From Eubacteriales bacterium (GTDB taxonomy: Bacteria; Bacillota; Clostridia; Oscillospirales; CAG-272): DNA of 64,000 bases. The DNA lies in NCBI GenBank assembly GCA_045655185.1, contig JAZOOS010000034.1, positions 84,744 through 148,743 on the forward strand. The letters are read 5' to 3'. This document shows positions 1-64,000 of this stretch, one piece after another. The notes beneath the pieces were generated by a model. It ran no database searches. It was not told the DNA's origin and saw only the letters and a program-made list of their open reading frames with translations. Position 1 is the first letter of the stretch; the number at the start of each line of letters is the position of its first letter. The position numbers were made by a program, and so were the translations under genes.

Positions 1-57
1 TTTATTCTTATTGCGGAATTTCAGTGGAGGATGTTATAAAAGCTTTCAAAAAATAAG

Positions 58-88
58 AAAAACGGGAATGAAAAATTCCCGTTTTTCT
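58..88. terminator. Bidirectional intrinsic terminator hairpin 3' of the aldolase gene
   Basis: Inverted repeat ACGGGAAT/ATTCCCGT at 62-69 and 75-82, flanked by an A-run and a T-run. Confidence 0.55.
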
Positions 89-90
89 CA

Positions 91-927
91 TTATGCTTTT
101 CCGCACGAGCCGAAGAGCCGAAGCTTACGAATAACCTCGTTTTTGATCATTTCCATCTTGCGGTTACGGATGGTCAGATAATCTTCGCCGGCATCAAAGC
201 CCTCTGCCATCGCGCGAGAGCCGGCCAAGAGAAGGTCGGTAAAGATGTTGACCTTGGCGATGCCGTTTTTGATCACGTCACGGAAATCGTCGTCGCTAAG
301 ACCCGATCCGCCGTGAAGAACGAGCGGCACGTCGGTAGCGGCGCGGATCTCACGCAAGCGTTGAAGATCCAGCTTCGGCTTGGTCTTGTATGCGCCGTGG
401 GCGGTACCGATGGCGATTGCCAGCGCATCGACTCCGGTAGCTTCTACAAAGCTCGTGGCTTCATCTACCGTGGTATAGCGGTCGGCATCGTCGTGATTGT
501 CTGCCGAGGCAAGACCAACGTGACCGATCTCGGCCTCAACCGAAGCGCCCATCGCGTGGGCGATGCGAACCACCTCACGGGTGTCGGCAATATTTTTGGC
601 GGGGTCGCCGGCGCTTCCGTCGAACATAACGCTCGAGAAGCCAAGCTTTAAGGCTTCCATGCAACGGTCGAAGGTAAGGCCGTGGTCAAAGTGGATAACG
701 ACGGGAACCGTGGCGCGCTTAGCGGCCGCGACAAGCCCGGGGGCGATCAGCGAAAGATCCCCGTAAGGAAGAAGGACCTCAGCCGTACCGATAACGATAG
801 GAGAGCGTTCCTCTTCCGCGGCCGCGATCGCGGCCTCCAACATATCCGAGTCGGTGGTGTTAAAAAGTCCGACGGCGTAGCCTTTCTTCTGGGCGTCCTT
901 TAAGACATCGTTGAGATTTACTAACAT
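91..927 (-). CDS. Class II ketose-bisphosphate aldolase (fructose/tagatose-1,6-bisphosphate aldolase family)
   Basis: 278-aa ORF with class II aldolase motifs HFDHG, MFDGS, EAEIGHVG and LVLHGGSG. SD AAAGGAAG lies upstream. The start overlaps the kinase stop by 7 nt. Confidence 0.85.
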   Translation of the reverse strand: MLVNLNDVLKDAQKKGYAVGLFNTTDSDMLEAAIAAAEEERSPIVIGTAEVLLPYGDLSLIAPGLVAAAKRATVPVVIHFDHGLTFDRCMEALKLGFSSVMFDGSAGDPAKNIADTREVVRIAHAMGASVEAEIGHVGLASADNHDDADRYTTVDEATSFVEATGVDALAIAIGTAHGAYKTKPKLDLQRLREIRAATDVPLVLHGGSGLSDDDFRDVIKNGIAKVNIFTDLLLAGSRAMAEGFDAGEDYLTIRNRKMEMIKNEVIRKLRLFGSCGKA

Positions 928-1928
928 ACGTTTTTCTTCCTTTTATAAAGTTTTTCAAGCTCCAAAAGCTCGTTGAGTGGGCGCATACCGCTTATCGAAT
1001 CGGCGGCCGAGAGATTGGCGGCGGCGCAAAGCGACCCAAGCGAAAGGATCTCTTCGTCGGTATAACCGTGCAAAAGCCCGTAAAGAGAACCGGCGCAGAA
1101 GGCATCACCCGCCCCCGTTGCCCCCACGATATATCCCTTCGGCAGATCGAGGGAGGGGACGGCGGTGAATTTTCCGTCCTTGCTAAGGCAGGTGCCAAGC
1201 ATCGGGCAGTGGAGGATAACCTTTTCCCGAACGCCCATATCCAAAAGGCGGGCGGATATCGTTCGTAAAGTTCCTTTGTCGATTTTTCCTTCTTCAAGCG
1301 TAACACCGGCAATTTTTGCGGCCTCTACCTCGTTGATGATCAGATGATCAACGTACGGAAGGGCGGGCGCTACGACGCTTTTATAGCGGTCGCTCGGTTC
1401 GCTGATAAGGTCGATCGAGGTCGTGATCCCACGCTCCTTTGCCTTGGCAAGCAAACGCGCGGCGCGGCAACCGAACTCTTCATCATAGCGATCCAGCGTA
1501 TCGAGTAAAAGCAGATAACCGAGGTGAAGATGCGTGGGTGCCAACGCGTCAAAATCAAAATCGTCAACGTCCAGCTCCGCATTGGCGCCGGGCAGGGTAA
1601 AGAAGGTGCGCTCTCCCCCCAGAATACTCATCGCGTCGGTAAAGCTCGTCGGGGCGCTGTCGCTTACAAGAAGGTGCGAAACGTCAAGCCCCGCTTTTTC
1701 CATTTCCGCCTTCACGAAATCGCCGTACTCGTCTTTGCCGATCTTACCGAAAACGGTGACCTTAAAATCCTTGTCCAGCTTTGCCATATCAATGGCGGTA
1801 TTGGGAACGGCGCCCCCCACGCTGCGGGAGACCGATGAGATCTGTACCAGCTTTCCGACCTCGGGATAAAGCGGTATGGTCTTAATGGCATCGACGAGGA
1901 TCGTGCCTGCGATCACAAGCTTTTTCAT
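921..1928 (-). CDS. PfkB-family carbohydrate kinase
   Basis: 335-aa ORF with the ribokinase/PfkB signature GATGAGDAFCAG near the C-terminus and SD GAAGGA upstream. Confidence 0.8.
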   Translation of the reverse strand: MKKLVIAGTILVDAIKTIPLYPEVGKLVQISSVSRSVGGAVPNTAIDMAKLDKDFKVTVFGKIGKDEYGDFVKAEMEKAGLDVSHLLVSDSAPTSFTDAMSILGGERTFFTLPGANAELDVDDFDFDALAPTHLHLGYLLLLDTLDRYDEEFGCRAARLLAKAKERGITTSIDLISEPSDRYKSVVAPALPYVDHLIINEVEAAKIAGVTLEEGKIDKGTLRTISARLLDMGVREKVILHCPMLGTCLSKDGKFTAVPSLDLPKGYIVGATGAGDAFCAGSLYGLLHGYTDEEILSLGSLCAAANLSAADSISGMRPLNELLELEKLYKRKKNVC

Positions 1929-1958
1929 AAATATTCCTTCAAGGCTCGGTAAAGGCGA

Positions 1959-2903
1959 TCAGTTGGTATCCGAGGTAAGGGGACCCGCCAGCTCCTTCAT
2001 AAAGAAGAGCTTGCCGGGGATGGTGGGAATAAAGCTTGAGGTAATGTAACGGGTGGGGGTGTAGCGAAGCGTCATCCAGAAGCTCATGCCCTGCCATTGC
2101 ATCCCGCGGGAAAGCACGCCGTCTGCCCCACCGATCGCGTAATCGGCCGAGAACATAAGGGCGGGCCCGATGGTGTTGGCGAAGCAGGGGATCATTGTGG
2201 TACGGCTGCGGAAGGAGGTAATGGCGTTCTGCTCAATGGTTAGGGGGTGCAGCTTAACGCCGATGCGGTAGGGCTGCTTCTTCCATTCCTCGTCGCTATC
2301 GAATTCGGCGCCGATCGTCGGTTCCCAGAACGCGATGTGGCAGGCGCGGCCGATACCGTAAACCAGAACCAGCTTTGCCCCCTCTGCGCGAAGGGCGCCG
2401 ATTTTTTCGGGGTAAGTCGGCAGGTTATCCTTGGTGGCGAAATTGCGTTGGCAGACAGGTACGGTCAGCTCACCGAGCGGATTGTAGAAGGCGTTTTCCA
2501 TCGCGCTCTGGAACGAGGCCTCGCCCGTGATGGTGTTGCCCTCGCTATCGGCCCATTCGTCCATATTGAAGCAATGAACGTGCTTGCAATCCTGGTTCCA
2601 TTCCTTCAGGAAATACACGGCCCATTTATACATACCCATAGGACCTACGGGCAGGATAAAGACGATCTTTTTGCCGGCATCGGCGGCCTTTTTGATCTCG
2701 TTGGCGATCTCGTGACCCATTTTTACGTTGAATTCTTCGAGATCGTTGCACATAATTGGCGAGAAGCCCTCGTTCCAGAAGGCCTGACGGTCAAGCACCT
2801 CTTCGGGCTTATGGCTGCAGCACTCGTCGATCTTTTCCATATCCCATCCCTTGGGATAGAAGTTTTCCAGAAGGCTTCCTTTGACAGTAGAATTAAAATC
2901 CAT
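1959..2903 (-). CDS. Glucosamine-6-phosphate deaminase/isomerase-like protein (NagB / 6-phosphogluconolactonase superfamily)
   Basis: 314-aa ORF. The pattern [14 protein letters not shown]...[10 protein letters not shown] matches the NagB-family xTGxTP...FxxDEx layout. SD AGAGGAG lies upstream. Confidence 0.65.
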
Positions 2904-2928
2904 TTTCTTTCTCCTCTATTTAAATTTA

Positions 2929-3636
2929 TTACGGCAGTAATCGCTTCGTGGTGCCCTTTAAGTAAACCTGACAGGGGCGGAAGCCCTCGGCGTATTCGGC
3001 GCCGCACTGGTATCCGCGATAGCGTGAGCAGGTTTTTACCATATCGGGGAAGTCAATGTGATCGTGGTCACGCATCCATTTGATCTGTGAGACATGGCAT
3101 TCCAGCATTTCGAGCTTTTTATCAATGTAAGGTGTGATATCGACGTACTCGGTGGGGTTGAAGTCAAGCCCTGCCAGTGTGTCCATGTAATAAATAGGTA
3201 CGAGATTGGCAGCCCCGACGATCCCGGATTTATATGAGGGGCAGGTGGCGGCAAATGCTGCATCAAACACCAGCTTCGAAACCGAGGTATGATCGGGCAT
3301 ATAGTCGTTGGGTGCATGGGTGATGATCAGATCGGGCTGTGTGTAACGAATGATATCAACCATCATATCTCTTGCGCGGCGGTTGTTTTCAAAGATTTCA
3401 AGATCGTGAAAGCCACCCCACAAAACCTCTTGGTAGCCCGCAAGCCTTCCTGCGGCTTTAGCTTCCTCTTTCCGAATTTCTGCCAGCTCATCGGGCGGGA
3501 TGATAACGTGCCCAAGATTTCCGTCGCTCGCATGGCAAACAAAGACCTTGTCGCCCCGCTCGACGCATTTAAGAAGAGTGCCGGCGCAGGCAATTTCAAT
3601 ATCGTCGGGATGGGTGCCGACAGCAAGAATATTCAT
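2929..3636 (-). CDS. PIG-L/LmbE-family N-acetyl-sugar deacetylase
   Basis: 235-aa ORF with the N-terminal motif AVGTHPDDIEIACAGT and a later PDH metal-ligand region. SD AAAGGAG lies upstream. Confidence 0.8.
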   Translation of the reverse strand: MNILAVGTHPDDIEIACAGTLLKCVERGDKVFVCHASDGNLGHVIIPPDELAEIRKEEAKAAGRLAGYQEVLWGGFHDLEIFENNRRARDMMVDIIRYTQPDLIITHAPNDYMPDHTSVSKLVFDAAFAATCPSYKSGIVGAANLVPIYYMDTLAGLDFNPTEYVDITPYIDKKLEMLECHVSQIKWMRDHDHIDFPDMVKTCSRYRGYQCGAEYAEGFRPCQVYLKGTTKRLLP

Positions 3637-3753
3637 ACACTATCTCCTTTGCGTATACTTCAAATTAATTATACTATTTTATAAAAAAGAAAACAAGTAA
3701 AAATAGTCCTGTTTTAGAGTAAAAAAATCTTTTTAAAAAAAGCAAAGAGTATA

Positions 3754-3782
3754 TTGCACTTATCTGCGTTTTGATATATACT
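3754..3782 (+). promoter_or_regulatory. Sigma-A-type promoter TTGCAC-N17-TATACT for the AraC gene
   Basis: Hexamers at 3754-3759 and 3777-3782. ATG 3789 lies 7 nt after the -10 and has no SD, consistent with a leaderless mRNA. Confidence 0.5.
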
Positions 3783-3788
3783 GTTGAT

Positions 3789-4682
3789 ATGGAAACGACA
3801 AAAAGAGTAAAATATTACAGACACAAGATCGAAAACCTTCTGCGCATATCGAAGATCGTCACCATTCATTATTTTGAATTTGATAAAAATTTTTCCTCGG
3901 AGGGGGAAACGCACAATTTCTGGGAAATGGTGTACGCCGATAGCGGTGAAGTGATTTGCCTGGCAGACGACAAGACCATCGTTTTAAGGGAGGGGGAAGC
4001 GGTCTTTCATCGCCCCGGGGAATTTCACCGCCTTTCCTCGAACGGAAAATCTGCGCCTAACGTTTTCGTTGCTTCGTTTGAATGTATGTCGGAATCGATG
4101 CGCTTTTTTGAAAAGCGGCGGATGAAGATCCCCAAAGCGCTTCGAAAATACATTTATGGGATCTATGAGGAGGCAAGTGCTACCTTCCAGATCCCCTTAA
4201 GTGACCCGTTCTCCAAGAAGATGGAGCTCTTACCAAGCCCTGCGCTTGGTGGCATGCAAATGTTAAAAAATCAGCTGGAAATGCTTTTGATCGCCTTGAT
4301 GAGAAGCGAAAGCGGAAAGGATACCGAAACGCGCTTTCTTCGCTTTGACGAGGTGGGGGATTCGATCGCCTCGCGCATCCTTGCGGTACTGGAGGAAAAT
4401 CTTACCCGTGGACTGTCGGTTGACGAGATCTGCGAGGGAATCACGTACAGTCGCTCATATATTTTCAAGCAATTCAAGGCTGCTACCGGTAAAACCATCG
4501 CCGATTGCTATAACCGTATGAAGATCGAATACGCGCGCCGCCTGATCCGCGAAAACAAGCTGAGCTTTTCCGAGATCGCCGAGCTTTTGCATTTCGATTC
4601 TTCCAATTATTTTTGTAAAACCTTTAAGCGGTATACAGGTGTTACCCCGAAGGATTACCGCGCAAGGTACCGTAAAGAATAA
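3789..4682 (+). CDS. AraC-family transcriptional regulator (cupin sensor + HTH)
   Basis: The ORF track begins at TTG 3771; ATG 3789 is preferred. The C-terminal AraC HTH reads ...SNYFCKTFKRYTGVTPKDYR. The gene is divergent from the sugar module. Confidence 0.85.
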   Translation: METTKRVKYYRHKIENLLRISKIVTIHYFEFDKNFSSEGETHNFWEMVYADSGEVICLADDKTIVLREGEAVFHRPGEFHRLSSNGKSAPNVFVASFECMSESMRFFEKRRMKIPKALRKYIYGIYEEASATFQIPLSDPFSKKMELLPSPALGGMQMLKNQLEMLLIALMRSESGKDTETRFLRFDEVGDSIASRILAVLEENLTRGLSVDEICEGITYSRSYIFKQFKAATGKTIADCYNRMKIEYARRLIRENKLSFSEIAELLHFDSSNYFCKTFKRYTGVTPKDYRARYRKE

Positions 4683-4684
4683 AA

Positions 4685-4713
4685 AAAGCAGCCTGTTCGG
4701 CTGCTTTTTTTGG
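4685..4713. terminator. Bidirectional terminator between araC-like and rpmF
   Basis: Hairpin GCAGCC-tgtt-CGGCTGC flanked by A7 and T7 runs. Confidence 0.7.
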
Positions 4714-4714
4714 C

Positions 4715-4909
4715 TCATTTTGCGGTGGTTGCGTCTTTTTCAACGATGACCTCACCGTCATACGCGCCGCACTTTCTGCAAACGCGATGGGAAAGGATCA
4801 GGGCGCCGCACTTCGAGCATTTCGTAAGGGTGGGCAGGGAAAGCTTCCACGTGCTGGAACGTCTTTTGTCTCTGCGAGCCTTCGATTGTCTTCTCTTCGG
4901 AACTGCCAT
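4715..4909 (-). CDS. rpmF: 50S ribosomal protein bL32
   Basis: 64-aa ORF with the MAVPKRRQSKARRDKRR N-terminus and a CxxC...CxxC zinc ribbon. Confidence 0.95.
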   Translation of the reverse strand: MAVPKRRQSKARRDKRRSSTWKLSLPTLTKCSKCGALILSHRVCRKCGAYDGEVIVEKDATTAK

Positions 4910-4973
4910 TGTTCTACACCTCCTTGGTTATAAAAGCACTTGTATTATTTATTTAAAATTTCTTTGCTATCGA

Positions 4974-5531
4974 TCATTTATTTTCCGCTTCTTCTTTTTT
5001 CAGCTGCTCAAGCAACTTGGAAAGGGGGCCTGCCAAGCGGGGGTCGGGCGTATTCGTTTTGCAATTGCAGGGGCCGTCGTTCAGGTTCTTTCCGCAACGG
5101 GGGCAAAGCCCCTTACAATCGGTTTGACATAGGATCTTAGACGGGAAATGAAGCTCGAGCGTGTCAGAGATCAACTCGTTCATATCCAAAAAGCCGTCTT
5201 CGGTCACCAAATACTCGTCTAACGCCTCTTCGTCAATATCCGCGGCCTCTTTCGGTGTAACGATCGCGCGCTCGACCGTAAAGGAGAGCGTATCGTTTAC
5301 CTCGGAAAGGCAACGGGCGCAGGAAGCGCTGTACGCCGCCGAAAGGGTAAGCGTAAGATGAATGTAGCCCGCGTTGTTCACGATCTCGCCGTTTATGGCA
5401 AGCGGGGCGGAGAAGTCTACTTCATAAAGGGGGCTTAACGAATTTTCTTCTTCCTTTTTTCTTTCCAGCGTGAAGGAAAGGGGAAGAGTGCGGATCTCTC
5501 CCGCCAGAAGCGAACGAAGGTCAATTTTCAT
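4974..5531 (-). CDS. yceD: YceD/DUF177-family protein (ribosome-associated, upstream of rpmF)
   Basis: 185-aa acidic ORF with the C-terminal Cys cluster CQTDCKGLCPRCGKNLNDGPCNC and conserved synteny with rpmF. Confidence 0.8.
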   Translation of the reverse strand: MKIDLRSLLAGEIRTLPLSFTLERKKEEENSLSPLYEVDFSAPLAINGEIVNNAGYIHLTLTLSAAYSASCARCLSEVNDTLSFTVERAIVTPKEAADIDEEALDEYLVTEDGFLDMNELISDTLELHFPSKILCQTDCKGLCPRCGKNLNDGPCNCKTNTPDPRLAGPLSKLLEQLKKEEAENK

Positions 5532-5587
5532 ACTACCTCTACGCTCTAAAAAGCAAAATTTAAGCTACGTTGCAGAGCGTACAAATC

Positions 5588-5616
5588 ATTATACCGAATT
5601 ATCTTTTAAAAGTCAA
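5588..5616 (-). promoter_or_regulatory. Consensus promoter TTGACT-N17-TATAAT for yceD-rpmF
   Basis: On the minus strand, the -35 is at 5616-5611 and the -10 at 5593-5588. Confidence 0.6.
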
Positions 5617-5704
5617 TAGAAAAAACAAAAAATAATCGGCGAAAAGTAAAGTTTTTCTTTTGAAACCGCTTCCTCTGTTCTTAGCCGCGCCGCGTATTTT
5701 CCGT

Positions 5705-5733
5705 TTGACAGCGAGAAAAAATTATGTTACAAT
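5705..5733 (+). promoter_or_regulatory. Promoter TTGACA-N17-TACAAT with TGn extended -10
   Basis: Hexamers at 5705-5710 and 5728-5733, about 28 nt upstream of ATG 5761. Confidence 0.6.
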
Positions 5734-5760
5734 AAAAGAAATGAAATCAAAGGGGACGCT

Positions 5761-6384
5761 ATGAAGATCGCCGAAAAAATAATCAAGGGACTTATTTTGC
5801 TTTTGATCTTTTCGATCATTGGCTTTGTTATCTTTCGTATATGGCTCTCTTCCTATTATCCAAAGGAAGCAAGAGGCTTGATCTTTACCGAGAGCTTGAC
5901 GGAATACTATGAAGAGCGGGGGGGCGTGGACGCAAAGACCCAAGCGCTTCGTTTTGATTACGATGATTCGAAGGAGGGGTACTTCTTCGCGGGTGAATTG
6001 GTCGTTGTGCCAGAGGCGGGGGCTTTGCAGATCAGCGTTCGCTATAACGACAGTACGGTCGATGCTCTTCGTGAAAAATATCCCGATAGCTTTTCGGGGG
6101 AGGGGGAAGCTCCCTTTGAATTCTGCTTGGTCGGCACCCCGCCTGAGGAAGGGGCAAGCGGCCCCTCTTATCGCCCTGTCGAAAGTAAGCCCTCGCGTTT
6201 TCTGATGTATAACTATGAACGGCTTTGCTTTGACGGCGTTGATTTTACCGATATGCCTTGGCTGCGTATCGAGGTCTATCTGCCCGGGGAAGAAAAGGCG
6301 ATCTGTACGCTTCTCGTCTATGAAAACCATGCGGAGTATAACGCCTTTTCGTCCTATTCCGTAAAAAGATCGGAGATGCCGTGA
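5761..6384 (+). CDS. Hypothetical membrane-anchored protein (one N-terminal TM helix)
   Basis: 207-aa ORF with SD AAAGGGGA upstream and the hydrophobic segment LILLLIFSIIGFVIF. The antisense 202-aa ORF has no SD. Confidence 0.7.
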   Translation: MKIAEKIIKGLILLLIFSIIGFVIFRIWLSSYYPKEARGLIFTESLTEYYEERGGVDAKTQALRFDYDDSKEGYFFAGELVVVPEAGALQISVRYNDSTVDALREKYPDSFSGEGEAPFEFCLVGTPPEEGASGPSYRPVESKPSRFLMYNYERLCFDGVDFTDMPWLRIEVYLPGEEKAICTLLVYENHAEYNAFSSYSVKRSEMP

Positions 6385-6932
6385 TGGAATACCGCTACGC
6401 CCCGAAGCCGCAAAATAAAAAAGCTTCGCTTCTCGTATCTTCGCTTGCCGCCCTTGCGCTGCTTTCGATCGTCGGATCTATGACGGGATACGGGCCGCAA
6501 TCGCTTTGGCAATCGGCCTGCCTTCTTTTTGTCAGCTTTTCGATGTTCTTCTGGTTCCGCTTTTTCGCCACGAAGTATCTGTATACCGTTACCGACGCGT
6601 ACGGCGCGCCGACGCTGATCGTGACGAGCGTGCAAGGCAAGCGTATCTCTACGCTCTGCCGTGTTGAGCTTTACCGTCTTCTTGAAATCGAAAGCATCGA
6701 AAACGCCGAAAGCGAAGAGGGAAAAGCCGCTCTTGCGCGCTTTCGGTCGACCGCCGCCAAATATTCGTATATGGCAACGCTTTCGCCCAAAAGCCTTCAG
6801 ATCCTTTATGGCGAAGAGGAAGGGCGCCCCTTTGCCGTGCGGCTGGAAGCGGACGGCGGCTTTCTCGCCGCTCTTCGTGAAGCGACCGAGCAAGCAAAAC
6901 GCCAAAAGCAAGAGGAAAATGACGATGAATGA
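6384..6932 (+). CDS. Hypothetical membrane protein (two TM helices + soluble domain)
   Basis: ATG 6384 overlaps the upstream stop (TGATG). TM segments are LLVSSLAALALLSIV and ACLLFVSFSMFFWF. The 3' end overlaps the cdd start. Confidence 0.65.
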   Translation: MEYRYAPKPQNKKASLLVSSLAALALLSIVGSMTGYGPQSLWQSACLLFVSFSMFFWFRFFATKYLYTVTDAYGAPTLIVTSVQGKRISTLCRVELYRLLEIESIENAESEEGKAALARFRSTAAKYSYMATLSPKSLQILYGEEEGRPFAVRLEADGGFLAALREATEQAKRQKQEENDDE

Positions 6933-7320
6933 AGAAACAAAGAAAAAGCTGATCTCATTGGCCCTTGAAGCGAAAAAGAAGGCCTACGCCCCCTATTCCC
7001 GCTTTTCGGTCGGGGCGGCCCTTCTGTGCCGTGACGGGGAGATCTATACCGGCGTTAATATCGAAAACAGCTCCTATTCCGCCACCGTATGCGCCGAGCG
7101 TACCGCCCTTTTCTCCGCTATTGCCGCGGGGAAGCGCGCGTTTTCGGCAATCGCGATCGTGGGGGGAGAAGAAAACGCCCCCTGTTTCCCTTGCGGGGTC
7201 TGCCGTCAGGTGCTTTGCGAGTTCGCGGGGGAGGATTTCACGGTTCTTTTAATGAGGGGAGAAGAGATCGTTGAGAAGAAGCTTTCCGAGCTGCTTCCCT
7301 TTGCCTTCCGCCTCTTTTGA
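6919..7320 (+). CDS. cdd: Cytidine deaminase
   Basis: Zinc-ligand motifs CAERTA and PCGVCRQ. The long ORF 6661-7320 has an implausible N-terminal extension, so ATG 6919 is chosen. Confidence 0.9.
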   Translation: MTMNEETKKKLISLALEAKKKAYAPYSRFSVGAALLCRDGEIYTGVNIENSSYSATVCAERTALFSAIAAGKRAFSAIAIVGGEENAPCFPCGVCRQVLCEFAGEDFTVLLMRGEEIVEKKLSELLPFAFRLF

Positions 7321-7343
7321 TACGAAAAACAGTTAAAAAAACG

Positions 7344-7376
7344 AAAAAGGCGAATTTTTGGAATTCGCCTTTTTTA
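7344..7376 (+). terminator. Intrinsic terminator after cdd
   Basis: Hairpin GGCGAATT-tttgg-AATTCGCC followed by T6. Confidence 0.75.
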
Positions 7377-7502
7377 TGTTGGAGTGCTTGTAATAGAGCA
7401 ATCGCTTTTAGCTTAACCCTAAAGTGCCTAAAACAAACCGCTTGCCCGAAAAAGCAGTGAAAGAAAAAACACGGATTTTGATGAAAAACTTTAGCTTTCC
7501 CC

Positions 7503-7531
7503 TTGAAAAAAACGCACAATAGTGATATACT
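7503..7531 (+). promoter_or_regulatory. Promoter TTGAAA-N17-TATACT
   Basis: Hexamers at 7503-7508 and 7526-7531, upstream of the acyltransferase gene. Confidence 0.5.
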
Positions 7532-7569
7532 GTTTTCATTAAATAATATGATGGACGGCTCTGGACGGT

Positions 7570-8760
7570 ATGAAAAGAAAAGAAGACAAAAAAATCGGAA
7601 AACCATCCCGCCTTCTTTGGTTTCTTGCTTTTTTGGTGCTTTATCCCTGGTATCGCTTTCGCTATCGCGCCTCTTTTGTAAAAAAAGGCGTCAAAGCGAT
7701 AAAAGGGCCCGCCCTCGTGCTTTGCCCGCATACCGCGATATGCGACCCGTTTATCATCGGGGTCGCGCTGTATCCCGCGCGGCCGAACTACGTTGCCAGC
7801 GCCCACGTTCTTGCCAAGCCGCTTTTTCGCCGTCTTTTATCCTTCGTGCATATCATTCCCAAGCGGATGTTTACCAAGGATATCAGTACGGTTCTGAATA
7901 TTCGCCGCGCCATGCGCGAGGGGAACGTTGTCGTTCTCTTTCCCGAAGGGCGTCTTTCCTGCTGGGGGCAGTCGCTTCCGCTTATAGAAGGGACGGCCGA
8001 TATGGTCGCCCGCTTGGGCGTGCCCGTCTATAAGGTCGTCAATAACGGGGCGTATCTCACCTTCCCGAAATGGGGAAAATATCCCCGCGTCGGTAAGATC
8101 CGCGTGGAAACCAGCCTTCTTTTTGAAGAAAACGAGCTGAAGGGTCTTTCGGTCGAAGAGATCCGATGCCGCCTTGAAGAGGCGCTGTGCCATAACGATG
8201 AGCGGGCGATGGCGGGGCAGACCTACCGTTGCCGCGATATCTCGGCGGGGGTCGACGGTATCCTTTACCGCTGTCCCGTCTGCCAAAAAGAGGGGACGAT
8301 CGGCGCCAAGGGCGGAAAGATCTTTTGCGATTGCGGCTTTTCCTGCACGCTTAATCGCGACTACACCCTTACGGGCGCCCCCTTCGCTTCGATCGACGGC
8401 TGGTACCGTTGGCAGGAAGCGTGCTTAGACCTTGATACCCCCTTAAAAAGCGCCGTTACGGTCGGAAGCCCCGATGAAAAGGGCGATATGAAAGACGGTG
8501 CGGGGGGTGGCGAGATGACCCTGACAAGGGAGAGCTTTTCCTTTAACGGCGAGGTGTTCGGCAAGCCGCTTTCCTTTACGTTAAAGCTTTCGGGGCTTGG
8601 ATTTCCGGTTACGGTCTCGCATCATTTTGACGTTTATTATGAAAACAAGCTTTATTGCATGCAGCCCCTGCCCGATCGGCGCATCGCCGTAAAATGGGTA
8701 AGCTTTCTCGACAAGGTGAACGCCGAAGAAGCCAAAAAGGCGCTTACCCCTATGCCTTAA
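7570..8760 (+). CDS. Lysophospholipid (PlsC-like) acyltransferase with C-terminal zinc-ribbon domain
   Basis: 396-aa ORF with the HxxxxD motif (HTAICD), the FPEGR block, and a later CPVCQ...CDCGFSC. Confidence 0.75.
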   Translation: MKRKEDKKIGKPSRLLWFLAFLVLYPWYRFRYRASFVKKGVKAIKGPALVLCPHTAICDPFIIGVALYPARPNYVASAHVLAKPLFRRLLSFVHIIPKRMFTKDISTVLNIRRAMREGNVVVLFPEGRLSCWGQSLPLIEGTADMVARLGVPVYKVVNNGAYLTFPKWGKYPRVGKIRVETSLLFEENELKGLSVEEIRCRLEEALCHNDERAMAGQTYRCRDISAGVDGILYRCPVCQKEGTIGAKGGKIFCDCGFSCTLNRDYTLTGAPFASIDGWYRWQEACLDLDTPLKSAVTVGSPDEKGDMKDGAGGGEMTLTRESFSFNGEVFGKPLSFTLKLSGLGFPVTVSHHFDVYYENKLYCMQPLPDRRIAVKWVSFLDKVNAEEAKKALTPMP

Positions 8761-8792
8761 TACGTATTTTATTCTGGGAGGAAAAAACATAT

Positions 8793-9773
8793 ATGGATAG
8801 CAATAAAAGACCCGATAGCATGGTAAGAATTACGACCAAGGCCTTGGCCGACGCGTTTATTGAAGAGCAGGTTGCCGCCCTTCGCGCGCAGATCGGCGAT
8901 AAAAAGGTTCTGCTCGCTCTTTCGGGCGGGGTCGATTCCTCGGTCGTTGCCGCGCTGCTTATCAAGGCCGTCGGCCGTCAGCTCGTCAGCGTGCACGTCA
9001 ATCACGGCTTGATGAGAAAGGGCGAGAGCGAGGCGGTCATCGAAGTATTCCAAAATCAGTTGAACGCTAATCTCGTTTACGTCGATGCGACCGACCGTTT
9101 CTTGGATCTTTTGGCGGGTGTCGAAGAGCCCGAGCGTAAGCGCAAGATCATCGGCGGCGAGTTTATCAAGGTCTTTGACGAAGAGGCCAGAAAGCTCCAA
9201 GGCATCGAATTCTTGGCTCAGGGAACCATTTACCCCGATATTCTGGAAAGCAAGGGCGTGAAGGCGCACCATAACGTCGGCGGTCTGCCCGAGGATATGA
9301 AGTTTGAGCTGGTTGAGCCGGTTAAGCTTCTTTATAAAGATGAGGTTCGTGTCGTCGGCGAGGCTCTTGGTCTGCCGCACGCGATGGTCTACCGTCAGCC
9401 GTTCCCCGGCCCGGGTCTCGGTGTTCGTTGCCTCGGAGCCATCACGCGTGACCGTTTGGCCGCCCTTCGCGAAGCCGACGCCATTCTGCGTGAAGAATTC
9501 GATAAATGCGGTCTTGCCGAGCACGTATGGCAGTATTTCATCGCCGTGCCCGACTTTAAGAGCGTGGGCGTCCGTAATGACAAGCGCTACGAGGGCTGGC
9601 CTGCCATCATCCGCGCCGTCAATACGACCGACGCGATGAGCGCCACCATCGAGGAGATCCCCTACGAGGTCCTTCACCGCATCACCGACCGTATCACAAA
9701 CGAGGTCGAGGGCATCAACCGCGTCCTCTACGACCTTACCCCGAAGCCGATCGGCACGATCGAGTGGGAATGA
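8793..9773 (+). CDS. guaA: GMP synthase ATP-pyrophosphatase/dimerisation part only (subunit-B-like; no glutaminase domain)
   Basis: ATG 8793 has SD GGGAGG upstream. The translation has the PP-loop LSGGVDSSV and the canonical GuaA C-terminus ...GTIEWE. No GATase domain is present in this ORF or immediately upstream. Confidence 0.85.
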   Translation: MDSNKRPDSMVRITTKALADAFIEEQVAALRAQIGDKKVLLALSGGVDSSVVAALLIKAVGRQLVSVHVNHGLMRKGESEAVIEVFQNQLNANLVYVDATDRFLDLLAGVEEPERKRKIIGGEFIKVFDEEARKLQGIEFLAQGTIYPDILESKGVKAHHNVGGLPEDMKFELVEPVKLLYKDEVRVVGEALGLPHAMVYRQPFPGPGLGVRCLGAITRDRLAALREADAILREEFDKCGLAEHVWQYFIAVPDFKSVGVRNDKRYEGWPAIIRAVNTTDAMSATIEEIPYEVLHRITDRITNEVEGINRVLYDLTPKPIGTIEWE

Positions 9774-9774
9774 A

Positions 9775-9800
9775 AAAATGCCCGAAAGGGCATTTTTTCA
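9775..9800. terminator. Bidirectional terminator after guaA-like gene
   Basis: Hairpin ATGCCC-gaaa-GGGCAT flanked by A6 and T6. Confidence 0.75.
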
Positions 9801-9950
9801 GTTATGATCGCCTGCGGCGAGTTATGAGTTATGATACGCTTCGCGTAGTTATGATGTACCTTCGGCACAGTTTGAAGTAACATTGCGATCATATCATAAC
9901 GAGTGCGAAGCACTCTCATAACATTTGGCGTAGCCAAATTCATAATCTTG
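9800..9950. repeat. Array of GTTATGA / TCATAAC heptamers interleaved with GC-rich mini-hairpins
   Basis: Forward copies start at 9801, 9821, 9828 and 9848. Reverse copies are at 9894-9900, 9916-9922 and 9940-9946 (TCATAAT). Hairpins lie at 9809-9819, 9836-9846, 9856-9868, 9901-9915 and 9923-9939. Confidence 0.8.
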
Positions 9951-9954
9951 ATAT

Positions 9955-9996
9955 AAAAAATGCCTTCTTCATAGTTTTGAAGAAGGCATTTTTTGC
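9955..9996. terminator. Strong bidirectional terminator
   Basis: Hairpin AATGCCTTCTTCA-tagtt-TGAAGAAGGCATT flanked by A6 and T6. Confidence 0.8.
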
Positions 9997-10083
9997 TGCT
10001 TTCGTTTATCGAAAAATTTTTTTAAGGGACCCAAGGTTTAAAGGTGAACGAAGGCCACAAGCCTTTCGACACAACGATGGTTT

Positions 10084-10302
10084 TTATCTGTTTTGGTTGT
10101 TCTGATTGCTCTGATTGTACTGATTGTTCTGGCTATTCTTGTTATTCTGGCTATTCTTGTTATTCTGGCTGTTCTGGCTGTTCTGACTGTTCTGGTTGTT
10201 CTGATTGTTCTGATTGTTCTGGTTGTTCTGGTTGTACTGGTTATTCTGGCTGCTCTGGCGATTCTGATTGTTCTGGTTATTCTGATTGTTTTGGTTGTTC
10301 AT
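10084..10302 (-). CDS. Putative 72-aa Asn/Gln-repeat micro-protein (N36 Q21 S8 K2 R2 Y2 M1)
   Basis: Canonical ATG with SD GAAGGGA 9 nt upstream and a TAA stop. A candidate promoter lies at 10391-10420 and a terminator at 9955-9996. The commonest repeat variant is synonymous only in this frame. Confidence 0.45.
   Translation of the reverse strand: MNNQNNQNNQNNQNRQSSQNNQYNQNNQNNQNNQNNQNSQNSQNSQNNKNSQNNKNSQNNQYNQSNQNNQNR
10090..10296. repeat. Imperfect 9-bp tandem repeat (about 23 units of CTG-RTT-GYT as read on the + strand)
   Basis: The periodicity is read directly. Three + frames and one - frame stay open across the tract. Confidence 0.9.
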
Positions 10303-10390
10303 AATAAAATCCCTTCTTAATTATTAGTGGCAAGTGTAGTTTTGCCCCTTTTCGGATAAACTATGCATGAAAAATCAGGTGTTTCATTTT

Positions 10391-10420
10391 GCTTTTGTTG
10401 AATATAAAATAAAAAGAAAA
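10391..10420 (-). promoter_or_regulatory. Candidate promoter TTTACA-N18-TATATT for the N/Q-repeat gene
   Basis: On the minus strand, the -35 is at 10420-10415 and the -10 at 10396-10391. Confidence 0.35.
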
Positions 10421-10427
10421 AATATGT

Positions 10428-10470
10428 AAAAAGACCCCGGTTCATCAAAAGGATGAAACGGGATCTTTTT
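10428..10470 (-). terminator. Terminator after the creatininase-family gene
   Basis: Imperfect hairpin GACCCCGGTTCAT/ATGAAACGGGATC with flanking A/T runs, directly 3' of the stop at 10490. Confidence 0.6.
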
Positions 10471-10489
10471 GTTTTGCATATTTCGTTGT

Positions 10490-11227
10490 TTACACGATGA
10501 CCGTTCTAAGCCATTCCAGCGTGCAGTTTACCATGTGCTTACCGGTTTCTACGCTGGCTTCCTTGGCGCTTTCGGCAAACCATTCGGTGTTGCGCTCGCA
10601 ACGGCTGAGGTCTACCAACTCGGGATAGGTTCCCATCATAAGGCTGGTCTCCCATTTTCCCGCATGGTCAAAGCCACCGCACTTGATCTGCGCGTCTGCG
10701 CCGATGAGGGGAATGACCTTGATGTAAGAGAAGGGATCGTCCTCGCTGCCCATATCCTCGTAATAGGAGGCGTAGGCGTCGCTGCCCCACCAGCCCTTTC
10801 CAAGCTTTTCTTCCATGTATTCCATGGTTACCTTCTTGGCGGCCTTGTGGCAAGCGATGGTCATAGGCATAAGACCCGCGCCCTCGGTCTGATGATGAGC
10901 CACGAGATAGATATTCTTATGGCCCGCATAGATCATAGACTTGAGTATGTAGTACAGATAGTCTACGTAAGCATCCTCGTCTACGTGGAAGTGGCTGGGC
11001 TTGGGTGCGCATACGGCATACGATGCAACCCCGTACCAGATAGGAGGGCAAACGACGATTTCCTTCTCCTTTTCCAGCTCTCGAAGGCATCCGGTGATTA
11101 CAAGGGTATCGGTTCCGCAAGAGGCATGGCGGGCGTGGTATTCAAGGGTACCGATCGGAATGATGAAGGGAACCTTTCTGTCCACCGCGTCTTGGATCTC
11201 GTCATATAACATTTCAAGCATTTGCAT
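10490..11227 (-). CDS. Creatininase-family amidohydrolase
   Basis: Start moved to ATG 11227 (SD AGGAG 9 nt upstream). Family motifs are PIGTLEYHARH...GTD and FDHAGKWETS. Confidence 0.75.
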   Translation of the reverse strand: MQMLEMLYDEIQDAVDRKVPFIIPIGTLEYHARHASCGTDTLVITGCLRELEKEKEIVVCPPIWYGVASYAVCAPKPSHFHVDEDAYVDYLYYILKSMIYAGHKNIYLVAHHQTEGAGLMPMTIACHKAAKKVTMEYMEEKLGKGWWGSDAYASYYEDMGSEDDPFSYIKVIPLIGADAQIKCGGFDHAGKWETSLMMGTYPELVDLSRCERNTEWFAESAKEASVETGKHMVNCTLEWLRTVIV

Positions 11228-11429
11228 AGGTTTTTTCTCCTGTTCTTTCATATTCGATATAAACATTATATGCAAAACCGTCTTAAAAGTCAAGAGAAGA
11301 GAAGATTAAATCTGCGCGATCGTTGTTTTTGCCGCAAACCTCTTGTAATCCTTCCTATTTTATGGTATAATATAGCAAGCAAAAAACGCTGAGATAAGCG
11401 AGTGGAAAATGTAAAACCAGGAGGACGTT

Positions 11430-12194
11430 ATGAACCGTTTACAAGACAAAGTGGCCATCATCACCGGTGGTAATTCCGGGGTAGGCGCGGCAACCGCCGT
11501 TAAGTTTGCCGCCGAGGGCGCCAAGGTCGTTATCACCGCGCGCCGTGAAGCCCCGCTTTTAGAGGTTGCCGAAAAGATCCGCGCGGCGGGTGGAGAGGTT
11601 CTTCCCGTTGTCAGCGATATCTCTAAGGCAGAGGATGCCAAAAAGGTTCTTTCAGAAACCCTTAAAGCCTTTGGAAAGGTCGATATTCTGGTCAATAACG
11701 CCGGTGTTCTTGATGGCGGTCTTAAAGCGATCGACAGCTTTACCGACGAGGATATGAACCGCGTGATCGACATCAATACCAAGGGTACGATGTGCATGAT
11801 GCGCGAGATCACCGCCGAAATGGCTAAAACCGGCTACGGCTCGATCGTAAACGTAGCGTCGGTTGCCGGTGTTATGGGCTGCGGCGGCGCCGCTTATGTC
11901 GCTTCGAAGGCGGCGGTCATCGGTATCACCCGTCACACCGCGCTTCGCTTCGTTGGCACGAACGTTCGTTGCAACGCCATCTGCCCCGGCACGATCGTGA
12001 CCCCGATGGTTGCCGATATGAACCCTGCCAACCTCGATATGAATATCTTTGGCCAGATGATGAAGCACAACGACCTCAAAGTACAGCCCTGCATGCCCGA
12101 TGATGTGGCCAATATGCTTCTGTTCTTCGCTTCCGACGAATCGCGCGCCATCACCGGCCAGACCATCGTGACCGATTTCGGCTCTACTCTGTAA
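11430..12194 (+). CDS. Classical short-chain dehydrogenase/reductase (SDR)
   Basis: 254-aa ORF with TGGNSGVGAA, NNAG and YVASK motifs, and SD AGGAGG upstream. Confidence 0.85.
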   Translation: MNRLQDKVAIITGGNSGVGAATAVKFAAEGAKVVITARREAPLLEVAEKIRAAGGEVLPVVSDISKAEDAKKVLSETLKAFGKVDILVNNAGVLDGGLKAIDSFTDEDMNRVIDINTKGTMCMMREITAEMAKTGYGSIVNVASVAGVMGCGGAAYVASKAAVIGITRHTALRFVGTNVRCNAICPGTIVTPMVADMNPANLDMNIFGQMMKHNDLKVQPCMPDDVANMLLFFASDESRAITGQTIVTDFGSTL

Positions 12195-12232
12195 GCTCAG
12201 TCTTTCGATAAAGAGAGAAGTGTGACCGTACG

Positions 12233-12679
12233 ATGAATCAACAAAAAAGACAGCAGATGAATACAAAAATCAATAAGATCTTTTATCTGGCCGTACATAT
12301 TTTGGAATATCTCATCGCTATTATGACGATGATCGTTCTTCTCGGCCTTCTCGGATACGAGGTTTATAAGATGTTTTCGGTAGACGGTTATTTTTCTGCG
12401 GCCGATACGTATTTGCAAAACATACTTACCATTGTCGTAGGTCTTGAATTCGTGCGAATGCTGATCAACCTGACCCCCGCCAACACGTTGGAGGTATTGA
12501 TCGTGGCGATCGCGCGCCAAGTCATCATCAACCACGAAAGCCCTCTTAGTAACATCGCTTGCGTCTTGTGCATTGGCGGGCTTTTTGCGATTCGAAAATT
12601 CCTTATTTCGAAAAAGGATTTTCAAAAAGAGCTTTCAGAGGATACCGATGATGCCCAGAACCCCGAAAACAAAAAATAA
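12233..12679 (+). CDS. psiE: PsiE-family (phosphate-starvation-inducible) membrane protein
   Basis: 148-aa ORF with four hydrophobic segments. The segment LEFVRMLI...ARQVIINHESPLSN resembles the E. coli PsiE core ...RLIIVDHKSPLD, as recalled from memory. Confidence 0.6.
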   Translation: MNQQKRQQMNTKINKIFYLAVHILEYLIAIMTMIVLLGLLGYEVYKMFSVDGYFSAADTYLQNILTIVVGLEFVRMLINLTPANTLEVLIVAIARQVIINHESPLSNIACVLCIGGLFAIRKFLISKKDFQKELSEDTDDAQNPENKK

Positions 12680-12696
12680 AATATAGGAGAAAAAGC

Positions 12697-13533
12697 ATGA
12701 AGAACGTATGTGTTATTACCGGTGGCGGTAGCGGTATGGGCCTTGCGGCCGCGAAATGTATGCCGAAGGAAAAGGTTCTCGTTATCTCGGGCAGAACCGT
12801 AGAGAAGCTGCAAAAGGCGGTTGACGAATTGAAGGAGCTTGGCTTTGAGGCGTATGCCTTTGCATGCGATACCTCGAACCGTGAAAGCGTTAAGGCGCTG
12901 GCCGAATACGCGGCATCTCTCGGCGAGATCAAGAATGTCATTAACGCTGCGGGTATTTCCCCCGCGATGGGCAAGGCGGGCGATCAAGAAAAGATCCTTC
13001 GTATCAACGCCCTCGGCACGGTTTATGTCAATCAGGAGTTTTCGAAGAAGATGAACGCGGGTAGCGTTATCTGCGATATTTCCTCGAATTCGGCTTACGC
13101 GCTTCCCGGGTTTATTCTTCCCAAGAAGGCGTATCCCTTGGCCGAAACCGATGAAGAAGCGTTTCTTGCCAAGCTTATCAAGCGTTCGAATATGGCCAGA
13201 AACGATTACGAAAAGAACGGCTTTGCCTACGGTCTTTCTAAGAATTTCGTTTGCTGGTATGCGGCGAAAAGCGCCTTTGATCTTGGACCGAAGGGCATCC
13301 GCGTTGTATCCCTGAGCCCCGGGCTTATTGCGACCGATATGGGCAAAATGGAAGAAGAGCACGGCGGATATCTGATCGGCTTCTCCTGTGAGGGACGTAT
13401 GGGTACCCCCGAGGAGCTTGGCTTTGCGATCGCGACGGTCGCGGATGAGCGCAACGGATATCTTGCGGGCGTCGATATTCTTTGTGACGGCGGCAGCACG
13501 AGAGGGCAGAAGGAATTTAAAAAGAAAAAATAA
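12697..13533 (+). CDS. SDR-family oxidoreductase (second, divergent)
   Basis: 278-aa ORF with TGGGSGMGLAAAK, NAAG and YGLSK motifs, and SD TAGGAG upstream. Confidence 0.8.
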   Translation: MKNVCVITGGGSGMGLAAAKCMPKEKVLVISGRTVEKLQKAVDELKELGFEAYAFACDTSNRESVKALAEYAASLGEIKNVINAAGISPAMGKAGDQEKILRINALGTVYVNQEFSKKMNAGSVICDISSNSAYALPGFILPKKAYPLAETDEEAFLAKLIKRSNMARNDYEKNGFAYGLSKNFVCWYAAKSAFDLGPKGIRVVSLSPGLIATDMGKMEEEHGGYLIGFSCEGRMGTPEELGFAIATVADERNGYLAGVDILCDGGSTRGQKEFKKKK

Positions 13534-13567
13534 AAGAGAAGCACCGCCATGGCGGCGCCTCTATCCC

Positions 13568-13610
13568 CAAAAAGGGGACGCAAGTAAGCGCTTGCGTCCC
13601 CTTTTTTTCT
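13568..13610 (+). terminator. Intrinsic terminator after SDR gene
   Basis: Hairpin GGGGACGCAAG-taa-GCGCTTGCGTCCCC followed by T8. Confidence 0.8.
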
Positions 13611-13648
13611 TTCTTCCGTACAAAAGAAAGAGAAATAAGGATCTTGTA

Positions 13649-13677
13649 TTGAAATGAAGGCCTCTTTGTGTTATAAT
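13649..13677 (+). promoter_or_regulatory. Promoter TTGAAA-N17-TATAAT (extended -10) for azlCD
   Basis: Hexamers at 13649-13654 and 13672-13677. Confidence 0.55.
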
Positions 13678-13706
13678 AAGTCGACTAAATTTTGGATGGA
13701 ACGATC

Positions 13707-14420
13707 ATGAAGCTGTTTTTGTGGGGGCTACGCAGAGGTTTCCCCGTTGCCCTTGGATATTTTTCGGTTTCCTTTACCTTTGGTATTATGGCCGTCTCGA
13801 TGGGCTTTCCCTGGTGGCAAGCGGTCGTTATTTCGATGACCACCGTGACCTCAGCGGGTCAGCTTGCCGGGCTTAACGCCATGGTGGTACCGGGGCAGTA
13901 TATGGCGATGCTCGTTTCGCAGATCACGATCAATCTGCGCTATTCCTTTATGTCGATATCGCTTTCCCAAAAGGTAAACGGCCGTTTCGGTCGATTGAAG
14001 CGCTGGCTGCTCGGCTTTTTTATGACCGACGAGATCTTTGCGATCGCTTCGTCCGAAAAATCGGTGGATCCCAAATTCTTTTTCGGTCTTTCGGTTCTGC
14101 CGTATATCGGCTGGGCCGCGGGAACCCTTTCGGGCGCCTTGATCGGTAACGTATTGCCGCCGCTTATTATGAACGCTGTGTGCCTTGCTATTTACGGGAT
14201 GTTCTTGGCGATCGTCGTGCCCCCCGCCCGAAAATCACGCTCGGTCCTTATCGTTGTTTTACTGGCCGGCGGCTTGCATACGCTCTTTTATTACCTTCCT
14301 TATTTAAGGGATATCTCTTCGGGGATTTCGATCAGCATCTGCGCGGTTATCGCCGCCCTTCTTGGCGCGTTCCTTTTCCCCATAAACGAGGAGAGTGAGG
14401 AGGTTGAGTGCTGTGAGTGA
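13707..14420 (+). CDS. azlC: AzlC-family branched-chain amino-acid exporter subunit
   Basis: ATG 13707 starts MKLFLWGLRRGFPVALGYFSVSFTFG. The protein is polytopic and is followed by an AzlD-size partner. Confidence 0.8.
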   Translation: MKLFLWGLRRGFPVALGYFSVSFTFGIMAVSMGFPWWQAVVISMTTVTSAGQLAGLNAMVVPGQYMAMLVSQITINLRYSFMSISLSQKVNGRFGRLKRWLLGFFMTDEIFAIASSEKSVDPKFFFGLSVLPYIGWAAGTLSGALIGNVLPPLIMNAVCLAIYGMFLAIVVPPARKSRSVLIVVLLAGGLHTLFYYLPYLRDISSGISISICAVIAALLGAFLFPINEESEEVECCE

Positions 14421-14727
14421 TTTTTGGATCTATCTTGCCATTCTCGCGGGGTCGACCTATCTTATTCGCGCCGTCCCCTTTGCGACGCTTACCCGAAAGA
14501 TAACCGACAAGCACGTTCGCTCCTTTTTATATTACATTCCCTTTTCGGTTTTGGCGGCCATGACCCTTCCTGCCGCCGTTTACGCAACGAAGAACCCACT
14601 TTCGGGCGGGATCGGCCTTTTGGTCGGCGGTATTTTTGCTTATAAAGGGAAGGGGCTCACGGTCGTCGCGGTTGTTTCTTGCCTTGGCGCGTTGGCCGTT
14701 GAATTGCTTTTGCTTCTCGTACCGTAA
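14413..14727 (+). CDS. azlD: AzlD-family small membrane protein
   Basis: GTG 14413 lies 9 nt after SD GAGGAGG and overlaps the azlC stop. The product is a hydrophobic protein of about 104 aa. The exact start is uncertain (the ORF track gives 14395). Confidence 0.65.
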   Translation: MSDFWIYLAILAGSTYLIRAVPFATLTRKITDKHVRSFLYYIPFSVLAAMTLPAAVYATKNPLSGGIGLLVGGIFAYKGKGLTVVAVVSCLGALAVELLLLLVP

Positions 14728-14761
14728 CTCCCCCTTCGGTGGAAAAAAGAAAGGAATCTTT

Positions 14762-15478
14762 ATGCAAAACACCTTTGAAAAAAGATTTTATGTACGCACC
14801 TCGGATTTTGATTGCTATAACCGTTTGCGCCCCTCCTCGATCCTTGATTTCTTTCAGGACGTGGCGGGCGAGCACGCGAAGCACCTCGGCATCGGGCGCG
14901 AGGAAATGATAAAGCAGGATATCGCGTGGGTCTTGACCAAGATCCGCTACGAAAGCGTTGGCGAGCCCTGCATGTTTGAAAAGATCACGGTAAAGACCTG
15001 GCCGCATCCCCCCGCGCGCCTTGGGTTTGTGCGCGATTATACGATCACGGGCGAGGATGGGCGGCTTCTCGTTAAGGGAAGCTCTGAATGGGTATTGATC
15101 AGCCTTTCTCGCCGCCGTCTCGTTCGTATGGAAAATCCCTATCCGCTTACCGACTTTTGTGCCGATCAAAGCTTTCCCGAGGGATTTTTGCGGTTGCCCC
15201 GCCCTATGGGGCAGGGGGAAGCGCTTTCCTTCGTTCCGCGCTTTGCCGATCTTGACGTAAACGGTCACGTCAATAACATTCGCTATACCGATTACGCCTT
15301 GGAGCTGTGCCCCCCCACCGCCGATACCCCGATCCGCGCGATGCAGATCGAGTTTCACCGCGAGGTTTTGCCGGGCGTTTACCTGCATATGGGTGAGGAC
15401 GAGGCGGAAAGCGGACATTTTATCTACGGAAAAAACGATGCGGGAGAGCTTTTATTCTCCTGCCTTATCAACGGTTGA
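14762..15478 (+). CDS. Acyl-ACP thioesterase
   Basis: ATG 14762 starts MQNTFEKRFYVRTSDFDCYNRLRPSSILDFFQDVAGEH (hotdog thioesterase pattern). A second half carries DLDVNGHVNN. Confidence 0.8.
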   Translation: MQNTFEKRFYVRTSDFDCYNRLRPSSILDFFQDVAGEHAKHLGIGREEMIKQDIAWVLTKIRYESVGEPCMFEKITVKTWPHPPARLGFVRDYTITGEDGRLLVKGSSEWVLISLSRRRLVRMENPYPLTDFCADQSFPEGFLRLPRPMGQGEALSFVPRFADLDVNGHVNNIRYTDYALELCPPTADTPIRAMQIEFHREVLPGVYLHMGEDEAESGHFIYGKNDAGELLFSCLING

Positions 15479-15483
15479 ATAAG

Positions 15484-15512
15484 AAAAAGGCGAGTTTAAC
15501 TCGCCTTTTTTC
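15484..15512. terminator. Bidirectional terminator between convergent genes
   Basis: Hairpin AGGCGAG-tttaa-CTCGCCT flanked by A5 and T6. Confidence 0.7.
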
Positions 15513-15515
15513 TTA

Positions 15516-16709
15516 TTAGTCGTTGGTGTAGTTATCAAAATATCCTTGGATCCAGATGATCGGCGTACCCTTGTCACCGCTACCGGAGGTCAGGTCGCAC
15601 AGCGAGCCGATCAGATCGGTCAGGCGGCGGGGCGTGGTGCCCTGTGATACCATCTGCCCAACGAGGTCGCCGTCCTTTTGACGGATATAATCCGAGATAG
15701 CTTCCTTCAGCTCGTTGCCCGAAAGGTGCGCGAAGTTGTTGTCGGCCAGATACTTCAGCTTGACCTCGTTCGGTTGACCCGCAAGCCCTGCCGTATGGAA
15801 GGGGGAGACCACGGGGTCTGCCAGCTCCCAGATCTTACCGACGGGATCCTTGAAGGCGCCGTCGCCGTATACCATGACCTCAACGTGCTTCCCGGTCTTT
15901 TCATAAAGCTCGTCGGCGATGCGTTCCACGATCGGCTGCGCGTCGCGCGGGAAGAGCTTTACGGTATCCTCGGTCGCCTTATTGCTGCCGAGCAAGCCGT
16001 AATCGGCGTTGTAGCCGCTACCCATGACCGATTCGCTTAAAATATCGTCAAGCCCCAGAACCGTCTCGGCGCCCGCCGCTTTAAGCAGACGCTTGGTGCG
16101 GAAGCGCGAGTGAATATCGCAGCAAAGCACGTCTTTGGTGTAGGGAAGAATGGCGCGGCAATCGTTTGCCAGAATGATCTCGGCTTCGCAGCCTTCCTTT
16201 TCGATCAGTTCCTTATAATAAGCAACGTAATCAACACCGGTGAAGGGGTGGGTCTTATAGCCGAAAAGCTCGCGGTAGCGCTCTTCGCTCAAAACGTCGG
16301 AATAGGGATTGATGCCCGCCTCGTCAATATCGTCGAGCGAAACAAGGTGGTTGCCAACCTCATCGGAGGGATAGCTTAACATAAGGGTGATCTTTTTGGC
16401 GCTTTTCGCAAAGCCCTTCAAGCAGATCGAAAAACGGTTACGGCTTAAAATGGGGAAGATCACACCGATATGCCCCTTCGGGAACTTGGCGGTGATATCA
16501 GCGGCGATCTGCTCGATCGACGCGTAGTTACCCTGCGCACGCGCAACGACCGCTTCGGTCATCGCGATAACATCACGGTCACGAAGCGAAAGCCCTTCGC
16601 TTTCGGCGGCCGCCAAAACGCTTTCTACAACGATTGCGGCAATATCGTCACCGCTGCGGATAATGGGGGCGCGCACACCGCGCGAAACCGTACCGAATAA
16701 TCTTTCCAT
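15516..16709 (-). CDS. CofE-like (F420-0:gamma-glutamyl ligase family) protein, long form
   Basis: 397-aa ORF. APIIRSGDDIAAIV...DRDVIAMTEAVVARAQG and GSGDKGTPIIWIQG resemble the CofE blocks P.I.EGDDLA...GDV.V..S.V.SKAEGR and GEGGDGIPAVVVRG, as recalled from memory. Confidence 0.55.
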   Translation of the reverse strand: MERLFGTVSRGVRAPIIRSGDDIAAIVVESVLAAAESEGLSLRDRDVIAMTEAVVARAQGNYASIEQIAADITAKFPKGHIGVIFPILSRNRFSICLKGFAKSAKKITLMLSYPSDEVGNHLVSLDDIDEAGINPYSDVLSEERYRELFGYKTHPFTGVDYVAYYKELIEKEGCEAEIILANDCRAILPYTKDVLCCDIHSRFRTKRLLKAAGAETVLGLDDILSESVMGSGYNADYGLLGSNKATEDTVKLFPRDAQPIVERIADELYEKTGKHVEVMVYGDGAFKDPVGKIWELADPVVSPFHTAGLAGQPNEVKLKYLADNNFAHLSGNELKEAISDYIRQKDGDLVGQMVSQGTTPRRLTDLIGSLCDLTSGSGDKGTPIIWIQGYFDNYTND

Positions 16710-16768
16710 AACGAATCCTCACAGACGGAAAATTGAAAAAAGCCGACGCCCGTCACCTGTCGCGCATT

Positions 16769-16802
16769 CTTATTATACACCCTTTTTTGCAATAAGTAAA
16801 GA
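16769..16802 (-). promoter_or_regulatory. Promoter TTTACT-N17-TATAAT (extended -10) for the CofE-like gene
   Basis: The minus strand reads TTTACTtattgcaaaaaagggtgTATAAT. Coordinates are approximate. Confidence 0.45.
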
Positions 16803-16899
16803 AGTATTTTGTTATGTTTTCCATAATTTTAAGTTATACCTAAAAACGCGGAAAAAAGGGGCGTTTTCTTTTCGATTTGTGCAAAATGACGAAAAACTA

Positions 16900-17050
16900 T
16901 TTTCCACGTTTTTCACAGCTTGTCGGTGGAAAACTCGTGGGTTGTTGCGGAAAAAGAAAGCAAGATTGCCTTTTTTTCAATAAAATTAGGATATGTAAAG
17001 CATAAGTTACACACATTTTCCACTTTTTCTCGGTGGAAAACTTTTTCTTT
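16900..17050. repeat. Two inverted-repeat pairs TTTTCCAC...GTGGAAAA
   Basis: Pair 1 is 16900-16907 / 16926-16933. Pair 2 is 17026-17033 / 17043-17050 and is followed by a T-rich run. The flanks are similar (..tcGGTGGAAAACT). Confidence 0.8.
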
Positions 17051-17272
17051 TATTTTTCGCCTTTTCTGCATTTTGCCCACTTGACAAAAAAATACACCGA
17101 ACAAGAGAAGAAAAAATATCTCTTCAAAACCGCCTTTTCTTGCCAAGAACGGGAAAAAGAAAATTCAAAAAATCAAAAAGCAAAAAAGACTTACCTCCCC
17201 TCGCTAACCCCCTCGCCGTTTTGTCGAAAAAAACAGAAAAAAGACCGATTTTTGTAAACAGCGATTTACAAC

Positions 17273-17306
17273 AAAAAAGCACGGATTCCGTGCTTTTCTT
17301 TTTTTT
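17273..17306. terminator. Bidirectional terminator 3' of ruvB
   Basis: Hairpin GCACGG-att-CCGTGC flanked by A6 and a T-run. Confidence 0.75.
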
Positions 17307-17307
17307 G

Positions 17308-18354
17308 TTATTCCTCGTCGATCGAGATCTGATCTCCGCTTCCGTAACGGATACCGAGATGCTCGTACGCGCGACGGGTAACGCAACGCCCGCGGGGCGT
17401 GCGGCTGATAAAGCCGATCTGCAAAAGATACGGCTCGTAAACGTCCTCAATGGTGATGGCCTCTTCGCCCGTCGTGGCGGCCAGCGTTTCAAGGCCGACG
17501 GGGCCACCGTCATAATAACGGATCATCGCCTCTAACATACGGCGGTCGGTACCGTCGAGCCCAAGGTCGTCGATCTCCAGCATCGCAAGCCCTGCCTTGG
17601 CGATATCCTTGGTGATCACGCCGTTCCCCTTTACGAGGGCGTAGTCGCGCACGCGCTTTAAGAGGCGGTTGGCGATACGCGGCGTCCCGCGGGAGCGAGA
17701 GGCGATCTCACGTGCCCCGTCTTCGTCGATCTCCACCTCAAGGATCGAGGCGCTGCGGATAACGATCGAGGCAAGCTCGTCGGTCGTGTAAAGTTCAAGT
17801 TTTAGGGGAATACCAAAGCGATCGCGAAGCGGCGTCGTCAGCTGCCCGGCTCTGGTCGTCGCGCCGATCAGGGTAAAGCGGGGAAGGGGGAGGCGAAGCG
17901 ATTGGGCGCTGGGCCCTTTACCGATGATAAGGTCAAGGGCGTAGTCCTCCATCGCGGGGTATAAGATCTCTTCGATCGAGCGCGAAAGGCGGTGGATCTC
18001 GTCGATAAAGAGAATATCGCCCTCGGCAAGGTTGGTTAAAATCGCGGCAAGATCCCCTTGCTTTTCGATTGCGGGACCCGAGGTCGTACGGATGTTGACC
18101 CCCATTTCGTTGGCAATGATATAAGAAAGGGTGGTTTTACCGAGCCCCGGGGGGCCGTAAAGCAGAATGTGATCAAGCGGCGCGCCGCGTTTTTTGGCGG
18201 CTTCGATATAAATTTTAAGGTTTTCCTTGGCTTTTTCCTGCCCTACGTATTCCGAAAGGCGCTTCGGGCGAAGACCAAGATCGATCTCCCCGTCCGCCTC
18301 GGTCGCCTCTTGGGAGAGCAGGCGGTTTTCAAAATCAAATTCAGTCATTTCCAT
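17308..18354 (-). CDS. ruvB: Holliday junction branch-migration helicase RuvB
   Basis: 348-aa ORF with Walker [10 protein letters not shown], the FIDEIHRL sensor and typical RuvB length. Confidence 0.95.
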
Positions 18355-18364
18355 CGGCTATACC

Positions 18365-18976
18365 TCACGCTTTCGCAAAGCCCTTTAAGGCGGCCTTGAT
18401 AATTTCCTCTAAGGTCATATCGGCGGTGTTCAGTCCGCGCAGAACCTCGGTGGCCTCGGCGCGGCTGTATCCAAGGCCTGTCAAAACCTCGGCGGCCTCC
18501 GAAAGCTTTCCGCTCATCTTCGGGGTAGCCTTCGTCGCACCGCCGACCGTCGGCAAAGCCGTGATCGCGTCGCCCGAGATCTTTTCCTTTAATTCAAGAA
18601 TGATGCGGGCGGCGGTCTTAGCCCCGATACCGGGGGCTTTGGCAAGCGCCTTCGTATCCTCACTGCAGATGATCCTTGTCAGCGCTTCGGGAGAAAAGGC
18701 GGAAAGAATACCCATTGAGGCCTTGGGGCCAACCCCCGATACGGTATTGAGAAGGCGGAAAAATTCCAGCTCCTCATGCGTACCGAAGCCAAAAAGCTCT
18801 ACGGCGTCCTCACGCACCTGCAGATGCGTAAAGAGCTTGACCGTACTCCCAAGACGCCCCGAGAGCGAATCGGCCGTTAAAAGCGAAACCGTCAGCTTAT
18901 AGCCGACGCCGCCAACGTCAATCACAGCGAACGAGCTTTCCACAAGGCAAAGCTCACCCTTCAGATGATAAAACAT
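18365..18976 (-). CDS. ruvA: Holliday junction DNA-binding protein RuvA
   Basis: 203-aa ORF starting MFYHLKGEL..., with HhH motifs LLNTVSGVGPK and KAPGIGAKTA. Confidence 0.95.
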   Translation of the reverse strand: MFYHLKGELCLVESSFAVIDVGGVGYKLTVSLLTADSLSGRLGSTVKLFTHLQVREDAVELFGFGTHEELEFFRLLNTVSGVGPKASMGILSAFSPEALTRIICSEDTKALAKAPGIGAKTAARIILELKEKISGDAITALPTVGGATKATPKMSGKLSEAAEVLTGLGYSRAEATEVLRGLNTADMTLEEIIKAALKGFAKA

Positions 18977-21746
18977 ACGCAGTATCCTTTCCGGCGGCTA
19001 CGGCCGCCCCTTTCCTTTTTTTAAGGAAAAATTCAAGCATAACGATTGAAATAAATGTGCCGCAGCCACCCGCCGTTATCCATAGGGCGATGCGGTATTC
19101 GTTCGGGAAATAACGAAGCGTTAAGGTGTGTGTTCCGGGGGTAAGATCAAAGGCGATCAGGGCATCCAGCGTTTTGTAGGTTTCGATCGGTTCACCGTCT
19201 ACCTCTACCTGCCAGCCGGCATCGTAGGGAATGGTCGTAAGAATGGTTTCCTGCCCCTCTTTGACCGTAATTTTGCCCGAGAAGAAATCCTCGGTACATT
19301 CCTCCACCTCGTAAGAGGAGGCGGAAAGCGTTCTGATCACGCGGTCATACACCTCTTTATCAAGATAAAAGAAGCAATCGGCATAGCGGTCAATGTTGAT
19401 CCCATCCTCGCCAAACGTAAAGGAAACTGTACAGCTTTCGCCCGCTTTATAGGTACCGAGGCAAAGGTATCCCGTCGTTCCGTCGGTAAAATATTCGTCC
19501 TTTTCCACACCGTTGAGCGCCCAGGTCGCTGTGGTGTAGCGATAGTAGGGGACGGGGAAATAGGCGTACAGCTCACCGTCGGCGGGGGCGGTAACGGTAA
19601 AGCTTGCCACACCCTTTTGCGAGGGGTCGATCGGCTTATAGGCAGAGCTGTAATTGTATTTGGAATTCTTTCCGCTATACGTGTATTTGATGGGCCTAAA
19701 AAGCTTGCATTCTTCCCCGATCAGCGCCGAAGCCAGCGCGTTCATCCGTTCAAAGGGAGAAACGTAATTAAGGACCTCTCTATCCTCTTCGGTGTCTTTA
19801 TCGGGGGAGACGAAGGTGATGCCGTTGATCTTTTCGGATACCCCAAAGGCAACCGACAGGGCGTTGGGATTCTTATATACCACTACGTCGCCGTTATCGT
19901 ATACCTTGCGGTAGGAAGCGGGGAAGACGGTTTTTTGGTCACCCGCGACGTATTTGACCGAAAGAAAGGAATCGGTAAAGGGGTTCGTTCCCGTGTAGCG
20001 CGAGGTATGCGAGGCCGAATAGTGCCCCATGCGGTTAAGGAAATAGATGGTCTCGCGGTTAAGGGTCGATGTTGAGCCCGAAAGACCGCGGATTCCAAAC
20101 ATATAAGGGTCATTGAGGTTCCGTCCGCTTAATTTTTCAAAGCGGTAAAAGGGATCTTCGTCCCCCGCCTTTACGGTGTTGATGGCATCTGCCCAGCGTT
20201 CCTCGTATTTTACATAGGAATCGTGCGTCGCGATCCCAACGTCCCACGTCAGCTCTGCCATATTGCAAAGGCCGCCCAAAAACAGCTCAAGGCAAACGAG
20301 TAAGCAGAGATAGAAGGAGGAAAGCGAGCGAATATCCTTTCGGTTTCGGTTGCAAAGAAACCAAGAAAAGACCGAGATATAGACCGCAAAGCAAGCGATC
20401 GTGCAAATAACGGGCAGATAGATCTCCTCTAAATTCCTAAGCTCAAAATGCTCTCCGAGAACGACGAGGAAAAGCCACGGCAACGCCGAAAGAAGCAACG
20501 TGCGCGATCGGTGGCGCGGAACCGACGAAAAGCCCTTGGCGGCCATCGTGACCATCAAAAAGCTAAGCATATAGCTATAACGGTAGTTTAGCCAGTTCGG
20601 CGCCTGAAAGCCGTGCCAGATAAGGTCGACGGTGTTAAAGGAGAAGGAGAAAACGAGGAGAAAGATCAAAAAGGAAACGCCGATCTTTTCGCGCGGCTTG
20701 ATATCCCGATTGAGATAAAAATAGGGGATAAGAAGCAAAACGAAGATGCTGCAATAAACGATCGGGAGCCCCTCGGGGCGTACCGTATCGTATGCGTCAA
20801 ATAAAAAGCCGCTTAAAAAATCAATAAGATCAAACTTCGAATAAAAATCGAAATTGGGGTCGGTAAAGGTGTTTTTTCCAAAGGTCAGCGAATAGGCGGC
20901 GGGGATCACGATCAGCGACCCGATCGCCCCCGCGATCAGCGAAAAGGCGCCGAAGCGGAAGAAGGTACGGGGCAGATGAAGGCGAATGCCGCGCGGGTTT
21001 CTTTCTTCCTTGGAAAGCGAGAAAAATTGGTAAAGGAAATAAAAGAAGGTGAAAATACAGGTCATATACCCGATATAGAAATTGGAAAGAATGGCAAGCG
21101 CCAAAGAAAGGGTATAAAGCTTGTATTTTCCTTCACGGATAAGCGAATAAAGCCCCACGGCGATCAGCGGCAAAAGAATGAGGTTGTCGATCCACATCGT
21201 GTTATGCTGCATAACGACCGCGTATCCCGAAAGGGCGTAGACCGCCGAAAAGAGCACCGTCGGCATCTTTTCGGTCGCGGTGGTCTTTTTAAGAAAATAC
21301 CCGAAGCTAAGCCCCGAAAGACCGCATTTGAGGATCAGCATAAAGAAGATCGCCTCGGTCATATTTTCCTTTGGAAAAAGGGCGACGATATAGGAAAGGG
21401 GAGAGGCTAAATAGTAAGCGTAGATCCCCAAAAATTCGCCGCCGAGCGCGCGGGAAAAGGAGTAAAGTAGGCTTTTGTCACCCCATACGCAATCACGTAG
21501 CGCCTCAAAGAAATAGATATACTGACCGTTCAGATCTAGCGTTAAAACGGTGCGGAAGCCAAAGGGCCATGCCCCCATAAAAACGTAGATAAGAAGCATC
21601 AAAAGAAAGGGAAGGGCAAAGCAAAGGGCAAGATACGAGGAATCGTGCCTTTGATAAAAGGAAAGGCAATAGTCGTATATGCGGCGCGGCAGCGCCTTTG
21701 CCTTTCCGTAAAGGGCGCTGCATACCGCACCAACCCTCCTTTTCAT
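18954..21746 (-). CDS. yfhO: YfhO-family polytopic membrane protein (GT-C-like glycosyltransferase), paralog 2
   Basis: 930-aa ORF with the YfhO signature SLLYSFSRALGGEFLGIYAYYLASPLS, many TM segments and a C-terminal anchor. The stop lies 23 nt inside ruvA. Confidence 0.85.
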   Translation of the reverse strand: MKRRVGAVCSALYGKAKALPRRIYDYCLSFYQRHDSSYLALCFALPFLLMLLIYVFMGAWPFGFRTVLTLDLNGQYIYFFEALRDCVWGDKSLLYSFSRALGGEFLGIYAYYLASPLSYIVALFPKENMTEAIFFMLILKCGLSGLSFGYFLKKTTATEKMPTVLFSAVYALSGYAVVMQHNTMWIDNLILLPLIAVGLYSLIREGKYKLYTLSLALAILSNFYIGYMTCIFTFFYFLYQFFSLSKEERNPRGIRLHLPRTFFRFGAFSLIAGAIGSLIVIPAAYSLTFGKNTFTDPNFDFYSKFDLIDFLSGFLFDAYDTVRPEGLPIVYCSIFVLLLIPYFYLNRDIKPREKIGVSFLIFLLVFSFSFNTVDLIWHGFQAPNWLNYRYSYMLSFLMVTMAAKGFSSVPRHRSRTLLLSALPWLFLVVLGEHFELRNLEEIYLPVICTIACFAVYISVFSWFLCNRNRKDIRSLSSFYLCLLVCLELFLGGLCNMAELTWDVGIATHDSYVKYEERWADAINTVKAGDEDPFYRFEKLSGRNLNDPYMFGIRGLSGSTSTLNRETIYFLNRMGHYSASHTSRYTGTNPFTDSFLSVKYVAGDQKTVFPASYRKVYDNGDVVVYKNPNALSVAFGVSEKINGITFVSPDKDTEEDREVLNYVSPFERMNALASALIGEECKLFRPIKYTYSGKNSKYNYSSAYKPIDPSQKGVASFTVTAPADGELYAYFPVPYYRYTTATWALNGVEKDEYFTDGTTGYLCLGTYKAGESCTVSFTFGEDGINIDRYADCFFYLDKEVYDRVIRTLSASSYEVEECTEDFFSGKITVKEGQETILTTIPYDAGWQVEVDGEPIETYKTLDALIAFDLTPGTHTLTLRYFPNEYRIALWITAGGCGTFISIVMLEFFLKKRKGAAVAAGKDTAYVLSSEG

Positions 21747-21747
21747 A

Positions 21748-24700
21748 TCAGCGGCGGCGTTTCTTTCGGGATTGGCCGTAGGTGGAGGGCTTATGGGGAG
21801 CTTTTGTTGTCTCGTTTTTCGTTTTTTCGGTTACCGCTTCCGATCTATCGGTCGGTAAGCACCATAGGAGGAAGCGGTTTTTGGGTGCGATCTTTCCCTT
21901 TTTCGTAAGGATTTCAAGGGTAATCAATCCACCGAACAGCAAAACGCCGCCGATCGAGAGGAGAAGGCCGACCGTATAAATCGCGGGGCGGTAAGAAAGG
22001 GTTACTTCGTATTCCCCCGCCGCCGGCAGGTCAAAGGCAAGCAGAGCGTCTGCGGTCTTATAGGTTTCAACCGCTTTTCCGTCTACCGAAACACGCCAGC
22101 CGGCATCGTAGGGAATGGTGGTCTGTACGGCGGTCATTCCTTCTTTTGCATTGATCGTACCCGCCATAAAGTCGTCTTCGAATCTGTCAAGCTCCAGTCC
22201 ACTGTCACGAAGAAGCGCGGTGGCGGTCGCAAGATCGGTTTCGTCCAACGTGTAGAAATAAGGGGTACCGTTATCAATGAGATAAAATTCCCCATATTTA
22301 AAGCAGGTAAGAGAAACGGTTACGGTCTCGCCGGGGGTAAAGCTGCCAAGGCAGACGATGGACGCATACGCGGCGCATCCGGGATAAATCACGGTATCGT
22401 TAAAGGGCTGGCCGTTGAGGTAAAGGCGAGCCTCACGCGGGTATTGCGAGGGGAAATAGCAGTATACCGGTTGCCCGTTATCGGGGGCGGTGAAGGTAAA
22501 GACCAAGCGGTCGTTGTTGCTGTCCTTGTTTTCGGTTTTCACGCCGATCCGCCCAAAGGAGGGAATCTCCTTTTTCAGGGCTCCCATCGTTGAGATCGTA
22601 GAAGCGATAGGATCATAAACGGTAAGATCGGCGATCCCCGTCAGGCCCGAATACAGCGCGTTGATCCGTTGGAATGGGGAGAAGAGCGAGTCGGCGTATT
22701 CTTCCTTCAACTGCCAGCCGTCGTCCCCCATTTCATAGGTTTCGTCGGATTCCTCGGGAACGGTAAAATCAAGATCCTTGATCGGCTTTGCCGCAAAGGC
22801 AAGCGGCAGGGCGTAGGGGTTTTGATAGATGACGGTGCCGCTTTCGGTATTTTCCTTTACAAGGCAGTAAATAGGATCGACCGTCTCTCCGTTTTTCGCG
22901 ATCCAATATTTCACCCCGAGGAAAGCGCCCGAGGCGGGGGTAGCCCCCGTCGCCTCGCTCCAATGCGAGTTGGCCTTCAGCCCCAGCTTGTCCATAAAGT
23001 GAATGACAGAGGCGTTAAGCGTCGAGGTAGAGGAGGCAAGACCGTTATAGCCCAAAACGAAGGAGTCGCACACCGTATGCTGGAAGGTCTTATCCACGCG
23101 GTAGAAAAGATCGGGGTCGTTTTGTGCCAGATAATGAAAGTCATCATTATATACGTCGTAAAAGCCGTGATAGGATTCGTAATTCGAGATCACGACGTCC
23201 TCGTTTTGCCGATTGAGGTAATGGATTCCGCTAAGCAAGGTTTCGGCCGAGATGAAGAGGGTCAGCGCCATGGCGATCGGCTCGATCTTCGGGGAATTCT
23301 TCTCATGCTCGCCAAGCAGCATGAAAATCAGGGCGTAGATCAAAACGAAGCCGAGGGTGAACCAAACGCCGTACAGATCGTCAAAGTATTCGTAAGAGGT
23401 GCCGTTGGTTTCGCAGGTAAGCCCCAGCTTTTGCAGAACAATGGCGATCATGATCACCCCACCCGCCGAGGCAAGAATTGGCTTATAGCCAAGTTCGTGA
23501 AGGCTTCCGACCGTACGCGCCGAAAGCAAGAGCACAACGAAGATGAAGAGAAAGCTGTAACGGTAGTTCAGCCAGTTGGGGGCTTGCATACCGTGCCAGA
23601 AGATATCGATGGGATCGATATACATACTGAGAAACAGCGCAAGGAGCAAAAGACCCGAGGCGATCTTTTCGCGCGGGGCGCGCTTGGTAAAGAAATAAAG
23701 CGGCAGAAGAAGCAGGGCAGGGATACCCGCGGATACGAAGGGGGTTCCCTCGGGGCGCACCGTGTCGTAAGCGCCGGGGAACATTTTTACCAAAAAGTCG
23801 AGAATATCGAAATTAAAGCCAAAGGCATAATCGGGGTTGGTAAAGGTGGTCTTTCCAAAGGTAAGCGAATAATAAGCGGGCAGAAGAAGGATCGCGGCGA
23901 TCAAGGCGCCGATCAGCGAATAAAGCGCAAAGCGCCCCGTCGAATAAAGAAAATGATGCGCCTCCTTCGTCGGGTTCACCTCATTTTTCTCATGGGAAAA
24001 GAAATCGTAGAGGAAATAAAGAACGGTGAAGATCGAGATCATGTATCCGATATAATAGTTGCAAAGCAGAATAAGAGAAAGCGTTGCGATATAAAGGATC
24101 GGGCTCTTGCGGCGGATGATACGGTGAAGCCCCAGCATCAGAAGAGGCAAAAGCATCATGCCGTCCATCCACATGGTGTTGTGCTGCATCACGATACTGT
24201 AAGAGGAGAGGGCGTAAAGGATTGAAAGCGCAACCGTTAAGGCCTTGTGCGGGCGCTCGGTATAATGCAAAAACGCGCCGAAGGAAAGCCCCGCGGTCCC
24301 GGCCTTTAAAACGAAGATAAGAAGTAACGCTTCAAGGATCCCCTCCTCCGAGAAAAGACCGACGAGCAGCGAGAAGGGAGAGGCAAGATAATAGGTGTAA
24401 ATGCCGAGAAACTCACCGCCAAGCGAGCGCGAGAAGGAATAAAGCAGGCTTCCGTCTCCGTGCAGCATGGCGCGGAAGGCGGCGAAGAATTGCACGTATT
24501 GCCCGTTCAGATCAAGCACGAGGACTGAGCTTTCGCCAAAGGGATACACATCCTTGGCCACGTAAATAAGGAGCATGACGGCGGCAGAAAGGAAAAAGCT
24601 CCAAATGAGAAAAGAGCCGTCAAAGCGCGCAAAAAAGGCGTCGACCTTATCAAAAAAGCCGGGCTTTTTATCGGGATCCTTTTCGGGGGGCGAAAGCTTT

Positions 24701-24750
24701 TTCGCGACTTTTTCGAAAAAGGATTCTACGGCAGAAAGGAATTTATGCAT
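21748..24750 (-). CDS. yfhO: YfhO-family polytopic membrane protein, paralog 1
   Basis: 1000-aa ORF with SLLYSFSRSLGGEFLGIYTYYLASPFS and the shared C-terminal block TIPYDAGWRVSVDGK. Its TGA stop (21748-21750) lies 1 nt from the ATG of paralog 2. Confidence 0.85.
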   Translation of the reverse strand: MHKFLSAVESFFEKVAKKLSPPEKDPDKKPGFFDKVDAFFARFDGSFLIWSFFLSAAVMLLIYVAKDVYPFGESSVLVLDLNGQYVQFFAAFRAMLHGDGSLLYSFSRSLGGEFLGIYTYYLASPFSLLVGLFSEEGILEALLLIFVLKAGTAGLSFGAFLHYTERPHKALTVALSILYALSSYSIVMQHNTMWMDGMMLLPLLMLGLHRIIRRKSPILYIATLSLILLCNYYIGYMISIFTVLYFLYDFFSHEKNEVNPTKEAHHFLYSTGRFALYSLIGALIAAILLLPAYYSLTFGKTTFTNPDYAFGFNFDILDFLVKMFPGAYDTVRPEGTPFVSAGIPALLLLPLYFFTKRAPREKIASGLLLLALFLSMYIDPIDIFWHGMQAPNWLNYRYSFLFIFVVLLLSARTVGSLHELGYKPILASAGGVIMIAIVLQKLGLTCETNGTSYEYFDDLYGVWFTLGFVLIYALIFMLLGEHEKNSPKIEPIAMALTLFISAETLLSGIHYLNRQNEDVVISNYESYHGFYDVYNDDFHYLAQNDPDLFYRVDKTFQHTVCDSFVLGYNGLASSTSTLNASVIHFMDKLGLKANSHWSEATGATPASGAFLGVKYWIAKNGETVDPIYCLVKENTESGTVIYQNPYALPLAFAAKPIKDLDFTVPEESDETYEMGDDGWQLKEEYADSLFSPFQRINALYSGLTGIADLTVYDPIASTISTMGALKKEIPSFGRIGVKTENKDSNNDRLVFTFTAPDNGQPVYCYFPSQYPREARLYLNGQPFNDTVIYPGCAAYASIVCLGSFTPGETVTVSLTCFKYGEFYLIDNGTPYFYTLDETDLATATALLRDSGLELDRFEDDFMAGTINAKEGMTAVQTTIPYDAGWRVSVDGKAVETYKTADALLAFDLPAAGEYEVTLSYRPAIYTVGLLLSIGGVLLFGGLITLEILTKKGKIAPKNRFLLWCLPTDRSEAVTEKTKNETTKAPHKPSTYGQSRKKRRR

Positions 24751-24855
24751 AAGGGGGGCTCCTCCAAGCGATATTTATACTTGTATAGTATATCATATTT
24801 GTGAAAGGAAAGTAAAGGTATTCGTGTATTTTTTTGAAAAATAAGGAAAAAAATT

Positions 24856-24883
24856 TTGACTTTCCAAAAAATAGTGCTATAAT
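24856..24883 (+). promoter_or_regulatory. Promoter TTGACT-N16-TATAAT (TGn extended) for ruvC
   Basis: Hexamers at 24856-24861 and 24878-24883. Confidence 0.6.
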
Positions 24884-24929
24884 ATAATTGTGTAATATTG
24901 TTTAGTGAAAAGCCGAAAGGGGGGATCGT

Positions 24930-25427
24930 ATGCGCATCTTGGGAATTGACCCGGGGCTTGCCATCGTCGGATGGGGGGTTATCGAAAAGCACGGTATCCG
25001 TTCTATCCCCGTTGCCTGCGGCGCTATAAGGACCCCCGCGCATACCAAAACCGAGGATCGGTTGTTGCAGATCGCCAAGGATATGGATACCCTGATCAAG
25101 CGGTATCACCCCGACGAAATGGCGGTTGAAGAGCTTTTCTTCAATACGAATATCACCACGGGCATCACGGTGGCCGAGGCGCGCGGCGTTATTCTGACGG
25201 TGGCGACCCACCACGGAATAAAGATCAGCGAATATACGCCCTTGCAGGTAAAGCAGGCGGTGGTTGGCTACGGAAAGGCCGATAAGCGGCAGGTGATCGC
25301 GATGGTTACCTCGATTTTAAAGCTACCGGAGCCCCCGAAGCCCGACGATACGGCAGACGCTCTGGCGATCGCCGTATGTCACGCCCAGAGCGCCTCGTCG
25401 CTTCTGGCATCCTATTTTAACAAATGA
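24930..25427 (+). CDS. ruvC: Crossover junction endodeoxyribonuclease RuvC
   Basis: 165-aa ORF starting MRILGIDPGLAIVGWG, with the C-terminal DTADALAIAVCH. Confidence 0.95.
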   Translation: MRILGIDPGLAIVGWGVIEKHGIRSIPVACGAIRTPAHTKTEDRLLQIAKDMDTLIKRYHPDEMAVEELFFNTNITTGITVAEARGVILTVATHHGIKISEYTPLQVKQAVVGYGKADKRQVIAMVTSILKLPEPPKPDDTADALAIAVCHAQSASSLLASYFNK

Positions 25428-25442
25428 ACGGAAAAGAGAAGT

Positions 25443-26303
25443 ATGTGGACAAGCGATAAATGGAAGGATTACGAGCTGCTCGATACCTCCGACGGTGAGA
25501 GGTTGGAGCGTTGGGGAAAGTATATTCTGATCCGCCCCGATCCCCAAGTCATTTGGCATACCGAGCGCGATCCCGCCCTTTGGGGGCGTGCCGACGCCGG
25601 CTATAAGCGCTCTCGCAGCGGCGGCGGAAAATGGAGTGAGAATAACCTGCCCGAGAAATGGAAGATCACCTACCGTGACCTTACCTTCCGCGTGCATCCG
25701 ACCGGCTTTAAGCACACCGGTCTTTTCCCCGAGCAGGCGGCCAACTGGGATTTTATGCGCGATCTTATCACAAAGGCGGGGCGCCCCATTAAGGTATTGA
25801 ATCTGTTTGCCTATACGGGTGGGGCGACGGTCGCTGCCGCGAAGGCGGGGGCATCGGTCTGCCACGTAGACGCCGCGCGCGGTATGGTCGAGGCGGCGCG
25901 TGAGAATGCCGCCCTTTCGGGTCTTTCGGATGCGCCGATCCGCTATATCGTAGACGATTGTAAGAAATTCGTAGAGCGAGAGATCCGCCGCGGCAACCGC
26001 TACGACGCGATCATTATGGACCCGCCGTCCTACGGTCGCGGCCCCGGGGGTGAGGTATGGAAGATCGAGGAGTGTATCGACGGGCTCTTGACGCTCGTTT
26101 CCCAAGTGCTTTCGGATAATCCCTTGTTCTTTTTATTGAATTCGTACACGACGGGGCTCGCCGTTTCCGCTATGCGGTATATGACCGAGCTTCGGATTGG
26201 CTCCCGCTTCGGCGGTAAAAGCGAGGCGGAGGAGTTAGGCTTGCCGGTTAAGAAGACCGGCGGTATTCTGCCGTGCGGCGGCAGCGTTCGCCATATCTTT
26301 TAG
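25443..26303 (+). CDS. Class I SAM-dependent (RlmI/YcbY-like rRNA) methyltransferase
   Basis: 286-aa ORF with SAM motif I VLNLFAYTGGATVAAA and the DPPSYGRG catalytic block. Confidence 0.75.
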   Translation: MWTSDKWKDYELLDTSDGERLERWGKYILIRPDPQVIWHTERDPALWGRADAGYKRSRSGGGKWSENNLPEKWKITYRDLTFRVHPTGFKHTGLFPEQAANWDFMRDLITKAGRPIKVLNLFAYTGGATVAAAKAGASVCHVDAARGMVEAARENAALSGLSDAPIRYIVDDCKKFVEREIRRGNRYDAIIMDPPSYGRGPGGEVWKIEECIDGLLTLVSQVLSDNPLFFLLNSYTTGLAVSAMRYMTELRIGSRFGGKSEAEELGLPVKKTGGILPCGGSVRHIF

Positions 26304-26311
26304 GAGGAAAC

Positions 26312-27178
26312 ATGGAGGAATTTATCAAAACCACGCATCTTTCTTTTTCGTATCCCGATGAAGAAAGCGGCATTCCTGCCATTTCAGACGTAAACTTAAC
26401 CATACATAAAGGCGAATACGTGGCCATTCTCGGTCACAACGGCTCGGGTAAGTCGACGCTTGCCAAGCTTCTGAATCTTATCCTTTTTCCCACCGCGGGA
26501 TGCATCACGATCGACGGGATCACGGTTGCGGGAGAGGATATTCCCGAGGAAACCGTCTTTGATATCCGTCGCTGTGTCGGCATGGTCTTTCAGAACCCCG
26601 ATAACCAGCTTGTCTCCACGGTTGTGGAGGAAGACGTCGCGTTCGGCCCCGAAAACCTCGGCTTGCCGCGCGAGGTGATCCGCGCCCGTGTTGACGAGGC
26701 GCTTTCTCTCGTTGGGATGAGCGAATACGCAAAAAGGGCGCCGCATCACCTTTCGGGCGGGCAAAAGCAAAGAGTTGCGATCGCGGGGGTCATTGCTATG
26801 CGCCCCTCCTGTATTATTTTTGATGAATCGACCGCGATGCTCGATCCCCTTGGGCGGCGCGAGGTGCTTGATACCATGGAACGCCTCAACCGAGAAGAGG
26901 GGATCACCGTCCTGCATATCACGCATTATATGGAAGAGGCCGCCCGTGCCGACCGTATCGTTGTGATCAACGACGGAACCGTTCTTTGCGACGGTACGCC
27001 GAGTGAGGTCTTTTCGCGCGCCGAAGAGCTTCTTGAAGCGGGGCTTGAGCTTCCGCAGGGGGCATCCCTTTTGTACGCGCTTGAAAAAGAAGGTTTTTCC
27101 TTGCCGCGCGGCGTCGTTGACCCCGCCCTTTGCGCCGAGGAGCTTAGTAAGCTGATAGGGGGCGATACGCATGAGTGA
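26312..27178 (+). CDS. ecfA1: ECF transporter ATPase EcfA1
   Basis: ATG 26312 follows SD TAGGAGG. Motifs are Walker A GHNGSGKST, the signature LSGGQKQR and Walker B IIFDEST. Confidence 0.9.
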   Translation: MEEFIKTTHLSFSYPDEESGIPAISDVNLTIHKGEYVAILGHNGSGKSTLAKLLNLILFPTAGCITIDGITVAGEDIPEETVFDIRRCVGMVFQNPDNQLVSTVVEEDVAFGPENLGLPREVIRARVDEALSLVGMSEYAKRAPHHLSGGQKQRVAIAGVIAMRPSCIIFDESTAMLDPLGRREVLDTMERLNREEGITVLHITHYMEEAARADRIVVINDGTVLCDGTPSEVFSRAEELLEAGLELPQGASLLYALEKEGFSLPRGVVDPALCAEELSKLIGGDTHE

Positions 27179-28037
27179 GATCATAAGAATTCAAGACGTT
27201 TCTTTTTCCTACGGCGCAAGCACCCCCTTTGAGACCGCGGCGCTTCAACATATCAGCGTAGGGTTCGAGAAGGGGAAGATCACGGGGCTTATCGGGCATA
27301 CGGGCTCGGGTAAATCGACGCTCGTGCAGCTTTTGAACGGTCTTATCCGCCCCGAAAGCGGCCGCGTTTTTCTTGACGGTGTCGATATCTGGGAAAAGCC
27401 GAAGGAGATCACCTCGGTGCGCTTTCGCGTGGGGCTGGTCATGCAATACCCCGAATATCAGCTTTTTGCCGAGACCGTGCGCGAGGATATTGCCTTTGGC
27501 CCTAAAAATATGAATCTTTCCGACGAAGAGATCGAATGCCGTGTAAAAGAAGCGGCTGCCTTCGTCGGGCTTACCGAGGAGATGCTCGATAAATCTCCCT
27601 TCGATCTTTCGGGTGGCCAGCAGCGCCGTGCCGCGATCGCGGGGGTGGTGGCGATGCGCCCCGAGGTTTTGGTGCTTGATGAGCCGGCGGCGGGGCTTGA
27701 CCCGCGCGGTCGCCGTCAGATCCTTTCGGGCCTTGCCGAATACGGCAGAAAGAGCGGCTCGACCGTGATCTTCGTCAGCCACAGCATGGAGGATATGGCT
27801 CATTACTGCGATAACGTCGTGGTGATGGATCACGCAAGGATCCTGATGCAGGGAAGCGTTTCCGAGGTCTTTTCGCGCAGTGAAGAATTGGAGGCGGCGG
27901 GGCTTGATATTCCGCAGGTTGCCAAGATTGCCTCCGCCCTTCGCAAAAGGGGAATCGAGCTTTCGGGTGACCTTTATACCGTGGATGGGGTAAAAGAGGC
28001 CTTGCTTTCTCTTCTTAAAGGAGGAAATCGCGTATGA
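27171..28037 (+). CDS. ecfA2: ECF transporter ATPase EcfA2
   Basis: 288-aa ORF with GHTGSGKST, LSGGQQRR and LVLDEP motifs. It overlaps ecfA1 by 8 nt. Confidence 0.9.
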   Translation: MSEIIRIQDVSFSYGASTPFETAALQHISVGFEKGKITGLIGHTGSGKSTLVQLLNGLIRPESGRVFLDGVDIWEKPKEITSVRFRVGLVMQYPEYQLFAETVREDIAFGPKNMNLSDEEIECRVKEAAAFVGLTEEMLDKSPFDLSGGQQRRAAIAGVVAMRPEVLVLDEPAAGLDPRGRRQILSGLAEYGRKSGSTVIFVSHSMEDMAHYCDNVVVMDHARILMQGSVSEVFSRSEELEAAGLDIPQVAKIASALRKRGIELSGDLYTVDGVKEALLSLLKGGNRV

Positions 28038-28876
28038 TGAAGGATATTTCCTTGGGACAGTACTATCCCACCGACTCGTTTTTGCACCGCCTTGATCCCC
28101 GTATCAAGCTGCTTTCGACCATCGTTTTTCTGGTTGCGGCCTTTTCGGCAAAAAGCCATTGGTGCTTTCTTTTCCTGACGGCGGTGACCTTCTTTTTGAT
28201 CGCGTTAAGCAAAATTCCCGTCCGTACCATTCTTCGCGGGGTAAAGCCGCTTCTTTTCGTTTTGATCTTTACCGCCGTGTTGCTTCTCTTTACCACGAAG
28301 GGGGAGGGGGAGCCCTATTTTTCGCTTTCGGTTTTTTCGCTCTTTTCGCTGGAAATATACCCGATGGGTGTTTCCTACGCCTTCCTCTTTTCCTTGCGTA
28401 TCGTGCTTGTGGTGATCGTGACCGGTTTGTTTCTCACCTATACGACTACCCCCACCAAGCTGACCGACGCCCTTGAAAGCGTTTTCCATCCCTTGACCTA
28501 TATCGGGATCCCGGTTTACGATTTCGCGATGATGATGACGATCGCGCTTCGCTTTATTCCCACGCTCACCGAGGAGACCGATAAGATCCTTTCGGCTCAG
28601 AAGGCGCGCGGCGCCGACTTTACGAACGGCTCGCTCTTAAAAAGGGCCAAGGCGCTGTTGCCGATCCTTATTCCGCTTTTCGCCTCCTCCTTCCGCAGGG
28701 CGGGAGAGCTTGGCGTTGCGATGGAGTGCCGTTGCTATCGCGGCGGGGCGGGGCGAACCCGTCTTTACCGCTTTCACCTTCGCTTTGCCGATGTTGCGTT
28801 TTTGGTGCTTTTTTGTATAGGGGCAGCCCTAGTCTTCCTTGGAAACGCTTATTTACCGACCCCTTATATGCTGTGA
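28034..28876 (+). CDS. ecfT: ECF transporter transmembrane component EcfT
   Basis: 280-aa polytopic ORF with the conserved ARG...R coupling region (QKARGADF, ...AMECRCY), directly after ecfA1A2. Confidence 0.9.
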   Translation: MMKDISLGQYYPTDSFLHRLDPRIKLLSTIVFLVAAFSAKSHWCFLFLTAVTFFLIALSKIPVRTILRGVKPLLFVLIFTAVLLLFTTKGEGEPYFSLSVFSLFSLEIYPMGVSYAFLFSLRIVLVVIVTGLFLTYTTTPTKLTDALESVFHPLTYIGIPVYDFAMMMTIALRFIPTLTEETDKILSAQKARGADFTNGSLLKRAKALLPILIPLFASSFRRAGELGVAMECRCYRGGAGRTRLYRFHLRFADVAFLVLFCIGAALVFLGNAYLPTPYML

Positions 28877-28885
28877 GGAAATAGA

Positions 28886-29674
28886 ATGAAGTATTTGGCC
28901 CTTATCCGCTACGTCGGCACCGATTTTTGCGGCTTTCAAGCCCAGAAAAAGGGTAGGACCGTGCAAGGCGCCCTTAACGAGGCGACCGAGGCACTTTTCG
29001 GCTGCCCGTGCCTTATTACGGGATGCAGCCGTACCGACAGCGGTGTTCATGCCGAGCGGTTTTGCCTGACGATCGAGCCGACCGACGAAAATGCCCCCGC
29101 GATCCCGCCCGAGGCGCTCTCGCGCGCGATCCTTCCGTTTTTGCCGCCCGATCTATCGCTTTTTTACGCTTGCGAAGCGCCCCAAGACTTTCATCCCCGT
29201 TACGGTACGGCGGGGAAGGAATACCGCTATAAAATGCGCTTTGGGTGCTTGCCCGATCCCTTTTTCACGCATCGGGTATGGCAGCTTCCCTTTAAGCTCT
29301 CCGACGAAGGCTTTTCGGCTATGCAAGAGGCGGCCGCCGATCTTATCGGAAAGCATGATTTCGTCAGCTTTATGTGTACGGAGGGGACGGTGAAAAGCAC
29401 CGTGCGTACGATCTTTGACGTAAAGCTTTCAAAGGAAGGGGATCTTGTGACGCTTTCGGTCACGGGGGACGGCTTTCTTTATAATATGGTTCGCATTATC
29501 GCGGGTACCTTAATGGAGATCGGTATCGGCAGAAAGCCGAAAACCGTGATAAAGGAAGCTCTTTTGGCAAAAAAACGCGAGGCGGCCGGTATGACGGCGC
29601 CGCCCGACGGACTTTATCTTTATAACGTTATCTATCCCGATCCTTATCAAAAATTATTACCAGCCATAAACTAA
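28886..29674 (+). CDS. truA: tRNA pseudouridine(38-40) synthase TruA
   Basis: 262-aa ORF starting MKYLALIRYVGTDFCGFQ, with the catalytic RTDSGVHA. Confidence 0.9.
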   Translation: MKYLALIRYVGTDFCGFQAQKKGRTVQGALNEATEALFGCPCLITGCSRTDSGVHAERFCLTIEPTDENAPAIPPEALSRAILPFLPPDLSLFYACEAPQDFHPRYGTAGKEYRYKMRFGCLPDPFFTHRVWQLPFKLSDEGFSAMQEAAADLIGKHDFVSFMCTEGTVKSTVRTIFDVKLSKEGDLVTLSVTGDGFLYNMVRIIAGTLMEIGIGRKPKTVIKEALLAKKREAAGMTAPPDGLYLYNVIYPDPYQKLLPAIN

Positions 29675-29715
29675 AAAACGCCGATGCATACTATTTTCAG
29701 TATGTGTGGGAGAAC

Positions 29716-29741
29716 CTGCACCGAACGGTGCAGTTTTTTTA
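29716..29741 (+). terminator. Terminator-like hairpin + T7 immediately upstream of the PBP1A start codon
   Basis: Hairpin CTGCACC-gaac-GGTGCAG (29716-29733) with T7 at 29734-29740. The ATG is at 29745. Confidence 0.65.
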
Positions 29742-29744
29742 TTT

Positions 29745-32276
29745 ATGAAGAAAAAGAAGAATAAAGAAAAAAAGCCGTATGGGAAGCGCCTTTTGCGCGC
29801 TTTCGTTACGGTTTTTATAATCGGGGCATGCCTTTTTGCCCTTCTTTTCGGTGGGGTTGCGATCTGGCTTTCGCAAACCACCGATACCGAAAGCGACGTT
29901 GCCCTTTTCGAATCCTTTCGGGGAAGCCGCACCACCCGCTTTTATTTCGACGCTACCCCGACCGATTCGATCTATACGCCGAGGGAATGGGAAAGCGAGC
30001 GTGTTTGTGGGGGTGAAAATGCGATCTGGTGCCCGATTTCCGATATGCCAAATCATCTGCAAGATGCGTTCGTCGCCATTGAGGATAAGCGCTTTTTTCG
30101 GCACGACGGGGTGGATTGGCTGCGTACGGGCAAGGCCTTTATCAATTATATCCTTCGCTTTGACTCTCGCTTCGGCGGCTCGGGCATTACGCAGCAGCTG
30201 ATCAAGAACATCAGCGGGGAAAACGAGCCTACCCCCAAGCGTAAGCTTAAAGAGATATACCGCGCCGTGATGCTTGAAAAACGCTATTCCAAAAAAGAGA
30301 TCCTTGAAATGTATCTCAACATCGTTCCGATGGGGGAAGGCTGTGCGGGGGTCGGGGCCGCCGCCGAGCGCTATTTCGATAAAAAGCCCCAAGATCTATC
30401 GGTTGCGGAATCGGCCACCCTTGCGGCGATCATCAATGCGCCAAGCCGCTATAATCCTTTGAAAAATCCCGAAAACAACAAGGAAAGAAGAGATCTCATA
30501 TTAGAAAAAATGTACGGTGAGGGTCTGATAAGCCACGAGGAATATAAGGAGGCGCTTGCCGAAGAGCCGATCCTTCAAAAGGAGGCAAAGGCCCCCGCGG
30601 GGCAGATCCGCTCTTGGTACACCGAGACCGTGATCAGCGACGTTCTTCTTGATCTTGTGGAGGCGGGGTACAGCCAAAGCATGGCGCGGCAGCTTCTTTA
30701 TAACGGAGGATTGCAAATCTATACCCTCGTCGATCCCTTCGTGCAAGAAACACTGGAAGAAAGCGCAAAAAGCGTTAAGCTTGCCAAAGGGCTTACGCTT
30801 TCGGGGGTGGTGATTGATCCGGGGAACGGCAATATTGTGGGGATCTGCGGCGGAAGCGGGGAAAAGGAGGGGAACCGCCTTTTGAATTACGCAACCGTCA
30901 ATCGGGCGCCCGGCTCTGCCTTAAAGCCGCTTTCGGTCTACGCCCCCGCGATTGACCGCGGGCTGATCAGCTACGCCAGCGTTTTTGACGACGTGCCGCT
31001 TTCCTATACGGGGGGTGAGCGTGAATGGCCGCGCAATTCCCCCACCGTTTACGACGGGCTTTGCGATATCAAAACGGCGGTCGCCAAATCCAAGAACACC
31101 GTGGCCGTTGAGGTTTTGCGCCTCGTCGGAAAGGAAGATTCGTATGCGCTTCTTTCACGATCCTTGGGGCTTACGGGCTTGGTAAGAAGCGCCGCGGGCG
31201 GCTCGCTTACCGACCTTGGGGAAGCGCCGCTGGCGCTCGGTCAGCTGACCTACGGCGTATCGCTTCGTGAGCTTTGCAGCGCCTACACCCCGCTTGCTAC
31301 CGACGGCGCTTATAAAGCGGGGCGCACCTATCTTGCCGTATACGACGGAAAGGGCGAGCTTCTTTTGGAAAACGAGAGTGAAAACCACGGTGTTTTCTCG
31401 AAGCAGACCGCCGCGATCATGACCAAGCTTTTAGAGGGCGTTGTCACCGAGGGAACGGCTAAGGGGATATCGATCAAGGGAAATATTCCGGTCGCGGGAA
31501 AGACGGGAACGACGTCCGAGAGCCACGATAAATGGTTTATCGGCTATACGCCCCATTATATCTGCGGTATTTGGTGCGGCGCCCCCGATAAAAATATCTC
31601 GGTGGCAGGTAAGCCCCAGCTTTCCTTTTTTAATACCGTGATGAATAAGATCCACGAGCCGCTTATCGAAAGAAACGAGGAAAAGACTTCCTTCCCGATC
31701 CCCGAAGGGGTATACGAATGCCGTTACTGTAAGGACGGCGGCGCCCTGCTTTGCGAGGACTGTATGTACGACCCGCGCGGAAGCCGCGCATCCCGCGGTT
31801 GGTTTACCGCCGCAACGCTTCCAAAAAGCCCGTGTGGGCGGCATATCAGCGTGCTATACGATACAGAAGGTGGCGGGGTAGCCGAGGAAATGAACGGCGA
31901 AAAGCTTTGTGTTGGCGAACGGTGCGAAAGAGAGGGGCTTGTGCGCGTCAGCCTTCTTTCTATTCCCGAAAGAAGCTTTAAGCGACAGGTCTTTATCACC
32001 GACGCGCAATACGTCTACCGCCCCTTGAACGGAAACGCCCCCGCCAACGGCGCGGATCTTCCGTTTTTCGCCAACGCCCTTTCGGGGCAATACGTCGGTA
32101 TATCCAAGACGGTAAGCGGGCGGCAGTATAACGCTTCTTCCCCCGGATATATCCCGAAGGAATCCCCCTTTCCGTGGGAGGAAAATCCCTTTTTTACCGA
32201 AGCCTTTCCGAAAGAAGGCGAGAAAAGATCGGTCCTATCCCCCATTTTTAAAAATTTTTCTTTAAAAAAGGCGTAG
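29745..32276 (+). CDS. Class A penicillin-binding protein (PBP1A family) with Cys-rich C-terminal extension
   Basis: ATG 29745 gives a basic tail plus a TM helix. Glycosyltransferase motifs are AIEDKRFFRHDG and GGSGITQQL. Transpeptidase motifs are SALKP and KTGTT. About 200 extra C-terminal residues carry CRYC...CEDC. Confidence 0.9.
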   Translation: MKKKKNKEKKPYGKRLLRAFVTVFIIGACLFALLFGGVAIWLSQTTDTESDVALFESFRGSRTTRFYFDATPTDSIYTPREWESERVCGGENAIWCPISDMPNHLQDAFVAIEDKRFFRHDGVDWLRTGKAFINYILRFDSRFGGSGITQQLIKNISGENEPTPKRKLKEIYRAVMLEKRYSKKEILEMYLNIVPMGEGCAGVGAAAERYFDKKPQDLSVAESATLAAIINAPSRYNPLKNPENNKERRDLILEKMYGEGLISHEEYKEALAEEPILQKEAKAPAGQIRSWYTETVISDVLLDLVEAGYSQSMARQLLYNGGLQIYTLVDPFVQETLEESAKSVKLAKGLTLSGVVIDPGNGNIVGICGGSGEKEGNRLLNYATVNRAPGSALKPLSVYAPAIDRGLISYASVFDDVPLSYTGGEREWPRNSPTVYDGLCDIKTAVAKSKNTVAVEVLRLVGKEDSYALLSRSLGLTGLVRSAAGGSLTDLGEAPLALGQLTYGVSLRELCSAYTPLATDGAYKAGRTYLAVYDGKGELLLENESENHGVFSKQTAAIMTKLLEGVVTEGTAKGISIKGNIPVAGKTGTTSESHDKWFIGYTPHYICGIWCGAPDKNISVAGKPQLSFFNTVMNKIHEPLIERNEEKTSFPIPEGVYECRYCKDGGALLCEDCMYDPRGSRASRGWFTAATLPKSPCGRHISVLYDTEGGGVAEEMNGEKLCVGERCEREGLVRVSLLSIPERSFKRQVFITDAQYVYRPLNGNAPANGADLPFFANALSGQYVGISKTVSGRQYNASSPGYIPKESPFPWEENPFFTEAFPKEGEKRSVLSPIFKNFSLKKA

Positions 32277-32311
32277 AGTATGCTACAATAAAGAAAAAAG
32301 GGGGTGCGCCA

Positions 32312-32836
32312 ATGAAAGAATACCGTATTGTAAGAAGCGATAGGCGTACCCTTGCCATTACGGTAAGCAAAGAGGGGGAGGTCGTCGTTCGTGCCCCGCG
32401 GCGCGTGCCCTTTAAGGATATCGAGGCTTTTATCCGAAAACACGAGGGCTGGATCCAAAAGCATCTTGAAAAGGCCGAAAAAAACAAAATGCCTCCGCTT
32501 TCCGAAGGGGAGATCAAGGCGTTGAAAAAGCGTGCTAAGGAGCTGCTTCCGACACTTACCGCCGAGTGGGCCGCCCGTATGGGCGTCGAATACGGTACGG
32601 TCAAGATCACCTCGGCTCAAAAACGCTTCGGCAGCTGCAATTCCCTGGGAAATATCTGTTATTCCTATCGCTTGCTTCAATTCCCGATGCAAGCGATCGA
32701 ATACACCGTGGTGCATGAGCTTGCGCATCGTTTTGAGATGAACCACAGCAAGCGCTTTTACGCGATCGTTTCGCGCTATTTACCCGACTATAAAAAACGA
32801 CACGCCTTGTTGCTTGGCAAAGGGAGGAACGAATGA
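32312..32836 (+). CDS. YgjP/DUF45-family zinc metallopeptidase-like protein
   Basis: 174-aa ORF with HELAHRFEMNHSKRFY (HExxH + NHS). Confidence 0.8.
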   Translation: MKEYRIVRSDRRTLAITVSKEGEVVVRAPRRVPFKDIEAFIRKHEGWIQKHLEKAEKNKMPPLSEGEIKALKKRAKELLPTLTAEWAARMGVEYGTVKITSAQKRFGSCNSLGNICYSYRLLQFPMQAIEYTVVHELAHRFEMNHSKRFYAIVSRYLPDYKKRHALLLGKGRNE

Positions 32837-34020
32837 GCTTTCAGTTACCGAAGAGCGTTTTGATCGCCCTTGCAAGCCTTAACGATGCAGGACACGAGGC
32901 TTATTTGGTAGGCGGGAGCGTGCGTGATTATTTGCGTGGCGTTACGCCGCACGATTTTGATATCACCACCTCGGCTACCCCGGAAGAGACCCTTGAAGTC
33001 TTTTCTTCCTACCGAACGGTAAAAACCGGGATCAAGCACGGAACCGTCACGGTGTTGATCGATTCGATGCCGCTTGAGATCACCACCTACCGTATCGACG
33101 GCGATTACCGTGACCGCCGCCGTCCTGACAGTGTTTTCTTCACCAAAAACCTTTGCGAGGATCTCTCTCGCCGTGATTTTACCGTCAACGCCATGGCCTA
33201 TCACCCCAAAGAGGGGATCGTTGACCCGTTTTCGGGGAAAGAGGATCTTGAAAGCGGATGCATCCGCGCGGTCGGTAGGGCTGAGGTGCGTTTTGAGGAG
33301 GATGCCCTTCGTATTCTGCGCGCCTTGCGCTTTTCGTCGGTTCTCGGGTTCCCATTAGAAAAAGAAACCGAGGAAGCCGCCCTTCAAAAGGCAAAAAATC
33401 TTTCTGCCGTATCCCCCGAACGGATACGGGAAGAGCTTGCTAAGCTCCTTCTGGGTGTGGCGTGCGATGCCGTCTTGAAGCGGTACTCTTCTATTCTTTC
33501 TCTTATCGTTTCTCCGGGGGAATGCCCCGTTCCGATCTCGCATCTTCCGATCGATCTTTCTCTTCGCCTTGCCGCCCTTAGCGCGCACGAAAGGCTTGAA
33601 GACGTTCAGGCAATGCTTACAAGGCTTCGCTTTGATAACCGAACGCAAAAAGAGGTGCTTACCCTTTGCAACCTTTCCAAAATACCGTTGCCCGCCGATA
33701 AACCCGCGGTGCGCCGCTTGCTTTTTTCCTACGGGAGAGAAATTGTTGAAAAATGGCTTTTTTGGCAAAAGGCCGAAGATACCTTGGGGGCGGATGCGGC
33801 AACCGCGCTGCTTGAAGCGGTCATTGAAGCCGGGGATTGTTTTTCTCTTTCTCACCTTGCTATCGGGGGGGGAGAGCTTTTGGGGCTCTGTCAAGGGAAG
33901 ACGGTCGGAGAGGTGCTTTCCCGCTGCCTTTTCGCGGTGATGGACGGTGTGATCCCCAACGAAAAAGAGGCGTTGCTTGCTTTTTCCAAAGAATTTCTTA
34001 AAAAGAAGATAAGCGAATAA
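32833..34020 (+). CDS. cca: CCA-adding tRNA nucleotidyltransferase
   Basis: 395-aa ORF with LVGGSVRDYLRG, DFDITT and RRDFTVNAM motifs of the polyA polymerase/CCA family. Confidence 0.85.
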   Translation: MSFQLPKSVLIALASLNDAGHEAYLVGGSVRDYLRGVTPHDFDITTSATPEETLEVFSSYRTVKTGIKHGTVTVLIDSMPLEITTYRIDGDYRDRRRPDSVFFTKNLCEDLSRRDFTVNAMAYHPKEGIVDPFSGKEDLESGCIRAVGRAEVRFEEDALRILRALRFSSVLGFPLEKETEEAALQKAKNLSAVSPERIREELAKLLLGVACDAVLKRYSSILSLIVSPGECPVPISHLPIDLSLRLAALSAHERLEDVQAMLTRLRFDNRTQKEVLTLCNLSKIPLPADKPAVRRLLFSYGREIVEKWLFWQKAEDTLGADAATALLEAVIEAGDCFSLSHLAIGGGELLGLCQGKTVGEVLSRCLFAVMDGVIPNEKEALLAFSKEFLKKKISE

Positions 34021-34082
34021 ACGAAAAGTTTTCTTGTCCTTTTCATACATATAAACGAATTTTATCTTTAAAAGGAGTTGAT

Positions 34083-34925
34083 ATGAAAAAGACAATAAAA
34101 TCGTATACGGTCATAACCCTTGGCACGCTTCTCCTTGCCGTGGGGGTGCATTTTTTTGAATTTCCCAACCGTTTTTCAATGGGCGGGGTCAGCGGTATTT
34201 CCTTGGTGGCTGGGGCAGCCTTCGGCTTTCCTTCTCCCGCGCGCCTTGCGACCTTTTTGAATTTTCTCTTGCTTCTTATCGGCTTTTTTGTCTTGGGGCG
34301 CGGCTTTGGTACGAAAACCGTATATTCGGTGACCGTCTTTTCCTTTTTGCTGAATTTTTTTGAATCCTATTTTCCTCTGTCCGCCCCTTTGACAAAGGAA
34401 ACCATGTTAGAGCTTTTCTTCGATATGCTCTTCATTTCTGTCGGAGCGGCGCTCCTTTTTCATGAGGACGCAAGCTCCGGGGGGACCGATATTCCCGCTT
34501 TGATCCTGAAAAAATATACGGGACTTCCGATGGGACGCTGTCTGCTTCTCATTGATTTTTTGGTCGTCCTCGGCGCTTTTTGGGTATTTGGGATCGAGAT
34601 CGGGCTCTTTTCTCTTTTTGGCATCGGGCTTCGGGCGTATGTCGTGGATCTTGTGACCGAGCAGTTTCGTGCGGTTCACTTGTTTTTGATCGTCACAAAA
34701 AAGCGAGAGGAGATGCTTTCTTTTCTTGCTAACCACGTTTCAAAAAGCCGTATTCTTTTCGTTACCGATGGATGTAGCGCTTCCTTTGAGGCTTCGCTGA
34801 TCCTCGTATCGCTTACAAGGCGGGGCGTCTCGCTTTTTCGCCAAAGCATTCTTTCAATTGATAAAGAGGCGGTCGCCTTTTTGGGAAAAGCCGGGGATAT
34901 TATTTCAAAAATACCGCTGTCTTAG
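34083..34925 (+). CDS. YitT-family membrane protein (with DUF2179-like C-terminal domain)
   Basis: 280-aa ORF. The N-terminus is polytopic with ...FFEFPNRFSMGGVSGISLV, followed by a soluble C-terminal part. Confidence 0.7.
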   Translation: MKKTIKSYTVITLGTLLLAVGVHFFEFPNRFSMGGVSGISLVAGAAFGFPSPARLATFLNFLLLLIGFFVLGRGFGTKTVYSVTVFSFLLNFFESYFPLSAPLTKETMLELFFDMLFISVGAALLFHEDASSGGTDIPALILKKYTGLPMGRCLLLIDFLVVLGAFWVFGIEIGLFSLFGIGLRAYVVDLVTEQFRAVHLFLIVTKKREEMLSFLANHVSKSRILFVTDGCSASFEASLILVSLTRRGVSLFRQSILSIDKEAVAFLGKAGDIISKIPLS

Positions 34926-34945
34926 GCGGCGCTAAAGGAGGATTT

Positions 34946-35479
34946 ATGAGTAAACGGGGTCTTAATAAGAGCAAAGGGGAGAAATCCCCCTTTGACGTAC
35001 ATATTCCGTACAGTTACAGCTTTGTTGCCCGCTTGATACAATCACCCGATAGCACCAAGCGCTATTACAGCGCCTTAAAAAACGAGCTTCTTTCCTACCG
35101 CCTTGTCAAGTCGCGCATCAGCTGGCGCTACGATACCTATAACCTTGGAAGGAAGCAGCTGGTCAGAATGGCTGTCCGTGGGAAAAATTTGTTTTTATAC
35201 CTTTCGTTGGATCCTTCTGCCTATCCCTATGAAATTTACCATCATACGGATAAAGGGAACGCACGCGCCTTTCAGAAGGTGCCGATGCGTATATGCGTAA
35301 AAAGCGATCTGGGGTTGCGGCGCGCCATGGGGCTGATCGCCGAGGTCATGCAAAGGGCAGAGATCGAAAAGGGCGCGACCGAGGAGATCGACTATACCGC
35401 TTGGTACGGCTATCTTGATACCGAAGCACTTATCGAAAAAGAGCTGGTAAAGCCGCTTGACGGTGTCGAAGAGGAATAA
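34946..35479 (+). CDS. Hypothetical soluble protein
   Basis: 177-aa ORF with a strong SD AAAGGAGG. I recognise no family motif. Confidence 0.6.
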   Translation: MSKRGLNKSKGEKSPFDVHIPYSYSFVARLIQSPDSTKRYYSALKNELLSYRLVKSRISWRYDTYNLGRKQLVRMAVRGKNLFLYLSLDPSAYPYEIYHHTDKGNARAFQKVPMRICVKSDLGLRRAMGLIAEVMQRAEIEKGATEEIDYTAWYGYLDTEALIEKELVKPLDGVEEE

Positions 35480-35480
35480 A

Positions 35481-35503
35481 AAAAGGACCGAAAAGGTCCT
35501 TTT
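35481..35503. terminator. Bidirectional terminator
   Basis: Hairpin AGGACC-gaaa-AGGTCCT flanked by A6 and T6, between convergent genes. Confidence 0.7.
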
Positions 35504-36607
35504 TTACTTTAACAAGGAAGAAAGCGCACGATAGATCCTTTGGTTTGCATCGGGCGGGGAAAAGGAGGATGCCCCCGCTTCCATGCGGCGCCGCAAAGCA
35601 TCGTTTTCGATGAGCTGCTTCACGGTTTCAAAAAGGCGGCCGCTATCCAGCGCTTCTTCCTTTATCATCACGCCGCCGCCCGCTTTTTGAAAGGCTTCGG
35701 CATTTTTTGTTTGATGGTCGGATGTCACGTTCGGGGAGGGGATCAGGATCGCGGGGCTGTGGGTAAGAGACGCCTCGGTCAGTGTCATGGCCCCCGCGCG
35801 GCAGATAAGAAGATCGGCGGCGCACATGCGAAGGGGCATATCGTCAAGATAAGGCAAAAAGGTGATACGTTTCGGCAGATCTCCAAAGCTTTGGTTGAGA
35901 CTCTCTTTAAATTCTTTTTCGTAACGGGCACCGTACCCATGCATAAAACAGATATTTGGATTTTTAAGAATATACTCTCCTAAAAGAGATAAAACGGCTT
36001 GGTTTAAGGGCGCCGCCCCAAGGCTACCCCCAAAGGAAACGATCAGCCTTGCCCCCTTGGGGATTCCAAGCCTCTTTCGTGCCTCTTCCTTTTTATAACG
36101 GCAAAAGGAGGGAAGGGTCGGACATCCGACATGAAGCGTATTGCAGGGGGGAAGATGCTCCTTAGCGGAGGGGAAATTCAAAAGAACGAGATCCATACGT
36201 GCCGATAGCTTCCTCGTTGCAAGCCCTGGAATCGCGTTTGATTCGTGCAGAGCTGTCTTAATTCCAAGCCGTGAGGCGGCCAGAAGTGTTGGCCAGCAAA
36301 CGTATCCTCCTGTTCCGATCGCAAGATCGGGCTTGATGTTTCTAAGAATTCCTTCGGCCGCAAGGGGAGCGGTGGCGGCCTGATACAGCGCTTTCACGTT
36401 TTTTAGGGAAAGAGAGCGTTTAAGGCCGCTGATTTTAATGGGATAGAAGGGAATTTTGGCCTTTTCAACAAGCCGTCGTTCCATTCCGTTTGGGGTTCCA
36501 ACGAAAAAAAGCTCGGTATCGGGGCGGTTTTCCAAGAAGATTTCGGCGATTGCTAAAGCGGGATTCACGTGTCCCGCTGTGCCGCCGCCCGTGAGCAGAA
36601 GCCTCAT
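35504..36607 (-). CDS. murG: UDP-GlcNAc:lipid I N-acetylglucosaminyltransferase MurG
   Basis: 367-aa ORF starting MRLLLTGGGTAGHVNPALA, with GGSLGA and a late HQTKNA motif. Confidence 0.95.
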   Translation of the reverse strand: MRLLLTGGGTAGHVNPALAIAEIFLENRPDTELFFVGTPNGMERRLVEKAKIPFYPIKISGLKRSLSLKNVKALYQAATAPLAAEGILRNIKPDLAIGTGGYVCWPTLLAASRLGIKTALHESNAIPGLATRKLSARMDLVLLNFPSAKEHLPPCNTLHVGCPTLPSFCRYKKEEARKRLGIPKGARLIVSFGGSLGAAPLNQAVLSLLGEYILKNPNICFMHGYGARYEKEFKESLNQSFGDLPKRITFLPYLDDMPLRMCAADLLICRAGAMTLTEASLTHSPAILIPSPNVTSDHQTKNAEAFQKAGGGVMIKEEALDSGRLFETVKQLIENDALRRRMEAGASSFSPPDANQRIYRALSSLLK

Positions 36608-36618
36608 AGATCCTCCTT

Positions 36619-37821
36619 TTATCGGTATGTAAGCAATGAAGAACGAGAGATTGAAAGCAAGATTCCCATTTCAGCAAAAAGCATTAAAAGCGACGAGCCG
36701 CCGTAGCTAAAAAAGGGAAGAGAGATGCCGGTGTTCGGAATTGCGTTTGTGACAACCGCGACGTTAAGAAGCACCTGCACAGCTACCTTAATAGAGATGC
36801 CGACGGCGGCAAGGCGGCAAAATGGGTCCGGATTTTTGATGCCAATGAGAAAGGCGCGGCGAATAAACAAAAAAAAGAGAAGCAGAATGGAAAAGGCGCC
36901 GATAAAGCCAAGCTCTTCGCAGGTGATGGTGAAGATGAAATCGTTCGCGGGCTCGGATACCCAACTGTATTTCATACGGCTTTTAAAGAGTCCCAACCCA
37001 AAAAAACCGCCTGAGCCGATGGCCATAAGCCCTTGTAGGGTCTGCCACCCGCCCTCCAAGGGATAAGCGGCAGGATCAAGCCACACGGTGATCCGTTCCT
37101 TAGCGTAAGGGAGCATAAAGGCCAGGCAGGCGACCCCGCAAATACCGCCTCCACACAAAAGGCCAAGTATTTTTTTGGAGGAGCCGGCCGCAAACATAAT
37201 AAGAAGCCCAATAGAGGAAAGAATGATAAGTCCGGACAGATGCCGTTGTAAAACGACCAAAAGGCAGATGGAGCCGATGTAAAGGAAGGGGTAAAGGATT
37301 CCGTAGCGAAGAGCCCCCTTTTTGCTTCCGATTTCTTCTTCGCCGTGCCGCGAAAAATACGATGAAAGCGTTAAAACAAGCGAAAGCTTCGCAAGCTCCG
37401 AGGGCTGAAAGGTAAAGGGGCCAAGGGCGATCCAGCGCTGTGCCCCATTCCCCGTCAGACCAAAGGCAAGGGTTGCCAAAAGCAAAAGAACGGTTACGAG
37501 AAAAAGGGGGGCAGCTCCCTTTTTAAAAAGGTGTGGCGGCAGAAGTGAAACTCCCAGCATAAGGCATATACCGATGGCGACAAACAGGAGCTGCTTTCTG
37601 GAAAAATAGCCGCTATCTCCGTAACGAGCTTCGGCATAAGCGAAGCTTGCCGAAAAAACCATGACTGAGCCAATCGTAATGAGAGAAAGAACCAAAAGCA
37701 GTAAAAGGCGGTCAAACGGGGGGCGACTTGGGCCTTTCAGCTCCCTACGCCCTTTTCTCTTTTCATTTGGACGCCGATCGCTTTTTTTGGAAGAGGAAGG
37801 CGGTAAGCTTTGTTTAATCAT
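36619..37821 (-). CDS. ftsW: SEDS-family peptidoglycan polymerase (FtsW/SpoVE)
   Basis: 400-aa polytopic ORF with SEDS blocks QPSELAKL and LPFFSYGGSS, at the usual dcw position. Confidence 0.9.
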   Translation of the reverse strand: MIKQSLPPSSSKKSDRRPNEKRKGRRELKGPSRPPFDRLLLLLVLSLITIGSVMVFSASFAYAEARYGDSGYFSRKQLLFVAIGICLMLGVSLLPPHLFKKGAAPLFLVTVLLLLATLAFGLTGNGAQRWIALGPFTFQPSELAKLSLVLTLSSYFSRHGEEEIGSKKGALRYGILYPFLYIGSICLLVVLQRHLSGLIILSSIGLLIMFAAGSSKKILGLLCGGGICGVACLAFMLPYAKERITVWLDPAAYPLEGGWQTLQGLMAIGSGGFFGLGLFKSRMKYSWVSEPANDFIFTITCEELGFIGAFSILLLFFLFIRRAFLIGIKNPDPFCRLAAVGISIKVAVQVLLNVAVVTNAIPNTGISLPFFSYGGSSLLMLFAEMGILLSISRSSLLTYR

Positions 37822-37824
37822 AGG

Positions 37825-38814
37825 CTATTTTACCCCAAGAAACGCAAGAAATCCAAGCAAAACCGTTGCTATGGCAAAGGCCTTTACGATCCGATCCTCC
37901 GACCAGCCGCACTTTTCTAAGTGATGATGAAAGGGGGCCATACGGAAAAGGCGTTTTTTTGTCAACTTGTAATACCCGACTTGTAAAATTACTGATATTC
38001 CCTCGAAGATATAAACGAACCCGACAACGAGAAGCAGAAGTGGGGAATCCAAAGTGAAGGCACATCCAACGACCGTTCCGCCCAAAAAAAGTGAGCCCGT
38101 GTCCCCCATAAACACCTTGGCAGGATGCCGGTTAAAGAAAAGAAAGGCAAGACATCCGCCCATAAGCGCCGCCGAAAGCACAAGGGTGCTTTCGTTGAAA
38201 AGGGTGGCTGCCGCCAAGGAAAAAAAGGCGCCCACAAGGAGCGTGACGGTCGTGCAAAGGCCGTCGATCCCATCGGTAAGATTGACACAATTTACCGTAC
38301 CGACACAAAGTATTAGCGCAAAGAAGTAATAGGAAAAGCCAAAATCAACGACGGTGTTGAAATAAGGGATATAAAAGGCGGTATCGATATAACCGTATAT
38401 GCGTAAAAGGACAAGATAGGCAGTGGCAAAGGTGATCTGCAAAATAATTTTTTGCGAGGGGGTAAGCCCCTCGTTTTGCTTTTTTCGGAATTTTGTCAGA
38501 TCGTCAACAAGACCAACGACGGCATTTAGCAGTGCATAAAGAAACGCAAGGATCAAGGGACGCAAAAAAAGAGTGCTGGTAACCTTGATCAAAAGAATAT
38601 AGGCCAAAATGACCGCAAGAAAAATGCCCCCCAAAAAGGCAAGGCCTCCCATAGTCGGCGTCCCTTCCTTGGCACGGTGCCAAGCGGGGCCGATCTCAAG
38701 GATTTTTTGCCCCAAGTGACGCCGACGTAAGATAGGCAACAAAAGACGCATAAATAAAACCGTTAAGAAAAGGGCCGCAAGAAAGCCGCAAAGAAACGAA
38801 TATACGGTAGTCAT
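37825..38814 (-). CDS. mraY: Phospho-N-acetylmuramoyl-pentapeptide transferase MraY
   Basis: 329-aa ORF with KEGTPTMGG, NLTDGIDGL and APFHHHLE motifs. Confidence 0.95.
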   Translation of the reverse strand: MTTVYSFLCGFLAALFLTVLFMRLLLPILRRRHLGQKILEIGPAWHRAKEGTPTMGGLAFLGGIFLAVILAYILLIKVTSTLFLRPLILAFLYALLNAVVGLVDDLTKFRKKQNEGLTPSQKIILQITFATAYLVLLRIYGYIDTAFYIPYFNTVVDFGFSYYFFALILCVGTVNCVNLTDGIDGLCTTVTLLVGAFFSLAAATLFNESTLVLSAALMGGCLAFLFFNRHPAKVFMGDTGSLFLGGTVVGCAFTLDSPLLLLVVGFVYIFEGISVILQVGYYKLTKKRLFRMAPFHHHLEKCGWSEDRIVKAFAIATVLLGFLAFLGVK

Positions 38815-38827
38815 AAAAATCCTTTCT

Positions 38828-40213
38828 TTATTTTGACGCGTTATGCGTATCCCGAATAAGTTCTTTCACGATCATATCGCCCCCCGCTACGTGCGAGGCC
38901 TTAATAAGGATCACATCATGGGGGAAAATGTTTTTGCTGATATAAAGACAGCATGCTTTAGCCGTTTGAAAGGTATGTATGTCCTTTTGAGGAAGCCCCC
39001 CTGAAAGTGCCCCCTTTTTGTAAGCGTCGGCCATTTTTCCGAAGGCAATAAGAAGGTGCGCCGCACGGGCGGCTTCTCGCCCGATCTCTTCATGGATAGC
39101 GGTCGAACCGTCCCCAAGCTCTGCCATATCGCCGAGAACGGCAATACGCCGTCTTTTCTCTCCCACTTTTAAGAGCAAAGAAAGGGCCGCCTTCATCGAC
39201 TCGGGCGATGCATTATAAGTATCGTCAATTATCGTGTATTCATTCAAAGCAAGAAGCTGCTGACGCCCCTTTACGGCAATCGGCTCCCCAAAGGCTGTAA
39301 GGGCCTCTTCCCAACCGATTCCGAGGTGGCCGGCCAGCGAAAGAGCGAAAAGAAGCGCCCAAAGCCCCACTGGGCTTACAAGCGGAAGCGAAACGGGAAG
39401 TGCCCGTGTTTTATTGCATAGCGTAAAGCTTGCTGTTTGATGAAAAAAATCTATGCTTTCGGCATAAAGATCACCTACGCCCTTTTGTGAAACGAAGAAA
39501 AATCGGTGATCCTTCGTCGGAGAAAGCGATCGAAGCCTTGCGTCATCTCCGTTTAGGAAGGCGGTAGCGCCCTCAGATAGATTTTTTAAAATCGAGGTTT
39601 TTTCCAGAAAGATTTCTTCTTCTCCCCCAAACATACCAAGGTGGGCGTGCCCGATGGCCGTCAGGATGGCGGTGTCGGGGCAAAGAAGCGAGGAGAGGAG
39701 GGCGATCTCCCCGGGATGATTGCTGCCAAGCTCCGCTATCAGAACTTGGCATTCCTTCGGCCTTGAAAGAAGGGTCTTTGCAAGGCCCAAAAGATTGTTT
39801 TCGTTTTCCTTGGTCTTATGGACGTTATAGCGGAGGGAAAGCGCCCTTGCTACGTATTCCTTCGTTGTGGTTTTTCCTACGCTTCCCGTTATTGCGATGA
39901 CATACGGGCGGTTTAATGATAAATGAAGAGAAGCAAGCCTTGCAAAGAAAAGAGCACTATCCGTAACTGTGTGAGCGGAAGGAAAGCGACGCTCGCCCAC
40001 CAAAAGCGATGCCCCCCTTTCCAAGGCTTTCTCCAAAAAGGTGTTTCCGTCTTGCTTTTTCCCACGAAGCGCTATAAAGATATCTCCCTTTTCAACGAGG
40101 CGGGAATCGGTGGTTATGGCGGTAAAAAAATCGGGAAGATCGGTTGTATCGATCGCTTCGTCCAGCGAAGAAAGAAGCGCCTTGGGAAAGGGGATCTCAA
40201 GCTTAATTCTCAT
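38828..40213 (-). CDS. murF: UDP-MurNAc-tripeptide:D-Ala-D-Ala ligase MurF
   Basis: 461-aa ORF with the P-loop ITGSVGKTTTKE and the Mur ligase DDTYNASP block. Confidence 0.9.
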   Translation of the reverse strand: MRIKLEIPFPKALLSSLDEAIDTTDLPDFFTAITTDSRLVEKGDIFIALRGKKQDGNTFLEKALERGASLLVGERRFPSAHTVTDSALFFARLASLHLSLNRPYVIAITGSVGKTTTKEYVARALSLRYNVHKTKENENNLLGLAKTLLSRPKECQVLIAELGSNHPGEIALLSSLLCPDTAILTAIGHAHLGMFGGEEEIFLEKTSILKNLSEGATAFLNGDDARLRSLSPTKDHRFFFVSQKGVGDLYAESIDFFHQTASFTLCNKTRALPVSLPLVSPVGLWALLFALSLAGHLGIGWEEALTAFGEPIAVKGRQQLLALNEYTIIDDTYNASPESMKAALSLLLKVGEKRRRIAVLGDMAELGDGSTAIHEEIGREAARAAHLLIAFGKMADAYKKGALSGGLPQKDIHTFQTAKACCLYISKNIFPHDVILIKASHVAGGDMIVKELIRDTHNASK

Positions 40214-41732
40214 TGGTTACAGTATCTCCGTTTTTTCTTTTTTCAAGCGCGTTTTCAACGATTTTGCGTTCATCAAAGCGGCACACGCCGCTTTTTTTGA
40301 TCTGATAGGTTTCGTGACCCTTTCCGCAAAGAAGAATGATATCCCCCACCTTGGCATGGAGAATGGCGTATTCGATGGCTTCCTTCCGATCTTTTATTAC
40401 CGTATGGGAGGTAGGGTCCTCCATACCCGAAAGAATTTCGTTGATAATATCCTCACTCTTTTCGGTACGGCTGTTATCCGAGGTCACAATGCAAAAATTC
40501 GCAAGCTCCTCGGCAATCTTGCCCATTTTGGGGCGCTTTCCCTTATCACGATCTCCGCCGCAACCGAATAACAGTACGATCCTTTCTGACGGCGCCGCAA
40601 AGGCACGCACGCTCATCAAAAGCGAGCGTAGGGCCTCTTCGGTATGGGCGTAATCAATGAATACCGAAAAAGTCTTATCGAATTCGCCGAGTGGGAGCCT
40701 CTCCATTCGCCCTCGGACGGTCGCCTGCTCAGAAAGCGCTTCGGCTGCGGCAAGCGGGGAAATGCCCAGCTCCTTAGCCGCTGCCGTTGCCAGCATCGAA
40801 TTATAGACCGTAAAGCTTCCGGCGATCGGCACGCGAACGCGCAGCTTCGCCTCGGGCAGCGAAAGTGTATAGGAAACGCCACGGCTGCCAAGCAGGCTGA
40901 TCGAATCGGCGTAATAATCGTTTTGCTTTTCCAAGCCGCAGCATATCATACGGCAGGGGCTTTTCTCCATAAGCACTCTTGAAGCCTTATCGTCCCCGTT
41001 TAAGATCCCAATCTTTGATTGCTTGAAAAGCTTTTGCTTGGCGGAAAGATAGGTGTCGATATCACTGTGAAAATCAAGATGCTCGGGCGAAAGGTTGGTA
41101 AAAATACCTATATCAAACGTAAGGGGATATACCTTTTCAAGCGATAAAGCGTGAGAGGATACCTCCATGACAACATGAGTGATCCCCTCCTCCTTCATTT
41201 TTCGGAGAATGGGGTATAGGATATCGGGGTCGGGGGTCGTCATAGAAAGCAGGCGCTTTCTCTGCTCCTCGTCTTCGGGTAGGGCATAGCGCTTTCCGTC
41301 GTAAAGGCATTCGACTGTACCGATAAGCCCCGCTTTTATGCCTGCTTTTTCCAAAATATTATAAAGCATAACGGCGGTGGAGGTTTTTCCGTTGGTTCCC
41401 GTGATGCCAACAAGACAAAGATCCTTTTGTGGATCGCCGTAAAAGCGGCTGTAGAGAAGTGAAAGCGCGATCCTCGTGTTTTTTACTTCAAAGATGGGGA
41501 TCCCCTGCAAGGGGCTATAGATCGCCCCGCTTTCCACAATGATTGCTGCGGCCCCTCCCTCCTTGATCTTCTCAAGAAGGGTGTGTGAATCAAAGCGTAG
41601 ACCTCGCAGGCACACGAAAAGGCATCCTTGGCAAAGGCCACGCGTATCGCTTGCAATGTGGGATACCTCAATTTTTTCGGGGGAATGCAAAGACGTATAT
41701 TCCCCCTCGTATAAAAGTTCCGAAAGCTTCAT
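40203..41732 (-). CDS. murE: UDP-MurNAc-L-Ala-D-Glu:2,6-diaminopimelate (or Lys) ligase MurE
   Basis: 509-aa ORF with GITGTNGKTST, IDYAHT and a DNSR-type block (TSDNSRTE). Confidence 0.9.
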   Translation of the reverse strand: MKLSELLYEGEYTSLHSPEKIEVSHIASDTRGLCQGCLFVCLRGLRFDSHTLLEKIKEGGAAAIIVESGAIYSPLQGIPIFEVKNTRIALSLLYSRFYGDPQKDLCLVGITGTNGKTSTAVMLYNILEKAGIKAGLIGTVECLYDGKRYALPEDEEQRKRLLSMTTPDPDILYPILRKMKEEGITHVVMEVSSHALSLEKVYPLTFDIGIFTNLSPEHLDFHSDIDTYLSAKQKLFKQSKIGILNGDDKASRVLMEKSPCRMICCGLEKQNDYYADSISLLGSRGVSYTLSLPEAKLRVRVPIAGSFTVYNSMLATAAAKELGISPLAAAEALSEQATVRGRMERLPLGEFDKTFSVFIDYAHTEEALRSLLMSVRAFAAPSERIVLLFGCGGDRDKGKRPKMGKIAEELANFCIVTSDNSRTEKSEDIINEILSGMEDPTSHTVIKDRKEAIEYAILHAKVGDIILLCGKGHETYQIKKSGVCRFDERKIVENALEKRKNGDTVTNEN

Positions 41733-41746
41733 GGGGCACCTCTCTC

Positions 41747-44032
41747 TTATTCTTTGTCGTTATAAAGAAAACGAACTTCTACCGTACTGCCACGCGGCAA
41801 AAGCGTTCCTTTTTGGTGCGATTGGAAGGTTGCGGTCGGTGGATCGGCCCCTTTGGTTTTATCGAGAGAGCCGAGAAGACGAATATTCAGCCCCGCATCG
41901 AGCAGCTTTTCGTTGGCTTGCTTGACCGTAAGGCCGATAAGATCCGGTACCTTTACCTCGTTTTCCTTTTCTTTTTCGGTATACAGCACCACGTGGCCCA
42001 GCGATTTATGTAAGATCGTGCCCGCCACGGGAAGCTGAGACGTGATGACGTCCCCGTCATCGCCCTCTATAAAGGCAGAGATACCCAGCGATTTTAAAGC
42101 GGATCTTGCTTCTTTTACCGTCATGCCGACGTAATGGCCGATGCTGATCGGCTCCATTTCGACCTCTTTTTCTGTATAGACGGCCTCGTAGCCGAGATAG
42201 GGCATGATTTTTGCGGTAAGCGAGGAGATGTAAGGCGCCGCAACTGTTGCCCCAAAATGGGCGGTGGTCGGCTCATCTACCAGAATGATCATGGCAATCT
42301 CGGTGTCGTCATAAGGGGCAAAGGCGGCGCAGGAGCCGATACGAAGCGAGAAATTCCCGTTTGCGTCAGCCTTATCCAGCTTTTCGCTGGTTCCGGTTTT
42401 TGCGGCAATACGGAATCCTTTGGCGTATGCGTTACGGGAAGCTCCTGTGCCCGATACCCCCTCTTCTAAGATCGCGCTGACCGTATCGGCGGCCTCCTTG
42501 GAAACGGCCTGCCTTTTGACCGTAGGCTCATACTGATACACGACGTTTCCATTTTCGTCTGTCAGCTTATCGATAAGATGTGGCGTTACGAGATAGCCGC
42601 CGTTGGCTACGGCCGCGATGGCACAAAGCTCTGCGAGGGGGGTGACCTTGAAGCGCTGGCCGAAGGAGGAGGTGGCAAGCTCTACTGTCCCAAGTGCTTC
42701 CTTGGTATGGAAAAGCGAAGAGGCCTCAGAGGGCAGATCAATGCCGGTTTTTTCAAGAAAACCGAAGGCCTTAAAATAATTGTAAAAATTGTCACTGCCG
42801 ATTTTTGCGGCTACTTGCATCAGGGCGCAGTTGCAGGATTGCTGCAGACCGAAGGAAAAGGGAAAGCCGCGGCCATGGCCGATCTTTCGCCAGCAGGAGA
42901 TACGCACCCCTTTTACCGGAGAATAGCTTCCACCGCAGAAGTAGGAATGATCGGAAAGGGTAGTGGCCCCACAGTCAAAGGCCATGGCGGCTGTCATGAT
43001 CTTAAAGGTGGAGCCGGGCTCGTAAAGCTCGCTGACCGCTTTGTTCTTCCACATTTCAAGCCGTAGCTCATTCTTTCTTTGCGTATATTCGCTACTCCCC
43101 TCGCTAAGCCCCTCGCCGGCAAGAAGCGCTAAGGAAAGCGGGTCAAGCGTGTAGGGGTCGTTCAGATCGAAGGTGGGAGCTGTAGCCATGGCTAAGATCG
43201 CCCCGGTCTTTACGTTCATTACGATTCCCGTCGTGCGGTTTTTTACGTCAAAATCCTCAATGATGCGAGAAAGCTCGCTTTCCAACTCACTTTGAATATA
43301 GGTGTCTATGGTAGTAACGAGGTTTAAACCGTTTTGCGGGGCTTTATAGGTGGTGTAGCCGTAGCTTTGCGCGTTTCCGTGGGCATCGACCGCCGAAAGA
43401 TAGGCACCGTCTTCTCCCTTAAGATCATCGTCGTAGTAATATTCAAGGCCGAAAAGTCCTTGATTGTCACTCCCCGCAAACCCAAGTGTGTGGGAGGCAA
43501 GCCCTCCGTAAGGATAGTAGCGCTTGGTGGACGCCTCTGTATTCACAAGCCCCGTTAAATCGTTATCCGCGATAAAGGAAAGAACTTTTTGGCAAAGCGT
43601 CTCGTCCACTTCCTTTTTGAGGGTGACGTCCAGAACGCGGACGCGTTGCGTTTTTTTATATATTTCGTCACGCGAAATCCCTAAAAGAGCGGAAAGTCCG
43701 TCGGCGATGGTATCGGAGAGGGAATACCCGACCTTTTTCTGGCGGATCGCAATGTTTTTCGGGCTGATATAAATGCGGTATACGGTTTGACTTTCGGCTA
43801 AGACATTTCCGTTTGCGTCGTATATTTTTCCCCTTTGTGCCCGCAGGGCAGAGGAGACGGTTATTTGATCCATAACCTTTTCTTGATAGGCGCTGTAGCC
43901 AAATACCTGCAGGCAAAAGATGCGGATCGCAAGATAGGCAAAGGTTAAAGAAAAAACGATCAGTAAAGCAAGGGTACGCCGACCCGTATTGCGGGAGCCC
44001 ACGGGGGCTTGTTTTAATGCCGTTGGCTTCAT
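41747..44032 (-). CDS. Class B penicillin-binding protein (FtsI/SpoVD-type) with two C-terminal PASTA domains
   Basis: 761-aa ORF with an N-terminal TM helix, transpeptidase motifs STFK, SCN and KTGT, and two PASTA-like repeats at the C-terminus. Confidence 0.9.
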   Translation of the reverse strand: MKPTALKQAPVGSRNTGRRTLALLIVFSLTFAYLAIRIFCLQVFGYSAYQEKVMDQITVSSALRAQRGKIYDANGNVLAESQTVYRIYISPKNIAIRQKKVGYSLSDTIADGLSALLGISRDEIYKKTQRVRVLDVTLKKEVDETLCQKVLSFIADNDLTGLVNTEASTKRYYPYGGLASHTLGFAGSDNQGLFGLEYYYDDDLKGEDGAYLSAVDAHGNAQSYGYTTYKAPQNGLNLVTTIDTYIQSELESELSRIIEDFDVKNRTTGIVMNVKTGAILAMATAPTFDLNDPYTLDPLSLALLAGEGLSEGSSEYTQRKNELRLEMWKNKAVSELYEPGSTFKIMTAAMAFDCGATTLSDHSYFCGGSYSPVKGVRISCWRKIGHGRGFPFSFGLQQSCNCALMQVAAKIGSDNFYNYFKAFGFLEKTGIDLPSEASSLFHTKEALGTVELATSSFGQRFKVTPLAELCAIAAVANGGYLVTPHLIDKLTDENGNVVYQYEPTVKRQAVSKEAADTVSAILEEGVSGTGASRNAYAKGFRIAAKTGTSEKLDKADANGNFSLRIGSCAAFAPYDDTEIAMIILVDEPTTAHFGATVAAPYISSLTAKIMPYLGYEAVYTEKEVEMEPISIGHYVGMTVKEARSALKSLGISAFIEGDDGDVITSQLPVAGTILHKSLGHVVLYTEKEKENEVKVPDLIGLTVKQANEKLLDAGLNIRLLGSLDKTKGADPPTATFQSHQKGTLLPRGSTVEVRFLYNDKE

Positions 44033-44044
44033 AATTCCTCCCAG

Positions 44045-44080
44045 AAAACAAAAAGCGACAGACGGTGTGCGTCTATCGCT
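44045..44080 (-). terminator. Terminator-like hairpin + U-run immediately upstream of the class B PBP SD
   Basis: The minus strand reads AGCGATAGACG-cacac-CGTCTGTCGCT followed by TTTTTGTTTT and then GGGAGG-N8-ATG. A second 13-bp GC hairpin lies at 44119-44152. Confidence 0.55.
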
Positions 44081-44160
44081 AATTTATTCAGTAAACAAAG
44101 GAAATATGCGAAAGGCATGGAAGCGAAGAGGGGTGCCGCCCCCTTCGCTTCCTATTGGGG

Positions 44161-44601
44161 TCAAAGCGAAGGCAGAATCTCTTCCTGCAGAACCATCATT
44201 TCCTGGGCTTCATAGATCTCCAAAGAACCCAGGCCGTTGCTCTTGCTTTTCGAAAGGGCAGAGAAAGAGAGAAACAAAACGAAAGAAAGGCAAAGAAGAA
44301 GAGCAAGAGAAGCAGAAAGAAGCGTCCGCTTTTCGCAAATAGGAGAGCGAAGAGAATGAGGAGAACGAAGGACGGCCGCGCCCCCTTCCACCGTGGGAAG
44401 AAAATTGGCGTGTGTGATATGGCTTTCGGCTGTCATACAATGCAAATCGTTCCGCTCAGGAGAGCCGATGGGGAAGATGTTCCCCTTTGCGCGCGAAAGC
44501 ATCATTTCCCCAACCGTATGTCCGTTATAGGAAAAACGGCTGTAAAGCTTTTCGTAAAGCGGATTTTCGGCATACGAGGCCGATACGTTTTTATCTTTCA
44601 T
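44161..44601 (-). CDS. Putative FtsL-like cell-division protein (by position; long N-terminal tail, single TM)
   Basis: 146-aa ORF whose ATG overlaps the rsmH stop (ATGA). It has the TM helix LLSASLALLLCLSFVLFLSF and sits in the dcw slot between rsmH and the PBP. Confidence 0.55.
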   Translation of the reverse strand: MKDKNVSASYAENPLYEKLYSRFSYNGHTVGEMMLSRAKGNIFPIGSPERNDLHCMTAESHITHANFLPTVEGGAAVLRSPHSLRSPICEKRTLLSASLALLLCLSFVLFLSFSALSKSKSNGLGSLEIYEAQEMMVLQEEILPSL

Positions 44602-45563
44602 CGTACAGCTCCTTTCGGTAAATCGATCTTTTCCGCCACACGCAGCTTGGCGCTTCGTGCGCGAGGGTTGTCCTTTAATTCTTCCTCTGAGGGAAGAATG
44701 GGTTTTTTGGTAAGAATTCTGATCTTCGGCGTTTTATGGCAAACGCAGACGGGGAAATCGCGTGGGCAGGTACAGCCCGAGGCAGCATCTTGAAAAGCGT
44801 TTTTGACCAGCCTGTCCTCTAACGAATGAAAGGAGATGATCGAGATGCGTCCCCCCTCGACCAAAGCATCGACGCCACTCATGATCGCGGGTGTTATAGC
44901 GTCTAGCTCACGGTTGACCTCAATACGAATGGCTTGGAAGGTTCTTTTCGCGGGATGTGGGCCGTCCTCTCTTGCAAAGGCGGGGATCGACGAACGGATC
45001 AGATCCGCCAGTTGAATCGTTGAGGTGATCGGTGCCGCTTGTCTTTCCTTTACGATGCGAGAAGCAATGCGCGAGGCAAAGCGTTCTTCGCCGTATTCTT
45101 TAATAATATGGAACAGCTCGTCCTCAGCATAACGATTAACGACATCGAAGGCCGAAAGGGGAGAGCCCTTATCCATGCGCATATCAAGCGGGGCGTCGTT
45201 CTGATACGAGAAGCCCCTTTCGGGGGTGTCAAATTGAAAGCTGGAGCAGCCGAGATCGGCAACGACACCGCCTAGGTTATCAATGGAAAGCGCGGAAAGC
45301 ACATTTTCAAGATTTTCAAAGTTTTCGTGGACGAAGGTGATCTTGTCCAAAAAGGGAGAAAGGCGTTCCTTGGCCGCCGATAAAGCGTCGGCGTCGCGGT
45401 CGAAGCAGATAAGGCGTCCGCCCTTTCCAAGGCGGCGGGCGATCTCATAGGAATGTCCGCCCCCACCCGTTGTCAGATCGACGTAAGTAAGGTCGGGTTT
45501 TACGGCAAGGCCGTCAACCGTCTCGTTAAGAAGCACAGAGGTGTGCTTGAATTCGATCGCCAT
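44598..45563 (-). CDS. rsmH: 16S rRNA (cytosine1402-N4)-methyltransferase RsmH
   Basis: Start at ATG 45563, giving MAIEFKHTSVLLNE. Other motifs are DLTTGGGGHS and DLGCSSFQFD. Confidence 0.95.
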   Translation of the reverse strand: MAIEFKHTSVLLNETVDGLAVKPDLTYVDLTTGGGGHSYEIARRLGKGGRLICFDRDADALSAAKERLSPFLDKITFVHENFENLENVLSALSIDNLGGVVADLGCSSFQFDTPERGFSYQNDAPLDMRMDKGSPLSAFDVVNRYAEDELFHIIKEYGEERFASRIASRIVKERQAAPITSTIQLADLIRSSIPAFAREDGPHPAKRTFQAIRIEVNRELDAITPAIMSGVDALVEGGRISIISFHSLEDRLVKNAFQDAASGCTCPRDFPVCVCHKTPKIRILTKKPILPSEEELKDNPRARSAKLRVAEKIDLPKGAVR

Positions 45564-45564
45564 A

Positions 45565-45999
45565 TCAAAGCCCAAGCGCTGCAAATTTGCTGCGCATTTT
45601 TTCAAGATTTTCGGTCTGGTTCTTTTCTTCGGCTGCCAGCGTTTCCGCCGCGTAGATCAAAACGTATTCGCTGACCCCGACAATCGCGATCTCCTTGTCG
45701 ATCCCCGCGTAATCGGTCAGATCGTTTGGCAGAAGAATACGCCCCTGTGCATCGGGGGTGGCACATACCGAATGAGAGAAAATGAATTGCTTGATATCCT
45801 CGATCTCGCTGTCGGGATAGGCGTTCAGCTTTTCGCGAAGCTTTTCCCATTCGGCAAGCGGGTAAACGACGAGCGCGGGTTTGGTTAATTTGCGGGTGAT
45901 AAAAAAGGATTCTCCAAGATTGGAACGAAGCTTTGCGGGAACAAAGAAACGGTTCTTGGGATCGAGCGTATGATAAAAGGTGCCGTAAAAGCCGTTCAT
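45565..45999 (-). CDS. mraZ: Transcriptional regulator MraZ
   Basis: Start at ATG 45999 (SD GGAGGGGG upstream), giving MNGFYGTFYHTLDPKNRFFVPAKLR. It has duplicated SpoVT/AbrB-like halves. Confidence 0.95.
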   Translation of the reverse strand: MNGFYGTFYHTLDPKNRFFVPAKLRSNLGESFFITRKLTKPALVVYPLAEWEKLREKLNAYPDSEIEDIKQFIFSHSVCATPDAQGRILLPNDLTDYAGIDKEIAIVGVSEYVLIYAAETLAAEEKNQTENLEKMRSKFAALGL

Positions 46000-46029
46000 T
46001 GCAAAGCCCCCTCCTTTTTTTGTTTTTTT

Positions 46030-46105
46030 GGCATCCAAATTCACCACTTGGAACCACAATTATACACTTTGACTCCATTTTACTCCATTTTTTGTGATTT
46101 GTCAA
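46030..46105 (-). promoter_or_regulatory. mraZ promoter TTGACA-N17-TAAAAT overlapped by 10-bp-phased TGGAGT/GTGG repeats (putative MraZ operator)
   Basis: The minus strand reads cTTGACAaatcacaaaaaatggagTAAAATggagtcaaagtgtataattgtggttccaagtggtg. Confidence 0.6.
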
Positions 46106-46169
46106 GAGAATTTTTCGAAAAAACTGCATTTTTTTAAAAATACGATTTTATAAACTTTACGGCACTATC

Positions 46170-46198
46170 TTTACAAAAAATAAAAAATATGATATAAT
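46170..46198 (+). promoter_or_regulatory. Promoter TTTACA-N17-TATAAT
   Basis: Hexamers at 46170-46175 and 46193-46198, upstream of the 111-aa gene and ispDF. Confidence 0.6.
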
Positions 46199-46236
46199 AT
46201 CATTACTGAATTAATGCTTATACGGAGGAAAAAAGG

Positions 46237-46572
46237 ATGGGTCTTGGCCGTTTGCTGGGGTTTCGTGAAAACCCCAAAAGTAAGGCGTACCGTATGCGTC
46301 GCGCCAAGCAGCTTCACGGGTTGGTGATCCGCTACGTGACCGAGCGTCGCGGCGATAACGACGACGTGATCGGGCGTGGGGGGAATCTATCGGTGCGTGA
46401 CGATGAATTCTTGGTTTTTTCCTCGGGCGAGATCCTGCTTCGTGCCGATATTGCCGAGCTTGAGATCAGTGAGCTTATGTCGGGCGACGGGGTGATCTTA
46501 ACCGCCCCCAATCTTGAAGAAGGGGGAAAGGTACGCACGATGACCGCCCATTACGTGTACCACCGCAAATAA
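46237..46572 (+). CDS. Hypothetical 111-aa protein
   Basis: Strong SD GGAGG upstream. The stop overlaps the ispD ORF start (TAATG). I recognise no family motif. Confidence 0.6.
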   Translation: MGLGRLLGFRENPKSKAYRMRRAKQLHGLVIRYVTERRGDNDDVIGRGGNLSVRDDEFLVFSSGEILLRADIAELEISELMSGDGVILTAPNLEEGGKVRTMTAHYVYHRK

Positions 46573-47345
46573 TGAAGCTGACGCGTTGTCTTTCGGGGCT
46601 TGTCCGAGCTTTATCTATGCAAAGCCGCCCCTATACCGCGGCGGTGTTGCTGGCGGGCGGCGCAGGAAGCCGTATGAATAACACGGGAGGCCCCACCAAG
46701 CAATGGATGATGCTTGGCGGGAAGCCGATCCTGTATCACGCGATCAAGGCCTTTGAAGACTGTCCGTATATCGACGAGATCGTCGTCGTTTGTCGCCGCG
46801 AGGAGATGAAGGAGGCGGCGGAGCTTGTCAGGACCTACGGCTTTTCCAAGGTAAGAAGGATCGTTGTTGGCGGAAAGACCCGCCAGCATTCGGCCTATAA
46901 CGGCGCCAAGCGTGTTTCCGAGGGTATCAAGTATATTGCGATCCACGACGTAGCGCGATGTCTCGTAACGCCAGACGATATATGTGCCGCGGTCTCCGCC
47001 GCCTATTCTTATCGGGCGGCGATGCTCGTTGGCCCCGTGCAGGATACGATCAAGCGGGTCGGTAGAGATGGCTTTATCCGTGAAACGGTTGATCGGGAGG
47101 AGCTGCGCTGCGGGCAGACCCCGCAGGTCTTTGCCCTGCCGCTTTATATCGGCGCGGCGACCGCCGCCCTCAAAAGCGGGTATACGGTAACCGACGACAG
47201 TATGCTGCTTGAGCATATCGGGCATAGGGTGCGGGTAATCGAAGCCAAGGACGAAAATTTCAAGATCACCACCCCCGCCGATCTTGAGGTGGCCGAGGCT
47301 CTGCTTTCCCGGCGAAAAGGAAAAAAGAAAAAGGAGAATTCTTGA
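46572..47345 (+). CDS. ispD: 2-C-methyl-D-erythritol 4-phosphate cytidylyltransferase IspD
   Basis: Motifs [12 protein letters not shown] and HDVARCLV. An alternative start at ATG 46617 is equally plausible. Confidence 0.9.
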
Positions 47346-47346
47346 T

Positions 47347-47829
47347 ATGTCCTTTCGGATCGGTCACGGCTACGACGTGCACCGTTTGGTAGCGGGGCGC
47401 CCCTTGATTCTCGGCGGCGTTCTTATCCCCTATGAAAAGGGGCTTCTCGGCCATTCGGATGCCGATTGCCTTTTGCACGCGATCATGGATGCGGTGCTCG
47501 GTGCCCTCGGCCTTGGGGATATAGGCCATCATTTTCCCGATACCGACGAAAAATTGGCGGGCATTGACAGCTGCTTGCTCGTCGAACGCGTTGCTGCTCT
47601 TATGAGAGAAAAGCAGTATAGCGTTTTGAATATCGACGCCACCGTTATCGCGCAAAGGCCCAAGCTTGCCCCTTACCTTGATGAGATGAAAGCTGTCGTT
47701 GCTTCGCTCTTTTCGGTAGAGAAGGAGGCCGTGAATATTAAGGCTACGACCGAAGAGGGTCTCGGGTTTTCGGGAAGCGGTGAAGGGATCGCCGCCCACG
47801 CCGTTTGCCTTTTAACTTTACAAAATTAA
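47347..47829 (+). CDS. ispF: 2-C-methyl-D-erythritol 2,4-cyclodiphosphate synthase IspF
   Basis: ATG 47347 follows SD AAGGAG. The product starts [14 protein letters not shown], followed by [11 protein letters not shown]. Confidence 0.95.
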
Positions 47830-48003
47830 GGGGTGGTTTCCCACCCCCACGTATGGTCGCACGCCACAAGCCTTACGTCTTTTTCTTTACCGTCGGGACG
47901 TGCGACGAGTACGAAGATTTCTTTTCCCCGCAATAATTAGGTTATGGAAACGGTGGCAGAGTGCCACCCGAAAAATGAGAATATTTTAACGAGAGGTTCT
48001 ATC

Positions 48004-48651
48004 ATGACACAAATTGCACCTTCTATTTTATCCTGTGATTTCGCCAATATGGGCAATGCTGTCGTGATGATGGAAAAAGCGGGGGCAGATGCTGCCCACA
48101 TCGACGTTATGGACGGGGTATTCGTGCCCAACATCAGCTTCGGCTTTCCGATCATCTCGGCGATCCGTCCTTATACCGAAATGCCCTTTGACGTACATCT
48201 GATGATCACCGAGCCCGAACGGTATATCGAGCGCTTTATTAAGGCGGGTGCCGACTGGGTCACCGTACATTACGAGGCCTGTAAAAGCGTGGATACGGCT
48301 ATCGATCTTATCGCGTCGGCCGAAAAGAAGGTGGGGCTTTCGATCAAGCCCGCGACCCCCGTATCAGCCATTTTGCCCTATCTTGACCGTTTGGATATGG
48401 TTCTAATTATGACGGTAGAGCCGGGCTTTGGCGGCCAGTCGCTGATCCCCGAAACGCTTGAAAAGGTCAAGGAATTAAAGGCGATCCTTCTTGAGCGCGG
48501 GCTTTCGCATATCAAGATCGAGGTAGACGGCGGTATCAACAAGGAAACGGCGAAAGCGGCGGTTGCGGCCGGAGCGGATATTCTGGTAGCCGGCTCGTCT
48601 GTCTTTTTGGCACCCGATATGAAAGAGGCGATCGAGTCGCTTCGCGCCTGA
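48004..48651 (+). CDS. rpe: Ribulose-phosphate 3-epimerase
   Basis: ATG 48004 starts MTQIAPSILSCDF, followed by HIDVMDGVFVPN and VDGGIN. Confidence 0.95.
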   Translation: MTQIAPSILSCDFANMGNAVVMMEKAGADAAHIDVMDGVFVPNISFGFPIISAIRPYTEMPFDVHLMITEPERYIERFIKAGADWVTVHYEACKSVDTAIDLIASAEKKVGLSIKPATPVSAILPYLDRLDMVLIMTVEPGFGGQSLIPETLEKVKELKAILLERGLSHIKIEVDGGINKETAKAAVAAGADILVAGSSVFLAPDMKEAIESLRA

Positions 48652-48671
48652 TCTTAAAATAAAAAAACCTC

Positions 48672-48700
48672 TTGCATTTTTCTTTATCTTATGTTATACT
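48672..48700 (+). promoter_or_regulatory. Promoter TTGCAT-N17-TATACT (TGn extended -10) driving riboswitch-metK
   Basis: Hexamers at 48672-48677 and 48695-48700. Confidence 0.65.
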
Positions 48701-48715
48701 GTTGAAGCAATTGAA

Positions 48716-48840
48716 TATCTTATCAAGAGCGGCGGAGGGACTGGCCCTGTGAAGCCCGGCAACCTGTTAATTCAAGGTGCTAAATCCCGATAGATGAGAG
48801 TTTTAGGATCGGGACGCCACTCGCGCCCCGATTTTTTTAA
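48716..48840 (+). promoter_or_regulatory. SAM-I (S-box) riboswitch with expression-platform terminator
   Basis: The aptamer matches the S-box consensus: CTTATCAAGAGCGGCGGAGGGACTGGCCCTGTGAAGCCCGGCAACC...GGTGCTAAATCCCGATAGATGAGAG. A hairpin plus T7 follows at 48803-48838. Confidence 0.92.
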
Positions 48841-48867
48841 GGATTTTTAGAAATAGAGGACATAAAA

Positions 48868-50046
48868 ATGAACAAAAAGCTGTTTACTTCCGAATCGGTC
48901 ACCGAGGGACATCCCGACAAAATGTGCGATATGATCTCGGATTCGATCCTTGACGCGATGCTGGAGAAGGATCCCTTTTCCCGCGTAGCGTGTGAGACCT
49001 TCGCGACCACGGGTGTGGTCACCGTTATGGGGGAGATCACGACTGAGGCGTACGTGGATATCCAAACCATCGTGCGTGATACCGTCCGCTCGATCGGCTA
49101 CGATAACGCTTCCTACGGCTTTGACGCCGATAACTGCGCGGTACTTACCTCGATTCACGAGCAATCGCCCGATATCGCGATGGGCGTTGACCGTTGCGCC
49201 GAGGATAAAGCGGGAGAGCTTTCCGACAATTTGAACACGGGCGCCGGCGACCAAGGGCTGATGTTCGGCTACGCATGCCGCGAGACCGAAGAGCTTATGC
49301 CGTTGCCTATCTCGCTTTCGCACCGCCTTGCCAAGCAGCTCTCTAAGGTCAGAAAGGATAAAACACTTCCGTATCTGCGTCCCGACGGAAAAACCCAGGT
49401 AACCGTTGAATATGAGGGGGATACCCCCGTTCGCGTTGATACCGTTGTCGTTTCCTCTCAGCACGATCCCGACGTGACGATGGAGCAAATGAAGGCGGAT
49501 ATTATCAAAGAGGTCATCACCCCCATCATTCCTGCCTCGTTGCTTGACGATTCCACCAAGATCTACGTGAACCCGACCGGGCGCTTCGTTATTGGCGGCC
49601 CCGCGGGCGATACCGGTCTTACCGGGCGTAAGATCATCGTGGATACCTACGGCGGCTATTCCCGCCACGGTGGCGGCGCCTTCTCGGGTAAGGATCCGAC
49701 GAAGGTAGACAGAAGCGCCTCGTACGCTGCTCGCTACCTTGCCAAAAACGTCGTAGCTGCGGGTCTTGCCGACCGTTGCGAGGTACAGATCGCTTACGCC
49801 ATCGGCGTGGCCAAGCCGGTCTCGGTTATGGTAGAAACCTTCGGTACCGCCAAGGTATCCGAGGAACGCATTACGAACGCGCTTGCAGCACTCGTTGATC
49901 TGCGCCCCGGTGCCATCATCAACCGTTTCAAGCTCCGCCGCCCGATCTACCGTGCCTTTGCCGCTTACGGGCATATGGGACGCGAGGATCTTTTGGCCCC
50001 TTGGGAAAAGACCGACCTGAAAGAGGAGCTTTCGAAGCTTCTGTGA
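48868..50046 (+). CDS. metK: S-adenosylmethionine synthetase
   Basis: 392-aa ORF with [25 protein letters not shown] and [16 protein letters not shown] motifs. Confidence 0.97.
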
Positions 50047-50093
50047 CCGCAAAAACGCCGCCCGCATATGCTATAAAAAACGGGAGGCGTTTT

Positions 50094-50426
50094 ATGCTAT
50101 ACGAAATTCTTTGCTTGCTGATCGCGGCCTTTGCCGTATACGGCTTTTATCGGGCCGTCCGTCAGTTTCTTTTCGGCGGCGTTTCGGGGGATATCAAAAC
50201 GGTTCCCGCGCTTCGCTTTACTGTCTCTTCCTCGGAAGAGGAGACCGAAGAGCAATTACAAATCCTGCAGCTTCGTACCGATGCTATGGGGGATGAGCCC
50301 CCTGTGCTCTTGATCGATTGCCCCTTGCGGGGGGAGGTGCTTCGCCGGTTGGCCGCCGGCGGAACCGAGATTTATCTTTCATACGAGGAATACTATGAAA
50401 AAACAAAAAACTGCTCCATGCGTTAA
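50094..50426 (+). CDS. Hypothetical small membrane protein (one N-terminal TM helix)
   Basis: ATG 50094 follows SD GGGAGG. The product starts MLYEILCLLIAAFAVYGFY. The 3' end overlaps the recD2 start by 32 nt. Confidence 0.55.
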   Translation: MLYEILCLLIAAFAVYGFYRAVRQFLFGGVSGDIKTVPALRFTVSSSEEETEEQLQILQLRTDAMGDEPPVLLIDCPLRGEVLRRLAAGGTEIYLSYEEYYEKTKNCSMR

Positions 50427-52632
50427 GTGCGGAGAAAGGATAACGCTCAGCGGTAGCGTGGAATCGGTGATCTTCCGCAGCGAAAGCAGCGATTACACGG
50501 TGATCGAGCTTTTAAGCGACAAGGGCGAGCGTGTCGTTGCCGTGGGGAATATGCCCTATCTTTCCGAAGGGGAAGAGACGGTTCTTTACGGCGTTTATAC
50601 GACTCATGCGGAGTACGGAAAACAATTTTCGGTTGAGACCTATGAAAAGCACCTGCCGACCGGGGCGGCCGCTATCCTAAAATACCTTTCCTCCCGTACC
50701 GTGCGCGGGGTCGGGGCCGCGACCGCTATCAAGATCGTTGAGCGGTATGGAGACGATACCTTTGAGGTGATCGAAAACCGTCCCGAATGGCTCTCAGATA
50801 TCCCGGGGATCTCTCCCAAAAAGGCCAAGGAGATCCATCAGTCCTTTTGTGAGCAATCGGGGATTCGCAATCTGATGATGTTTTGCCGCGATTATTTCGG
50901 CAGCACTATCATCAACCGCATCTATAAGCAGTGGGGAAACGGGGCCGTGGGGATCATCAAGGAAAATCCCTACCGCCTTTGCCGCGACGTTTTCGGCATC
51001 GGCTTTGAGCGGGCAGACGCCATCGCCGCATCCCTTGGGATAGGGCGCGAATCGAGTGAGCGCTTGGTCAGCGGTCTTACCTATATTCTTCAGATGGGCG
51101 CCGCCTCGGGTGGGCATACCTGTATGCCCGAGGACAAGCTTCTTTTTGTGGCGGAAGAGCAGCTTTCGGTTGCTTCTTCGTTGATCCAAAACGCCCTTTG
51201 CCTGGCCGAAGAAAGCCGCATTCTCTTTAAAAAAGAAGTAGACGGGACGGTATATTGGTATCTTAAAAAATATTACGATGCCGAAGAGTACGTAGCAAGG
51301 CGTTTATTGGATATTGATAAGGGGTGTCCTTCCTTTCACTATAACGATATTGATCGGTTGATCGAGAAGGTTGAGATCGAAAGCGGCATTACTTACGCCG
51401 CTACCCAGCGCCTTTCACTTCGGGAGGCTATGCGAAGCGGGGTGTTGGTTCTGACGGGCGGTCCCGGAACCGGTAAAACCACGATTATTAAAGGGCTTTT
51501 GTCGATCTTTGGCAGCATCGGGATGCGGGTAGCCCTCGCCGCCCCTACAGGGCGCGCCGCCAAGCGAATGAGCGAGGCGACGTCTGCAGAAGCCAAAACC
51601 GTTCACCGTCTGCTTGAATGCGTGCGCGGTGAGGGGGATACGCCCCACTTTTCCCGCAATCAAAAAAATCCTTTGGACGAGGACGTTCTGATCGTGGACG
51701 AGCTTTCCATGCTTGATATGCTACTCTCCGAGGCGCTGCTTCGCGCGGTAAAACGCGGCGCACGCTTGATACTTGTCGGGGATTCCGATCAGCTTCCCTC
51801 GGTGGGGGCAGGGAATGTTCTCGGCGATCTTGTCGAAAGCGGACGCTTAAATACAGTCCGCCTTGACGAGATCTTCCGTCAATCGCGCGAAAGCCTGATC
51901 GTTATGAACGCTCATAAGATCAATGAGGGGAAAATGCCGACCCTTACGGTATCCGATAACGACTTCTTCTTTCTGCCGAGGCGCGAGGAGGAGATTCCGA
52001 AAACGGTAGCCGATCTTTTGGCAAGGCGTCTGCCAAAGGCTTACGGAAAAAGCACCCTTGAGCAAACGCAGGTCATCACTCCCTCCCGCCGTGGGAGCAG
52101 CGGTACCGAGGCCCTCAATGCGCTTTTGCAATCGGTGCTGAACGAAAAGGATCCAAAGAAAAAAGAGCTTTTTCTTGGAGAACGCACCTACCGCATGGGC
52201 GATCGCGTGATGCAGACGAGGAATAACTATGGGATCGAGTGGGTAGAAAATCCCACCGATAACGACGGGGTGTTCAACGGCGACATCGGCGTTATCACCG
52301 ATATCGGCGAGGGGGGCGGATTTATGGACGTCCTCTTTGACGGGGGGCGCATTGCCCGTTACGATAAGGGAAGCTTTGACGAGCTGGAGCTGGCGTATGC
52401 CATTACGGTGCATAAAAGCCAGGGAAGTGAATATGGGACGGTGATCCTGCCGCTTTACAACTGTCCGCCGATGCTAAAGACCCGCAATCTTTTATATACG
52501 GCCGTAACACGCGCAAGGGCACGGGTCATTCTGGTCGGTCGACAGGATGTTTTGCAAACCATGGTCGAAAACGACCGCCAGCTTTTGCGCTATACGCTCC
52601 TTTCGCATAATTTGCGAAGCGAACAAAATTAA
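50395..52632 (+). CDS. recD2: RecD2-type SF1B ATP-dependent DNA helicase
   Basis: 745-aa ORF with Walker A LTGGPGTGKTT, Walker B LIVDELSM, and the C-terminal YAITVHKSQGSE and LLYTAVTRAR. Confidence 0.9.
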   Translation: MKKQKTAPCVKCGERITLSGSVESVIFRSESSDYTVIELLSDKGERVVAVGNMPYLSEGEETVLYGVYTTHAEYGKQFSVETYEKHLPTGAAAILKYLSSRTVRGVGAATAIKIVERYGDDTFEVIENRPEWLSDIPGISPKKAKEIHQSFCEQSGIRNLMMFCRDYFGSTIINRIYKQWGNGAVGIIKENPYRLCRDVFGIGFERADAIAASLGIGRESSERLVSGLTYILQMGAASGGHTCMPEDKLLFVAEEQLSVASSLIQNALCLAEESRILFKKEVDGTVYWYLKKYYDAEEYVARRLLDIDKGCPSFHYNDIDRLIEKVEIESGITYAATQRLSLREAMRSGVLVLTGGPGTGKTTIIKGLLSIFGSIGMRVALAAPTGRAAKRMSEATSAEAKTVHRLLECVRGEGDTPHFSRNQKNPLDEDVLIVDELSMLDMLLSEALLRAVKRGARLILVGDSDQLPSVGAGNVLGDLVESGRLNTVRLDEIFRQSRESLIVMNAHKINEGKMPTLTVSDNDFFFLPRREEEIPKTVADLLARRLPKAYGKSTLEQTQVITPSRRGSSGTEALNALLQSVLNEKDPKKKELFLGERTYRMGDRVMQTRNNYGIEWVENPTDNDGVFNGDIGVITDIGEGGGFMDVLFDGGRIARYDKGSFDELELAYAITVHKSQGSEYGTVILPLYNCPPMLKTRNLLYTAVTRARARVILVGRQDVLQTMVENDRQLLRYTLLSHNLRSEQN

Positions 52633-52655
52633 ATCGGGAAGATTTGTTTTTCGAC

Positions 52656-52684
52656 TTGCAAAGTGCGGGCTTAGCGTGTATAAT
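52656..52684 (+). promoter_or_regulatory. Promoter TTGCAA-N17-TATAAT
   Basis: Hexamers at 52656-52661 and 52679-52684, upstream of the MreB-like gene. Confidence 0.6.
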
Positions 52685-52750
52685 AGTAAATACTGATATT
52701 CAGGGTAAGTAGATCAAAAGCATAAATGCTTTTAGAAAGGGGGAGACACG

Positions 52751-53788
52751 ATGAAAAGGGTCGGCATAGACCTCGGGGCGTTCGAGATCGTTACCGCCAC
52801 GAAAAACGAAAACAAGCTTTTTAGAGAAAAGGCTTGTGTGGCTATCGGTCGGGATGACGGGTCCTTTCTGGGCATCGGTGCCGATGCGCAACGATATATC
52901 GGAAAAGGAGATCCGCCCGCTGTTTTGCGTCCTATATTCGAAGAACGAATCGTGGTTCCCTCATATACCAAGGCCGCGATCGCCCATAGTCTTATGCGTA
53001 TGGGAAACGCCGATGGGGCCTGCTTGTTTATGAGTGTGCCCTGCAGCTTCGAGGAGGTCGAAGAAGCGGCGCTTGCCGAAATGGCGATCCAGGCAGGTGC
53101 CTCGGACGTGCATTTTGTGTATTCACCCTTGGCGGCGCTTGCGGGAAATGATCTTGATCCCCGAAACAGCGGGATCGTGGTGGATATCGGGGCCGCCCGT
53201 ACCGACGTGATGATCCTTTGCCACGGCCGTATTTTTTATAAAAATACCTATGCGGCGGCGGGGGGCGCCTTTGACCGTGCGATCACCGAATATCTTTTAA
53301 AAAAGCATAAGGTTCGTATTTCCCTGCAAAGCGCCGAGCTGATCAAGCAAAAAATAGGCACAGTCTGGGTCGGGAACGAAAAGAAATACGTGGATGTACG
53401 GGGAAGGGATGCGGCGAGTAACGAATGCTGCTCGGTCAGGATCTGCTCCGAAGAGATGTTCACCGCGCTTGAAGAGCCGATGGCCGCCCTTATCGAGTCG
53501 GTGTGTGACGCGATCACCCGTATCCCCAGTGACGGCGTGCAAGAGGTCTTTGATACCGGTATTCTGCTTTGTGGGGGCGGATGCCTGCTTGACGGGCTTG
53601 ACAAAATGATAAGCGGTGTTACCGGGGTAAACGCCATGCGCCTTCGCAATCCTTGTGAAACGGTTGCTATGGGGCTTGCCTCGTTACATACGAAGATCCC
53701 GAACGCCAAGGAAGCGGGCACCTTGAATATCTCCCGCTATTTTATCAAAAATGCGGCTACTCCGCAGGAAGGAATGCTTTTATCATGA
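52751..53788 (+). CDS. Divergent MreB/actin-like protein with degenerate nucleotide-binding motifs
   Basis: 345-aa ORF, MreB-like throughout (GGAFDRAITEYLLKKHKVRIS..AELIKQKIG; LLCGGGCLLDGLDKMI). The phosphate motifs read DLGAFE and DIGAART instead of DLGTAN and DIGGGTT. Confidence 0.75.
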   Translation: MKRVGIDLGAFEIVTATKNENKLFREKACVAIGRDDGSFLGIGADAQRYIGKGDPPAVLRPIFEERIVVPSYTKAAIAHSLMRMGNADGACLFMSVPCSFEEVEEAALAEMAIQAGASDVHFVYSPLAALAGNDLDPRNSGIVVDIGAARTDVMILCHGRIFYKNTYAAAGGAFDRAITEYLLKKHKVRISLQSAELIKQKIGTVWVGNEKKYVDVRGRDAASNECCSVRICSEEMFTALEEPMAALIESVCDAITRIPSDGVQEVFDTGILLCGGGCLLDGLDKMISGVTGVNAMRLRNPCETVAMGLASLHTKIPNAKEAGTLNISRYFIKNAATPQEGMLLS

Positions 53789-53895
53789 GTAAGATGACAA
53801 AAAAAGAAAGAAGACGCCAGATTTTCGCCCTCGTTATGGCGGGCATGATGCTCGTCGGTATCCTAACGACCACGCTTTATTACCTCATTCATTAA
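53785..53895 (+). CDS. 36-aa single-TM micro-protein translationally coupled to the MreB-like gene
   Basis: Not in the ORF track (<60 aa). ATG 53785 overlaps the TGA stop (ATGA). The product is MSKMTKKERRRQIFALVMAGMMLVGILTTTLYYLIH, and a terminator follows. Confidence 0.5.
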   Translation: MSKMTKKERRRQIFALVMAGMMLVGILTTTLYYLIH

Positions 53896-53906
53896 AAAAT
53901 GAATTG

Positions 53907-53940
53907 AAAAAGGCGACCGAATCTTCGGTCGCCTTTTTTA
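53907..53940 (+). terminator. Intrinsic terminator
   Basis: Hairpin AGGCGACCGA-atct-TCGGTCGCCT followed by T6. Confidence 0.8.
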
Positions 53941-54083
53941 TTGGTTATACAGGGAAACAATAGAAAAAAGGGTTGTTTGTAAACAAACTTTTCCTTTTTT
54001 TCTACGAATAGGAAGCGGCGCTATTCTTGCTTTTCATGCTTCTTCGGACTACAATGGAAGCACCAAAGAAAAGGAGAAGAAAA

Positions 54084-54977
54084 ATGAAAGCAAGAAGGAT
54101 ACTTACCGCTTTATTACTGCTTTCGCTGCTGGTTTCGTGCGGGGCCTTGCCAAGCGAAACCACGACGGAAAGCGGGGCGGTGACCACCGAGGGGGTACCG
54201 GAGTCGATTTTACCCGTTGTAACCTTGCCGCCCGTTGGTGCCGATAAAAACGAAGCCGAGGGAGAAGCACCTCCACCCATCGTAAAGCCGCCCGTGACCT
54301 CACCCGAGGAAGAACCAAAAGAAGAGCCACCCGAAGAAAATCCCCGTAAGGAGATCATCGTTTGTCTTGACGCAGGGCATGGGCTGAAGGACCCAGGGGC
54401 TATCGGGAAGCTTTCAGGGGTTACATATTACGAAAAGAATTTCAATCTTTCGGTGGCGCTGCTACTGCGGAAAAACCTTGCGGAGCTGGGGTATACGGTC
54501 TTGATGATACGCGAGGCGGATACCTCTTTATTGGGCGGAAGCAATTACGACGCCCAATACAAAACGACCGATGAAGCCTTGGCAAGGCGAAAATACGCCA
54601 AAAGCATGGGAACAGACCTCTATCTATCCTTGCATTGCAACGCCTATGCGGGGGAGGGGAGAGCCTTTGGCCCGATCGTTTTTTATAACGGGCGCAGCGA
54701 TACGACCTACCGCGCCCAATCCTTGGCCGAGGTCTTTTCGGGGGAGATGAACGGCTTGCGAGCGGCCTTTCCCGCAACCGGCGCCCCCCGTATTCGCGAG
54801 GGAAATTCTTATATCGTATTAAAGGATACGGCCTTGCCCGCCTTGCTTATTGAGCTTGGGTTTATGACCGATCATAGCGACCTTACACTCCTTAGCCGAA
54901 AGGATTGGCAGGAGGCCTGCGCCCGCCGCCTTTCGTCGGCTGTGGAAAAAAGCTATATGGAGGGGTTGATTGGCTGA
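54084..54977 (+). CDS. N-acetylmuramoyl-L-alanine amidase (Amidase_3) lipoprotein
   Basis: ATG 54084 follows SD AAGGAG. The product has a lipobox LLVSC, a Pro/Glu-rich linker, CLDAGHGLKDPGA and a later SLHCNA. Confidence 0.85.
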   Translation: MKARRILTALLLLSLLVSCGALPSETTTESGAVTTEGVPESILPVVTLPPVGADKNEAEGEAPPPIVKPPVTSPEEEPKEEPPEENPRKEIIVCLDAGHGLKDPGAIGKLSGVTYYEKNFNLSVALLLRKNLAELGYTVLMIREADTSLLGGSNYDAQYKTTDEALARRKYAKSMGTDLYLSLHCNAYAGEGRAFGPIVFYNGRSDTTYRAQSLAEVFSGEMNGLRAAFPATGAPRIREGNSYIVLKDTALPALLIELGFMTDHSDLTLLSRKDWQEACARRLSSAVEKSYMEGLIG

Positions 54978-56387
54978 TCAGTCCTCTTCAATTCCCAAAA
55001 GCTCGTTTTTGCGACGGCGGCAGGTGGCGATCGAAAGGACGACAAGCGCGATCGAAAGGGTGAAGGGCAAGACCCAGAAGGTGCCGTAAACAGGCGTGTA
55101 AACGCTTCCTCCCTCATAATTCGGGTTCATTTCCACCTGCCCCGTATACCGCATCAAAAACATATCGGTAAAGGTGGTAAGGGCGGTGGCGGCTGAAAGA
55201 AGAATGATGAAGAGATCGACTCTTCTCTTAATTTTTTCCTGCCCGGCGTGCCAATTCTCCTCATATTTCGTTTTAAAATCCGGAAGGGAGAGGTGTTCCT
55301 TCTCATAATCCTTAAGAAGATGGACGAGAAAGAGGACGGAGAGGAAGAAGAGGGCTTCTTGCAAAAAGCTTCCCAAAAGCATCGGCAGATAAGCGGCGTA
55401 GGCCTCGGGGATACGGATCACGCCGTCAGGGCTCATAATATCGCTTTCCTTGAAGCTGCCGTAGAACTGAGAACGGAAGATCGAAAAGAGAATGGTGGAT
55501 AGAAAATAGCCACCCGAAGCGATCAGCGAAGCGCGCCCTTTGATGGGATGCTTTGTAACGAGGTAGATCGCAGCGGCAAGGAAAAAGGCCGCCGAAAGAT
55601 AATCGGGAAGGATCAGGAGGTTGTCGACCACAAGATCAATCGAGAAGAAGAAGCCAGCCCCGATAAGGAGATACGGAAGAGCCGTAAGGAAATTATTTCT
55701 TTGCTCGGTAAGGTCGACCCCCTCGGGCGCCGAAAGCGTCCGAAACCCCATGTCCTCTTTGATCGCGCGGAAGTAGGCGCGCAGATAAGAAAGCCAGAAG
55801 ATCCCGATGATCAGTACCAAAAGGGCAAGCATCGAAATGATCAAAAGATAGGAGGTCCCCGAAACCGTCGTCCCTTCCTTCGTAAGCGGATCGTAGGGGA
55901 AGAGGAAAACGAAATCGGGAAGCGTGGAGGCCACGGCCTTGGCCGAAACGAAAATATAGGTAAAGAAGCGAAGCGAATCGGGCCCCTTTACCGTATCGGT
56001 CGGGGTGATGGCGGCGGGGCAGCCAAAGCGTTGCCCAAGATAGGAGAATCCCTCAAAGAGATTAGAAAAGGCGGGCAGGAGAAAGATAAGCTCCAGAATC
56101 GCGAAGGACAGCGAGAAAAGGGTGATGGCGATGCGATCGTTAAAGAGGGTGATCATCACAAAAAGGGCGGGGAGCTTCATCAGCGTGATATAAAAAAGCT
56201 TCTTAAAGCCCTCCATCGCCTCCTCCATATACGGTACGAAAAGGGCAACACGCCGAAGCGCCAACGCGAACAGCAAAAAGCCGACGGCATCGGGTAAGGG
56301 ATCAATAATACTTATATTCGGATTAAAAAGAAACCAAAGCCCTACCGACATCAAGCCGATCGGAAACAGTTTTTTAACAGCTTTCAT
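54978..56387 (-). CDS. Hypothetical polytopic membrane protein (469 aa)
   Basis: At least 10 hydrophobic segments. The start overlaps the upstream stop by 4 nt. The N-terminal block is FNPNISIIDPLPDAVGFLLFALAL. Confidence 0.7.
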   Translation of the reverse strand: MKAVKKLFPIGLMSVGLWFLFNPNISIIDPLPDAVGFLLFALALRRVALFVPYMEEAMEGFKKLFYITLMKLPALFVMITLFNDRIAITLFSLSFAILELIFLLPAFSNLFEGFSYLGQRFGCPAAITPTDTVKGPDSLRFFTYIFVSAKAVASTLPDFVFLFPYDPLTKEGTTVSGTSYLLIISMLALLVLIIGIFWLSYLRAYFRAIKEDMGFRTLSAPEGVDLTEQRNNFLTALPYLLIGAGFFFSIDLVVDNLLILPDYLSAAFFLAAAIYLVTKHPIKGRASLIASGGYFLSTILFSIFRSQFYGSFKESDIMSPDGVIRIPEAYAAYLPMLLGSFLQEALFFLSVLFLVHLLKDYEKEHLSLPDFKTKYEENWHAGQEKIKRRVDLFIILLSAATALTTFTDMFLMRYTGQVEMNPNYEGGSVYTPVYGTFWVLPFTLSIALVVLSIATCRRRKNELLGIEED

Positions 56388-57088
56388 TTTTTCTTTCCTT
56401 TTTTCTTGTTCTTTCGTGCGGTTTTCTCACGGCGGTATTCGGCGTCGGCCTCGCTTCGCCGCTTGGCAAAGCTCTCCCATAGCGCGTCAAGCCGTTCGTA
56501 CAGCTTATCCAGCGGCTTGAAGGAAGAGCGGCGTCGCCCCATATCCTCTTCACCCTCAAGGCAGATCCACATATAGCAATTGTAGATCAGCTTGGCGTTA
56601 AGAATCATAACGGCAAAGCCGAAAAGAAGAATAACGAGGCTGTAATAGGCAAAGAATACGGCGTTTCCTTCCCACGGGATCTGCCCAAGGATAAACAAAA
56701 GATAATAAAGGCAGGTAAAGATGCGGTTGCGGAAGGCGCGTACCTCTAATACGTATACCCCCGTTTCCTTGGCGATGGCTTGCAATCCTTTAAGCAGATA
56801 GAAGGAGAAAACAAGCTCTAAAACGCTGGTGATCACCGAGGAATAGGTAACGGCGTCGGGGCTTACGGGGAGAGAAAGAAGATCCGCTGCTTGCAGATAA
56901 AGTAACACTCCACCCATAAGGGAAAGCGGAATAAGAGTGATAAAGGCGCTTTTAAAGGGGGCGTTATAAGGGCGCAGTTTAAGAAGCGCCAAAAGCATAA
57001 TAAGATAGGCGATGATCTTGGTAAAGCCCGTGAAGGCAATGGTATTGATCAAGATCAGATAGCCGAGAAAAAGCGTACCGAAGCCCAT
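56384..57088 (-). CDS. Hypothetical polytopic membrane protein (234 aa) with basic C-terminal tail
   Basis: Start moved to ATG 57088 (SD AAGGA inside the secA 3' end), 4 nt after the secA stop. The ORF-track start at 57178 would overlap secA by 86 nt. Confidence 0.65.
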   Translation of the reverse strand: MGFGTLFLGYLILINTIAFTGFTKIIAYLIMLLALLKLRPYNAPFKSAFITLIPLSLMGGVLLYLQAADLLSLPVSPDAVTYSSVITSVLELVFSFYLLKGLQAIAKETGVYVLEVRAFRNRIFTCLYYLLFILGQIPWEGNAVFFAYYSLVILLFGFAVMILNAKLIYNCYMWICLEGEEDMGRRRSSFKPLDKLYERLDALWESFAKRRSEADAEYRREKTARKNKKKGKKK

Positions 57089-57092
57089 AGTT

Positions 57093-59825
57093 TTATCCTT
57101 GCTGATTGCCGTCGGCAGCGCCGCAGCATTTTTTGTATTTTTTCCCGCTTCCGCAGGGGCATGGGTCGTTTCTGCCAACCTTCTCGCCCTTTTTGTTTAC
57201 AGGCTTTTTCGTGGGCATCTTGCCGCCCTCAAAGCCCTCGATCAAGGGCTTTGCGACCTCTTTTCGTACGATCGGTCTTGCTTGCGGTACGGCCGAAAGA
57301 AGGGTGCGCACCGTCCGCTTGCGGATATCGGTGATCATTTCTTCGAACATATCGTTACCGATGATACGGAACATATCCAAGGGGTTGCGCTGGGCATAAG
57401 CGTTCAGCCCGACAGAGCCCTTTAAGTCATCCATCGCGTCAAGATGCTCCATCCAAAGCGCGTCGACGTTCCGAAGCAGGATGACCCGTTCGATCTCGCG
57501 CATACCTTCTTCCCCGAAAAGCGCGTCCTTGCTCTTATAAAGGGCAAGTGCCTTTTCGGTAAGATCCTCCAGCAGCGCCTCGCGATTTTCGGGCAGAGAA
57601 GCGGCATCGGGCAGGGGAAGAAGGCCCATAAAGCGACTTTTGATTGCATCAAGATTCCATTCTTCACGCGCATCCGATTGGCAAGCTTCGTTAACCGCTT
57701 CCTCTACCTCCTCGCGGATCATGCGAAGGATGGTATCGGTTAAAACGTTGCCGTCCAAAACGTCGCCCCGTTGCTTATAGATCAGCTTTCTCTGCTGATT
57801 CATCACGTCGTCGTACGAAAGCACGTTCTTACGGCGCGAGAAGTTTTGGCTTTCAATGCGACTTTGGGCGCTTTCGATCGAGTTGGAGAGAATACGCGCG
57901 TCGATCGGGGTATCCTCTTGCATTCCAAGGCGCGAAACGAGCGAAACCACCCTTTCACTGCCGAAAAGGCGCATCAGATCGTCATCAAGCGAAAGGAAGA
58001 AGCGCGATTCGCCGGGGTCACCCTGACGGCCGCTTCGGCCGCGAAGCTGGTTGTCGATACGGCGGCTTTCGTGCCGCTCGGTCCCCAGGATGAAAAGGCC
58101 ACCCGCCGCCCGAACGGCCTCGGCCTCGGGGCGGATCTCTTCCTTATATTTTTCATGCAAAGTCTTGTATTGCGCGCGCGCCGCAAGCAGCTCTTCGTCC
58201 TCGGTATAGGCAGAGCCCGTCGCCGCGGCGATCAGCTCTTCGTTATAGCCTTGGCGGCGCATATCGGCCTTTGCGAGATATTCGGGGTTTCCGCCCAGCA
58301 TGATATCGGTACCGCGCCCCGCCATATTGGTGGAGATCGTAACAGCGCCGAGCTTACCCGCCTGGGCAATGATCTCGGCCTCTTTTTCGTGATGCTTGGC
58401 GTTAAGAACCGTGTGGCGGATGCCGTTTCTATCCAGAACCTTTGAGAGGAATTCGGATTTTTCGATCGAAACCGTACCAACCAGCACGGGCTGTCCCTTT
58501 TTATGACACTCGGCGATCTGGCGAACGATCGCGCGGTATTTTCCGTTTTGATTGATGAAGACCACGTCGTTTCGGTCGGCACGGATCATCGGCTTATTGG
58601 TCGGCACCTCAACAACGTCAAGGGCGTAGATCTCACGGAATTCGTTATCCTCGGTAAGCGCCGTACCCGTCATACCCGAAAGCTTGCGGTACATACGGAA
58701 ATAGTTCTGGAAGGTAACCGTCGCAAGCGTCTTCGATTCCTTTTCGATCTTTACGTGCTCCTTGGCTTCGATCGCTTGATGCAGCCCCTCGTTATAGCGG
58801 CGGCCGGGCATCATACGCCCCGTAAAGCTGTCAACGATAACGACCTGGTTATCCTTCACCACGTAGTCGATATCGCGCTTCATAATGCCGTGTGCGCGGA
58901 TGGCCTGATTGATATGATGATAAAGCGTGGCGTTCTCGGGGTCGGAAAGGTTTTCTACTCCAAAGAATTTCTCGGCCTTCGCAATACCCGATGGGCCAAG
59001 GGTAACCGTATGCGCCTTTTCGTCTACCACGTAGTCGCCCGAAAGATCGTCCTGATCCTCTTTTTCGTCCAGTTCCTTAATAACAAGCTTAGAAAGACCT
59101 CTCGCAAAGCGGTCGGCGCGGTCGTAAAGCTCGGTCGATTCGTCTCCCTCGCCCGAAATGATAAGCGGGGTACGCGCTTCGTCGATAAGGATCGAGTCGA
59201 CCTCGTCCACGATCGCGAAGGCGTGACCTCTTTGTACCATGCGGTCTTTATAAATGACCATGTTGTCACGCAGATAGTCAAACCCAAATTCGTTGTTGGT
59301 GCCGTAGGTAATATCGGCGGCGTAGGCGGCTTTCTTTTCCTCGGGATACTGGCCGTGAACCACAAGCCCGGTCGAAAGACCGAGGTAATCGTATACACGC
59401 CCCATCTCCTCGCTGTCACGGCGGGCCAGATAATCGTTTACCGTAACGATATGCACCCCGTTTTCGGTAAGGGCGTTAAGGTAGGCGGGCAGGGTAGCGA
59501 CAAGGGTCTTACCCTCACCCGTTTTCATTTCGGCGATGCGCCCCTGGTGGAGAAGGATACCGCCAAGCAGCTGTACGTAAAAAGGGCGCTTGCCAAGCAC
59601 GCGGGTAGCGGCCTCGCGCACGGTGGCAAAGGCGTCTGGCAAAATGCCGTCAAGCGTTTCGCCGGCGGCAAGCCGTTCTTTAAGGATCGCCGTTTGCCCA
59701 CGCAATTCTTCGTCGCCCATCGCCGCATACTTTTCGCTAAGCGCCTCTATTTGATCGGCCAGCGGGCGGATACGGTTGATCTGCCGCTCGCTATACGTGC
59801 CGAAAATCTTTTGAAATAATCCCAT
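57093..59825 (-). CDS. secA: Preprotein translocase ATPase SecA
   Basis: 910-aa ORF with [28 protein letters not shown] and the C-terminal zinc finger [14 protein letters not shown]. Confidence 0.97.
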
Positions 59826-59977
59826 ACAATGCTCCTTTGCTTTGTATACATACCTATCAATGATAACAGTATATCACAATAATTATCCAAAAACTATAAT
59901 AATTAGTAAACTTTTTGTTGACATTTACGGATTTTAGGATAAAATGAAGGGGAATACACGAAAGGCAGGAAGCTTTC

Positions 59978-60475
59978 TTGAAGGATATTAACATCGTTTT
60001 GCATTGTCCCGAGATCCCGCAAAATACGGGCAACATCGCCAGAACCTGTGCCGCCACGGGGGCGGCGTTGCATCTCATCAAGCCCTTGGGCTTTGAGATC
60101 GACGATAAAAAATTGAAGCGCGCGGGGCTTGACTACTGGCAATACCTCGATATCACCTTTTACGAGAACGAGGAAGAGTTCTTTGAGAAAAACGCGGGGG
60201 AAACGATCTATTATTTTTCCACCAAGGCTCGCTATACGCATACCGAGCCGAAGTACCCACAACGCGTCTTTTTGATGTTCGGACGTGAAACGCGCGGTCT
60301 TCCCGAAGAGCTTCTTCAAAAAAATCCCGATACCACCGTCCGTATCCCCATGCGGAGCGGCCTTCGTAGCTTAAACCTTTCCAATTCCGCGGCGATCGCG
60401 GTATACGAGGTGCTTCGCCAGCGGAATTTTGCCGATCTTTTGGCAGAGGGGGCGCCCACCACCTTCACTTGGTAA
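59978..60475 (+). CDS. trmL: tRNA (cytidine/uridine-34 2'-O)-methyltransferase TrmL (SpoU family)
   Basis: 165-aa ORF with a TTG start, PEIPQNTGNIARTC and the C-terminal SLNLSNSAAI. Confidence 0.85.
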   Translation: MKDINIVLHCPEIPQNTGNIARTCAATGAALHLIKPLGFEIDDKKLKRAGLDYWQYLDITFYENEEEFFEKNAGETIYYFSTKARYTHTEPKYPQRVFLMFGRETRGLPEELLQKNPDTTVRIPMRSGLRSLNLSNSAAIAVYEVLRQRNFADLLAEGAPTTFTW

Positions 60476-60576
60476 AGAAAAAGCGTGAATTTGTCGGCAA
60501 AAACGGCAAAAATCACGCTTTTTTTCGTCAAATCAAATAAAAGAAGAAAAAAACCGATGTTTTTTTAAAAAAGGAC

Positions 60577-60605
60577 TTGACAAACTACACGGAAACAAGT
60601 ATAAT
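60577..60605 (+). promoter_or_regulatory. Perfect consensus promoter TTGACA-N17-TATAAT for tRNA-Leu
   Basis: Hexamers at 60577-60582 and 60600-60605. The tRNA starts 12 nt downstream. Confidence 0.8.
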
Positions 60606-60616
60606 ATCAATCGTCC

Positions 60617-60700
60617 GCGAGAGTGGCGGAACTGGCAGACGCACACGTTTGAGGGGCGTGTGGATTCTCCGTACGGGTTCAAGTCCCGTCTCTCGCACCA
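60617..60700 (+). tRNA. tRNA-Leu (anticodon GAG), encoded CCA
   Basis: Hand-folded cloverleaf. The acceptor stem is GCGAGAG/CTCTCGC. The anticodon stem is CACGT/GCGTG with loop TTGAGGG. There is a long variable arm, a T-arm ACGGG-TTCAAGT-CCCGT, and a discriminator A plus CCA. Confidence 0.9.
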
Positions 60701-60742
60701 ACAAAAAAGGATAGCTTTGGCTATCCTTTTTTGTTTATAACG
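60682..60742 (+). repeat. Direct repeat copy A (last 19 nt of tRNA-Leu + terminator)
   Basis: 61 bp, identical to 60871-60932 except for one indel and one loop substitution. Confidence 0.9.
60703..60736 (+). terminator. Terminator after tRNA-Leu
   Basis: Hairpin AAGGATAGC-tttg-GCTATCCTT followed by T6. Confidence 0.8.
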
Positions 60743-60870
60743 GGAGAAGAGTCGGGACTTGAAGCGCCACGGTAGTGAATAACGACCTGAACGGTCGTTA
60801 GAGCCGTGGCGGACCGAAGAGAGAAGAAAAGGCGAAATTCTCTCGCCTTTTCGCACGCTCGATGAGACCC
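60743..60870. other. 128-bp structured insert between the direct repeats
   Basis: A nested hairpin CGCCACGG...CCGTGGCG encloses AACGACC-tgaa-CGGTCGTT. A second hairpin is AAAAGGCGA-aattctc-TCGCCTTTT. The 11-nt CGGGACTTGAA is the reverse complement of the tRNA T-loop. Confidence 0.6.
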
Positions 60871-60932
60871 AGTCCCGTCTCTCGCACCAACGAAAAAAGG
60901 ATAGCTTCGGCTATCCTTTTTTGTTTATAACG
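60871..60932 (+). repeat. Direct repeat copy B (orphan tRNA-Leu 3' end + terminator)
   Basis: AGTCCCGTCTCTCGCACCAACGAAAAAAGGATAGCTTCGGCTATCCTTTTTTGTTTATAACG. No 5' part of a tRNA lies upstream of it. Confidence 0.9.
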
Positions 60933-60959
60933 CCCCACGGAAAGCCTTGCCCCCTCAAA

Positions 60960-60988
60960 TTGACAATGAGACAAATTTATGCTATAAT
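60960..60988 (+). promoter_or_regulatory. Perfect consensus promoter TTGACA-N17-TATAAT for the lipoprotein pair
   Basis: Hexamers at 60960-60965 and 60983-60988. Confidence 0.7.
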
Positions 60989-61034
60989 GATCCTAGAAAA
61001 TCATGGGAGAAACCATGAGAGAGGAACGCAGCTT

Positions 61035-61937
61035 ATGAAACGCTTAACAAGAATTATCGCAGGCATCTGTATGGCGATCCTTTTGGCCACAAGCATGAGT
61101 GGCTGCAAAGGCGGCCCCGATTATGATGGGTACAAAGGTGCGTATCCCGGGGCCTACACCCTGATATACAGCCAAGTTCCCGATATTATGGGCGTGAAAA
61201 CCGATATTTCGTGGCGTTCTGATCCCCAAATCGTTCTTTTAGATACCGATGATAAGGGGCGCGCGCTTTACGTTTATCTTGAAAACACCGATGAGCTGCT
61301 TTCGATCGGTATCGTGCAAAAGGAAACGGGGGATAAGATCTATTTTTATCCCGAGAAATCCACCCTTTCCTGTTGGATCCCTGATCGGTATTATCAATAT
61401 AAGTTTACCGATGCGGAATTGTTATCACTTGTATATGAGCTTTTCCCAAACGAACAGATCAAAGTGCTTAAGGCGGCGAACGATTGGGGAGAGCCGATCA
61501 ACGAAGAGAAGCTTGACAGCGCGCCGATTATTACTCCCCCTATAGAAATTGTATATGCACTTTGCGGAAGAGAAGATGGTGTCAATCTAACACGCGAAGT
61601 GTGGCATCAGCAGTTGGTTGCTGTCGCGCAAGAAAACGGGCACGGGTTTGCCGATTCGAGCTATCCAATTTATTTTAATTACGTAAGATGGATGGAAACC
61701 GATTCGTATGGGCGACGTCTTTATTACGTTGATGGCGAATATACGACGTATCCAACCGAGGAAGACGACCCACATATCCGCTATTTTACCCATTATCTTG
61801 AAATGATCGCTATTATCAATCCGGACGGCAGTTTTAACGAAGACACCTTTATGGCAGAGCTTGCGGACAAAGCCGACTATCAGGAACCGCTTCGCGCATT
61901 AAAGGAAACTAACGGTTGGAATCAGCCGTTTGAATAA
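61035..61937 (+). CDS. Hypothetical lipoprotein, paralog 1 (two internal repeats)
   Basis: ATG 61035 gives a signal peptide plus the lipobox MSGC. The repeated modules are DDKGRALYVY...NDWGEPIN and DSYGRRLYYV...NPDGS...TNGWNQP. Confidence 0.75.
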   Translation: MKRLTRIIAGICMAILLATSMSGCKGGPDYDGYKGAYPGAYTLIYSQVPDIMGVKTDISWRSDPQIVLLDTDDKGRALYVYLENTDELLSIGIVQKETGDKIYFYPEKSTLSCWIPDRYYQYKFTDAELLSLVYELFPNEQIKVLKAANDWGEPINEEKLDSAPIITPPIEIVYALCGREDGVNLTREVWHQQLVAVAQENGHGFADSSYPIYFNYVRWMETDSYGRRLYYVDGEYTTYPTEEDDPHIRYFTHYLEMIAIINPDGSFNEDTFMAELADKADYQEPLRALKETNGWNQPFE

Positions 61938-61948
61938 GGAGGAGCACT

Positions 61949-62764
61949 ATGAAAGCTTTTTTGAAAAAAATCAGTGTTGTCCTCCTTGTGTTTGCGTTGC
62001 TTACCGCAATTCTGCTTTTGGCGGGATGCACCCCACCGCCGTATCAAGGCTATGAAGGGGAGTTTCCAGAGCTTTGCGCGGTGGCGTGGGCTAAAATTCC
62101 CACGACAAAGGGATATAAGTATGATGGTGTAGGCGGGGATCCTTATGTTTCGAGTTTAGAAACCGATGGCTTTGGGCGTGTCCTTTTCTTTTATTCTGAA
62201 GATACGGAAAACGAAAAGGGCTATATTGCGATTATGCAACGCACGGATGGGACGAATGCCTATTATTATGCAGACGATTGTTATGTCCCCATCACTCGTC
62301 CGTCTGCCGACAAAGCGATCGATCTGAACACGAGAGAGATTGCCGCGCTTAAAGAAAGCAGCGATTGGGGGCTTCCCCTAAACCAGGAAAAATGCAAGGT
62401 GACCAAGATCGATAAGTTCCCGATACCCGGAGAACTGGGGCTCACCTCTGACTTTTTTGAAGATCTGCTGAGAGAATATTACGAGCACAGTGGTCGATAC
62501 ATCCATCCTAAAAACGAAAACGTTATATATTATTTTCGTTACGTTATGACCGATGATTACGGACGCGAGTTGTATTTCGTTGGAAGCGTTTTTGATGAAT
62601 ATTCTCCCAAAACAGCAACCGTTTATGATTTTTATTTTCTAATTGTGGTAAACCCCGATAAAAGCTACGATGTTTCCAAGGTCGTTCTGCTTGAAAACGA
62701 AAACGACCCCCTCGAGGACGAGAAATGGATCAAGGAGCAAAATGGGTGGAATACCGCACCCTGA
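61949..62764 (+). CDS. Hypothetical lipoprotein, paralog 2
   Basis: SD AAGGAGG upstream and lipobox LLAGC. The modules DGFGRVLFFY...SDWGLPLN and DDYGRELYFV...NPDKS...QNGWNTAP are collinear with paralog 1. Confidence 0.75.
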   Translation: MKAFLKKISVVLLVFALLTAILLLAGCTPPPYQGYEGEFPELCAVAWAKIPTTKGYKYDGVGGDPYVSSLETDGFGRVLFFYSEDTENEKGYIAIMQRTDGTNAYYYADDCYVPITRPSADKAIDLNTREIAALKESSDWGLPLNQEKCKVTKIDKFPIPGELGLTSDFFEDLLREYYEHSGRYIHPKNENVIYYFRYVMTDDYGRELYFVGSVFDEYSPKTATVYDFYFLIVVNPDKSYDVSKVVLLENENDPLEDEKWIKEQNGWNTAP

Positions 62765-62807
62765 CCGAATATCATTTGCTTTTTGTAAACACACCTTTGC
62801 GATAAAG

Positions 62808-62842
62808 AAAAAGGGCTGTGCGATTTGCACAGCCTTTTTCTA
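62808..62842. terminator. Bidirectional terminator
   Basis: Hairpin GGCTGTGC-gatt-TGCACAGCC flanked by A5 and T5. Confidence 0.7.
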
Positions 62843-62846
62843 TTAA

Positions 62847-64000
62847 TCAATCGCCTTGAAGGTGAGACACCACTCTTCTGTAATACGCGTCTGCCATTTG
62901 GAGATAGCCCTCGGGCGATGCGTGGAAGGCGTTGGTGTTGATCGTTTTTATGATGGAGGAGCGTACGTTGACGGGTAGATCTTGCATTTGCAGGCTGTAA
63001 TCACTGTCAAACTGCCCCAGGATGCTTAAAAGCTCGACCTTGCCGCGATAGGCGGGCTCTTGCGATATATCGTGATACCATTTGTCAAGATTGAATATAA
63101 ATTCCATCTTCTCCCACCACTTGAAACGAATGCCGTAGTTGTGGCCCGTTCCGTCACGGCCGAGTGTGATCAATCCTGTGAGCGTTATACGGCAATCCGG
63201 GAATTCGGCAAGAAATCCGTCAAGAAAATCGCGAACCAATTGCTTATACGCGTATTCGCTCATATAGGTGCTGTTGCCGCCAAGCATGATGAGAAGCTCG
63301 TCAATGTGATCGACCCCCATCCGCTCCGCGTATGCGCGGAAGTTGTTGCGCCCAAGCTCCTCATCCTAGAAGGGGTTTGCCTCAGCGGGTTTTACCTCGG
63401 TATACACGATATCGGCATGGTTGGTGCCACCGCTTGCATGATGAAGCACGGCGGGGGCAGGCGGGATCGTGCCGCCATACGCGGTGCGAATAAGCTTTAT
63501 GCGGTTCTTCGTGATCGACTCAAGCTTCCAGGTTCCGCCGATATCATCGGAATAAAAGCTGTGCCGGTCTGCGGTTTCGTTCTTGTCCGAAAAATCACCG
63601 TAGACGTGTAGATAAAGCGAGGATCGTTTTTAGAATCTACAAAAGATTTGAAGCTTCATCCTCCGTAGCCTTCGTGGCGTACGCCGTATTTCTCATTGTT
63701 TCCGATAAAACGGATGTTTTTGAGCGCATCACCATTCGGTGTGCCACCGGTGCCCGTCAGACGGCGGTGCAGCTCGGAGGGCCGGATACCGGGAGAAACG
63801 CCCGAATCTCCCATACAAAGCACGATATACTCGCTTTTTGGTGATTGAGGCTTGTTCCAAACGCGCATATTGACCGTCTTTTCCTCAATCGGAGCCCCGG
63901 TATTGTCACGCAAGATGATGCGAAGCTTGCGCTGACCGACGTCCTCTTCGGTCGGCGTAAAGACGAACTTACGACGGTAGGATGCGCCGCTCTGCTCGCC
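62847..64000 (-). pseudogene. Disrupted SGNH/GDSL-family hydrolase, 5' end beyond the window
   Basis: Fragments carry block I CMGDSG, block II HEGYGG, block III MLGGN and a terminal H (NAFHASPEG). They are split by an in-frame TGA (63656-63658), a frameshift near 63600-63630 and an in-frame TAG (63366-63368). Confidence 0.7.

Follow-up and report, generated by a model that had tools for sequence, protein, structure and literature searches.

A 9-bp tandem repeat as the putative body of an Asn/Gln-repeat microprotein gene in ruminant-gut Oscillospiraceae

Between two convergent genes of a Clostridia chromosome lies a short tandem repeat, one reading frame of which would encode a peptide made almost only of Asn and Gln. 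Is this repeat the body of a real gene, or are its open reading frames (ORFs) by-products of the repeat unit? We addressed the question by computational analysis of the 64-kb stretch of DNA that carries the repeat (the window) and of related loci. The window is otherwise an ordinary piece of Clostridia chromosome, with aldolase, ruvABC, ECF transporter, secA and recD2 genes and a dcw cluster. Its strongest tandem array by far, according to Tandem Repeats Finder, is the repeat in question (period 9, 23.6 copies, 78% matches, 0% indels, score 207), which agrees with the 9-bp tandem repeat of the preliminary description. The array sits in a low-GC spacer of 716 bp between guaA, which encodes the ATP-pyrophosphatase part of GMP synthase, and a gene of the creatininase family (Table 1).

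Table 1. Coordinates of the spacer features and flanking genes in the window
Feature	Position	Strand	Remarks
guaA	ends 9773	+	GMP synthase, ATP-pyrophosphatase part
Terminator directly after guaA	9771-9800		hairpin and U-run
Intrinsic terminator of the NQ unit	9949..9994	-	17-bp stem and U-run, bidirectional in shape
3' UTR of the NQ unit	9995..10083	-	between-species 1-bp indel immediately after the stop codon
NQ ORF, predicted 72-aa Asn/Gln-repeat peptide	10084..10302	-	ATG 10302-10300, TAA 10086-10084
9-bp imperfect tandem repeat	10089..10300		unit consensus TGTTCTGGT on +, AACAACCAG on - (Tandem Repeats Finder and unit split)
Shine-Dalgarno GAAGGGA	10310..10316	-	7 nt before the ATG; AGAAAGGA in L202; kept in 3/3 species
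Candidate forespore (sigma-F/G type) promoter TGCATA-N17-CAAAACTA	10337..10367	-	about 35 nt upstream of the ATG; conserved block
Sigma-70-like promoter TTTACA-18-TATATT	10401..10430	-	10/12 matches
Terminator of the upstream creatininase-family gene	10428..10470	-	-23.1 kcal/mol, z = -5.5
Creatininase-family gene	10490-11227	-	convergent with guaA

On the minus strand, the array fills an ORF (here the NQ ORF) whose translation is MNNQNNQNNQNNQNRQSSQNNQYNQNNQNNQNNQNNQNSQNSQNSQNNKNSQNNKNSQNNQYNQSNQNNQNR, of the form M(NNQ)n. Its composition of 36 N, 21 Q, 8 S, 2 R, 2 Y, 2 K and 1 M reproduces exactly what had been claimed for it. Counted in 9-nt units from after the ATG, the array reads N-N/S-Q all through. 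The commonest change between units is C/T at the third base of both Asn codons (in 7/23 and 8/23 units); next comes Asn -> Ser, through the middle base of the second Asn codon (7/23 units). As described earlier, the commonest differences are silent in the minus frame and exchange Gly for Asp in the plus Cys frame. Inside the array, a recent duplication of 18 bp is apparent (AATAACAAGAATAGCCAG x2). The pattern (AAYAAYCAR)x4 occurs twice in the window, compared with 0 occurrences in 100 window shuffles. Of the six frames, two are closed and four run open through the repeat (plus hydrophobic, plus Cys/Ser/Gly, minus NNQ and minus TTR), in line with the count of four given previously.

The spacer contains three strong terminators, each a hairpin with a U-run: one directly after guaA, one belonging to the creatininase-family gene, and a third whose hairpin (9994-9955) lies 90 nt past the stop codon of the NQ ORF (-22.5 kcal/mol, z = -6.1). 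The hairpin of the third is also present in two related species described below, L202 and L203, and the strong terminator that had been reported about 90 nt downstream is thereby recovered. Since this terminator can serve only the NQ ORF, the ORF is laid out as an insulated monocistronic unit, which on the minus strand runs in the order promoter region, 5' UTR, Shine-Dalgarno (SD) sequence, ORF, 90-nt 3' UTR and terminator. On the other side, the predicted terminator of the creatininase-family gene insulates the unit from read-through. The SD motif GAAGGGA proposed earlier is present; however, its spacing to the ATG is 7 nt and not 9 nt. Likewise, a promoter had been placed at 10391-10420, and a sigma-70-like site does exist, but it stands at 10430..10401 and overlaps that interval only in part. 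The -35 element of this site, which overlaps the U-tail of the creatininase-gene terminator, is conserved in all three species; in the -10 element, L202 has TAATAT and L203 the weaker TGTATG.

Within the 5' region, the three-species alignment is best conserved at TGCATA-N17-CAAAACTA, a block that recurs unchanged in L202 and in a weaker form in L203 (CCAAACTA). We scored the window with a two-block sigma-F/G PWM built from 38 mapped C. difficile promoters (PMC3789822, Table S6). With 15.9 bits, the block ranked 7 of 127,920 window positions, and when the upstream 130 nt were shuffled 2000 times, its score was reached in 72 cases (p ~0.036). The specificity of this PWM is low, since its other top sites in the window do not stand before plausible spore genes. 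A search of the window for an unambiguous spo gene found none; its sporulation content comprises only SpoVD-like and SpoVE/FtsW-like proteins, which fall below NCBIfam cut-offs. The alpha/beta SASP motif was likewise sought, and not found, in 813 kb of available sequence. The resemblance of the conserved upstream block to clostridial forespore (sigma-F/G) promoters is thus treated here as a lead and not as a result, given where the top PWM sites fall and the lack of an unambiguous spo gene in the window.

To place the locus among its relatives, we compared two sets of loci. The first comprised 80 syntenic loci from GTDB species representatives, all ruminant-gut Oscillospiraceae/Faecousia-like MAGs, reached through the creatininase protein. 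Neither an N/Q ORF nor the cassette flanks were found in any of them (0/80). In many, the convergent pair is just 60-90 bp apart; others hold unrelated cargo, which marks the spacer as an insertion hot spot. The second set consisted of closer relatives, reached through GuaA homologues of 97-98% identity and their contigs. Two of these, L202 (GCA_054290045.1) and L203 (GCA_052840725.1), carry the cassette at the same place, with minus ORFs of 47 aa and 81 aa, respectively. Their flanks are each ~88% identical in DNA to those of the window, so both are species other than the window's organism. In a third, L204 (GCA_045588145.1; flank DNA identity ~85%), the interval corresponding to window 9773-10430 is missing, the spacer measures 75 bp, and there is no ORF. 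The ORF of L202, at 4194..4337, reads MNNNQNNQNNQNYQSNQNRQNNQNSQYNQSNQNSQNNQNNQNSNQNR; that of L203, at 5085..5330, begins MNNQNNQ and finishes with QYNQSNQNNQNR. L203 also differs in its surroundings, with a lipase gene standing between the cassette and guaA. A search of relatives for an N/Q ORF in the same flanks, which had been proposed as a check, therefore found it intact in both L202 and L203. Repeat number is about 15, 23 and 26 units by species, a comparison that is between species only; contigs of the same species, reached via the SDR neighbour, end short of the locus. By sequence comparison, the cassette belongs to a single uncultured genus of ruminant-gut Oscillospiraceae, where a few species carry it.

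The three orthologues allow the coding reading to be weighed against its most serious competitor, a neutral minisatellite in a fast-changing intergenic spacer, whose ORF, ATG and SD-like sequence would be by-products of an A/C-rich unit and whose slippage would keep every frame. Unit composition alone is enough to open four of the six frames. The cassette is also dispensable, being missing from L204 and from the 80 more distant species, and spacer cargo differs among species. Against the neutral reading stands what is retained around the array. The window, L202 and L203 have in common the ATG, the SD, a C-terminal NQNR-TAA and the dedicated strong terminator, and all of these elements are kept while the flanks diverge by ~12-20%. 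In all three species, in-frame stops lie a few codons upstream of the ATG. The ORF lengths are 219, 144 and 246 nt (window, L202 and L203), all multiples of 3. Broken minus frames at homologous loci had been named beforehand as the finding that would speak against coding; both homologous loci proved intact, with lengths that differ by multiples of 3.

The pattern of insertions and deletions points in the same direction. Two insertions in the L202 ORF, which give NNNQ and NSNQ, measure 3 nt each and so are no multiple of 9; such single extra codons are beyond explanation by slippage of 9-bp units. In the flanking UTRs, by contrast, 7 of the 8 indels in ~345 aligned columns are not multiples of 3 and would break a frame. 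With the indel density of the flanks, the ORF should contain about 4 indels that break the frame; 0 were seen. Point changes are also unevenly distributed. Because CAG -> TAG is a transition, NNQ is the most nonsense-prone of the four open frames, yet it is open in 3/3 species. A CAG -> TAG change was never found in the arrays, while the neighbouring synonymous base varies in 8/23 window units. Similarly, Asn -> Ser transitions are common (24 Ser over the three ORFs), whereas the equivalent Asn -> Asp change occurs once in 200 residues. This dearth of transitions to Asp and stop, beside frequent equivalent ones to Ser and synonymous codons, speaks against a neutral array. In simulations at flank-level divergence, the start was kept without a premature stop at frequencies of 0.07-0.14 (versus L202) and 0.25-0.37 (versus L203), values that overstate significance, since slippage by 9 bp preserves the frame and repeat homogenisation makes the array younger than its flanks. 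Synonymous codon fit to the window's genes is best in the NNQ frame (+0.06 log2/codon, versus -0.13 to -0.67 elsewhere), and the AAC:AAT ratio is 61:39 in the NQ ORF and 65:35 in the genes of the window.

At the level of single residues, the comparison favours the neutral reading. Aligned codons show 7 synonymous versus 13 non-synonymous changes between the window and L203, and 7 versus 9 between the window and L202, in a repeat alignment that is itself ambiguous. Neither an excess of synonymous over non-synonymous change nor position-specific conservation was found at these codons. The selected trait, in the absence of a synonymous excess, would be the open frame and an uncharged polar composition and not the exact sequence. 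Low-complexity disordered regions usually show constraint of this kind, on composition rather than on exact sequence. Weighing these observations, which come from three orthologues that are not independent samples, we consider it probable that the minus strand carries a real microprotein gene here, monocistronic and restricted to this lineage, with the repeat as its body. The neutral minisatellite appears rather unlikely.

A role at the RNA level could also account for a free-standing unit that has a promoter region and a dedicated terminator. The transcript would then act as a small RNA, CA/A-rich and unstructured, that might for instance sponge up an RNA-binding protein, and the ORF would be incidental or translated only as a side effect. 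The many repeated AAYAAYCAG motifs would suit such a role, as would the exceptional lack of structure in the RNA: the NQ ORF has an MFE of -0.7 kcal/mol over 219 nt (z = +2 versus shuffles). The same property fits a message that is translated, but not a structured RNA. Rfam returned only sub-threshold, terminator-like matches and hence no family, and neither a cognate binding protein nor a target is known. Moreover, an RNA role leaves the placement of ATG, SD and stop exactly at the borders of the array, as well as the 3-nt indels, unexplained. We therefore regard this alternative as quite unlikely.

Products of the opposite strand were considered as well: either a (V/L/I/A)n hydrophobic peptide resembling type I toxins or a Cys/Ser/Gly-repeat peptide. 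Both plus frames are open in 3/3 species, a GTG is conserved upstream of the array, and the annotation pipeline called the hydrophobic frame as a 100-aa gene in L203. The openness of the plus frames says little, since they are hard to close by mutation; the hydrophobic one stays open in 79% of simulations. As for the conserved GTG, owing to the 1-bp indel after the NQ stop it leads into the hydrophobic frame in L203, and into the Cys frame in L202 and the window. The plus ORFs are thus scrambled and have no consistent start, and the residues between GTG and array change non-synonymously among species. There is no SD. The sole promoter-like site nearby on the plus strand (9948-9975) overlaps the 9955-9994 hairpin, and its -10 element is not conserved in L202 and L203. 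Synonymous codon fit in the two plus frames is poor (-0.13 and -0.46 per codon). Taken together, these observations make a plus-strand product very improbable.

The least credible alternative is a regulatory leader peptide that would sense charged Asn/Gln-tRNA, and hence amide-nitrogen status, by ribosome stalling: as in attenuator leaders, one or two amino acids account for most codons of the ORF (Asn or Gln at 57/72 codons), and the adjoining guaA encodes a glutamine-dependent enzyme, but no co-oriented gene that it could regulate lies downstream, where the strong terminator is followed by convergent guaA (in L203 with the lipase gene in between), the terminator has no evident alternative anti-terminator structure, and known leader peptides are far shorter than 47-81 codons.

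Given that a microprotein gene is the preferred reading, we asked whether its product has known relatives. The preliminary description knew of no characterised bacterial equivalent, and this held up: the NQ peptide has no match in Pfam, NCBIfam or PDB, and phmmer detected no small homologue among 1.84 billion representative proteins. The 14 phmmer matches obtained are all proteins of 463-3351 aa and are not homologues; the two that were inspected (P0125 and P0126) are collagen-like GxQ repeat proteins. When the peptide was run through a word-indexed protein search, none of the 4519 candidates reached E <= 1e-3, and exact look-up of the 72-aa sequence returned nothing on record. NQ peptides are also missing from a collection of ~15 billion protein sequences. 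The products of the guaA, acyltransferase and creatininase genes in the window, looked up exactly with several alternative starts, were not on record either. A literature search for a described N/Q-only bacterial microprotein found none.

A metagenome scan with a 20-mer from the 5' UTR gave four chance matches only, and a phage BLAST search gave nothing. In viral contigs, (AAYAAYCAR)x4 was found in 115 stretches, many of them in giant-virus MAGs, which is uninformative. One BLAST match on a Bacillus plasmid corresponds to a PEQ-repeat protein in another frame and was set aside as chance similarity. Two further candidates were rejected. A link to a mycofactocin-type RiPP, suggested by the creatininase-family and SDR neighbours, fails because those genes occur in >80 species that lack the peptide and because there is no radical-SAM gene. 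A DnaA box or iteron was discarded as well, since the 9-mer, by eye, is unlike the DnaA-box consensus.

Although it has no homologue in these searches, the predicted peptide has counterparts in composition. Candidate prion domains rich in N/Q are known in bacteria, for example in Clostridium botulinum Rho, and PLAAC and PAPA predict prion-like proteins in gut bacteria; the published catalogues include gut Firmicutes, and many of their entries are hypothetical and repetitive (PMC4703818, PMC6400439, PMC12322145). With these domains the NQ peptide shares an extreme N/Q content, interspersed S and Y, few charged or aliphatic residues, an origin in gut Firmicutes and, presumably, disorder. Prion-like composition is judged by a stretch of ~60+ residues that is strongly N/Q-rich (plus S, Y, G) and poor in charged and hydrophobic residues, and the window's peptide contains one (72 aa, with 57 N+Q, 8 S, 2 Y and 4 charged residues); the 81-aa L203 peptide is similar, and that of L202 has only 47 aa. 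By composition, then, the predicted peptide groups with bacterial N/Q-rich prion-like sequences. It differs from them in that the NQ tract is the whole protein (47-81 aa), with no functional module attached, and in that it is far purer (79% N+Q), is built of a strict 9-bp tandem repeat, occurs in few species and is known here from sequence alone. The single-sequence AlphaFold2 model of the peptide has no secondary structure (mean pLDDT 51, pTM 0.17), which is compatible with disorder.

A comparison outside the bacteria concerns short motifs. The N-domain of yeast Sup35, which is part of a large translation factor, contains the steric-zipper segment GNNQQNY. The NQ peptide is similar in composition to this domain and includes NNQYNQ and QNNQYNQSNQ, which are close to GNNQQNY; the analogy is one of composition and implies no homology. 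By this analogy, the GNNQQNY-like motifs support a possible polar-zipper or amyloid propensity.

A second analogy is with SspE, the gamma-type SASP of Bacillales, which is small, Q/N-rich and repetitive and illustrates that a Q/N-rich repeat protein can be an amino-acid reserve. The NQ peptide resembles it in being small, internally repetitive, rich in Gln and Asn and encoded monocistronically with its own terminator, to which the window adds a candidate forespore-type promoter. Gamma-type SASPs are not known in Clostridia, and the NQ peptide matched no SASP family model in Pfam or NCBIfam even at E <= 1-10. The GPR cleavage motif (E-F/I-A-S-E-F-like) contains Glu. Unlike SspE, the NQ peptides contain no E, F, I or A and thus no GPR cleavage motif.

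Repeat number also invites comparison with contingency loci, as which the array had been described. It shares with them a tandem repeat within a coding region and a copy number that changes over evolutionary time, and that part of the claim stands, since length differs between species (the 15, 23 and 26 units given above). No frameshift switching is seen, however: all length changes are in frame. With an imperfect unit of 9 bp, a multiple of 3, slippage alters length only, so the array cannot act as an on/off frameshift switch. The kinship with attenuators is looser still, as the NQ ORF is much longer than their leaders, and it has no downstream regulated gene for which it could be an attenuator leader.

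From these comparisons a tentative model can be drawn. The locus is most likely a very young gene for a peptide of 47-81 residues, almost only Asn and Gln. Its parts would be a dedicated promoter region, the SD and ATG, some 15-26 in-frame 9-bp N-N/S-Q units, a TAA, the 90-nt 3' UTR and the terminator. The gene probably arose, and would go on changing, through gain and loss of repeat units, while selection may keep the frame open and the composition restricted to N, Q, S, Y and a few R/K, with no aliphatic and almost no acidic residue. If the peptide is produced, it would be expected to be intrinsically disordered, and its N/Q tract, judged by composition alone, may self-associate into a polar-zipper, amyloid-like or gel-like assembly. 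On the same compositional grounds, it might serve as a reserve or matrix rich in amide nitrogen, with the forespore as one conceivable place. In its fullest form, the model would make the product a de novo-born, ribosomally synthesised poly-amide (N/Q) microprotein of the forespore or another dormant state in this uncultured gut Clostridia lineage. It would be a self-assembling, amyloid-like or gel-like reserve or matrix, rich in amide nitrogen and built entirely from a 9-bp repeat, whose function would parallel that of gamma-type SASPs in Bacillales and of the Gln-rich storage proteins of seeds, with no relation to either in sequence. We offer this full form as speculation that has only a small chance of being correct.

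Were the ORF translated, its product would rank with the purest N/Q polypeptides that occur naturally in bacteria, and it would be free-standing. It would then provide a minimal model for how prokaryotes tolerate or use prion-like or amyloid-prone sequences, and a clear case of gene birth through expansion of a short tandem repeat. Were it untranslated, the locus would be a mere minisatellite in a variable spacer, of little interest. Sister species display what could be stages of the locus, from the empty site to alleles of 47, 72 and 81 aa. These features likely make it a clean case, open to testing, of an orphan microprotein born from a repeat. The locus also poses an annotation problem, in that the gene caller settles on the NQ frame for L202 and, for L203, on the hydrophobic frame antisense to it. 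For the 72-aa peptide, the predicted tryptic peptides are MNNQNNQNNQNNQNR, NSQNNK and NSQNNQYNQSNQNNQNR.

The intergenic region that separates guaA from the convergent creatininase-family gene is a hot spot for insertions. Among the syntenic spacers compared (loci L003 to L082, from GTDB species representatives reached via the creatininase-family protein, and L202 to L204), the gap measured only 60 to 90 bp in many species. The cargo differs between other species, and the items are unrelated: L023 carries a small membrane ORF; L003, a putative large membrane-protein-like ORF and a 23S_rRNA_IVP gene; and L203, a GDSL lipase together with the NQ gene, the putative Asn/Gln-repeat ORF.

Coordinates of features at and around the spacer (window positions unless a locus is named)
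Feature	Position	Strand	Remarks
GMP synthase gene	8793-9773	+	326 aa; PF00958 and PP-loop
Spacer, guaA to creatininase-family gene	9773-10490		
Short-hairpin array	9800-9945	+	
Hairpin array, L203	4820-4945		
Hairpin array, L003	6049-6206	reverse	
Creatininase-family gene	10490-11227	-	
Neighborhood gene	11430-12194	+	
Neighborhood gene	12697-13533	+	

The spacer also holds an array of short hairpins that is ∼85 to 90% conserved, including in one distant species, and in one hairpin we observed compensatory pair changes (TGCACC..GGTGCA versus TGTGCC..GGCACA). Loops in the array are of the cUUCGg and GCGAAGC types, with AGTTATGA/TCATAAC motifs as hairpin spacers. In L003, the array forms the 5' upstream region of a gene for a PF05635 protein (23S rRNA intervening-sequence protein, a four-helix bundle). 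In the window the PF05635 gene is absent, and the array alone remains, adjoining the terminator of the NQ gene. Possible identities for the array are a structured leader RNA and a REP-like element.

Gene callers treated the same NQ element differently in the two other species that carry it: in L202 the NQ frame was called (4194..4337, 47 aa), whereas in L203 the antisense hydrophobic frame was called (5046..5348, 100 aa, VNEGPRLFDATMILSVLVV...). None of these called products was present in a collection of ∼15 billion proteins.

A weight matrix built from C. difficile sigma-F/sigma-G forespore promoters (PMC3789822) gave further high-scoring matches in the window at 4637 (-), 60238 (-), and 59868 (+), one of them being TGTATA-16-CAAAAATA (21 bits), which lies antisense to an AraC-family gene, within its 3' end. 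These other matches are probably false positives.

The creatininase-family protein is very highly conserved (84 to 97% amino acid identity in >80 species), and its gene adjoins two SDR dehydrogenases and a PsiE-like membrane protein. This gene set loosely resembles mycofactocin-associated genes; however, it includes neither the radical-SAM maturase nor the MftA-like peptide of mycofactocin systems. On the other side of the spacer, the GMP synthase product comprises the ATP-pyrophosphatase/dimerization part only. Because neither a glutamine amidotransferase domain in this product nor an adjoining subunit gene was found, the enzyme appears to be split into two subunits, as in archaea.

Follow-up and report, generated by a model that had tools for sequence, protein, structure and literature searches.

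A tRNA-linked structured repeat of the RtT kind, not homologous to RtT, behind tRNA-Leu(GAG) in a member of Clostridia

The window, by which we mean the whole stretch of 64 kb analysed here, carries a tRNA-Leu(GAG) gene, and the 3' end of this gene recurs downstream together with its terminator. The elements of the locus are as follows; coordinates here and below are positions in the 64-kb window and refer to the + strand unless stated otherwise.

60577-60605, + strand: sigma-70 promoter of the tRNA-Leu transcription unit, TTGACA-17-TATAAT (12/12 matches)
60617-60700, + strand: tRNA-Leu(GAG) gene with encoded CCA (ARAGORN; Rfam RF00005, 48.4 bits)
60682-60742, + strand: repeat copy A, 61 nt, comprising the final 19 nt of the tRNA gene (60682-60700), followed by the terminator and GTTTATAACG
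60703-60735, + strand: intrinsic-terminator-like hairpin A, AAAAAAGGATAGC TTTG GCTATCCTTTTTT (inverted repeat, 16/16 complementary; read by eye)
60871-60932, + strand: repeat copy B, 62 nt, consisting of the copy of the tRNA 3' end, the terminator and GTTTATAACG
60893-60925, + strand: terminator-like hairpin B (inverted repeat)
60960-60988, + strand: promoter of the downstream lipoprotein operon, with TG extension (12/12 sigma-70 matches)

Copies A and B lie 189 nt apart from start to start with 128 nt between them (60743-60870), and their only differences are an additional G (60892) and a T/C substitution in the loop of the terminator. Positions 60871-60889 are identical to 60682-60700, i.e., to the tRNA 3' end including CCA, and the boundary of the repeat is A58 in the T-loop of tRNA-Leu(GAG). 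In the 64-kb window, either half of the repeat is found at these two places and nowhere else (and in 0/100 shuffles), and the sequences flanking the two copies are unrelated on either side. The first-pass annotation had described this duplication, its single indel and substitution and its unrelated surroundings in the same way, and this description is accurate. By eye, the terminators read GGATAGC-TTYG-GCTATCC followed by T6; these + strand terminators are absent from the list of the promoter/terminator scan because the A-run/T-run was absorbed into the maximal stem of the scan. Downstream of copy B, we also recovered what had been annotated as a perfect promoter, lipoprotein genes and a decayed hydrolase: namely, the promoter at 60960-60988, which belongs to the right flank of the repeat region and is outside the module described below, a pair of paralogous lipoprotein genes, and a GDSL-type hydrolase gene broken into two fragments. 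A weak RVT_1 match in the second lipoprotein (E = 0.004, below the cut-off) was regarded as noise. No second tRNA or pseudo-tRNA was detected on either strand of the spacer with ARAGORN and RF00005, and the 128 nt contain no ORF remnant. The annotated lack of an integrase holds for the part that was checked, the neighbouring genes (SecA, TrmL/SpoU, the lipoproteins and GDSL).

The spacer had been noted to be highly structured and to contain an inverted 11-nt copy of the T-loop, both of which are borne out: the spacer together with the end of copy B folds at -64.4 kcal/mol (z = -5.1), and the exact 11-nt reverse complement of the T-loop/T-stem, CGGGACTTGAA, lies at 60753-60763. In our judgement, the duplicated tRNA end probably caps the 3' side of a structured module (60744-60889, about 146 nt) that is appended to the tRNA-Leu(GAG) transcription unit. 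Its predicted architecture is a three-way junction of the stems P1, P2 and P3, with the following parts.

60748-60764, + strand: antisense segment a' (AGAGTCGGGACTTGAAG), the 5' strand of the closing stem P1
60765-60811, + strand: conserved core (P2, internal loop and P2b)
60765-60773 with 60803-60811, + strand: P2 stem
60774-60780 (AGTGAAT) opposite 60800-60802 (AGA), + strand: K-turn-like internal loop
60781-60799, + strand: P2b hairpin
60812-60870, + strand: P3 arm, consisting of the joiner GACCGAAG, an A-run/T-run hairpin (60826-60852) and CGATGAGACC
60871-60889, + strand: tRNA 3'-end copy a, consisting of the P1 3' strand (60871-60882) and the single-stranded tail CGCACCA (60883-60889)

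The antisense segment a' is complementary to the T-loop, the T-stem and the acceptor 3' strand, both in the tRNA and in copy B, and pairs with 60871-60882 in the predicted fold; as the downstream arm (60748-60772) of a 25-nt inverted repeat, the a' region is 80% complementary to positions 60669-60693 of the tRNA. Within a', GGACTTGAAG is invariant in 10/10 members of the family. Throughout the family, furthermore, P2 is GCGGU/GCCGC with an invariant U.G pair adjoining the conserved loop, the asymmetric loop has AGUGAAU opposite (N)AGA, and the hairpin above it varies in sequence and keeps its pairing. The loop pattern (GCGGU, AGU, GA AU ... A GA, GCCGC) is invariant in 11 sequences. A K-turn has a C-stem, a 3-nt bulge and tandem sheared G.A/A.G pairs, followed by a non-canonical stem, and to judge from its sequence the pattern of the internal loop fits such a motif. 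The P3 arm is variable among members and resembles a weak terminator; the scan listed 60852-60826 as terminator-like on the - strand.

Relatives of the locus were collected in two ways: an exact-protein look-up with the adjoining TrmL/SpoU gene gave two contigs of the same species (L001 and L002), and a TrmL scan with one genome per species gave 80 loci from uncultured Eubacteriales/Oscillospiraceae MAGs. The module was found in all five close-relative sequences recovered (L001, L002, L034, L035 and, in part, L036), among which there was no empty-site allele; the promoter of the tRNA-Leu unit is kept in the first four. L001 and L002 have the arrangement of the window except for a deletion of 14 nt (TGAGACCCAGTCCC, 60862-60875), which includes part of the P1 3' strand. 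In L035, the TrmL of which is 94% identical, the spacer again lies between two repeats behind the tRNA, and the flank that follows is a different one. L034 (TrmL 98% identical) carries a longer array: the tRNA, the first module and a repeat are followed by another module, which is longer and has identical ends, then by an end copy, the third, whose terminator is different, by an islet of 1 kb and by a degenerate fourth copy. Beyond this array are the flank GCCCCACGGAAAGCC and the promoter that form the right flank in the window. The islet has end copies on both sides and two genes, encoding a 23S_rRNA_IVP protein and a DUF4275 protein. Further downstream in L034, 9.7 kb contain three BspA-type LRR proteins, homologues of the two lipoproteins of the window and a GNAT protein, and no integrase. 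The region 3' of copy B varies between strains, in keeping with the first-pass annotation. The outcome that this annotation had named as counting against mobile-element activity, namely relatives with the arrangement of the window, was largely observed, though the copy number varies. Truncated or chimeric copies occur in L036, L116, L119 and L120; together with the deletion in L001 and L002 and the variation in copy number, they show that the element is not essential and is dispensable or decaying in places.

Evidence for a conserved structure comes from several comparisons. The same three-way junction was predicted independently in 8 homologues. MAFFT misaligned the short forms of L121 (a locus described below) when applied to full-length modules, and the core was hence aligned on its own (11 sequences). 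In this alignment, 83% of the cells were paired compared with 69% in shuffles, the covariation score was 0.39 versus 0.13 in shuffles (reached in 0/500 shuffles), with slid controls at 0.09 or below, and 8 pairs of the core were changed on both sides. RNAalifold on five long forms gave 41 pairs, 12 of which have compensatory changes, including changes in P3 between the window and L035 (GAG/CUC to GGG/CCC). Such covariation would, nonetheless, also be expected from a DNA hairpin element. Between the window and L035, moreover, the identity of the module/spacer is 89.9%, compared with 71.7% for the third codon positions of TrmL; on this comparison the module is more conserved than synonymous sites and is not drifting as a scar would. 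A covariance model of the core, R1, matches the window at 60750-60815 (86 bits, E = 9e-18), and there is no further copy of the core elsewhere in the 64 kb. When 1.3 Mb of related loci were searched with R1, only matches adjoining tRNA-Leu were obtained, plus one weak match in a tmRNA-linked module, and the core copies of the host clade were always in the orientation of the adjoining gene.

In many related species, the terminator of tRNA-Leu(GAG) is followed by one to five tandem modules, which obey the same logic with unrelated interiors. By sequence, three classes of the module can be distinguished; the window belongs to class iii, and the other two are as follows.

Class i (L066, L068, L077, L079): GTGCGAGAGAC ... 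about 170 nt ... CCCGTCTCTCGCACCA
Class ii (L052, L059, L071, L074, L093): GAGAGACGGGACAG ... about 60 nt ... GACATCTCTCGCACCA

L071, of class ii, has 4.3 copies with a period of 129 bp. All three classes open with a stretch that is antisense to a portion of the tRNA 3' end and close with a sense copy, and all of them have multi-branch folds closed by these two segments, with a 3' tail; in class iii, this tail consists of the acceptor strand and ACCA. Within 62 nt downstream, 17/27 tRNA-Leu genes of the host loci have an antisense segment of 10 nt or more, and downstream sense copies accompany 12 of the 27, while no such antisense or sense copies were seen at the seven other host tRNAs (0/7) or at phage tRNAs (0/310).

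A metagenome scan with the conserved class-iii pattern gave six more contigs. At the locus L121, a promoter and tRNA-Leu(GAG) are followed by a 29-nt spacer and a minimal module of 100 nt that ends with AAGTCCCGTTTCTCGCACCA, the final CCA base of which is followed without a gap by a tRNA-Leu(CAG) gene; no terminator-like site was predicted upstream of this first module on that strand. After tRNA-Leu(CAG) come a terminator and two more modules ending with AAGTCCTTTTATCCGCACCA, which is the 3' end of tRNA-Leu(CAG). P1 is ACGGGACUUG/CAAGUCCCGU behind tRNA-Leu(GAG) and AAAGGACUUG/CAAGUCCUUU behind tRNA-Leu(CAG); the antisense strand has thus changed from ACGGGACUUG to AAAGGACUUG in step with the end copy, and the closing stem is kept for two different tRNAs. 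The weak R1 match mentioned above led us to L059, where a module of 143 nt (z = -6.5) stands behind the terminator of a tmRNA gene identified with ARAGORN. This module is closed by GAGGGGAGUUG/CAACUCCCCUC, the pairing of an antisense segment with a copied tmRNA 3' end. Both strands of the cap, therefore, co-vary with whichever tRNA or tmRNA precedes the module.

A comparable arrangement is known in Escherichia coli: tyrT is followed by tandem repeats of 178 bp, each finishing with the 19 nt at the 3' terminus of tRNA-Tyr, and these repeats are the source of RtT RNA (rttR). The 178-bp repeats of tyrT/tyrV were reportedly described by Egan and Landy in 1978 and by Rossi et al. in 1981, and the RtT repeats are thus said to have been on record since 1978. 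In the E. coli tyrT locus that we retrieved, every unit ends with AATCCTTCCCCCACCACCA, shares 19 nt with tRNA-Tyr from A58 onward, and includes an antisense counterpart of the tRNA end, GGGGAAGGAT. The Rfam model of RtT, RF00391, matches four units in this locus (133-137 bits); its consensus is closed by an antisense GgGaaGG with the end copy CCuuCcC and leaves a free tail of 9 nt, ccaCCACCA. The window resembles RtT in that tandem units (189 bp versus 178 bp) stand directly 3' of the tRNA on the same strand, that the 3' end of each unit copies the upstream tRNA from A58 through CCA, exactly 19 nt, and that a closing stem (AGAGUCGGGACU/AGUCCCGUCUCU in the window) is followed by a single-stranded 3' tail (CGCACCA). 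The copy number is likewise variable, from 1 to 10 per genome in E. coli and from 1 to 5 in the clade examined here. In contrast to RtT, nonetheless, the window represents another phylum (Clostridia) and another tRNA (Leu), its unit contains an intrinsic terminator and, in the core, a K-turn-like loop that is absent from RtT, it lacks a Tpr-like small ORF, and there is no similarity in sequence or model. Indeed, RF00391 (threshold of 45 bits) had no match in the window even at E <= 10, and none in L121 or the viral loci; the feature is thus an architectural analogue of RtT and not a homologue, and it adds a new variant to the tRNA-linked structured repeats of this kind.

The 3' external transcribed spacers of tRNA operons can also act as RNAs, as exemplified by 3'ETS-leuZ. 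Theta ribozymes, which are minimal HDV-like ribozymes, adjoin phage tRNAs (PMC10879173). Like these two, the module is a structured element immediately 3' of tRNA genes, where the known RNAs are matured by or serve tRNA processing, and the setting of gut Clostridia and phages is also shared. Unlike them, however, the module begins at some distance from the tRNA 3' end, and neither a double-pseudoknot/ribozyme core nor an Rfam ribozyme match was recognised in it. With permissive thresholds, Rfam returned only tRNA and rRNA for the window, L121, the class i and ii loci and the viral loci, with no RtT and no ribozyme; no Rfam family covers any of the three module classes. As for RtT itself, Rfam classes it as cis-regulatory, PMC2965389 and PMC7542023 cite Bosl & Kersten 1991 for RtT RNA, and its function is described as unknown (PMC7542023; bioRxiv 2024.07.17.603846).

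Taken together, we favour as the probable explanation an RtT-like RNA module that is linked to the tRNA operon and has spread by tandem duplication. The unit of duplication would comprise the tRNA end, the terminator and the module body, with gains and losses by unequal recombination between the repeated end/terminator segments. In P1, the 5' segment, antisense to the T-loop, the 3' strand of the T-stem and part of the acceptor strand, would pair with the copy of the last 19 nt of the tRNA and leave CGCACCA-3' single-stranded. The + strand might be transcribed along with the tRNA, which in the window would happen by read-through of the terminator and at loci such as L121, which have no terminator in between, would be direct. 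Against this reading stand the lack of a predicted promoter for the module itself in the window scan, the good intrinsic terminator in front of it, which would make its expression dependent on read-through, and the likeness of P3 to a weak terminator. The RNA may then be trimmed to a CCA-ended species by the tRNA-processing machinery, as RtT RNA is reported to be. Indirect support for release by processing could be seen in the first module of L121, which lies between two tRNA genes and abuts the second. Our best guess for the role of the module would be a mimic of the tRNA end or a cis element on tRNA precursor transcripts.

On a wider scale, it is conceivable, at somewhat below an even chance in our estimation, that the modules constitute a family of modular structured RNAs, so far undescribed, that is found in both gut Clostridia and their phages, with a K-turn-bearing three-way-junction core, a cap matching the 3' end of a tRNA or tmRNA and a displayed CCA tail, in which the solution of RtT was reached independently. 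If this is true, there would be a general function for tRNA-end-capped RNAs, for example as a decoy for readers of tRNA 3' ends or as a controller of the fate of tRNA precursors. That the K-turn-like core is invariant and recurs in dispersed copies on phage contigs suggests a protein partner and a broader RNA class outside Rfam. An independent and non-homologous family in another phylum would make RtT a recurrent design that is open to comparative study, instead of a curiosity of a single lineage, and the comparison points to the antisense/end-copy stem and the free acceptor tail as the apparent targets of selection.

Alternatively, the module might be a mobile or selfish structured DNA repeat of the REP/BIME or MITE type, the core of which spreads to intergenic sites, including those behind tRNA and tmRNA terminators, and the RNA fold of which is incidental or serves merely as a terminator or stabiliser. 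We consider this unlikely, and the first-pass annotation had likewise mentioned a miniature mobilisable element. When viral contigs were scanned with the core pattern, 21 stretches were obtained, about 15 of which are true core copies in IMG/VR phage contigs; this dispersal agrees with mobility. L123 and L131 are cap-matched modules at prophage-host junctions. The other viral copies are intergenic within phage structural-gene modules, in either orientation relative to the genes and with up to three nearly identical copies per contig, a pattern that suits a DNA-level repeat as well as it does an RNA gene. Like REP/BIME, the modules are highly structured, intergenic, multi-copy in some genomes and, on phage contigs, found in either orientation; the tandem arrays and truncated copies also fit, and in enterobacteria there is overlap between rtT-like sequences and dispersed BIME repeats (PMC2965389). 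In view of the dispersed copies, an origin as a mobile structured repeat is conceivable. Unlike REP/BIME, however, the module in the host clade is confined to sites downstream of tRNA or tmRNA genes with a gene-matched cap: within the 1.3 Mb, the core is seen only beside tRNA-Leu or tmRNA and always in the orientation of the gene, the cap strands covary with the local tRNA, and the 64-kb window has no other copy. No target-site duplications were seen. The dispersed viral copies, furthermore, have unrelated closing stems and extra conserved joiners in common, and a constant core with variable closing helices would have the look of a functional folded domain, the reverse of terminal inverted repeats recognised by a transposase. 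Curated phage and plasmid collections also gave no support: BLAST of 60617-60960 and of a dispersed viral core copy against INPHARED phages, and of a core-type query against PLSDB plasmids and INPHARED, found nothing past tRNA similarity. The idea of a miniature mobilisable element is kept alive by the dispersed phage copies.

A cis-acting element for processing or quality control of the tRNA transcript, as opposed to a stable RNA, is improbable. In such a case, the antisense segment in a read-through transcript would pair with the genuine T-arm across the terminator and form a long duplex, for example as a target of RNase III, and the downstream end copy would be an alternative partner of the antisense segment. 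In silico, the antisense segment pairs better with the genuine 3' half of the tRNA than with the copy, and in the minimum-energy fold of each of three constructs (60617-60889, 60617-60868 and 60617-60775), 60753-60763 is paired with 60678-60688; since this pairing with the T-arm appears in every read-through construct, a cis role on precursors is a live alternative. The two 25-nt arms, which are located around the terminator, point in the same direction, as do the cis-regulatory label of RtT in Rfam and the terminator stem of L117 and L066 (of the class with the longest modules), which runs on into CGCACCA/TGGTGCG. The basis of these predictions is, however, purely thermodynamic, while co-transcriptional folding and modification of the tRNA would favour the cloverleaf, and the conserved K-turn-like core and its dispersed phage copies are left unexplained by a cis element.

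Two further origins were considered and rejected. A remnant of a group II intron was suggested by the GTGCG starts of class i and by GAGCCGT in the window, but no Rfam intron matched, and GTGCG is simply the complement of the tRNA end. Reverse transcription primed by a tRNA was considered for the A58 boundary, but the repeat includes the genomic terminator, which is absent from the mature tRNA.

The original interpretation of the locus, an att-like scar in which an element integrated into the T-loop of tRNA-Leu(GAG) with a replacement 3' end and an internal deletion left 128 bp between attL and attR, is largely refuted and now very improbable, because the supposed remnant is a conserved, folded and covarying spacer that opens with an antisense copy of the tRNA end, which is not a product of att recombination, because the same core recurs, with caps to match, downstream of other tRNAs, as does a related module downstream of a tmRNA gene, and because no integrase was found in the neighbourhood or within the 9.7 kb of L034. 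The window does share with attL/attR duplications at tRNA and tmRNA genes, both of which are also affected by the module family, a direct repeat of the tRNA 3' part that starts in the T-arm, lies downstream of the intact tRNA and flanks seemingly inserted DNA, and the islet between end copies in L034 is compatible with an insertion; unlike those duplications, however, it has neither recombinase nor cargo, and the left end of the spacer had 0 matches in the viral contigs scanned. A repeated tRNA 3' end is thus not in itself evidence of an integrase event, which matters for automated callers of genomic islands.

The annotated integration hotspot, by comparison, does exist in related taxa, though the repeat of the window is itself not such a junction. 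The viral contigs L012, L021 and L029 contain only the 3' fragment of tRNA-Leu(GAG) from ACGGGTTCAAGTCCCG, the T-stem 5' strand, and are genuine att-type junctions; they begin at this strand (ACGGGTTCA) and not at A58, and they lack the antisense-plus-core structure of the window. In L096, furthermore, a large serine recombinase gene adjoins the tRNA, and mobile-element genes are located there in L061; tRNA-Leu(GAG) is thus a real site of integration in related taxa.

In minimum-energy folds of the read-through transcript (60617-60889), the antisense segment pairs with the T-arm of the genuine tRNA-Leu(GAG), and the acceptor strand of copy B, the second copy of the tRNA end and terminator, pairs with the 5' acceptor strand of the tRNA; both pairings are thermodynamic predictions only. 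A module is also linked to tmRNA in L059, a more distant locus of the host clade:

L059:18008-18567, - strand: tmRNA gene, then a terminator, then the module

The predicted closing stem of this module joins the antisense segment to a duplicate of the 3' end of the tmRNA, which takes the logic of a gene-matched cap beyond tRNAs.

The core of the module contains an invariant internal loop, flanked by a stem closed by U.G, and copies of this core are found in viral contigs:

window 60774-60780 with 60800-60802: internal loop, AGUGAAU opposite AGA
L126, 4375-4591, 9013-9229 and 12605-12821: copies of the K-turn-like core

The AGUGAAU/AGA loop fits the sequence pattern of a K-turn and suggests a protein of the L7Ae family as its possible partner. 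Further copies of the core occur in L125, L129, L130, L133, L135, and L136, and in all seven contigs the closing stems differ from that of the module. These phage-contig copies are intergenic, lie in both orientations among capsid, portal, and terminase genes, and matched no Rfam family and no entry in INPHARED or PLSDB.

Downstream of copy B lie the following genes:

window 61035-62764: two paralogous lipoproteins
window 62847-63320 and 63656-63913 (overall 62847-63913), - strand: GDSL/SGNH-type hydrolase, apparently in two ORFs

Identity to the counterparts in L001 and L002, two contigs of the same species, is only 73% and 81% for the two lipoproteins, against 100% for TrmL, which flanks this locus, and 99% for the GDSL fragment. 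The stretch 61035-62764 is a surface-protein locus that is either diverging fast or recombining, with the conserved predicted promoter at 60960-60988 driving it. In the close relative L034, homologues of the two lipoproteins (63% and 73% identity) are preceded by three additional BspA-type LRR lipoprotein genes. The ORF break in the hydrolase is common to the window, L001, and L002; Pfam Lipase_GDSL gave a weak match only, on the L001 homologue.

Several other arrangements were noticed around tRNA-Leu(GAG):

L034:1464-1700, and L037 and L046 just 3' of tRNA-Leu(GAG): short-hairpin arrays
L117:3290-3500: broken 5' fragment of tRNA-Leu(GAG) and duplicated upstream region, ahead of the intact gene

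The hairpin spacers repeat the word AATGATG in L034 and ATGAAG in L037 and L046, and the arrays are followed by the inverted words CATCAT and CTTCAT and a promoter. The L034 array is upstream of a 23S_rRNA_IVP and DUF4275 gene pair, which has tRNA-end copies on either side. In the metagenome contig L117, the terminator stem reaches into the tRNA end (CGCACCA with TGGTGCG). In two more distant species, translations judged by eye place mobile-element-like genes beside tRNA-Leu(GAG), on its downstream side: L096 has an ORF of 602 aa whose N-terminus resembles a serine recombinase, and L061 has small genes like those of conjugative elements.
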